DNA of 39,660 nt from an uncultured archaeon (lineage in GTDB: Archaea; Asgardarchaeota; Lokiarchaeia; Sigyniarchaeales; SOKP01): NCBI GenBank assembly GCA_964525635.1, contig CAZGJX010000027.1:1-39660 (forward strand), read 5' to 3'. How positions within the stretch are numbered: the first letter of the stretch is position 1; the number at the start of each line of letters is the position of its first letter. The notes under the pieces are model-generated. The model saw only the letters and a program-made list of their open reading frames with translations, did no database searches and was not told where the DNA came from. The position numbers were made by a program, and so were the translations under genes. Positions 1 to 39,660 of this stretch are shown here, piece after piece.

Positions 1-769
1 TATCTTTTCTCGTGGATAGATCTTATAAATGATCCTTCTTTTGTAAAATTAGTCTCTTTTTGTTTTTCATCTATTTTATGTTTTTTCTTATCAAAATGTT
101 CTGGTTTATCATTAAAATTATTTAATCCTTCAAGATCATACTGTTGTTTATCCTGATTCCTAGTACCCCCAATATATTCTCTTGAACCAATTGTTAAAAT
201 GATTTGAATATCGTCAATATCCTTGTCCCGATCCTTATCTTTCACTTTATTAATATCATGAAAATCAACTATTTTATCCCTGTATTTAGGTATCAATCCC
301 TCAAAATCTTTGGATTTTAGACTATTTTTCTCTAAATCATTTTCCCATTTTTCTTTTCCAATTTGACTTAATTTTTCTTTTACTTCTGGAGTCAATAATC
401 CGCCCAAACCACCTTCCTTTGTATTATATCCTTTATCTAGATTTAATGTATCATATAATTTCATCCAATAAGTTTCTTTTTCATCTAATTCTTGCTGATC
501 TTTATAAACAATATCTTGTTCGAATAATGTAAAATTCTTAGCTCCATATTTTACTATAGCTCGTTCAATATATCGAAGTGATTCTCCTCTTCTTTGCTTA
601 CTGTAAGCATCATACACTTCTTTCTTCCATCTTCCTTCTATAGGTATTTCATCTTTTTTCCATCGACGTGTAACTGTCTGCCCTATATAATTCTTTCCTG
701 TTATTTTATTATAGGCTCTGTAAATATAACCATATGGTTTTTTTTTGTATTTTTACTTTTAGAATCCAT
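1..769 (-). CDS. GIY-YIG endonuclease-domain protein (3' end beyond window; start ATG out of frame at an A9 run)
   Basis: Manual minus-strand translation: KPYGYIYRAYNKITGKNYIGQT...RW...AIVKYGAKNF...ELDEKETYWMKLYDTLNLDKGYNTKEGG, open to position 1. ATG at 769 joins this frame only through a -1 shift at the T9 run 738-746. Absent from the ORF track. Confidence 0.8.
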
Positions 770-927
770 CTTGATAGTCAAAATTGATATAATTATCTGA
801 AGATTATTTAAAAATCAAGAATTTAAACTAAAATAAAATCTAATTTGTTATATTTAGTTGTTGGAAAATAAGATATGTTAAAAAAATAAGAAAAATAAAT
901 AAAAAGTAAAAATTAGACTTGAGTTAA

Positions 928-2616
928 TTACATCATTCCAGGATAGCCGCCCATACCTCCCATGCCCGGCATACCGCCGCCCATTCCACCGCCCATTCCA
1001 CCTGGTGGCATTTGGGGCATATCAGGTCCTTTAGCACCTGCTATTACATCATCAATCCGGAGAATCATACTAGTAGCTTCGGTAGCTGATTTAATAGCTT
1101 GAACTTTAACGGCAGTTGGTTCGACTACACCGACAGCCATCATGTTATTTTGTACTTCACCAGTTTCGAGGTCGAATCCTGCGAAGGTATTGCCCTTTTG
1201 ATGAGCAGCACGTAATTTCATGAGGATATCGATTTGGTCAAGCCCAGCATTTTCAGCAAGGGTTTTTGGAATAATATCAAGGCTGTCGGCAAAAATCTCA
1301 ACGGCGAGTTGTTCACGTCCACCGAGAGATGATGCGTATTCACGTAATTGGATGGCAGTTTCGAGTTCAGGAGCACCGCCTCCTCCGACGAGTCTTTGGT
1401 CTTCGACAACATCTCTTACAACACAAAGGGCATCATGAAGAGCTCGTTCAACCTCATCGACGATGAGTTCAGTTCCTCCTCTGATTAAGATAACGACAGA
1501 TTTAGGATCTTTACATTTTTCGATGAATATCCATGAATCTCCCATAACTTTACGTTCTTCAACGAGTCCAGCATAACCTAAGATTTCAGGTTGCGCTTCA
1601 TCGAGGTCGTTAATAATCATTCCACCAGTTGCTTCAGATAATTTTTCGAGGTCAGATTTTTTAACTCTTCTTGTAGCCAAGATACCGGCTTTAGTTAGGA
1701 AGTGTTGAACCATATCATCGATACCTTTTTGGCAAATGACGACATTAGCTCCAGAATCTTGAATTTTTTGAGCCATAGTTCTGAGCATTTTTTCTTCTTC
1801 ATCGAGGAAAGCTTGAATTTGGTCTGGGCTTGTAATTTGTAATTTAGAGTCAAATTCAGTTTTTTCAATTTCGAGTGCTGATTGTAAAAGGAGTATTTTA
1901 GCGTCTTTTACGGATTTAGGCATTCCAGACGCGACGACTTCTTTGTCGAGGATGATACCTTTTATTAACTTGGTATCATCGATCATTTCGCCTTGTTTTT
2001 TTTGAATTTGAACTTTATCAATATCAGCTACCCATTTACCATCTTCATCTTGTTCAGCTACGGAAGTTATAGCGTCGATGCATAGAGTCGCGAGCATATC
2101 TCTGCTTTCTGAAACGATTTTGGATGACATACATGTCATAGCAGCATTTTTTAAGCCATCATAATCTTCAATTCCACTTTTAATCGAAATTTTTTGTAGA
2201 ATTTCAATAGCTTTATCTGAGGCTTTTCTGAATCCCTCTGTTATAACAGTTGGGTGTATTTTTTGTTCAAGGAGTTTTTCAGCTCTTTTTAGTAATTCTC
2301 CAGCGAGGACTACGCTTGTAGTAGTTCCATCACCAACTTCAGAGTCTTGAGTTTTAGCGACTTCGACCATCATTTTGGCGGCAGGATGTTGTACGTCGAT
2401 TTCTTTTAAGATGGTTGCGCCATCATTGGTGATGACGACATCTCCAAATTGATCAACTAACATTTTATCCATACCCCGAGGTCCAAGAGAGGTTCTTACA
2501 GCTTCAGCGATTACTTTAGCGGCAGCGATGTTGTTATGCATAGCATCTTTTCCACGAGTTCTTTCAGTGCCTTCTTTCATAATAAAAATTGGTTGTCCAC
2601 CTAGTTGTGCACACAT
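928..2616 (-). CDS. ths: Thermosome (group II chaperonin) subunit
   Basis: [25 protein letters not shown] motifs; GGM-rich C-tail. ATG 2616 preferred over GTG 2625. Confidence 0.97.
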
Positions 2617-2698
2617 AATATTCACTTTTTTAAAATTTTTTGATTTTGAATTTTATATTTCAAAGTTAGTTCTTTATATATAATGATCTTTAAATCAT

Positions 2699-2735
2699 AA
2701 TTTTTAAAAAATTTTTTGATTTTAGATTTTAAATT
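2699..2735. repeat. ~37-bp junction repeat, copy 1 (AATTTTTAAAAAATTTTTTGATTTTAGATTTTAAATT)
   Basis: Near-identical copies at 5441-5477, 6941-6977 and 9374-9410; degenerate copy at 2626-2654. Confidence 0.8.
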
Positions 2736-2852
2736 AGAAATGATTGAGAAAATAGATTTGATTAAAATATTATTGATCTTTTTTATTTTTATTCTCCTAT
2801 AGTCTATTTTATTTAGACTTATTTTTTGAATTTATAGGATTATTTATCAAAT

Positions 2853-5387
2853 CTACTCTTTCAAGGAAAAACAGATTTGATATAAAATCTGGTTTTTTTT
2901 TAATTTATTCGACATTAAATTTAGAAATCGTAATGAGGTAAGATTTGCCATTGTGTTTGGAAATTCTTTTAAATTGTTATGTGCTAAATTTAGAGTTGTG
3001 AGGTTTTTTAAATTTCCTATTGATTCTGGAAGTGAGAACAATTGATTACTTTCTAAATTCATATAATCAAGATTGATAAGCTCTCCTATGGATTCAGAGA
3101 GTTCTTTTAAGTTATTATTTTTTAGACTTAATCTTACCAAGTTCTTTAGATTTCCTATTGATTCTGGAACTGAAATTAACTGATTAGATTCTATCGAAAG
3201 GGATATAAGATTCTTTAAATCTCCTATGGATTCAGGGAGTTCTTTTAAGTTATTTTTTTTTAGTCTTAATCCTACCAGGTTCTTTAGATTTCCTATTGGT
3301 TCTGGAAGTGAATTCAATAGATTATTTTCTAATTCCAACTCTTTTAAATTTAATAATTCTCCTATTGAATTTGGTAAATTTTTTAATTTACTATCTCTTA
3401 TTACTAGTTTTTTTATATTATTAAGTGATCCTATTGATTTGGGAAGCGTTTTTAATTTATTATTAATAAATAAATCAATTACCTTAAGAGAAGATAGATT
3501 TCCAAGCGAATTAGGTAACTTTTTAAGTTTATTATGACGTAGATATAAGATCTCAAGGTTAATTAAATTCCCTATTTTATTTGATATCTTTGATATTTTG
3601 TTAGTTCCTATATTTAATTCTTTTAGATTTACTAATTTTCCAATTATTTTTGACACTTTTGTTAATTGGTTATTTCTTAGTCTTAATTCTTCAAGATTTA
3701 CTAATTTTTCTAATTTTTTAGGAAGTTTTCTTATATTATTATTAGATAGGCTAAGTTTAGTTAATTTATTTGAGTTTAATATTGATTTCGGAACTTTATT
3801 TAAATTATTAATGCTTAGATTAATATTTTCGAGGTTTTTTAAATATTCAAAAGTATTTGGAAGATCTCTTAAATCATTATTACTTAGGTCTAAGATTCGA
3901 AGAAATTTAAGATTATCAATTCTATCAGGAATTTCCGTCAATTTTTTACTACTTAAACTCAATTCTTTAAGACTAGTTAAATTTAAAATAATTTCTGGAA
4001 ATGATTTAAATTTATTTTGCGATATATCTAATTCTTCCAAGGAAGACAAATTTGATATTGTTTTAGGGAGTTCTTTTATTTCATTATTTTGTACATTGAG
4101 ACATTTAAGATTATTCAAATTTTCAATAAATGCTGGAATTTCTTTTAGATTATTAGATTTCAAATTAAGGCTAGTTAAATTTTTCAATTTTCCTATTGCT
4201 TTAGGAACTTCTTTTATTTGAATATCTACTATACTCATATTATCTAATTTGTTAAGGATCTTGAAAGCTTGTGGATCTCCTTTCTCAAAAAGATGCAATA
4301 AAATATATCTATTTATACTTTCTTGATATAAATCATCTTTTTCTATTAATTTTGTTTTTAAATAAGGATTTTTATCCAAATATAGTAGCTTTATCTCATT
4401 TTCATTAAAAAATTCTAAATATTTTTTCTTTATAATTCTAAATATGGAATGTCTATTTCCTTCGTGAAAATAATTTAAAATATCTTTATTTTCATGCTTA
4501 TATATTATTTTTTTTGCAATAGAGTCACCAGAATTAATGAGATATAATAAAAGATCTCCATTATCTCTTTTCTCATAATAATCATCACTTTCCAGATTCG
4601 ATTTTAATATAGGATTATTTTTTAAAAAAAGAAAGTTAATTTCATTATGATTAAGAAGATCAAGTAGTTTTTCTCTAGCTAAATAGTTCAAAACATAAGC
4701 ATTCCCAGATTGGGAATATTTTTTTATATTTTCAATAAAAATCTCTCTTGCAAGATTATCTCCTTTATTTGCTAATTTTGAGAAAACATAATTTATCTGA
4801 TTGATAAATTTAAATTTGAATTTTTTAATATTTTCTCTTAGGTTTGGATTATTTTCTAGAAAAACCGATTTAATCTCATCATCGTTGAGATGATTAAGAT
4901 ATTTCTCTTCAATTAAGTATTTTATAGTAGGAATATAACCTGAATAAAATTTTCTTATAATTTCTTTTTTAATAACCTTTTTTGCTAAAGGATCTCCTAC
5001 ATTAATTAATTCTTCAAGTAGAGGAAATGCAATACAAGAAGATATTAAGTCAGTATTGTATTCATTTTCATACCATGTCTGAAAGCTAGAACAATAACCC
5101 CAAAAAATTGTATCTGAATTTACATCATAGGATTGGGGATCTATTTCATAATCTTCATCACTAACTATATCTCCAAATTCATCATATAATTCATCGATTG
5201 TATTACTCTTGTTATATTTCTCTGTATTTTCTATAGTAAAATAATAATCATATAATAAACCTGGACATTCATAAAATGACTCTCTATTTATATAGATTTC
5301 AGTATCATCTCCTACCCCTCCATGACTTGTTCTTTTAAGAGTGATATATTTATTGACTTTAAACTCAAAAATATTAAATTCCTTCAT
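2853..5387 (-). CDS. Leucine-rich repeat protein with Lokiarchaeia-type N-terminal domain
   Basis: About 20 LxxLxLxxNxLxxLPxxIGxL repeats; N-terminus FKVNKYITLK...FWGYCSSFQTWYENEYNT. The C-terminus probably continues in the -1 frame to 2809. Confidence 0.93.
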   Translation of the reverse strand: MKEFNIFEFKVNKYITLKRTSHGGVGDDTEIYINRESFYECPGLLYDYYFTIENTEKYNKSNTIDELYDEFGDIVSDEDYEIDPQSYDVNSDTIFWGYCSSFQTWYENEYNTDLISSCIAFPLLEELINVGDPLAKKVIKKEIIRKFYSGYIPTIKYLIEEKYLNHLNDDEIKSVFLENNPNLRENIKKFKFKFINQINYVFSKLANKGDNLAREIFIENIKKYSQSGNAYVLNYLAREKLLDLLNHNEINFLFLKNNPILKSNLESDDYYEKRDNGDLLLYLINSGDSIAKKIIYKHENKDILNYFHEGNRHSIFRIIKKKYLEFFNENEIKLLYLDKNPYLKTKLIEKDDLYQESINRYILLHLFEKGDPQAFKILNKLDNMSIVDIQIKEVPKAIGKLKNLTSLNLKSNNLKEIPAFIENLNNLKCLNVQNNEIKELPKTISNLSSLEELDISQNKFKSFPEIILNLTSLKELSLSSKKLTEIPDRIDNLKFLRILDLSNNDLRDLPNTFEYLKNLENINLSINNLNKVPKSILNSNKLTKLSLSNNNIRKLPKKLEKLVNLEELRLRNNQLTKVSKIIGKLVNLKELNIGTNKISKISNKIGNLINLEILYLRHNKLKKLPNSLGNLSSLKVIDLFINNKLKTLPKSIGSLNNIKKLVIRDSKLKNLPNSIGELLNLKELELENNLLNSLPEPIGNLKNLVGLRLKKNNLKELPESIGDLKNLISLSIESNQLISVPESIGNLKNLVRLSLKNNNLKELSESIGELINLDYMNLESNQLFSLPESIGNLKNLTTLNLAHNNLKEFPNTMANLTSLRFLNLMSNKLKKNQILYQICFSLKE

Positions 5388-5477
5388 CTATGATTTAATA
5401 CTCAGCTATAATAAGTAGGATTTAATTTAATTTTAGCTATGATTTTTAAAAAATTTTTTGATTTTAGAATTTAAATT
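5388..5477 (-). promoter_or_regulatory. Conserved upstream block of LRR genes (TATA-like TTATTAT ~20-27 nt before ATG) plus junction repeat copy 2
   Basis: Closely matches 6888-6977; the core ATAATAAGTAGGATT recurs at ~11460-11474. Confidence 0.6.
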
Positions 5478-5522
5478 GAAAGTTATATAATTAAGATTAA
5501 TTGAGAATTAATTTGATTGATA

Positions 5523-6887
5523 TTAAAGTTCTACATGAACTCCTTTTTCTTTTAATAATTGAATAATTTGATTTGTGGGAGCTACTTCTCTTAAATCGAG
5601 TAGATTCTCTTTAAGTTTTAATTCTTTAAGTGAAGTCATATTTATAATAGATTTAGGTAAATTTTTCAATTGATTTTGGTTTAGTTCCAGTACTTCAAGA
5701 GATTTTAAATCACCAATTATATTTGGAAGAGAAGTTAATTGATTTTCTCTTAAATCAAGCCATTTAAGTGAATTTAATTTCCCAAGAGATTCTGGAAGTT
5801 GTTTTATTTTATTTTTTTTTAAAGTAAGGTGATGAAGTGAAGTTAATTTTCCCAAATAATCTGGAAGTTCTGTTAATTTATTACCTTCTAAAACAAGTAC
5901 CTTAGGTTCATTTAATTTTTCAATAGTTTTTGGAAGTTCTTTAATATTATTGTCTTTTAAATAAATATATTGAAGTAATGGTAAATTACATATTACCTCT
6001 GGAAATTCTGTTATTTTATTACCTGTGAGATCAAGGGCTCTAAGTGAAGTCATATTAATAATCTCTTTTGGAAGTTTGGTTAAATTATTAAAACCCAAAT
6101 TAAGATTTGTAATTTTATTTAATATTCCTATAGTTTTTGGAAGTTTAGTTATTTTATTATTTGTTAAATCAATGATTTTAAGTGAAGTTAATTTCCATGT
6201 TATTTCTGGAATCTCGGTTAAATTAAGGTATCTGAAGTTAAGAAGATTAATATTATTTAATTTTTCTATAGTTTCTGGAAGTTCACTTATAATTCTTGCT
6301 TCTTGATCACCCAAATCTATAAGTTTAACTAAAATAGCGAGTTTATATTCTAATAATTTCATATTTAGATTTTCCATTTCTTTTTTTAATTTGGGATTGT
6401 TTTCAAGAAAAGTTAGATTAATCTCATTCTCATTAAGATAATCAAGATATCCTTCTATAACTAAATAGTAGATAGAAGGGATATATCCAGAATGAACCCG
6501 TTTAACAATTTCTTCTTTAAATACCTTTCTTGCGAGAGGATCACCACTATCAACTAATTTTTTAAGCAAAGGAAAAGCCAAATTTGAATAAAGCAAACGA
6601 GTATCATAGTTATGTTCATACCATGTTTGGATATTAGAACAATGTCCCCAAAATTCAGTTTCAGGAGAAATCTCAATTTTTACATAATCTGTACCTTCTA
6701 AAGACCTATCTAACCTTTGAGCCACCTCATCAATCGATTCAATATCATCTAAAGAAGTAATTTTTTTGACAGGAATATTTAAGAGAAGGAATTTACATTG
6801 TCGAAATTGCTGTCCTTTTACATAAATCATTATTTGATTGCTTTCTAACTTGAGTGTTATATACTCATTTACCTTGAATTCCTTCAT
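5523..6887 (-). CDS. Leucine-rich repeat protein with Lokiarchaeia-type N-terminal domain
   Basis: MKEFKVNEYITLKLE...FWGHCSNIQTWYEHNYDTRLLYSNLAFPLLKKL, then ~10 LRRs; C-terminus LKEKGVHVEL. Confidence 0.93.
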   Translation of the reverse strand: MKEFKVNEYITLKLESNQIMIYVKGQQFRQCKFLLLNIPVKKITSLDDIESIDEVAQRLDRSLEGTDYVKIEISPETEFWGHCSNIQTWYEHNYDTRLLYSNLAFPLLKKLVDSGDPLARKVFKEEIVKRVHSGYIPSIYYLVIEGYLDYLNENEINLTFLENNPKLKKEMENLNMKLLEYKLAILVKLIDLGDQEARIISELPETIEKLNNINLLNFRYLNLTEIPEITWKLTSLKIIDLTNNKITKLPKTIGILNKITNLNLGFNNLTKLPKEIINMTSLRALDLTGNKITEFPEVICNLPLLQYIYLKDNNIKELPKTIEKLNEPKVLVLEGNKLTELPDYLGKLTSLHHLTLKKNKIKQLPESLGKLNSLKWLDLRENQLTSLPNIIGDLKSLEVLELNQNQLKNLPKSIINMTSLKELKLKENLLDLREVAPTNQIIQLLKEKGVHVEL

Positions 6888-6977
6888 CTATGATTCAATA
6901 TTTAGCGATAATAAGTAGGATTTAATTCAATCTTAGTCTGAATTTTTAAAAAATTTTTTGATTTTATTTTTAAAATT
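6888..6977 (-). promoter_or_regulatory. Conserved upstream block of LRR genes plus junction repeat copy 3
   Basis: Direct sequence similarity to 5388-5477. Confidence 0.6.
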
Positions 6978-7151
6978 ATTAGACTAAAATAATAAAGAGC
7001 TAGGAAAAAAAAAGAAAAAAAAATGTGTTTAAATTTTCTATAATGAAGTTTGAATAATATTTAGCATCTAAAGTATTTTTATAATAAATATTACATCCGA
7101 AAAATCCTTCTTCTATGCAAGTATACATATCAGTAGGTATTTTTATTGATA

Positions 7152-9161
7152 TTATTCTTGCATTAATTCGTTAAGAATATCCTCTAAAACATTTGGCTTT
7201 TCAAGAAGGGGTACATGGTCAATTCCTTCATATATTCCATAATTATCAACATCATTTGCATTCAATGCGACAGAGTCTGTGTCTACTACTCCATCACTAG
7301 CATAAAATTCCATAAATAAATAAACACCCGGTAAACCAAGAAGAGAAAAATACAATAGCTCTCCTATCATATATTCTGAGAATGGTGATGGAACATGACC
7401 TCTAAAAGTACTCCATAAAACATCTGGGTATGCTACAGGATCACTTCTACTAAAGGGGGTTTCATCATGAACATTATCATTATTTAATCCATATATAAGT
7501 GAGGAATGAACTGGATATGCCATTTGTAATACCTGAGTATTTAAAGTTGGAAGTCCAAAAATACTAAGAACTGCTGCTATGAAGGATGTTATAGGATGTG
7601 TATATAATAAATCAGCAAATAAGGTTCCATGATTAGGAGTACCAACAGTTGCTATATGCTCGATTATTATTCCCTCTCTTCTTATATCTGGATAATAGTG
7701 TATCATCATATACCTAACAACTAATCCGCCCATGGAATGAGCAACAATGTCTAAATGGGTATTTATTTTCCCTTCTTCAATTGCCATACGAATAATGTAA
7801 TCCTTTAAACTTTCAGCAATAGTTTCAATTGGAATATTGTAATTATATCCATCAAATTCTTCATCTGGATTATTCCAATCATAATAATTAACCTTTAGGA
7901 TATTATTTTCAGCATAATAATCTTTGAAATCATTTCGTCCATATCCATTTAAATCAAAGTTGGCGTCATCCAAAAATTTATCAAATTGAGATGAGAAACC
8001 ATCTAAACCATGAACTAATAATAAAGTTTTATCACAAGCCGAGATTTTAATTCTTCCAACTTTTAGATATTCTAATGTTATGAGATTATTATCGTATAAA
8101 ATTTCATTCGTTAACATATTGCGAATAAAAGTTATTTCAATCTCAATTTGATGAGCAATTGGAAATCTTAGTTCATCAATATCAAAATATATTTTATAGG
8201 TAGTAGTATACATGTATATAAAATTAGCAGTTGGAATTTGTGTTCCATCAATATAAATATCATATGAAAGAACAATTGTACTAGAAATATTTTGTTTTAA
8301 ACCAAGATAGATTCGAGGTGTTAGATCTCCAATAGTAGTAACTGTTTGAAATACATAACCAAGTCGTGTTCCTTCCCCGCCAGGGAATCTTCTATCAGCT
8401 GCACCTATTAGTAATTGTGGCTCTTGAATTGTTGTTATCGAAGTTTCTTTTGATGAGTCTAGTACACCATCAATGTAAAAATCAACTTTAAAGTAATAAT
8501 TACCTATTTGTTCTAAATTAGGTGATTGACATCCTTTTGATCCTTCACCCGTTAAAGTAGTAATGACCTCCCAAGTATTATCATCTTCATATTTCATAGA
8601 AAGAGTAGATTCATATAAATGATTTACATTTGAAACAACAAACCATGATATTGACGCTTTTTCTCCTTGATAAAGATAATTAGGACTCGCAACTAGGTCT
8701 TTTATATACCCTTTATTATTAATTATGACATTTAAAGCCTCATCTCTTGCGATAAAAAATGGTCCAGTTATTCTATAGTATGTCTTTGTATTATAATCAA
8801 AATATCCTTTATAAGGGGCATACTCTATCAATGTAAATGTATATGTTCCAGCTTCTTCTATTATTTTTTGATAACTATGAAATCCCGTCCCTGATATTGA
8901 AGCAATTTTGATAGAATTTCCCAAATCATCTTGCATCCATATTTCTGTGTAGTAACCACCATATTGATATTTACCACTAAGCGTCTTATAAATAGCTGTC
9001 CATTCAAAAATTAAAGGTTGACCTGCATCTACCTCATGTGGTCCTAAACTACTATTATCTGCACGTATAGGCTTCGTAAATCCCAATATAAAAACGGTAT
9101 TAATTATAAAGATCGCTAAAAAAAATTTAGCCGATAATTTTTTAATTTTCTGTTTTTGCAT
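7152..9161 (-). CDS. Secreted alpha/beta hydrolase (lipase/esterase-like) with N-terminal beta-rich domains
   Basis: Signal peptide; LLVHGL oxyanion motif; VAHSMGG nucleophile elbow; GTPNHG; SDGVV and DH catalytic Asp/His. Confidence 0.85.
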   Translation of the reverse strand: MQKQKIKKLSAKFFLAIFIINTVFILGFTKPIRADNSSLGPHEVDAGQPLIFEWTAIYKTLSGKYQYGGYYTEIWMQDDLGNSIKIASISGTGFHSYQKIIEEAGTYTFTLIEYAPYKGYFDYNTKTYYRITGPFFIARDEALNVIINNKGYIKDLVASPNYLYQGEKASISWFVVSNVNHLYESTLSMKYEDDNTWEVITTLTGEGSKGCQSPNLEQIGNYYFKVDFYIDGVLDSSKETSITTIQEPQLLIGAADRRFPGGEGTRLGYVFQTVTTIGDLTPRIYLGLKQNISSTIVLSYDIYIDGTQIPTANFIYMYTTTYKIYFDIDELRFPIAHQIEIEITFIRNMLTNEILYDNNLITLEYLKVGRIKISACDKTLLLVHGLDGFSSQFDKFLDDANFDLNGYGRNDFKDYYAENNILKVNYYDWNNPDEEFDGYNYNIPIETIAESLKDYIIRMAIEEGKINTHLDIVAHSMGGLVVRYMMIHYYPDIRREGIIIEHIATVGTPNHGTLFADLLYTHPITSFIAAVLSIFGLPTLNTQVLQMAYPVHSSLIYGLNNDNVHDETPFSRSDPVAYPDVLWSTFRGHVPSPFSEYMIGELLYFSLLGLPGVYLFMEFYASDGVVDTDSVALNANDVDNYGIYEGIDHVPLLEKPNVLEDILNELMQE

Positions 9162-9373
9162 TTTTTCACATTTTAAATTTAGTTTAATGATTTAATCCTC
9201 AATATTATTTTTCCCTATTTAAAGTCAATAGGGAAGATTTTGAATATTGAATTTTGGGAATAAATTTAAAAGTTGAGTTCTGAATTGATATTTATTTATC
9301 AACTGGTCCTAATCTGCCAAAACAGGTTAATCATTAGAATCAATTAATTATGAAATGACTCTATTTCAGTCAG

Positions 9374-9410
9374 AATTTTTAAAAAATTTTTTGATTTTAG
9401 ATTTTAAATT
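9374..9410. repeat. ~37-bp junction repeat, copy 4
   Basis: Matches 2699-2735. Confidence 0.8.
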
Positions 9411-9535
9411 CTAAAGTATTAATGGAGAGATTAAAAATTTTTATTTATTTATTCATTCTTTAGATTGTATCTATATTATTATTGCATACTCTAGTATTAG
9501 CAAAATAAATAATAAAGAAAAGATTTAAGAATATT

Positions 9536-11323
9536 CTATTTGTTCCATCTTTTTTTTATGGAAGTAACTAATCCCACTATTGATATTCCTATTGTAAGAG
9601 TAATAATTTCAATTTCATATCCTGATATTGAAGGTTTTGAAGGAGGAGATGTAGGTTTTTCAACAATTAAATCATAATATGTTTGTGCTAATAAATAATA
9701 TTGTTTAGCATAATAATGTGCTTCAAAGAAATCCCTAGATTCAAACGCAGAATAACATAATGATTTATTTTTAGAAATATAATTCAAAATAGATTCTAAT
9801 GTACCATTTACTGATGATATATTCTTATTGAGAAGTGTTTTGTTAGCTTCATATAGGAGGTTCCATGATTTATTAATATATCTTGCCGTATGTCCTCGAG
9901 CAATTGATTCTCTATCAAAAGTACTGAATGATACATCATAATGAGCATATGTCATAGGTGTTGAAATAAAATCAAATAACCAATCAGTATCATCAATTAT
10001 CGAGCTATCTTTTTCATTTAAAGTGACATAATCATGAGGATGGAATAATCCTATTGTATGTCCAACTTCATGGATTATTAAATAAGAACAATATGTATAA
10101 TCTCCTGGTTTAGGTCGACCATAGCTTCCAATAATTTGTACAATTTGGTTAAGTAATGCATATCCTCCTGGTCGGCCATACTCCCCAGCCGCTATAATAA
10201 TAATTATACTCTTATCAGGGATTCCAAAAGTAGTTTTTATTTGATTATATCTTTCTTTAGTAAGTATTTCGTTAATATCTAAAACAAAATCTTCATACCC
10301 TTCCATATATTTTAGAATAATATCAATTTCCCAAGTTGATTCTGGAATTACTTCTTCAAAGGCATCTTTGACTAAATTCTTATTAATATATTTATTTGGA
10401 TTATTATAGAGTTCATGGTTTGTATAATTATCTAAGATCACAATACTAATTCTATTGAACTCATCTGGTGTAATTGGTTTATAAATATAACATGGAAGGA
10501 AAATATAATCTGTAATTTTCCTTATATATTCTATTAAATTATCATTAAGTTTTAATTTATCAAAGGGAAATGTATAGTTCCATATTGGGGGGATATGATC
10601 AGGAGAGACTCCCTTCATATCGTCAAAAAATTCCCAATCCCAATAATAAATAGGTCCTGCTGATAAATCAAAAAATACACCTCTGTTTGGAAATTCACCC
10701 CCAAAAAGAATTGTATAATTATAATTTTTAGTGCCTGTATCAGGATCTGGAAGATTAAGGGATTAATAATGATAATCTGAGATATAATCATATGTATAAA
10801 GATCAATTAAATAGAAGCAATAACTATTATTTATTCCTAAAAAATAATTATTTATATTGTTATCTAACCATGTTATTGTATCTAATGCAGAATACTCTTT
10901 AGCACTTGTTGCATTTTTGTCATATTTCATTAGATGACCTGGTGGATTGATAGTTTTTTCAGTTGAATTTAAATAACTCTCAAAATCAGTGGTTAAAGTT
11001 GTTCCATCTGAAAAATAATAATTATATTCTAAGTTGTAGAGTATTCCCATATATTGAATGGATAAATTAAAATAATTAAAATTATAAGTAGGTTTTATTA
11101 ATTCTTTTAAATTGGAGTCAATGTACGTGATATTAATATTAGATGTATCAAAACCAATAAAAATAATATTTATTGGAATTGTAGTTTCTAAAAAGAATTC
11201 CTCTAAGGGATTATCTAAAATGATTGATGTTTGTGAAGTCTTTAATTTTTCTGCCTGAATGCTTGGAATCATCATGAAAGAGAAAATAATGACCAAACTT
11301 ATTATTACTTTTTTTCTTAACAT
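9536..11323 (-). pseudogene. Membrane-anchored metzincin-type zinc metalloprotease interrupted by one in-frame TAA (10763-10765)
   Basis: ORFs 10763..11323 and 9536..10618 share a frame and are joined by open sequence YHY*SLNLPDPDTG...FFDLSAGP. Signal peptide; HEVGHTIGLFHPHD with a downstream Met-turn (TPMTY); C-terminal ISGY + TM helix + KKR. Confidence 0.8.
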
Positions 11324-11625
11324 AAATATCGCTATTAATATTAAAGTATTTTGAATATATTAAATTTTAGAAAGACTAAATTATTACTTAAAAAGAGATA
11401 TTAGAAATAACTTGAATTTAAACTACTAAATTGATTCACTTGTAATTCCATACTTGACTATAATAAGTAGGATTCACTTCATTATTGACTCTAATTTTTC
11501 AAATAATTTAATTTATTTACCAATTAATGCCTTATTTTTTAAGTATTCTGATTCTAAAATTATGACCATTTTTCTTGATTCTTATTTAACTTGTTTTTAT
11601 AAAACGATTTTTAAGGAATAATAAA

Positions 11626-12501
11626 TTATAATTCTACCTTTACTCCTCTTTTCTTTAATATCTGTATGGTTTTATTAGTAGGAGTTTTTCCTTTTAAAAT
11701 TAATGGATTTTCTTCTAGATATAGTTCTTGGAGTGAAGTGAGATTACTTAATGTATCAGGAAGCTCTTTCAGGTTATTTTTGCTTAAAACGAGAATTTTT
11801 AAATTTGTTAAGTTACCAATTGATTCTGGTAATACTTCTAGGAAATTATTAAACAAGTTTAAATGTTTTAAGGAATCTAAATTTCCAATAGTATTTGGAA
11901 GATTAATTAATTGATTATTTCCTAAAAATAGATTTTTTAAAGAAACTAAATTACCTATTGATTCTGGTAGTTTGGATAAATTATTGTAAAACAAACTTAA
12001 CCTTCTTAAATTTTTTAAATTATCTATTCCCTCTGGAAGGGATGTTAAATTTGAATAATCAATCCATAAACGTTTTAAGGATGTCAGATTTCCAATTGTT
12101 TCAGGAAGATTTTCTAGTTGAGTATGATTTAAATCTAAATATTCTAGTGATTTTAATTTATCTATAGTTTCAGGAAGATTTTCTAATGGATTCCATTGTA
12201 AATCTAGTGTTTTTAAAGAAGTAAGATTAAGGATGAATGTTGGAAATATTTTAATTAAATTATCTCCTAAATTTAATTTATTAATATTTAATAATTTTCC
12301 TATGAATTGTGGAATTTCTTTTAATTTATTTCCACTTAAATCTATATCTTTGATATTACTTAAGTCTTCAGTAGTTTCGTGTATTTTTTTTATCTCTCTA
12401 TGTTTTAAATCAAGAATATCGAGATTTTTATCAAGATAAAATTTGAAATCACCGAATTTTGATTCTAATGTTAAAAATTTCTTAGGTTGGTTTTCATTCA
12501 T
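11626..12501 (-). CDS. Leucine-rich repeat protein
   Basis: About 10 LRRs; C-terminus LKKRGVKVEL paralogous to 5523..6887. Confidence 0.93.
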   Translation of the reverse strand: MNENQPKKFLTLESKFGDFKFYLDKNLDILDLKHREIKKIHETTEDLSNIKDIDLSGNKLKEIPQFIGKLLNINKLNLGDNLIKIFPTFILNLTSLKTLDLQWNPLENLPETIDKLKSLEYLDLNHTQLENLPETIGNLTSLKRLWIDYSNLTSLPEGIDNLKNLRRLSLFYNNLSKLPESIGNLVSLKNLFLGNNQLINLPNTIGNLDSLKHLNLFNNFLEVLPESIGNLTNLKILVLSKNNLKELPDTLSNLTSLQELYLEENPLILKGKTPTNKTIQILKKRGVKVEL

Positions 12502-12681
12502 TTTATATTTTTCAATAATTCTTTAGTAGATATATATTAAAATAATATCTTATAATTTTTTTAGTTATTTTACATAAAAATTAAAAAACCATTAGGCTCA
12601 TTTATTTTATTTGAAACTAATTTCGAATGATATTTATTAAATTCTATTATAATATTAGTATGTAATTTTTTGAATATTAAA

Positions 12682-14010
12682 ATGCCTTCTACCTTAGAAA
12701 AGATACGTATATTAGGAGCAAATTCTAAGTATGATATTTGTGCTAGTACTGCTTCCAGTCGCACAAAAAAATATCCTAAATTATTTGGGAATTCAAAAGA
12801 TTGGATTGGAGCAACGTCTAGTGGGGGAATTTGTCACAGTTACACCCCAGATGGAAGATGTATGAGTCTATTTAAGACGTTATACACTAATAAATGTATA
12901 TATAATTGTAAATATTGTTTCTCTCAAAGTTGTAAACAGCGAATAAGTTTTACCCCTGAAGAATATGCTCGTACGTTTATGAAACTCTATTCTATGAATG
13001 TTGTTGAAGGTATATTTATTACTTCTGGAGTATATCGTAGTGCCGATGATACTACTGAAGAAATGTTGGAGGCTGTTCGATTACTTCGATTTAAATATAA
13101 TTTTCGGGGATATATTCACTTTAAGTGTTTGCCTGGAGTGGGCCAACATCTCCTTAAAGAAGCTATTTCTCTTTCAGATCGTATATCTATTAATTTAGAA
13201 GCCTCTACTAAGGAACATTTGGCTGAAATAGCCGAACAAAAAGATTTTAAAAATGATTTAATAACAAGACAACGTTGGTTAAAACAAATCCGTGTAAAAC
13301 ATAATGAAGAAGCTCTAAAAAGTATAAAAGATTTACAAAAAGAGAGTCAAATAAAATTCCAAGAAAGAATGATAAAAGACCGACGAGAGGATGGTTATAA
13401 AAAATTTCGATGGGATGGAGCACCAATTCTTAATGGGGGACAAACAACCCAATTCGTAGTAGGAGCTGCAGAAGATGAAACAGATTGGGATCTACTTAAA
13501 AGAATTGATTGTCTTTATAAAGAAATAGATTTGAGACGGGCATATTTTTCTTCATTTAATCCAATAAAAGGGACTCCCCTAGCAAACAAGAATGCTACAT
13601 CATTAGAAAGAGAACATCGTTTATATCAAAGTGATTGGTTATTAAGAATATATCATTATAAATTAAAAGATTTAAAAGAAATATTGACATATGAAGGAAA
13701 TCTGCCGACAGGAGATCCGAAAATACATTTTGCTAGGCATTTTTTCAAAGAATATGGTCCTTTAGATCCAAATCAAGCATCGTATCAAGAATTAATACGT
13801 GTTCCTGGAATTGGTCCAATTTCTGCTAAACGCATTATTAATTTACGCAATAAAAAGTTTAAAATCAGACGTAGAGAAGATTTAAAATCTGTAGGAGTTG
13901 TAATAAAACGAGCTGATCCATATCTTATAATAAATGGTAGGAATCAGAGATCTCTGTGTGAATTCTTTGAACCTAAAAAAAATGAAATCATTCAAGGAGA
14001 GATTTTATGA
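12682..14010 (+). CDS. Putative DNA modification/repair radical SAM protein (TIGR03916-like) with C-terminal HhH
   Basis: SKYDICAS, GICHSYTPDGRCMSLFK, CxxxCxxC (CIYNCKYC), REHRLYQSDWLLR, RVPGIGPISA. Confidence 0.9.
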   Translation: MPSTLEKIRILGANSKYDICASTASSRTKKYPKLFGNSKDWIGATSSGGICHSYTPDGRCMSLFKTLYTNKCIYNCKYCFSQSCKQRISFTPEEYARTFMKLYSMNVVEGIFITSGVYRSADDTTEEMLEAVRLLRFKYNFRGYIHFKCLPGVGQHLLKEAISLSDRISINLEASTKEHLAEIAEQKDFKNDLITRQRWLKQIRVKHNEEALKSIKDLQKESQIKFQERMIKDRREDGYKKFRWDGAPILNGGQTTQFVVGAAEDETDWDLLKRIDCLYKEIDLRRAYFSSFNPIKGTPLANKNATSLEREHRLYQSDWLLRIYHYKLKDLKEILTYEGNLPTGDPKIHFARHFFKEYGPLDPNQASYQELIRVPGIGPISAKRIINLRNKKFKIRRREDLKSVGVVIKRADPYLIINGRNQRSLCEFFEPKKNEIIQGEIL

Positions 14011-14675
14011 CAAAGACAAACAATTGTCGAGATCCTTTAGAAGTTATAGGGAGAGCTAAAGGATATACAAAAAAAGAATTAATAAATAATCTTCAACGTC
14101 ATTCTCATTTCAATCCAAATCTTTTAAAAGAGATTGAAAAACTTCCAGAAGTGATTTTGCGTAATTCAGGTTCTTTTATAGCAAAAAAAATCATCCGTAT
14201 GATGCGAGAGGTCTTTACTGAAGCTTACCGTGCAAAACAATTTACAAGAACTGAAATAAACAATAGAGGTGTTTTATTTGGGGTAGTTTCACTTAAACAT
14301 AGGGTAATGGATCTTGTTTTAAAATATTTTCATGAACGATGGCCATCTTGTGTAATAGTTATGTATAATGAACATACTCGTAAAACTCATTTAATGAATG
14401 AAAAAGGAGTAATGCAAGTTATAAAAACATCTCTTCAAAATATTGTAGATAGAATAAGTATAAAACGTCCTATTATGCCTTATTATAATGACATCCAATT
14501 TTCTGGTAAAAAGATATTCGAAACGCTTTATAAATCACAAAATATAACTGAACGAGAGAATCCAAATTATTTTAAAAAAATGATCCCCAAAACCTGTTTT
14601 AAATTACCTGGGATGAGAGATGGTATTGAAAAAAGATATAACTCTCGAAATAAAAATCTCAACGATTTTCTTTAA
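14007..14675 (+). CDS. DUF4130 / TIGR03915-like putative DNA metabolism protein
   Basis: ATGA overlap with the radical SAM gene (the usual pairing); AKQFTR, YFHERWP, YKSQNITERENP motifs. Confidence 0.75.
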   Translation: MTKTNNCRDPLEVIGRAKGYTKKELINNLQRHSHFNPNLLKEIEKLPEVILRNSGSFIAKKIIRMMREVFTEAYRAKQFTRTEINNRGVLFGVVSLKHRVMDLVLKYFHERWPSCVIVMYNEHTRKTHLMNEKGVMQVIKTSLQNIVDRISIKRPIMPYYNDIQFSGKKIFETLYKSQNITERENPNYFKKMIPKTCFKLPGMRDGIEKRYNSRNKNLNDFL

Positions 14676-14821
14676 CATTTATTTTATATTTATATGAAAT
14701 TCTTGAATTATGATTAGTTTTAGATTTTAATTTCCAAATATTGTAAGCTATAGTGTGATATCTATAGAATAAGACTAAAATTAAATAGACTGATAAATAT
14801 TTTTAAAGAAATAGAAGATTT

Positions 14822-14983
14822 TTATTTTTGTAATTCCCTTTTCTTTAATCTTAAATCCTTACTACGACATCTTCTGCATTTTTTTGCTCTTAGAGGATTA
14901 AGAGAGCCACATTTTCTACATACTGTTTTCATTAGTAAGTGATGACGGGCTATTGTTTTCTTAAATGGGTCATCGAGGGGCAT
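14822..14983 (-). CDS. rpl40e: 50S ribosomal protein L40e (stand-alone)
   Basis: Manual translation, 53 aa: MPLDDPFKKTIARHHLLMKTVCRKCGSLNPLRAKKCRRCRSKDLRLKKRELQK. Below the ORF-track length cutoff. Confidence 0.95.
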   Translation of the reverse strand: MPLDDPFKKTIARHHLLMKTVCRKCGSLNPLRAKKCRRCRSKDLRLKKRELQK

Positions 14984-15219
14984 GATTATTCAGTTTTTTT
15001 ATTTTGTTTAAATATATTTACTTTAATAAGTTAAAATAATCTATTTATGAATAATATGAAAAAAAATGCATTTAAAATAAAATTTTTGAATAAATCAAGA
15101 ATCATTTGGTAAACATAAATCTTTTAAATAACTTCCAACAATTAAATTAAAATTTAATAAATAATAAGATAGTACATAATTAGGATTTATATCAATAATA
15201 ATCACTATAATTGTTTAAA

Positions 15220-15414
15220 ATGCCGAAAGAATTATTCGATGAAGAATCATTTTTAAATGTATCAGATCAAGCAATTCATTGTAGAGTAAAAAGAATAAAA
15301 GATACAGTTAAGTTAAAACTAAGAACAAAAAAGATTTTATATACTTATAAAACTGACCCTATCTCAGCGGAAAGATTATTGAAAAATATTAGCTGTGATA
15401 TAATAGAGTTATAA
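15220..15414 (+). CDS. rpl38e: 50S ribosomal protein L38e
   Basis: MPKEL...RVKR...VKLKLRTKKILYTYK signature. Confidence 0.9.
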   Translation: MPKELFDEESFLNVSDQAIHCRVKRIKDTVKLKLRTKKILYTYKTDPISAERLLKNISCDIIEL

Positions 15415-15428
15415 TTGGTTTTATTATC

Positions 15429-15938
15429 ATGAAATTTCTCCCTGCATGTGAGACTTGTGTAAAATCGGGTTTTTTATGTTCCAGTTGTCAACAAAATCTG
15501 GATAATGACCAGCTTACTTCATTTGAGTTAGATTTATCAAGAGATTTACTTGAATTAGAAGAAAAGGGAGAATATAATTATTTGGAAAAAATCTCATTCT
15601 TTAAGGCAATAGATTATGAAGATGTGGTAATTATAATCGTAGCTAAAGGAGATAAAGTAATAATAACACCAAAACTTTTAAATTGGATAAAAGAAACGTA
15701 TGAAATCGAAAAAATTATTCTTATTGAAAAAACTAATAATCCAAGATTTGTTATTGAGAATTTAATTGCACCAGGAAAGGTAGTATCTTTAAATGAAATA
15801 TTTTTAGCAACAGGAGATACAGAATTTCGAGCAGTTATTCAAGCTAATAATAAAGATAAAATTTTATTTACTAATGAAGAATTGGAAGAATTAGTTTTGG
15901 AATTAACCAATGAAACTGTAAGAATTGAATATGAATAA
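15429..15938 (+). CDS. Archaeal NusA-like KH-domain protein with N-terminal Cys4 motif
   Basis: CETCVKSGFLCSSCQ N-terminus; ENLIAPGKVVSLNEIF; typical size. Confidence 0.7.
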   Translation: MKFLPACETCVKSGFLCSSCQQNLDNDQLTSFELDLSRDLLELEEKGEYNYLEKISFFKAIDYEDVVIIIVAKGDKVIITPKLLNWIKETYEIEKIILIEKTNNPRFVIENLIAPGKVVSLNEIFLATGDTEFRAVIQANNKDKILFTNEELEELVLELTNETVRIEYE

Positions 15939-16053
15939 ATGTTAACTTTTATTCGATTATTTTTATTTTAACAATAAAATATGTCAAATCTTCACATTTC
16001 AGATTATTACAATGGTAAGCTAAAAATCTTATTATACAAATGAGGATATTAAA

Positions 16054-16410
16054 ATGGATGATATAAAACAAGTAATTATTATAAGAATGGATTTAAAGAT
16101 GGGAGTGGGAAAAAAATGCGCTCAGGCATGTCATGCAAGTATTACATCTTCAAACAAAGTCAGAAGAGTAAATAAAAAATTATGGAAGGATTGGATCCAT
16201 TTTGGACAAAAGAAAGTAGTATTAAAAACACAATCAATAGATGAATTGATGAATATATATTCCCAATTACAGAAAGAGGATATTCTCTGCACTATAATAA
16301 ATGACGCGGGATTAACTCAATTATCTCCCGGAACAACAACAGCTTTGGGAATAGGCCCTGTAATTTCAAGTAAAGTTGATAAAATTACAGGAATTCTGAA
16401 ATTATTATAA
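16054..16410 (+). CDS. pth2: Peptidyl-tRNA hydrolase 2
   Basis: KQVIIIRMDLKMGVGKKCAQACHA, GQKKVVLK, DAGLTQLSPGTTTALGIGP. Confidence 0.96.
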   Translation: MDDIKQVIIIRMDLKMGVGKKCAQACHASITSSNKVRRVNKKLWKDWIHFGQKKVVLKTQSIDELMNIYSQLQKEDILCTIINDAGLTQLSPGTTTALGIGPVISSKVDKITGILKLL

Positions 16411-16435
16411 TATAATTTAGTAAAGTTGAGAATTA

Positions 16436-17818
16436 ATGGATTTCACTTATTCATTTAGAAATAACAATAAGAGAGAAGTTGAAAAGTTTGTCGGAATAGA
16501 AATATTTACTACTTCTGATATTGAGGGTATTGGAGGTATATATAAAGATCGGTATAAAGATTTTATAGTAAAAGAAATTACTGAGAGTGGTAAAATACTT
16601 GAAATTAAAGAAGATAGACAAAGTCCTCCATTTCTAAGAGGAAGAGATAGATTTACAACTTTTAACTTAATAAAAATTAATAAAGATACATTTAATGCTC
16701 TTAGAGAGATAAGTAAAGTATTAAATATATCTAGAGAGAATATCTTTTATTCTGGACTAAAAGATAAATGTTCAATTAGTGTACAGAAAGTCTCAATTAG
16801 AGGAAATTTTGTTAAAGAATTTAAAAAGTTAAAAATTAGGGATTTATTCCTCAGATCTATCACTCCTTCTAAAAAGCCTGTCATGTTAGGAAGTAATAGA
16901 GGGAATAATTTCACCATAACTATTAGGAATATACAAGATATAAATCAGTTAGAAGCAAGGATTAAAAATATTTTAGAAATATTGAATCATAGAGGATTTC
17001 CTAATTATTTTGGATTACAAAGATTTGGAACATATCGTCCCAATTCTCATTTAATTGGACGTTATTTATTACAAGGAGATTATAAAAAAGCATTTCAAGA
17101 ATTTGTATCTACGACATACTCTACTGAAAGTAAAAATTTATCGAAAAAACGTTATAAAATTGGAAAATCTTTGGAAAAACCAAAGGCTCTAAAAAATAAA
17201 TATAATGAATTTCCAACAAGTCTTAATTATGAATGTAGATTAATAAAACATATTATAAATCATCCTAAGGATTATAGAGGTGCATTTGATAAACTTAATC
17301 CTGATGTCTTAAATCTCATAATTAATGCATTTCAATCATATATCTTTAATAAAATGCTTTCTCTACGGGTAACCAAAGGTATTTCTTTATTTAAACCTAT
17401 AAAGGGAGATGTAATAGCTCTCCTCGATGAAGTTAATGGGCATACAACTGATGTGAAATATATTTATGGAAATTCTTATGATGATTACTTAAAGGAAGCA
17501 ATTAATTTAAATCGCGCTATTATTGTTTTGCCAATTATCGGTTTTAGTTCTGATTTAAATGAATTTCCTCTCATGAAAGGATTATTCAATGAAATAATTG
17601 ATAATGAAAAGATTGATCCATGTATATTACAGAGTCAATTTTTAAGTGATTTTAACTTAAAAGGTTCACATAGAGCTATGACAACTAAACCTATAGGATT
17701 AAAAATAAATGAATTAGTTGACGATGATGTTTATATTGGTAAGAGAAAACTTAAAATAGAATTTTCTCTAAATAAAGGGTCATATGCAACCATGCTACTT
17801 AGAGAATTGATGAAATGA
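16436..17818 (+). CDS. truD: tRNA pseudouridine(13) synthase TruD/Pus7
   Basis: DFIVKE, SGLKDK, GNNFTI, GFPNYFGLQRFG, FSLNKGSYATMLLRE. Confidence 0.95.
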   Translation: MDFTYSFRNNNKREVEKFVGIEIFTTSDIEGIGGIYKDRYKDFIVKEITESGKILEIKEDRQSPPFLRGRDRFTTFNLIKINKDTFNALREISKVLNISRENIFYSGLKDKCSISVQKVSIRGNFVKEFKKLKIRDLFLRSITPSKKPVMLGSNRGNNFTITIRNIQDINQLEARIKNILEILNHRGFPNYFGLQRFGTYRPNSHLIGRYLLQGDYKKAFQEFVSTTYSTESKNLSKKRYKIGKSLEKPKALKNKYNEFPTSLNYECRLIKHIINHPKDYRGAFDKLNPDVLNLIINAFQSYIFNKMLSLRVTKGISLFKPIKGDVIALLDEVNGHTTDVKYIYGNSYDDYLKEAINLNRAIIVLPIIGFSSDLNEFPLMKGLFNEIIDNEKIDPCILQSQFLSDFNLKGSHRAMTTKPIGLKINELVDDDVYIGKRKLKIEFSLNKGSYATMLLRELMK

Positions 17819-17854
17819 ATTGAATAGAGAGAATAAGATTTTATTTAGGCATAA

Positions 17855-19315
17855 TTAGATGTTAATATTTATTAAACTAGACGTTTTAAATCCTAAAATA
17901 TCAATTATATTTATTTTAACTCTAAATTGACCAATATTATTATATTCAAAATCACCTGTCTTAAGCAAAATTTCTCTATTTTTAGGAGTTTTATAAGATA
18001 TCCAAATTGGTTTAAATGTACTATTTTTATAATTAAAATCTATAGAAAGGTACTCTATCCAATCAAACCAATTTTTTATATTATCTTTAAGGCTTTCTGA
18101 TAATAAATCTAAATAAGGAATATTATAATTAGAAATTTCAATACTTACTTTATTGTTTTCTTTTTTAACTTTTATATCAAAATTTGGTTCAGCGATGTTT
18201 TCTGAATTTTTGTTTTCTTTTATTTTTTCGTTATAAAATTCTTCAGGAATCGTATTTCTCTGATTTTTCTTTTTAAGGTAATAAATAGTGAATGGTTGAG
18301 CAAAATCCATATATTTCTTATTCCAATTTAATATATCATTTGAATTGTTTAATTCAAGTAACCTTTTTCGTGTAGTTAAAATAGAATTAAAGTTCAAATC
18401 ACATGCAATCCATTTACGTCCCAGTTTCTCAGCAACAGCAGCTGTAGTTCCAGATCCACAGAAAAAATCTGCGATGATACTATTTTTATTACTTGATGCT
18501 AGAATAATTCTTTTCAATAATCTCTCTGGTTTTTGAGTTGAAAATCCTTGATATTCCTTAGTATTTGCTCTTATATAAGGTATGTCTGTCCAAACATCTC
18601 TAGGAAACACACCACTCTTTTTAATATAGACTTTTTCTTTTAATTTTTTACCATTATGACTACCTCCTCTATAATAGTATAATCCTTTTTCGTCTTCTTT
18701 TATTGCATTTTTTACTCGGTTTGAATATTCCATATAATTATCAGAATCATCATTAAAAATGTAATTATCTGATTTGGTATAAAAAAAAATAGAATCATAA
18801 GAACGAACAAAAAATCTTTTTGTCTGGGCTGAAGCAGCTGGATAATGCCAAATAATTTCATTTCTAAAATTTTCAATCCCAAAAATTTCATCCAGAATCA
18901 ATTTAATATAATGACTGACATGATAATCTAAATGAACATAAATGGAACCATTATAAGAAAGTAATTCTTTCATTATATTGAGACGTTCACGAATGAAAGA
19001 TATATATGACTCTAGATCTCTATTCCATTTATCATTATAAGAGATTTTTTTTATATAGTTTTTTCCCAGAAAAATTCTATGGTAATAATCACTACCACTA
19101 TAAAATGGAGGATCAATATAGATAAGATCAATTTTCTCTTTAAATTTTTTAAGTAGAGATAATAATACTTCTTTATTTTCGCCACAAATAAGTATATTAT
19201 TCCAAATATTCATATTTTCATTATATTTCTTAGTTATGAATTTCTGGGATACATTTCCTTTTTTTTTAAAATTGTGGGAAATTTCTGGAATAACAAATTC
19301 ATCTGGATGATTCAA
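17855..19315 (-). CDS. Site-specific DNA adenine methyltransferase (beta class, Mod-like), orphan
   Basis: IYIDPPF precedes TQKPERLL and DFFCGSGTT; no adjacent restriction gene. Confidence 0.9.
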
Positions 19316-19446
19316 AAATTCATTCCTTTATTTTTTTTGAAAAGTATTTGATTTATGTTTGGCTTTTAATGTTTTTAAATAAGTTAATTTATATTTTTTT
19401 ACTCTTATATTTATTCAGAGTTTAAATAACAATTTTCAAATTTATT

Positions 19447-21810
19447 ATGAAATACGGCTATTTTTCAAAAGATGAAAGAGAATATATCATTACTAGACCA
19501 GATACTCCTACTCCATGGATAAACTATCTTAGCAATGGAAAATATTGCGCAATGATTTCAAATACAGGAGGAGGATATAGTTTTTATGTAGATCCAAAAG
19601 AACAAAGAATCCTTAGATACAGATATAATAATATACCAATAGATAGACCCGGGAGATATATTTATATTAGAGATAATGATACTTCAGAATATTGGTCTCC
19701 CACTTGGCAACCAACTTTGAAAAAACTCGAGAATTATGAATGTAGACATGGATTAGGATATACAGGAATAAAATCATTGTATAAAGGAATTAATTGTAAT
19801 ATTCATTATCATGTACCTTTAAATGATAATATTGAAGTTTGGAAATTAGAAATAAAAAATGAATCCTCCAAACAGAAGAATCTAAATATTTTTTCTTATG
19901 TAGAATTTTGTCTTTGGGATGCTGTAAGTGATCAGAGAGATCTTCAATATATTCAAAACGTTGCAGTTTCAAAATATGATTATGATGAAAAAGCAATTAT
20001 ATACCATTTTTTTAGTCTCAAAAATGGATTGATTTTTTTTTATTCTAATGGAGATATGATAAACTATGATTGTGATAGAACTTCTTTCATAGGTAATTAT
20101 CATTCTGAATCAAATCCCATATGTGTTGAAAAGGGAATGTGTAATAATTCCGAAGCTCTTGGAGGAAATCCCATTGCTGCTATATGTAATAGGCTTATTC
20201 TAAATCCAAATGAAACTAAAGTATTAATATTTATATTAGGATTATCAAAAAATAAATCTCAAATAAATGAAATAATCCAGAGATATAGAGATCCAGAACT
20301 TATTGAAATTTCTAGAAATCAACTTAACAAGAGATGGGAAGAGTATCTTGAGAAATTTAAAGTAAATACTCCGGATGAAAACTTCAATCTACTTATTAAC
20401 ACATGGAATCCATATCAATGCAAAACAACTTTCGATTGGTCTCGTTATGTATCTTTTTATGAAACTGGTATAGGTAGAGGAATAGGATTTCGTGATTTTA
20501 ATCAAGATACTTTAGGAGTGTGTCATACAATACCTGAATTAGTCCGTAAAAAACTATTAATAATAGCTAAGAATCAATTTGAGAATGGTAAAGTATATCA
20601 TTTATATTTTCCTCTAACTGGGAAAGGAGGTTTTCCCGATTATATTAATCCTTGTATGAATTTCTTCGGTGATGATCACTTATGGATGATATTTGCAGTT
20701 AATAATTATCTAAAAGAAACCGGAGATTTCTCAATTCTAAAGGAAAAAGTAAGTTATGTTGAGGGTTCCATTGGTGATTTATATGATCATCTAAAAAGAG
20801 GAATAAATTTCACAATAGATCATCTAGGCCCCCATGGATTTCCTCTTGTAGGTACAGCAGACTGGAATGATACACTTAATTTACATGGTCCTAATGAAAA
20901 TGGTGAAAGTGTGATGATTGCGATGCAATTTCACAAAGCATTATTAGAACTTAGTGATATTGCAAGAGAACTAAATTTGATAACTGATAATGAAAAATAT
21001 CTGGATATCGCTGAAAAAACCAAAATTCATATAAACAAAAATGCTTGGGATGGGGAATGGTATATTCGCGCATTTGATGATAATGGAGCTACAATTGGAA
21101 GTCAAAAAAATGAAGATGGAAAACTCTTTCTTAATACTCAAACATGGGCAGTTATGAGTAAGGTTGCTTTAAAAGAGAGAGCCTTACAATGTATGAATTC
21201 TGTAAGAGAACACTTGGTTACTGAATATGGTATAAAATTATTAAATCCTCCCTATAGAAGATATCATCCAGAACTAGGTGGATTAACAACTTTTATTCCT
21301 GGTCTCAAAGAAAATGGTTCCATTTTTTGTCATACTAATCCTTGGGCAGAAATTGCAGAATGTATTCTTGGAAGAGGTGATTTTGCTTATGAATATTATA
21401 AAAAAATTGCACCAACAACGAAGAATGACATTGCAGAAATACATGAAGCTGAACCTTATATATATTCTCAAATGATAACAGGTAATGATCATCCAAAATA
21501 CGGTACTGCTAAAAATTCATGGTTAACGGGTACAGCAGCATGGACAATGAAAGCAGCGACAGATTGGATTCTTGGAATAAGACCAGAATTTCATGGTTTA
21601 ATTATTGATCCTTGTATACCTACTACATGGAACGAATTCAATGTTAATCGCCACTTTAGAGATTCAATTTACAATATTCAAATTAAAAATCCAAAAAATA
21701 TATCAAAAGGAATAGAAGAGATAATAATTGATAATATAACTGTTGAAAATAATTTAATTCCAGCTTTCAAAGATAATAAAAAACATAATGTTATTGTAAT
21801 AATGGGTTAA
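19447..21810 (+). CDS. GH94 glycoside phosphorylase (cellobiose/chitobiose phosphorylase family)
   Basis: MKYGYF...TPTPWINYL, GIGFRDFNQD, ADWNDTL, KENGSIFCHTNPW, NSWLTGTAAW. Confidence 0.93.
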   Translation: MKYGYFSKDEREYIITRPDTPTPWINYLSNGKYCAMISNTGGGYSFYVDPKEQRILRYRYNNIPIDRPGRYIYIRDNDTSEYWSPTWQPTLKKLENYECRHGLGYTGIKSLYKGINCNIHYHVPLNDNIEVWKLEIKNESSKQKNLNIFSYVEFCLWDAVSDQRDLQYIQNVAVSKYDYDEKAIIYHFFSLKNGLIFFYSNGDMINYDCDRTSFIGNYHSESNPICVEKGMCNNSEALGGNPIAAICNRLILNPNETKVLIFILGLSKNKSQINEIIQRYRDPELIEISRNQLNKRWEEYLEKFKVNTPDENFNLLINTWNPYQCKTTFDWSRYVSFYETGIGRGIGFRDFNQDTLGVCHTIPELVRKKLLIIAKNQFENGKVYHLYFPLTGKGGFPDYINPCMNFFGDDHLWMIFAVNNYLKETGDFSILKEKVSYVEGSIGDLYDHLKRGINFTIDHLGPHGFPLVGTADWNDTLNLHGPNENGESVMIAMQFHKALLELSDIARELNLITDNEKYLDIAEKTKIHINKNAWDGEWYIRAFDDNGATIGSQKNEDGKLFLNTQTWAVMSKVALKERALQCMNSVREHLVTEYGIKLLNPPYRRYHPELGGLTTFIPGLKENGSIFCHTNPWAEIAECILGRGDFAYEYYKKIAPTTKNDIAEIHEAEPYIYSQMITGNDHPKYGTAKNSWLTGTAAWTMKAATDWILGIRPEFHGLIIDPCIPTTWNEFNVNRHFRDSIYNIQIKNPKNISKGIEEIIIDNITVENNLIPAFKDNKKHNVIVIMG

Positions 21811-21886
21811 TCTTTTTTTTAATTACTTTTTCCTTAATTATGAAACAAGAAGTAGAGAAATAAGATAAAAAATAAAACTATTAAAA

Positions 21887-22288
21887 TTAAATAAAATCTG
21901 TTAATTGTTTTGCACATTCTTGAGCGGTAAATAACGCATCTCGTGGTCCTGCTTGAGGATTAATATAACATACTAAAGCACCATTTCCTCCTATAGGTAT
22001 CGGACAAATTATAATATGACCTTTACCTGTTATATTTGTACCTATTTTTCTTTCTTCAGTATTTTCTACTATCATATATTTTATTCCTTGAATAACAATA
22101 CTGGAAATTCCTTTTTCTCCAAGTTTTAATTTTTTCTGGAGTAATTGATTGATAAGAGATAAATCACTTGAAATATCCCAATTTTCTGTTTGAGTTTTCA
22201 ATTGTCCATCTTTATTAATAATTGCAACTCCAAATATATTTTGTTCTTTATCTAAAAGCTCATCAATAATAGATTCTATATTTGACAT
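21887..22288 (-). CDS. Asgard profilin
   Basis: 133 aa; GVAII..G....QTENWDI, SIVIQGIKYMIVENTEERKIGTNITGKGHIIICP pattern of Lokiarchaeia profilins. Confidence 0.85.
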   Translation of the reverse strand: MSNIESIIDELLDKEQNIFGVAIINKDGQLKTQTENWDISSDLSLINQLLQKKLKLGEKGISSIVIQGIKYMIVENTEERKIGTNITGKGHIIICPIPIGGNGALVCYINPQAGPRDALFTAQECAKQLTDFI

Positions 22289-22396
22289 TTTTCCTAAATA
22301 TTATATGCGTGTTTTATTTATATAAGTAATATAGTACTATAATTTAAATTAATAGATTTTATAAAATTAAAAAAAAAAAATAAACGGTGTTATCGT

Positions 22397-22945
22397 TTGG
22401 TTATTAGAATTTGGAAAAAAGGAGTCACCTTAACATTAAGAGAGAAACGAACTTTTATGATATTTACATCGATTTATACTTTATTGATCTTTTTAACAAG
22501 TTTATTTTGGGAATCTACATGGAATCAAGGTCTTGCTAGTCTTCAAGGGTATTTAGTATTAATATTTCTTTTTACTAGTTTAATCTTATCACTACTTTAT
22601 GCTTGGATCTTAGTATCCCGAAAACGAAGAGATTGGGCTACTCTTAAATGTATTGGATATACTAATAAAAACATAATTGCGATTGTTTCAGGAATAATTT
22701 TATTCACTACACTTACGGGATTATTCATTGTAATTGAATTAGTTTTTCACTATACGGCGATTTATTCTTATCTTTATAGTGCTGATATAATATTTGAAGA
22801 TATCCCACGAATCTTAATAGGACTTGTACCTATAATCGCCACTAGCTTTCTTTTCATCTTTGTACAGTTGCTTTCAATAGCATTAATTTATAGAAAAGTA
22901 TTAAAAGTAAGGCCAATAATTGCCTTAAAAAGAGTAGGTGAGTAA
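22397..22945 (+). CDS. Minimal FtsX/MacB-like ABC permease
   Basis: Four TM segments; RKRRDWATLKCIGYT and C-terminal KVRPIIALK motifs. Confidence 0.8.
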   Translation: MVIRIWKKGVTLTLREKRTFMIFTSIYTLLIFLTSLFWESTWNQGLASLQGYLVLIFLFTSLILSLLYAWILVSRKRRDWATLKCIGYTNKNIIAIVSGIILFTTLTGLFIVIELVFHYTAIYSYLYSADIIFEDIPRILIGLVPIIATSFLFIFVQLLSIALIYRKVLKVRPIIALKRVGE

Positions 22946-22950
22946 AAAAA

Positions 22951-23643
22951 ATGCCAATAGATAAAGATACAATGATTGAGGCAATTGATGTCAATAAAGA
23001 ATATAGACGTGCTGGTGCAATAATTCACGCATTAAATGATGTTAATTTGTCAATAAAATCAGGAGAATTTGTAATTATTCAAGGACCTACTGGTTGTGGT
23101 AAGTCCACTTTATTAAATGTATTATCTGGTTTAGATTTACCTGATTCTGGAAAAATAATATTTGATGGAGAAAATATTGCCAGAGCAAAAGAAGATCGAC
23201 TGGCAAGAATAAGGAGAATGAAAGTTGGATTTGTCTTTCAAGATTTTAATTTGATTAATACTCTTACAGCGATTGAAAATGTAGAGAGTGTATTATGGCC
23301 CACCGTCTTAAGAACTTCTGAAATTGAGAGAAGGGCAATTACCGCTCTTAGAGACGTTACTTTATTGGATAGAAAAGATCATTTTCCAGTTCAATTAAGT
23401 GGAGGGGAAAAACAAAAATGTGGATTAGCTAGAGCAATTATTCATAGGCCAAGAGTTATTCTAGCTGATGAACCTACAGGAAATCTTGACCCTCAATCAG
23501 AAAAAGAAATTATGGATTTATTAAAAAAGATTAATAATGATTCAGATACTACTATTGTTGTTGTGACACATCGAGAAAAATTAAATAGCTATGCAAATAA
23601 AATTATAAAAATGCAAAATGGAAAAGTTCAAAGCGTTAAATAA
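22951..23643 (+). CDS. ABC transporter ATP-binding protein (LolD/MacB-like)
   Basis: GPTGCGKST, LSGGE, ILADEPTGNLD, VVTH. Confidence 0.93.
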   Translation: MPIDKDTMIEAIDVNKEYRRAGAIIHALNDVNLSIKSGEFVIIQGPTGCGKSTLLNVLSGLDLPDSGKIIFDGENIARAKEDRLARIRRMKVGFVFQDFNLINTLTAIENVESVLWPTVLRTSEIERRAITALRDVTLLDRKDHFPVQLSGGEKQKCGLARAIIHRPRVILADEPTGNLDPQSEKEIMDLLKKINNDSDTTIVVVTHREKLNSYANKIIKMQNGKVQSVK

Positions 23644-23899
23644 TCATACTACTAAAATCTAATTAAAGAAATTTATTTTTATTTTATTTTAATATTTCAG
23701 AGATAATATTTTTAAATAACCGGAAAAATTTATTTATTAAATAGACTTTATGATTAAAGTTTTATATGTATTTATAAATGGAATTAAGTTTAAATGAGTA
23801 TAATTCTATTAGAGGAAATATCAAAAATGTATTAATTTTTTATACGATTTTATTTTAATAACTATTATTTATATGAAAAAATAAGGAAATGGTTAGTTT

Positions 23900-24913
23900 A
23901 TGTCTCGTGAAATTGGAGGAATATTAGTTAGTAGATTAATTGTGTTAATTTGTCTTATATTGATTCCTATCTCCACATTCTCAATCTTTATAGTATATGA
24001 GTTTCAATTATGGTATACAAATGATCCAACAACGACATTTTGGATCACTAAAGTACTCTGTCCGATTGTATTTTGTCTCTCCTGGTTATTTTTTATAGGT
24101 TTATTTCTCAATAGGTTAGCAATGACTTTTGATTCAATGGATAAAACAGTGTCTATCATTCCTTTAAGATTAAAAATGTTTTATGGAGCAATCGCCTTAA
24201 TCGTATTATTTATATTCGTTTTACCACTAATTACTCCCTTAATAGCGATAATTAGTTTTATGTCAATAGCTTGGCAGATAACAACTCATAAAAAAGATAA
24301 TTGGGGAGAAAAGTCTAAAACACCTTTCTTCACAAGATTCCTCATGATTATTTTTGCTATACTGCCTATTTTTTGTGCAGCTTCTATTATTAATGGGTAT
24401 CTAGGACTTTCATATTTCTTATCAAAGGAGATTTGGGATCCTCTAACTATGTATGTTTATATATTATGTTACTGTTTATGTACAGCTTTAGCAGTAGGAT
24501 CGCTTTTTGTGTTAGCAGCTAATAAAGGTGTAAGTGAATATGAGTCAATCCTTGTAGAAAAAACACAAAAGAAGAAAATGTGGTATGTACACATAATTGA
24601 ATTAGGATTATTTGTATTCCTTTTGTTGTTAGCAATTGGAGAATTACCAATTATTAATTTTTTCTATACAGCAGGCTTTATCCTCATAATCCTTGTATCC
24701 ATTATTAATTATTTCACTGAAGGACAGAAAACAGGAAAATATAAAAGTCATATACTAGGTTATCTCTTGGCAGCAGTTTTTATGGGTTCAAATTTTCTAT
24801 TTGATCCCGAAAATCTTAACATTCTTGGAATTATTAGTATGATAGTTTTATCAGGAGTGTTTATCATTGTTTTTATAGTAACATTTATTACTTTAGAGGA
24901 ATCAGAATTTTAA
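23900..24913 (+). CDS. Multi-pass membrane protein of unknown function
   Basis: 337-aa ORF with roughly 9-10 hydrophobic segments. Confidence 0.75.
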   Translation: MSREIGGILVSRLIVLICLILIPISTFSIFIVYEFQLWYTNDPTTTFWITKVLCPIVFCLSWLFFIGLFLNRLAMTFDSMDKTVSIIPLRLKMFYGAIALIVLFIFVLPLITPLIAIISFMSIAWQITTHKKDNWGEKSKTPFFTRFLMIIFAILPIFCAASIINGYLGLSYFLSKEIWDPLTMYVYILCYCLCTALAVGSLFVLAANKGVSEYESILVEKTQKKKMWYVHIIELGLFVFLLLLAIGELPIINFFYTAGFILIILVSIINYFTEGQKTGKYKSHILGYLLAAVFMGSNFLFDPENLNILGIISMIVLSGVFIIVFIVTFITLEESEF

Positions 24914-25231
24914 TTTTATTTTCTTTTATTTTTATTCTATATCTTTAGTTATCCTACTTAAATTATTGATCATTTAATTTTTATCTGAAAACTTTAAAAC
25001 CAAGATAAAATCTATGAATTAATTTATTTTTATTATTATTTTAAAATTTAATAAAGAAATTGGATAAAAATTAAGAGATATCTTATTAATAAAAATACTG
25101 ATGATTAATTTAGATTTTAAATCAGATATATTTAAAATTGGAAATTATATTAATATTTTAATTGCGATTATTAATTATAATTTATTTTTTTTTGAAATAA
25201 TTATAAATATAAAGGTAGAATGTGAATAAAT

Positions 25232-27034
25232 ATGCCAATAAAAAGAGAGGATACCTTTCAAATAAACGAAAATAAAATTTGGTTTAAAAAATGGTGGCCT
25301 AAAAATTGTCCTAAGAACACTATTTTTGAAGAAAAAACCCTAAATGAAATATTAGATGAAAAAGTTGAGAAATATGGAGATAAGAATTTTATATGGTTTT
25401 TACATACTTGGGTTTCTTATAAACAATTCTATGATTATGTACTAAGGTTTGCTACAGCTCTTGATTCTCTAGGAGTTAAAAAAGGGGATGTAATAGCTTT
25501 ACATTTACCCAATTGTATTCAATATGTTGTAGCATATTATGCAATTACGAGAATAGGCGCAATTGTTTCAGGGATTAATCCTACTTATAAATCAATGGAA
25601 TCCTTACACCAAATGGAAATTATTAAACCAAAAATACTAATAGCATTAGATTCATTATATAGAGATGAAATAAAGCCTATTATTGATAAAACTAGTGTTG
25701 AAATTGTTATTTATACAAATGTTGCTGATTTAGCTCATGGTTTAGGTATTAAGAGGCCTTTAGGTAAATTATTTAAAAAGATTCCAACTGGAAAAGTTGA
25801 CTTTCCTAATGCACTTAAATTTAAAGATCTATTATTGATGGAACCAAATGTACCAAAAGTAAATATTGATGTTAAAATTGATCCTGCAACCTATATTATG
25901 ACCGGAGGAACTACAGGTTTAGCAAAAGCAGCGGTTTTAACTCATTTTAATGTATATGCTAACGCTTGGCAGTGTAAATTATGGCTAGGTGGAGAGGAAC
26001 CAGAATTAGGAAATATTGGTGTAATGCCTTTATTTCATAGTTTCGCTCATACAGTTGTTATGAATGCCACTGTAGTATTTGGTGGGTGGATGATGCTCTT
26101 TCCAAGACCTCCACCGACAGAAGAATTATTGGAAACAATTGAACAATTAACTACCTCACGAGGATTTGCATATGTAGGGGCTGAAATATTATTTAAACGT
26201 TTAGCAGATTTCGAAGATATGCAAAATTATCCAGGAGCAATGGGTAAATTAATTCTATGTATATCTGGCGCTGGACCACTGCATAGATCTGTACATGATA
26301 AATTTGTTGAAAATACTCATGGTAATATTGTTGAGGGATATGGACTTACTGAAGCTAGCCCTGTTGTTTGTGCGGGTAATCTATTCGGAGAGAGTCCAGT
26401 GGGAGTTATAGGATTACCATTTCCAGGTTTAGAATGGGGTATTTGGCCAATAGAGGACTTTGATAAAGGACCAATATGTATAGGGGACCCTGATGATAAA
26501 AATTTTGGAGAGGCTCATATGGGTGAATTATGTGTTCATGGATCTCAAGTTATGTTAGAATATTTAAATCAACCAGAGGAAACTAAAGATATTTTTCGAG
26601 AATATAATGGGAAGATTTGGCTTTTAACGGGAGATATTGGATTTATGAAGGAGGATGGGACAGTTGAACTTAGAGATAGAAAAAAAGAATTAATTAAAGT
26701 AAAAGGGTATTCCGTATTCCCAAAAGAAGTAGAAGAGTTAATAATGAAGCATCCTAAGATTTCAGAGGTTGCTATTGCAGGATTACCTCATGATGAATAT
26801 GGTGAAGTCGTAAAAGCTTGGATCCAACTAACTCCCGGTTCTGATTTAACGCTAAATGAAATTAAAGAGTGGGTGGAAGAAAATATAACCCATTATAAAA
26901 GACCATATTATATTGATATTATTGAAGAAATTCCAAAAAATTTAATTGGTAAAGTACAGAGAAGAATTCTTAAAATAAATGATCCAAAATATAGAGAAAA
27001 GCATGGGGAACCAATAGAACAAGATAAATTATAA
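25232..27034 (+). CDS. Long-chain fatty-acid--CoA ligase (AMP-binding enzyme)
   Basis: MTGGTTGLAK, EGYGLTEASP, TGDIG, PKNLIGKV. Confidence 0.9.
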   Translation: MPIKREDTFQINENKIWFKKWWPKNCPKNTIFEEKTLNEILDEKVEKYGDKNFIWFLHTWVSYKQFYDYVLRFATALDSLGVKKGDVIALHLPNCIQYVVAYYAITRIGAIVSGINPTYKSMESLHQMEIIKPKILIALDSLYRDEIKPIIDKTSVEIVIYTNVADLAHGLGIKRPLGKLFKKIPTGKVDFPNALKFKDLLLMEPNVPKVNIDVKIDPATYIMTGGTTGLAKAAVLTHFNVYANAWQCKLWLGGEEPELGNIGVMPLFHSFAHTVVMNATVVFGGWMMLFPRPPPTEELLETIEQLTTSRGFAYVGAEILFKRLADFEDMQNYPGAMGKLILCISGAGPLHRSVHDKFVENTHGNIVEGYGLTEASPVVCAGNLFGESPVGVIGLPFPGLEWGIWPIEDFDKGPICIGDPDDKNFGEAHMGELCVHGSQVMLEYLNQPEETKDIFREYNGKIWLLTGDIGFMKEDGTVELRDRKKELIKVKGYSVFPKEVEELIMKHPKISEVAIAGLPHDEYGEVVKAWIQLTPGSDLTLNEIKEWVEENITHYKRPYYIDIIEEIPKNLIGKVQRRILKINDPKYREKHGEPIEQDKL

Positions 27035-27104
27035 TTCTTTCTCAATTTTTATGTACTAATTATTAATGAAGGAAAAAGAGTTATAATGCTATATAATTTG
27101 AAAA

Positions 27105-27641
27105 TTAATCGAGATGAGAATTTTTGATCATAAGTTGGGTGATTCCTTCAAATGATTTTTCTACATTTTGTCCTGTCTTTGAGCTGCACTCTATAAATCC
27201 ACTTAATCCCCGAGATTTAGCAATACTAATACCCTCTTCAGGTGAGATTTCTCTTTGATCAACTAAATCAGCTTTACCTCCTACCATTAGGATTGGAAAC
27301 AATTTATCTGGCGTAATCTCTTTTTTAATAACCATTAACCAGTCATCAATGTGAGCCAAGGATGAGAAATTAGTTATATCATACATAAAAAGTGCACCAG
27401 CAGCTCCCCTTACATAAGTTGGCAAAAGGAACCTAAAGCGTTCTTCTCCTCCAAAATCCCAGATTTGTAATTTAACTTTTTTGGAATTTACTTCGAGGCT
27501 TTTCACATTAAAATCAACACCTATCGTCATAGTACTGTCTGATTTAAATAAATTGGTTAAAAATCGATGGGTAAGGGTAGTTTTACCTGTTCCTGCATCT
27601 CCAAAGATTACCAGTTTGAATGTTGCATCATAAATTGGGAT
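27105..27641 (-). CDS. Rab-like small GTPase (probable non-ATG start, ATC at 27641)
   Basis: The frame extends upstream of the ORF-track ATG and includes the P-loop: (I)PIYDATFKLVIFGDAGTGKTT...TIGVDF...WDFGGEERF...GKAD...CSSK. AGGTGA SD-like element at 27648-27653. Confidence 0.88.
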   Translation of the reverse strand: MPIYDATFKLVIFGDAGTGKTTLTHRFLTNLFKSDSTMTIGVDFNVKSLEVNSKKVKLQIWDFGGEERFRFLLPTYVRGAAGALFMYDITNFSSLAHIDDWLMVIKKEITPDKLFPILMVGGKADLVDQREISPEEGISIAKSRGLSGFIECSSKTGQNVEKSFEGITQLMIKNSHLD

Positions 27642-28080
27642 TTTTATTCACCTTAAAGAATTAAGTTTTTAATAATAGCATCTAGTTTATTATATATCTT
27701 ATATTTTTACCTTTTAAGCTCTGTATTTATTATTATTCTTATTATTTAAAAGTTATTATGTAATATAATATATAATATAACCTTTCTATTAATAAAAAAA
27801 TTTGTTTGACATAAAAATAAATGAATAATTTTTAAACCTTATCATTCTTACATTTTTTCCCATGATTTCTATGAAAACAATATTTTAATGGGAAAATTTT
27901 TAAAAGTTTTCTATTATCTATAAAAAAATTATCTTAACTATAATAAAAAAGGCTTTAGTTAGAATATTCTTACTTTTTATTAATTCAGTTTCTATTTTAG
28001 AAAATTTTTTGAGTTATCTTTAATATTTCTAAAGAATTACATTTAATATTTTATATAAAATTTAAAAGTATGCTTATTCC

Positions 28081-29796
28081 ATGGAGTTCATTGATAAAAA
28101 GAAAATTGCTGAATATTTAAAACCTCATATTCAAAAATTGTCTTTAAAAGAAATTGTAAAAATAATCGAAATTCCACCTCCAGAAATAAATTATACATAT
28201 GCAGTACCCATGTTCCAGGTAGCTAAATATGAAAAAAAATCACCTAAATTATTAGCAAAAGAATTAGTAAAAAAATTAATTCTTCCAGAATATTTAGAAA
28301 AAATCGAACCAATAGGGCCATATCTTAATTTTAGGATTAAGCCACCAATAATTTTAAATAATATTTATAAATTTAAAAAGGATTATGGCAAAATAAAGGA
28401 AATAATAGAAAAAAAAATAAACCACTCAACTAATATAGTTATAGAATATCCATCTCCAAATACTAACAAACCTCTTCATCTTGGTCATATCAGAAATATG
28501 CTTATTGGCAGTTCTCTTGTAAATCTTTTTAAATATAAAGGTTATAAGGTATACCAAGTTAATCTCAATAATGATCGTGGGATACATATTTGTAAATCTA
28601 TGTTAGCTTATAAGATGTTTGGGCAAAATCAAGAACCTAATATAAAATCTGATCACTTTGTCGGCGATTTTTATGTAAAATATAATATAATGGAAGAAGA
28701 AAATAAAAATGTAATTGAGGAAGCTCAAGATTTATTAAAAAAATGGGAGGAAAAAGATCCCGATACTCGTGCATTATGGGAAAAAATGAATCAATGGGCG
28801 ATTGATGGATTTGAAGAAACTTATAAAAGTTTAGGAATATCATTTGACAAGCAATATTTTGAATCAAATTATTATTGGAAAGGAAAAGATATTATTCTTG
28901 ATGGATTTAAAAAGGGAATCTTTGAAAAAACAAAGGATGGCGCAATTATCGCATCTCTAAAACAAAATTATAATTTACCAGACAAAATACTTCTTAGAAG
29001 TGATGGCACTTCTCTATATATAACTCAAGATATCTATTTAGCATCTCTTAAAAAGAAGGATTTTGATTATAATAGATCTATATATATCGTAGGTAGTGAA
29101 CAAGATTTATATTTTAAACAATTATTTGCCGTTTTAGATATGTTGGGATTTACAGAAGATAAATATCATTTTTCATATGGAATGATATATCTTCCTGAAG
29201 GTAAAATGAAAAGCAGAGAAGGAAAAGTAGTTGATGCAGATGATTTAATAAAAGAAATTCAAAATCTTGCAAAAGAAGAAGTTCACAAACGTTATACTGA
29301 GATATCAGAAAAAGAAAAATCTTATAGAGCTAAAATAATAGGTATAGCAGCATTAAAATTTCATATTTTAAAAATAAATCCAAAGTCAGATATAATTTTC
29401 AATCCTGAAGAAAGTATTTCTTTTGAGGGAGAAACAGGTCCATATATATTATATGTTTATGCAAGAATCGAATCCATTATTCAAAAATCAGAAGAAAATA
29501 TAGATATTGATATAAATTTCGGATTACTGGAAAATGAGAAAGAGCTAAATCTAATAAGGCAATTAAATTATTTTCCTGAAATTGTTGATCAGACTGTTAA
29601 TAATTATGATATTCATTTAATTCCTAAGTATTTATTAAATCTATGCCAATTATTCAATTCTTTCTATACCTCCTGTAAAGTTATTCAAGAAAATAAAGAA
29701 ATAGAAAGAGCTAGATTATTATTGATATTTTGTATACAAATAATTATTAAAATTGGATTGAATTTAATTGGAATTGAAACATTAGATCAAATGTAA
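28081..29796 (+). CDS. argS: Arginine--tRNA ligase
   Basis: SPNTNKPLHLGHIRN (HIGH), GKMKSREG, GETGPYILYVYAR. Confidence 0.97.
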   Translation: MEFIDKKKIAEYLKPHIQKLSLKEIVKIIEIPPPEINYTYAVPMFQVAKYEKKSPKLLAKELVKKLILPEYLEKIEPIGPYLNFRIKPPIILNNIYKFKKDYGKIKEIIEKKINHSTNIVIEYPSPNTNKPLHLGHIRNMLIGSSLVNLFKYKGYKVYQVNLNNDRGIHICKSMLAYKMFGQNQEPNIKSDHFVGDFYVKYNIMEEENKNVIEEAQDLLKKWEEKDPDTRALWEKMNQWAIDGFEETYKSLGISFDKQYFESNYYWKGKDIILDGFKKGIFEKTKDGAIIASLKQNYNLPDKILLRSDGTSLYITQDIYLASLKKKDFDYNRSIYIVGSEQDLYFKQLFAVLDMLGFTEDKYHFSYGMIYLPEGKMKSREGKVVDADDLIKEIQNLAKEEVHKRYTEISEKEKSYRAKIIGIAALKFHILKINPKSDIIFNPEESISFEGETGPYILYVYARIESIIQKSEENIDIDINFGLLENEKELNLIRQLNYFPEIVDQTVNNYDIHLIPKYLLNLCQLFNSFYTSCKVIQENKEIERARLLLIFCIQIIIKIGLNLIGIETLDQM

Positions 29797-29816
29797 AAAA
29801 AAAAAATGATATATTG

Positions 29817-30716
29817 ATGAGTTTTTTTGATTTTGAAAATATAATTGATATTAATACTGAATTTGTAATATTTGGTATACCTTGGGATTATTTAACATCA
29901 ATTAAGTCCCCAAATTCTGCGATAGCTCCTCAAAAAATAAGAGAAGTCACAAATGATTTAGCATTAACTACTGAATTAGGTTTTAAGATACCAGAATTTA
30001 AAGTGGCGGATATTGGAGATATTAGAATTATACCAAAGGAAGTAGATATGAATTTAAAGGAGATCTACAAAAATGTGGCCTCTATATGTAAACAGAATAG
30101 TAAATCAGTTCCTATTATGATTGGAGGAGATCATTTCTGTACTTTTCCCGTTTTCAAAGCTATTGGTGATAATTTCAGCGAAAAAAAAAAAATTGGAGTG
30201 ATTATTTTTGATGCACATTTGGATTTGTATGAAGAATGGGATAAGGGAGTTTATTCTCATGCTACGGTTTGCCATAGAATTTATGATTTAGAATATATGA
30301 ATAATAAAAACCTCATGATAATAGGGACAAGAGATATAGATATCCCTGAAATTGAAATAGCTAATGCTGAAAATATAACTTATCTTAATTCATACCTTAT
30401 GAGTGAACTTGGTTTAAAAAATTATGTAGATAAGATTATTGATTTTTTTAGAACATCTGGTATTGAATACTTATATGTCTCTATAGATATTGATGCATTT
30501 GATCCATCTATAGCACCCGGAACGGGATTTGCAATTCCAGGAGGTTTTACTTATAGACAATTTTGGAAGATGTTAAACATAATTTCAGATAATTTTAATA
30601 TAATTGGTTTTGATTTAGTTGAAGTTGCTCCTAATTTGGACTTAGCCAATAAAGTAACAAGTAATTTAGCTGCAAAAATAATTATTGAATTTATTTCATT
30701 CATATCCAATAAATAA
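29817..30716 (+). CDS. speB: Agmatinase (ureohydrolase family)
   Basis: GGDH, DAHLD, SIDIDAFDPSIAPGTG, DLVEVAP. Confidence 0.9.
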   Translation: MSFFDFENIIDINTEFVIFGIPWDYLTSIKSPNSAIAPQKIREVTNDLALTTELGFKIPEFKVADIGDIRIIPKEVDMNLKEIYKNVASICKQNSKSVPIMIGGDHFCTFPVFKAIGDNFSEKKKIGVIIFDAHLDLYEEWDKGVYSHATVCHRIYDLEYMNNKNLMIIGTRDIDIPEIEIANAENITYLNSYLMSELGLKNYVDKIIDFFRTSGIEYLYVSIDIDAFDPSIAPGTGFAIPGGFTYRQFWKMLNIISDNFNIIGFDLVEVAPNLDLANKVTSNLAAKIIIEFISFISNK

Positions 30717-30725
30717 GACTTAAAT

Positions 30726-31673
30726 ATGCCTGAAAAGAAAATTATAGATAAATTAAGGAAGGTAAATCAATTTAAGATTAATAAAGAAACAGATATAAAA
30801 AAACTTATTACTAATTTTAAGGAAACAGGATTTAATGCTAAAAGATTAGCTAAAGCTTGTGAAATTTATGAAAATATGTTAAAAGATTCTGAATGTGTAA
30901 AATTTTTTGGATTAGCAGGAGCAATGGTTCCAGCAGGTATGCAAGGAATAATTCATGACTTTATAAAAGAAGGATTTATTGATATTTTAGTAACAACTGG
31001 TGCAAATCTAACACATGATATAGCAGAATGTCTAGGATATCATCATCTGCAAGGAGATATTAATATTGATGATATAGATGATCCATCTTTATATCAAGAA
31101 GAAATAAATAGAATTTATGATGTTTTCCTACCCAATAATGTTTATGAGGGTATAGAAGATTTTATATCCAAATTAAAAATCCCGGACGATAATATGCCTG
31201 TAAGTAGATTTTTACATTTTTTAGGAGAACAATTACCTGAAAATCCTCTCTCTATATTAAAAATGGCCGCTAATAAGAATATTCCAATTTTTTGTCCCGC
31301 ATTTACAGATTCAGGATTAGCTCTACAACTTGGATTCCATCATCGAAACCTTAATCTTAATCATTTCAAAGATATGTTAACATTGGTAGATATTGCTTGG
31401 GATACGAAAAATGCTGGTGTATGTATTATTGGTGGGGGTACTCCTAAAAATTTTATATTTCAATCCCTACAATTTTGTCCAAATTCTGCTAAATATGCTA
31501 TTCAAATAACTACAGATCGTCCAGAACCTGGAGGATTAAGTGGTGCGTCTCTCAAAGAAGCTATGTCGTGGGGAAAAATACATGAAAGTGCAGAATATTC
31601 TACAATTATTTCTGATGCAACTATAGCACTACCGTTAATTTATTGGTATTTAAAAGAAGTAAGTAATGATTAA
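30726..31673 (+). CDS. dys: Deoxyhypusine synthase
   Basis: GFNA, TTGANLTHD, FCPAFTDS, GGGTPKNF, GGLSGASLKEAMSWGK with the catalytic Lys. Confidence 0.95.
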   Translation: MPEKKIIDKLRKVNQFKINKETDIKKLITNFKETGFNAKRLAKACEIYENMLKDSECVKFFGLAGAMVPAGMQGIIHDFIKEGFIDILVTTGANLTHDIAECLGYHHLQGDINIDDIDDPSLYQEEINRIYDVFLPNNVYEGIEDFISKLKIPDDNMPVSRFLHFLGEQLPENPLSILKMAANKNIPIFCPAFTDSGLALQLGFHHRNLNLNHFKDMLTLVDIAWDTKNAGVCIIGGGTPKNFIFQSLQFCPNSAKYAIQITTDRPEPGGLSGASLKEAMSWGKIHESAEYSTIISDATIALPLIYWYLKEVSND

Positions 31674-32128
31674 AAGGTACTTTCAAATTTTTGATCTATC
31701 GTTTTGTTTATACTCCCAAAAATTTTATCTAATACTTTCTTAAACTCTAAAAATTGAGTTATTTCTGAAAGATATTTTCCAGAATATAATGATTTAAATT
31801 TATCAACAACTTCTTTTAAAAGAGGTTTGATTACTTTTCTAAAATATTTTTCCATTTTTTTTTCTTTATTAATAATTACATAAGCATAAAATAGTTCTGG
31901 GTGTTTTATATCTCTAGAGATAATCTCATCACCCATAAAAGCAATGATATACTTTTCTCCTCCTAAATATTTAACTATATTTGAGGAAAATGCGGTTTCC
32001 ACAAAATCAATAATTGCTGTAAATAAAGCACTTCTAATATCATTATCAATATCTCCACCTGTTTCATGATATCTGACATTGACCAAATTATATCCTCGAA
32101 AAAGTAATCCTGCTTCTCTTATTAGCAT
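31670..32128 (-). CDS. Longin-like domain protein (putative)
   Basis: Beta-beta-alpha-beta3-alpha2 pattern (IREAGLLFRG...DIRSALFTAIIDFVETAF...LLKEVVDKFKSLY...F..F...LDKIF). The fold call is inferred. Confidence 0.55.
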   Translation of the reverse strand: MLIREAGLLFRGYNLVNVRYHETGGDIDNDIRSALFTAIIDFVETAFSSNIVKYLGGEKYIIAFMGDEIISRDIKHPELFYAYVIINKEKKMEKYFRKVIKPLLKEVVDKFKSLYSGKYLSEITQFLEFKKVLDKIFGSINKTIDQKFESTF

Positions 32129-32492
32129 AGCTATTGAAAAAATAAATATATTCCCTATTAATAGATATATATAAAAGATAACCATATTACAAATATTTTA
32201 TCACTTATATAAAGGTATTGAATTTCTTTCTAATCCTATGAATTATATTATAATTCTAATAGAGTAAAGAATAATAGGTATATAGTTTTTAAATCCTATT
32301 TATTAATATTTTGGATTGGATGATTTACCTATTTGATACATTCAAAATTATTAATCCATTACTGGATAAAAACATTAACTATTTATATATATAAATAATT
32401 TCTTTATCAAAAATAACAATAATCGAAAATTAAATACTACTTGATGTAAAAGCTATTATTTATTTGTAAATTTGATATTCCGAGTGATACCT

Positions 32493-32858
32493 ATGATTAA
32501 CATTGATCTTGAATCTATTTTTCAAAAAAAGAGTAATCATAATAATTTCGCACATATTATTATTCCAACTCAAATTGTTCCTTGTGAATTAAAAATAATA
32601 AAAAAAAATATAACTAAAATCTGGAAAAAATTTATATCTTCAAAAAGGGATAATTTCATTACATTATTAGAAAATATAGGTATTCAATATAAAGATCTAA
32701 ATAATAGAAAATGTTGTTATTGTGAAGAAAAAATTGATTTTATTGATTTTTTTTATTTGAATTCTTCATTGGGAATAGGTAAAGTATTGGAAATATGGCA
32801 AAATAATCTGATTTTATTTTATTGTAATAAATGCCAATTAATAAATGATCCATTTTAG
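32493..32858 (+). CDS. Hypothetical protein with CxxC...CxxC zinc-binding motif
   Basis: CCYCEEKI...FYCNKC. Confidence 0.6.
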   Translation: MINIDLESIFQKKSNHNNFAHIIIPTQIVPCELKIIKKNITKIWKKFISSKRDNFITLLENIGIQYKDLNNRKCCYCEEKIDFIDFFYLNSSLGIGKVLEIWQNNLILFYCNKCQLINDPF

Positions 32859-33349
32859 TAATTATTTTTTATATTCCATTCAAGTAAATTTAACACTTCT
32901 TCTAAAACTCTTTCTTTAAATGAGATTCTATCGGTTTTTATAACAAATTTCTTTACTATTGTATTTTTACCTGAAGAAAATCCAATATATACCAATCCAA
33001 TTGGTTTAGATGATGTATCCCCTGTAGGTCCTGCAATACCTGTTATCGCTATTCCTATATCAACATTAGAAAAAAACCTAATATTTCTTGATAATTGTTT
33101 TGCTATAATCTCAGATACAGCTCCATAATTTCTTAATACTTCATCCTCGATTTTTAAAAGATCTTTTTTTGACTGGTTGCTATAACATACAACTCCTCTG
33201 TCAAATACTTTTGAAGAACCGGATATATTTGTTATCATATGACAAATATATCCTCCAGTACAAGATTCAGCAATGGCTATCTTCTTTCTCTTTTCGATAT
33301 AATCATTTAAGATATCTTCTATTCTTTCTAATATTTGCATTTTATTCAT
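32855..33349 (-). CDS. pncC: CinA C-terminal domain / NMN deamidase
   Basis: AESCTGG, GSSKVF..GVVCYSN..K, GAVSE, TGIAGPTG..KPIGLVYIG. Confidence 0.9.
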   Translation of the reverse strand: MNKMQILERIEDILNDYIEKRKKIAIAESCTGGYICHMITNISGSSKVFDRGVVCYSNQSKKDLLKIEDEVLRNYGAVSEIIAKQLSRNIRFFSNVDIGIAITGIAGPTGDTSSKPIGLVYIGFSSGKNTIVKKFVIKTDRISFKERVLEEVLNLLEWNIKNNY

Positions 33350-33566
33350 TTCTAATGATGTTTTATAAAATCTAAAGTAAATTATAGAATTTTTTATACT
33401 GATAGTATGAATGTAGTATATTATTTACTAAATATTTATTAATAATCAAAAGGATAAAAATAGTATATAAATGTCAAATGAATAACTATTAAAAATAAAA
33501 AACATAATTTTCATATATTAATAGTTTTATATAATAATAGATAATTATATTCTACAGAGTGATTTA

Positions 33567-34136
33567 ATGAAAAAAAAAGAAGAAAAAAAGGGATTTGTAT
33601 TTAAAATAACTGTCATAGGAGATGGTGCTGTGGGAAAGACTTCTCTTATCAAAAAGTATACAAAGGGATCTTTCCAAAAAGATTATATCAAAACACTTGG
33701 AGCACAATTTTCAAAATATGATGAAGATCTCGAGGGTGAGAGTTGTAGACTCTTCTTCTGGGACATTTTATTAAAGAATATCTCTTTAAAATGTTAAGCT
33801 GGACAAGATGAGTGGAACTTCATGCGCCCTACTTTTTACAAAGGAAGCAAAGCTGCTATAATCGTGTTTTCTCATACTGATAATCAAAGTTATATTAATA
33901 TCCCAAAATGGTATGAAGATATCAAAAAATACTGTGGAGATATACCTATTGTATTATTCGGAAATAAACTTGATATAGTCAATGAAAAAGACTTAGATGA
34001 TAATAAAGTTAATAATTTAGTTGAAGAGAACGGATTCCTCAAATATTATAAAACATCAGCTAAAAGTGGTGCAGGAGTTTATGAAGGATTCCAAGCAATT
34101 ATAAAAGAATTATATTTTGAATATAAAGATAAATAA
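33567..34136 (+). CDS. Rab-like small GTPase, two exons (33567-33767 + 33798-34136; 179 aa when joined)
   Basis: G1 GDGAVGKT, G2 TLG, G3 WDI|AGQ split by a 30-nt insert, G4 GNKLD, G5 TSAK; otherwise intact. Confidence 0.88.
33768..33797 (+). other. Putative 30-nt bulge-helix-bulge (BHB) mRNA intron
   Basis: TCTGG-GACA-[TT|T]-TATTAAAGA-ATATC-TCTTTAAAA-TGTT-[AA|G]-CTGGA. Cutting after the second nucleotide of each bulge restores GAC ATT GCT GGA CAA (DIAGQ). Confidence 0.72.
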
Positions 34137-34149
34137 AAAAGTATTCGGA

Positions 34150-34452
34150 ATGATTGATGGGAATTTTAAACAAGATTATCCAAAAATCTTGTTTTTTTCG
34201 TCGCAACATTGTATGCCTTGTAAACCTGTAGAAGAAAAATTAAAAAGAATAAACATTTCTATGTTTGGTAAAAGGTTACAAATCGATAAAATTAATATAG
34301 ATATACAAGAAAATCGAGAGCTTATAAAAGAATATAAAATAACTTCAGTTCCAACATTAATTATTGGAGAAAGAAAATTAATGGTTAATATAGAAGAAGA
34401 AGATATTATTGATTGTATTTTGTATGCTTTTATAGCATCTGTAAAAATTTAA
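34150..34452 (+). CDS. Thioredoxin-fold protein (CMPC)
   Basis: FFSSQHCMPC active site; ITSVPTLII cis-Pro motif. Confidence 0.85.
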   Translation: MIDGNFKQDYPKILFFSSQHCMPCKPVEEKLKRINISMFGKRLQIDKINIDIQENRELIKEYKITSVPTLIIGERKLMVNIEEEDIIDCILYAFIASVKI

Positions 34453-34533
34453 TTTGCATAATTTAAGATTAAAAAGGATAATAAAAACAATAAATAAAAA
34501 TATTAAAAATTATAACAATAAAGGAGAAAGTTT

Positions 34534-35013
34534 ATGGATCGATCCCTATTGTCAAAAATATTAGCCCAAATGAAAACACATCTTAAGGAAGGAAAGTCGA
34601 TTGGTGATTTAAAATCTGGAGCACTTTTCGCATTGGGTCAGCAGTTAGAAGCAATTTTTTACTATTTAGGTCATGAATTAGGATCACTTATTAAATCAAA
34701 AGACACAATTCCAGCCGATAAGATACCTGAAACATTAAAAGAAATAATCTCTGAATATAATATTGGAGAAGTTGAAATCACCAACACAACAGATGAGATT
34801 GTTCAATTAAAATTGAGAAATCATTCATCAACAAAAGATCTAATAGATAAAAAAATCAAGACAAAAACAAATTTCTGTTCTTTTGAAGCGGGATTATTAG
34901 CAGGTGCTGTAGAAAGTATGAGTGATATTCATTGTTTTGCCCAAGAAATAAGTTGTAGTTTACAAACAGGTGAAAATAATTGTGAATTTATGATTGTATT
35001 TCAAAAAGAATAA
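34534..35013 (+). CDS. V4R domain protein
   Basis: YYLGHELG, IGEVEI, CSFEAGLLAGAVE, EISC..TGENNCEF; AAGGAG SD. Confidence 0.85.
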   Translation: MDRSLLSKILAQMKTHLKEGKSIGDLKSGALFALGQQLEAIFYYLGHELGSLIKSKDTIPADKIPETLKEIISEYNIGEVEITNTTDEIVQLKLRNHSSTKDLIDKKIKTKTNFCSFEAGLLAGAVESMSDIHCFAQEISCSLQTGENNCEFMIVFQKE

Positions 35014-35184
35014 TTTTTCTAAACTTCTTTTATTCTTTTTCAATTATCATTAGTTTAGACTAATTTTTATTCAAATTATTTCAAAAAAATGATAGAAGAT
35101 TGAGTATTACTTTTTTATTAAAAAAGTACATATTATTTCCATATTACTCTTTTTCATTAAATATTTCTTCCTCTAATTCTTTAT

Positions 35185-35562
35185 ATGACATTATTTTCAA
35201 ATAACATTAATTCTCAGAATAAATTTACTAAATTAATAAACACAATCAATGCTTTTGGGATAAAATATAAAGCACCTCTAATTCTCCGTATGTATGGAGT
35301 ATTAAATAGATATGATTTAAGAGTTGAGAACAGATATATTTTATGTAATTTTTTAGATCAATATAGTGATATATTAGGATTGAAAAATAATATTTATGTT
35401 GAAAATAATGAAAAATCACTCAATCAATTATTTCTTTTAGCATATAAAAAAGCTAAGGAAGCTAAGTTATTAAATGAATTATATCTGGAATATTTCAACT
35501 CAATTAAAGCAATTTGCCAAAAAGTAGAAATGAATTCTGATTTGATAAATAATTCTTTATAA
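35185..35562 (+). CDS. Hypothetical protein
   Basis: 125-aa ORF with natural composition; no motif recognised. Confidence 0.6.
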   Translation: MTLFSNNINSQNKFTKLINTINAFGIKYKAPLILRMYGVLNRYDLRVENRYILCNFLDQYSDILGLKNNIYVENNEKSLNQLFLLAYKKAKEAKLLNELYLEYFNSIKAICQKVEMNSDLINNSL

Positions 35563-35612
35563 AATTCTTCTATATTTAAAATATTAATTCATAAAAAAAA
35601 TAGCATTATAAG

Positions 35613-36143
35613 TTATTTATCTTCTGTAATATTATCTAAAATTGATTTTATTAATTTTTCAAAAGCTTCTTCAACATTATTTCCTGTTTTAGCTGATGTT
35701 AGCATAAAATTCATTCTATGCTCCTTTGCATATTTTCTCCCTTCTTTTTCTGAAATTTTAATTTTTTCTTCTAAATCAGCTTTATTACTTATTAAGAAAA
35801 GAGGTTTATCACCTCTAGTATCTTTAAAACTTTGAATCCAATCATCTAGTTTTTTAAAAGTTTTTTCATTTGTCATATCATAAATTACCAATGCACCACT
35901 TGCTCCTTCTAAATATAGCTTACGAAGTGATTTAAAGCTTTCTTGACCTCCTAGATCCCATATTTGAGCAGATACGCCCCCATATTCCTTTATCTTTAAA
36001 TCTTTCTTTAGTAAATTCACTCCTAAGGTGCTTTTATATGAGTTCCGAAAAGTATCTTGAACAAATCTGTAAACTAGCGAAGTTTTACCAACTGCGGCTT
36101 CGCCAAGTAAGCATAGTTTAACAATATAATTTGGTTCTACCAT
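35613..36143 (-). CDS. Rab-like small GTPase
   Basis: GEAAVGKT, STLGVNL, WDLGGQE, NKAD, TSAKTG; uninterrupted. Confidence 0.93.
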   Translation of the reverse strand: MVEPNYIVKLCLLGEAAVGKTSLVYRFVQDTFRNSYKSTLGVNLLKKDLKIKEYGGVSAQIWDLGGQESFKSLRKLYLEGASGALVIYDMTNEKTFKKLDDWIQSFKDTRGDKPLFLISNKADLEEKIKISEKEGRKYAKEHRMNFMLTSAKTGNNVEEAFEKLIKSILDNITEDK

Positions 36144-36245
36144 TTTTATTCAAACAATAAAATAATAATTATTAAATTAATACTTTTTCAATTATATAAA
36201 TATTGTCTCAACTATTTGTTAAAGTTTTTTTATTCTATCAAATAT

Positions 36246-36590
36246 TTAAAGCAAATGTTGATATTTATACGAATCATTATATATTTGGAATCGTGGCGAG
36301 TGAATATCAAATTGCTCTTGTAGTAAGTGTACCTCTGGCTTTCGAGCTTTCTTTAATTTTCGAAAAAAAAAATCACGATTACAGAATGTAAAGTCAAGTA
36401 TATCAACGAATAATTCTTGGTTGTTTTGCAGTTGCTCATCACAATAATTACAATAAAGAATATTCTTCCTCTTTCCTCTCCTGTATCCGACAAATGCGTT
36501 GATTTCCTCAAATATATTTTTCGATATTAAGATAATAATTATTAGACTGTTAATAAATATGAAGAGGTTAACGATCTTTTGAATCTTCAT
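36246..36590 (-). CDS. Hypothetical protein (N-terminal TM, CxxC)
   Basis: ORF only; may be degenerate. Confidence 0.35.
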   Translation of the reverse strand: MKIQKIVNLFIFINSLIIIILISKNIFEEINAFVGYRRGKRKNILYCNYCDEQLQNNQELFVDILDFTFCNRDFFFRKLKKARKPEVHLLQEQFDIHSPRFQIYNDSYKYQHLL

Positions 36591-36708
36591 ATCTTTCTTC
36601 TTAATAATTTCATTTCTGGGAAAAATTTTTAAGATGATCTAAAGGAGGATAAAAAATTTCTTCCTTAAATTAAATTAGAAATGCCATGATAAAATAAATC
36701 GTGAATTA

Positions 36709-37698
36709 TTAATAAAAACGTTTTATTGCTTCATACAATAATTGTGTTGAATACATTCTTTTATGTAAATACTTAATAATTTCTGATTTTGATATCTCTC
36801 TTTTTTTCAGAGCTTTAATTATCATTTTCATTCGATATAGCTTCACTTGGTCGTAAAAATAATTGGGATGCTTTTGAAATATCTTGATGTTTCTTTCCAT
36901 GAGATCACAATATCTCTTTTCTTTATCATTGCCAACTGCGATTCTTTTCAATCGGAGTGCCTCAATTAGAGTAGTAACCCATCCCGAAAAACAATCAAAT
37001 ATTACATCTCCCTTATTGGAAAAATATTTGATGAAATGGTGAGGAATCTCAAATGGAAATCTCGCAGGGTGAACATCTTGCAGGTCAGGGGGAATGGGGG
37101 TAATATGCCATATTGAACGTGAATAATTATAGAGAAATTCTGTCTTATTGAAATCTGAATCCTTAATATAATCTGATTGAGGAAGTTCCTTTGATTTTGT
37201 GAAAATTAAGATATATTCATGCGACCAATTCGGTTTATAGTAAAAGCTAAAGGGCTGATAAAGGTATTTCTGGACTCGGTGTTTGTTATCATTCAATTCT
37301 ACCGTCTTATCCCATATAATCGTTTCTTGCCAAATATAGATCTCTGAGAGAAGATTAAAAAAATGAAAGGAGAGGGGAAAATGAATTTTGTTTGAGGTTA
37401 TATCCGATATGACGACAATGATATATCATGTTTGCTTTAGGAGTCGCTTCAATCGAAAAAAAATTGATTTCATTTCTCGTAGATATTGTTCATACTCTAC
37501 GATTGTTTTTTCTTGGGTGTTTAGATTTTTATAGATTTTAGCATCTTGAAGTGAGGATCTTTTTGTCTTTGAGTGTTGCTCATAATTTCTAACATTGAAA
37601 TAGGGGGGTGATGTGAGAATTAATTGAACTGAGTTTGACTCTAACTCTCTTAAGGAATCCTCATCTCTCAGGTCTTGATTTAATATGAGATATTTCAA
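36709..37698 (-). pseudogene. N4-cytosine/N6-adenine DNA methyltransferase (beta class) with in-frame TGA at 37426-37428
   Basis: TSPPY in the upstream ORF; the same frame continues LKQT*YIIVVISD...IIWDK into the downstream ORF with HPARFP and a degenerate DCFSGWVTT. Confidence 0.85.
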
Positions 37699-37749
37699 TT
37701 CTCTCCCTCTTGGTTTTTAGAATTTATAATTTAGGATAATTGAAAGTTT

Positions 37750-39311
37750 GGCTATAATTACTTTTAGGTCATGGGAAAAAATAAACTTTTACTTAAAGAC
37801 GCTCAAGACGGTTTGAACGGAAAAATGATTGCTCTCAAGGATTCTATATCTCATCCCTTTCTTTTTTTGTTTCTTCATCAAGTATTTGTACAAGGGACGC
37901 CCCGCCAGATTCGTGAATGGAATGTACTCATGTTCCGCGATGAAAGCGTGTAATGTATATAATTGATGTCCGTAATCCTCATCTTACTGCTTTCTCCCAG
38001 CACTATTTCCCTTTACTTGCGAATGCTTACTTTCAATAAGGTTGGTGGTAGCGTGTTTTCCTTTAAAAATTTTGAATAAAGGGGTTAACATTTGAATCAT
38101 CCATTTTTTAGAGCCTGCCCGCAGAGATAACTTGTTGGTCTTGAAATTTACAAGTATTTTTGCGGAACCCTCTTTCTTGAACGAACCGGATTGGAATCTT
38201 TTCAATTCACGTTGCCATTTTAAGTTCGAATTTTGCGACTTCCCCGCCTTTCGAGGTCTTCCCCTCTTTGCTTGAACTCGACCCTTTATTAGCTTAATTT
38301 CCCACTTAAACTTTAATTCATGCTTGTCGCGATAAAAAGCCTTCCAATGCGTGTAGATTATATAATGCAGGAGGTGCGGTCCGAGCTTTTTATATTTATT
38401 GACTACGATTTCTCCTCGTTTCTCGTGAGCATGAAATTGAACAAGATGTATTATTCTTCCTCCAAATACTTTAGCGATTGAATCGTAGGAGGGCTCTCCA
38501 TCGGTAATGAGTATCTTAAGCTTTTTTTTATTCCCTTCAGGGATTTTATTGAACGTGTCAAGAATCGATTTCTTGAGAGCGCCTTTCCTTGCAGGATTCA
38601 TGGAAAGGGTTTCAAAATTATTATTTATTACAACTATTTCAACATTAGATTTACCCCGTGACCCCATGAATGTCTCATCCGCTAACATCACACCCCTCGG
38701 AATTTTCTTTATTTCATGTTCAATTAACTCCGCATTTTGTTGAAATACCTGCGAGACAAATGATTTTTTAAACCGACTTAATACTTCGGGAGCGATTCCC
38801 CATCGTATTGCTATCCCTTTAAGCGGGTACTTAAAAATAAAGATCTCGTAAAGGATTTTTTTTATCTTTTGTTGGTAATTTAATAAATCCTTCATCTTTA
38901 CATCATTTCCAAAGCGCTTGCCGCATTTTGAACACTTGATCCTGCGTGCTTTTCTATTTTTAATTGTGTTATATCCATTATACGTGAGAGTTCCTAAATG
39001 AGCGCATGCATCTTGGGAGTTCGACTTTGATTTTCGCTTTTTTGGACCGGAAAAAAAACTTATTCTAATCTTATTCTCTAAATTGGGATAATTCACTATT
39101 TTGCTTCACCAAATCTTTATTTCTATATAATAATTGGCCGAGCTTCTATATTAATGTTTTCCTAAGCACATGGTACTCTGGCACTTAAATCATGGATAGC
39201 TTTTTCTTATTGAAATAATTAAATCTAAAAATTTATATTAATTGAACGCATAATTTTACATGTTAAGTAAATAAATAAAAAATGTGGCATGACCTAAAAG
39301 TCATTTTTGCC
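37750..39311 (-). mobile_element. Insertion sequence, 1562 bp (DDE; IS1595- or IS6-like, family uncertain)
   Basis: 24-bp imperfect TIRs GGCTATAATTACTTTTAGGTCATG (37750-37773) and CATGACCTAAAAGTCATTTTTGCC (39288-39311), 21/24 match. 7-bp direct repeat AAAGTTT at 37743-37749 and 39312-39318. Confidence 0.9.
37789..39096 (-). pseudogene. DDE transposase with N-terminal Zn-ribbon; premature TAA at 37984-37986
   Basis: CAH...CSKC, ADETF, ITDG..SY, TNLIESKHSQVK. The frame stays open for ~64 codons after the TAA, to 37789. Confidence 0.8.
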
Positions 39312-39660
39312 AAAGTTTTGTATTTCAATATTTTTCAACAATTGCTCTAAAAAGATGTTAAGATCCTTTTTTGCTTTCATATCGACTTTATTATCTCAAT
39401 ATACCCGTTGAAATATCCCTAAGTTGTCTTGCTGGAAGGTTAGTGCCTCTGCCATTTTTAACTGTGGGAAAATCCGTATCTCCATGTCAGGATCTGCCAT
39501 AACATCTCCATTCTGCCTATAATTGTGTGCCATTGCGATTATAAATGAGTCTTTTTCCTCATATCGCAAGAAATCGATATGTAAGTCCATGAATCCAGCA
39601 CTTTCATATTTGAGATATGATTTTTTTTTTAATTGCTTGAAATTAATCAACTGTGAGAGC
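39312..39660 (-). pseudogene. DUF1249/DUF6908-like protein; 5' end probably outside window, in-frame TGA at 39396-39398, 3' end interrupted by the IS
   Basis: MAHNYRQNGDVMADPDMEIRI...AEALTFQQD, then Y*DNKVDMKAKKDLNIFLEQLLKNIEIQNF running into the TSD. Confidence 0.7.

What the first reader, a model, noticed from the sequence alone, without database searches (positions are those of the whole stretch)
33757..33803. Candidate BHB (tRNA-endonuclease-type) mRNA intron inside the G3 box of an Asgard Rab-like GTPase
Seen: the two ORF-track fragments are one gene with a 30-nt in-frame insert (33768-33797, ending in TAA) between WDI and AGQ. The RNA can fold as outer helix UCUGG(33757-61)/CUGGA(33799-803), central 4-bp helix GACA(33762-65)/UGUU(33792-95), 3-nt bulges UUU(33766-68) and AAG(33796-98) on opposite strands, and inner stem UUAAAGA/UCUUUAA with a 5-nt loop. 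Established: archaeal EndA cleaves BHB motifs after the second nucleotide of each bulge and RtcB ligates the exons; the well-documented archaeal mRNA intron of this type is in crenarchaeal cbf5. Applying that rule removes exactly these 30 nt and regenerates WDIAGQ. No other lesion is visible in the gene. Inference: a splicing-dependent on/off switch on a eukaryotic-signature gene, conceptually like the short non-spliceosomal XBP1/HAC1 introns. Caveat: the U-run also allows a 6-bp helix plus UUA bulge, so the 5' bulge register is not unique.
Basis: partly seen in the sequence, partly recalled or inferred. Interest (0 to 1): 0.93.

Follow-up and report, generated by a model that had tools for sequence, protein, structure and literature searches.

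The report
tRNA-type mini-intron in Asgard Rab-like gene
A 30-base insert with a stop codon splits a Rab-like GTPase gene of a Loki-type Asgard archaeon; comparison with about 130 relatives indicates that the tRNA-splicing enzymes cut it out of the mRNA, which the papers I could search document inside only one archaeal coding gene (cbf5).

Summary
The insert (33768-33797, ending in TAA) is real. It is present in four other runs, and absent from three congeners and from WDIAGQ in 119 of 120 homologues. Cutting by the EndA rule restores a 179-aa Rab-like protein under purifying selection. The motif alone is weak evidence in a 27% GC genome; the comparisons carry the case. (1) Orthologues in five other genomes have 29-31-nt inserts at three other sites, all with a 4/4 central helix at the homology-defined boundary; one site shows compensatory changes. 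(2) A motif-free census finds 8 such inserts in this genome (6 canonical, 0.18 expected), including in single-copy rpoA', rpoA'', aIF5B and aIF2-gamma. (3) An (alpha-beta)2 EndA and RtcB are encoded. Splicing is inferred, not shown: no RNA run was available, and the strict BHB fold lies 3 kcal/mol above the best fold. The 'on/off switch' idea has no support: this intron is private to one species, and a sister intron comes and goes with short recombination tracts. Best reading: a tolerated cbf5-type mRNA intron, one of many in Promethearchaeota. This scan noted the class before on other DNA, including in Rab G3 boxes.

The parts
33567..33767 (+). Exon 1 of the Rab-like GTPase gene (Met1 to Ile67; G1 P-loop GDGAVGKT, switch I, start of G3 WDI)
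   Evidence: Pfam Ras/Roc on read-through
33768..33797 (+). 30-nt BHB-type intron, in frame (phase 0), ending in TAA (33795-97)
   Evidence: present in all DNA assemblies seen
33798..34136 (+). Exon 2 (Ala68 to stop; AGQ of G3, G4 NKLD, G5 SAK)
33757..33761 (+). Outer helix, 5' arm (exon 1), pairs with 33799-33803
33762..33765 (+). Central 4-bp helix, 5' arm GACA (exon 1)
33766..33768 (+). 5' bulge UUU; predicted cut between 33767 and 33768 (register can slip in free RNA)
33769..33791 (+). Inner hairpin of the intron: 9-bp stem with one A.A mismatch, 5-nt loop 33778-82
33792..33795 (+). Central helix, 3' arm UGUU (intron)
33796..33798 (+). 3' bulge AAG; predicted cut between 33797 and 33798
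33799..33803 (+). Outer helix, 3' arm (exon 2)
34150..34452 (+). Thioredoxin-fold gene (CMPC), conserved downstream neighbour, uninterrupted
   Evidence: 47 of 48 orthologous loci
34534..35013 (+). V4R/DUF2507-like gene, conserved downstream neighbour, uninterrupted
   Evidence: 44 of 48 loci; both Pfam scores below cut-off

Best explanation
The 30 nt are an archaeal endonuclease-type (BHB) intron in an mRNA. The end of exon 1 pairs with the end of the intron (4 bp), flanked by two 3-nt bulges. The (alpha-beta)2 EndA cuts after the second base of each bulge and RtcB joins the exons, giving ...GAC AUU GCU GGA CAA... and a 179-aa Rab-like GTPase. Unspliced RNA stops at TAA after 76 aa and yields no GTPase. 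It is one of at least 8 such introns in this genome, gained in this lineage and tolerated because a constitutive tRNA-splicing system removes it, rather than a dedicated switch. Shown: insert, boundaries by homology, motif, enzymes encoded, recurrence, covariation at a sister site, essential host genes. Inferred: transcription, cleavage, ligation, efficiency, and lack of regulation.
For: Boundary fixed by homology coincides with the EndA rule. Three further independent insert sites in the same orthologue group (G058/G071/G072/G104 at KIT^, G015 at KITV^ and EF^N), each with a 4/4 central helix at a register that restores the protein; background rate 2.7% for the helix and 0.8% for the canonical motif. 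At the shared site, 44/44 cells pair and three inner-stem pairs change on both sides; the introns differ by up to 9 of 30 nt while all five genes stay otherwise intact. Motif-free census: 8 distinct disruptive 29-40-nt inserts, 6 canonical (0.18 expected), while 50 in-frame open inserts show no excess (2 vs 3.7). Hosts include rpoA', rpoA'' and aIF5B with no second copy, and aIF2-gamma with only distant paralogues. EndA catalytic and structural subunits and RtcB are present; the catalytic subunit aligns to PDB 3p1z/3ajv, including the loop region and the Y/H/K triad. Asgard EndA is reported as (alpha-beta)2 with the L1 loop for relaxed substrates (PMC5829648). dN/dS is at most about 0.11 on both exons versus congeners.
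Against: No RNA-level evidence here. The strict BHB conformer is 3.1 kcal/mol above the MFE, and the 5' bulge tends to slip into a longer helix or an internal loop. A de novo BHB-plus-ORF scan is not enriched over shifted controls (1177 vs 1105/1156), so the motif alone proves little. This particular intron is seen in one species only, so it has no covariation of its own. dN/dS over long branches cannot exclude a recent knock-out, and the genome has over 40 Ras-like paralogues, so this gene is not itself demonstrably essential.
Confidence: 0.87

Rival explanations
1. The class of introns is real, but this copy is poorly spliced or dead: a recent insertion or template-switch hairpin that has knocked out a dispensable GTPase.
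For: Private to one species. The insert plus exon end forms a near-perfect 12-bp palindrome that out-competes the BHB register. Many paralogues.
Against: Same length and anatomy as the inserts in essential genes. Several of those, and four of the six orthologous introns, also score 2.5-4.6 kcal above their MFE, so the energy gap is not special. Identical across all assemblies, with no second lesion. Boundaries fall exactly on the EndA rule (5e-5 by shuffling).
Confidence: 0.07
2. It is a regulated splicing switch (XBP1/HAC1-like), in which conditions or EndA availability set Rab-like GTPase output; the slippery 5' bulge acts as the tuning element.
For: The stop codon makes expression strictly splicing-dependent. 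The fold is metastable. Small and translational GTPases are frequent hosts.
Against: No conserved position: 4 different sites in 6 of about 130 genomes. Near-identical sister genes lack the site-A intron. Housekeeping genes carry the same inserts. No dedicated sensor nuclease is implicated.
Confidence: 0.08
3. Translational recoding (stop read-through or ribosomal bypass) or DNA-level excision removes the effect of the insert.
For: The insert is in frame and has a hairpin, as bypass elements do (own knowledge).
Against: Read-through would leave 10 extra residues inside the invariant DxxG. There are no matched take-off and landing codons (ATT vs TAA). Sister inserts of 29, 31, 32 and 40 nt shift the frame. 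No target-site duplication or terminal repeat, only one nucleotide register, no second copy in the genome, and no excised DNA form in four runs (contigs drop rare variants).
Confidence: 0.03
4. Assembly artefact.
For: Hairpin in AT-rich DNA of a metagenome-assembled genome.
Against: Present in Logan contigs of four other runs and in JGI assemblies.
Confidence: 0.01

Closest known systems
cbf5 pre-mRNA intron of Sulfolobales/Desulfurococcales (Watanabe 2002; Yoshinari 2006; Yokobori 2009, PMC2738675)
   Same: Short BHB-bounded insert inside a catalytic motif of a coding sequence; cuts between the 2nd and 3rd bulge residues; hetero-oligomeric EndA; lineage-specific gain and loss.
   Different: cbf5 is one gene at one conserved position, with splicing shown by cDNA.
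Non-canonical tRNA introns of Asgard archaea (bioRxiv 10.64898/2026.10.13.758758)
   Same: Repeated independent gains; sit at canonical BHB boundaries; arrival route unknown. Inserts of similar build fit tRNA-Ala and tRNA-Trp of this genome (heuristic fit).
   Different: That study covers tRNA genes only; its main text has no occurrence of 'mRNA' or 'cbf5'.
Haloferax volcanii HVO_1309 5' UTR BHB intron (Schwarz 2020, PMC7714728)
   Same: An mRNA cut by the splicing endonuclease; excised intron seen as a circle.
   Different: 46 nt, in the UTR, does not interrupt a reading frame.
XBP1/HAC1 IRE1-dependent splicing (PMC13149111)
   Same: Short non-spliceosomal mRNA intron removed by nuclease plus ligase; opens a reading frame.
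   Different: Cut at two stem-loops by a stress-regulated nuclease, position conserved (own knowledge). Here it is a BHB substrate of a housekeeping enzyme, with no evidence of regulation.
Rab family GTPases (best PDB match Rab23, E 1.8e-35)
   Same: G1-G5 motifs, WDxAGQ, Ras/Roc Pfam hits.
   Different: 179 aa, no C-terminal Cys tail; similarity to Rab23 is not evidence of orthology.

Membership tests
BHB (EndA/RtcB) pre-mRNA intron, cbf5 type | 4-bp central helix between exon-1 end and intron end, with a 3-nt bulge 3' of it on each strand | tested here: met
   GACA/UGUU, bulges UUU and AAG, outer 5/5, inner 8/9
BHB (EndA/RtcB) pre-mRNA intron, cbf5 type | Cut after the 2nd base of each bulge restores the conserved reading frame | tested here: met
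   Restores WDIAGQ, found in 119 of 120 homologues
BHB (EndA/RtcB) pre-mRNA intron, cbf5 type | The BHB conformer is populated in the transcript | tested here: inconclusive
   3.1 kcal/mol above MFE, P about 0.002 without protein; 3' bulge and outer helix are in the MFE, 5' bulge slips
BHB (EndA/RtcB) pre-mRNA intron, cbf5 type | Genome encodes a hetero-oligomeric EndA and RtcB | tested here: met
   Two PF01974 genes (one with Y/H/K triad, one without) and one RtcB, all uninterrupted over the match
BHB (EndA/RtcB) pre-mRNA intron, cbf5 type | Structure conserved while sequence varies among orthologous introns | tested here: inconclusive
   Met at sister site A of the same gene, 4 sequences only; no second copy of this intron found at this site
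BHB (EndA/RtcB) pre-mRNA intron, cbf5 type | Spliced mRNA or circular intron exists; EndA cuts in vitro | not testable with these tools
   No RNA holder listed
XBP1/HAC1-type regulated splicing switch | Intron position conserved across the lineage | tested here: not met
   Private to one species; three other sites elsewhere; most orthologues have none
XBP1/HAC1-type regulated splicing switch | Condition-dependent splicing by a sensor nuclease | not testable with these tools
   Needs RNA from several conditions
MITE / IS footprint | Terminal inverted repeats, target-site duplication, several copies | tested here: not met
   Single register, no duplication, no second copy in 4.45 Mb
Translational bypass element (T4 gene 60 / byps) | Matched take-off and landing codons | tested here: not met
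   ATT before, TAA at the landing position
Group I / group II intron or other Rfam RNA | Ribozyme core, Rfam match | tested here: not met
   30 nt; no Rfam hit in the window

The most novel reading that the evidence does not exclude
Promethearchaeota run routine, multi-gene mRNA splicing with the tRNA endonuclease and RtcB. Their roughly 30-nt introns invade conserved motifs of many genes (RNA polymerase, translation factors, eukaryote-like small GTPases), arise at new sites repeatedly, and come and go together with 50-60-nt exon tracts by recombination. This is a protein-only, pre-spliceosomal intron system in the closest prokaryotic relatives of eukaryotes. In the boldest version, weakly folded copies such as this one also tune expression.
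Probability: 0.75. Interest if true: 0.85.

Novelty: new variant of a known kind. Interest (0 to 1): 0.7.

Why it matters
The papers I could search confirm one archaeal coding-sequence intron (cbf5) and one UTR intron; the 2009 paper says others were only predicted. If Asgard archaea splice many mRNAs, including those of essential genes and of eukaryotic-signature GTPases, three things follow. Intron-containing mRNA, and RtcB-type mRNA ligation, may predate the spliceosome in the eukaryote host lineage. Annotation of Asgard genomes is systematically wrong at these genes: this one is called as two fragments of 76 and 104 aa, so 'missing' or 'split' genes need re-reading. And there is a ready set of 47-nt substrates for a simple EndA assay. 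This single intron adds a clean test case (four independent sites in one gene) and a hint on how such introns are gained and lost.

Tried and rejected
No RNA holder listed for the locus; this says nothing about expression. No database protein equals the spliced product (best 87%), and the JGI pattern scan for this site with 0-30 inserted bases gave only two intronless relatives. The near-identical intronless sisters of the site-A genes (L225-L227) were checked as possible spliced transcripts and rejected: 89-94% identity and different junction codons. The de novo BHB scan was uninformative on its own. The sigma-70 promoter scan does not suit archaea and was ignored. Rfam gave nothing. Low-scoring family genomes checked for hidden splits showed only paralogues, except G015. 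The in-frame stops in G018 and G052 fall outside the aligned coding region and were not counted (G018's is upstream of the start). Best Rab-like matches in 12 of 16 genomes of other families had no stop inside. Literature searches found no report of Asgard coding-sequence introns, but most subscription journals are not searched.

Full report
Observation. The window is contig C27 of a 4.45-Mb, 26.8% GC genome whose congeners are filed as Promethearchaeota, i.e. Loki-type Asgard archaea. Two ORFs, 33567-33797 (76 aa) and 33822-34136 (104 aa), are halves of one Ras/Roc-family gene. Removing 33768-33797 gives an open 179-aa protein with WDIAGQ; among removals of 24-39 nt only the 30-nt removals at 33767 or 33768 do so. 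The insert is bridged by contigs of four further runs with no joint and is identical in four more assemblies, so it is real and fixed in the samples seen.

How much the motif is worth alone. Little. The 47-mer folds with z about -2. The strict BHB form is 3.1 kcal/mol above the MFE, which runs the central helix on to 9 bp. A genome-wide scan for BHB motifs that join two ORFs gives 1177 hits against 1105 and 1156 for shifted controls, although this site ranks among the top few. What matters is that an insert defined by homology lands on the motif: 0.8% at random in this genome, and 5e-5 for helix plus inner stem when the insert is shuffled between its real flanks.

Orthologues. Three congeners (82-84% identical) and nearly all of 131 family genomes with a match have an uninterrupted gene, and none of the listed matches has an insert at this site. 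But five other genomes have inserts elsewhere in the same gene. G058, G071, G072 and G104 share a 30-nt stop-containing insert after the second base of the Thr codon in KITVIG (site A). G015 has two: 31 nt two bases further on (site B) and 29 nt in EFNF (site D). In every case a register that restores the protein has a 4/4 central helix with 3-nt bulges, and all five spliced products keep G1, G3 and G5. The four site-A introns pair in 44 of 44 cells, with three inner-stem pairs changed on both sides (only four related sequences, one divergent row carries the double changes). Their host genes differ mainly at synonymous sites (37-62 synonymous-only vs 18-31 non-synonymous codons), so old stop-containing inserts sit in genes still under selection. 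The Rab-thioredoxin-V4R order is kept in most loci (47 and 44 of 48).

Genome census. I compared proteins from 2 Mb of G067 and 0.23 Mb of G001 with this genome, without using the motif (1252 queries with an orthologue). There are ten disruptive rows: one is an antisense duplicate, one a 75-nt non-match, and eight are distinct 29-40-nt inserts. Six meet the canonical rule (0.18 expected), and the other two have 3 of 4 central pairs. Fifty in-frame open inserts show no excess. The hosts are RNA polymerase A' and A'', aIF5B, aIF2-gamma, one of two EF-2 paralogues, a 120-aa protein that I could not name, and two Ras-like GTPases including this one. A', A'' and aIF5B have no second copy in the assembly (100% complete by markers, but a MAG). 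A cell cannot live with these genes broken, and some inserts shift the frame, so RNA-level removal is the economical explanation for the class.

Enzymes. The genome has two EndA genes and RtcB. One EndA subunit has the catalytic Tyr/His/Lys and aligns over the N-terminal loop region to PDB 3p1z/3ajv (E 4e-37); the other lacks the triad. PMC5829648 reports Asgard EndA as (alpha-beta)2 with the L1 loop linked to relaxed substrates, which would suit the slippery 5' bulge (inference).

Mechanism. Shown: the insert, its boundaries, the motif, the enzymes, recurrence and essential hosts. Inferred: the pre-mRNA presents the BHB, probably captured by EndA; cuts fall at 33767/68 and 33797/98; RtcB ligates; the 30-mer leaves as a linear or circular RNA. 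Unspliced message gives a 76-aa fragment lacking the G3 glycine, G4 and G5. dN/dS on both exons versus congeners is at most about 0.11, and private changes are conservative, but such long branches cannot exclude a recent knock-out of this one gene.

Switch or passenger. The patchy distribution argues for a passenger. On the gene tree the site-A genes form a clade (97) with intronless members nested in it. Intronless sisters that are 89-94% identical overall differ from their intron-bearing partners mainly in a 50-60-nt tract around the site (8-10 of 36 vs 3-8% elsewhere, p 1e-6 to 4e-3; window chosen after seeing the data). So presence and absence change with a piece of foreign exon, as expected for short-tract recombination and not for loss through the gene's own cDNA. 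The direction is not settled. No such tract is visible around the present intron, where congeners are too distant.

Comparison and novelty. It works like the cbf5 intron and meets every defining feature that can be tested on DNA, except that the fold in free RNA is inconclusive. Splicing itself was not testable. PMC2738675 says other protein-gene introns were predicted but unconfirmed; PMC7714728 adds one UTR intron and names cbf5 as the only other mRNA case; the 2026 Asgard preprint treats tRNAs only. I class this as a new variant of a known kind. The scan's own notes report the same class in many Asgard genomes and in this one; these are unchecked leads, and my score rests on the tests above. 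Confidence in the intron reading is 0.87, in a regulated switch 0.08; interest 0.7.

Noticed in passing
G000 C151:5048-5079(+), C142:4695-4667(-), C19:11080-11109(+): Three translational GTPases (EF-2 paralogue, aIF2-gamma, aIF5B) are interrupted at the same place in G1 (HG^K), each after CATGG(A/T)A and before AGAC. This suggests a target-site preference or spread between paralogues, although the intron sequences differ.
   Followed up: partly
G000 C71:17580-17619 and C71:20882-20911: BHB-type inserts of 40 and 30 nt break single-copy rpoA' and rpoA''.
   Followed up: partly
G000 C62:3369-3399(+): A second Ras-like GTPase gene has a 31-nt frameshifting BHB insert just before its G3 motif (GIFDFGGQ).
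   Followed up: partly
G000 C109:3095-3066(-): 30-nt insert with a perfect 9-bp inner stem in a 120-aa conserved protein with no NCBIfam match; host not identified.
   Followed up: no
L008 (G015 C141), about 2670-2900: The orthologous Rab-like gene carries two frameshifting BHB introns (31 and 29 nt).
   Followed up: yes
L051-L054 versus L225-L227: Presence or absence of the site-A intron goes with a 50-60-nt tract of divergent synonymous codons in otherwise 89-94% identical genes.
   Followed up: partly
G067 first 2 Mb (L119-L218): Only two 30-nt disruptive inserts were found in this genome (one canonical), fewer than in G000, so intron load varies between genera.
   Followed up: no
G000 C54:19098-26273: Array of 22 tRNA genes, nearly all intron-free, in two opposed blocks; looks like a mobile element or foreign contig.
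   Followed up: no
window 35613-36143(-) and 27105-27623(-): Two more Ras-like GTPase genes in the window, both aligning without a stop; the first has an orthologue next to the Rab-Trx-V4R module in most relatives.
   Followed up: no
P0133 (NCBI/Logan/ENA): A site-A gene is annotated as a 168-aa protein starting inside the intron, an example of how these introns hide in annotation.
   Followed up: no
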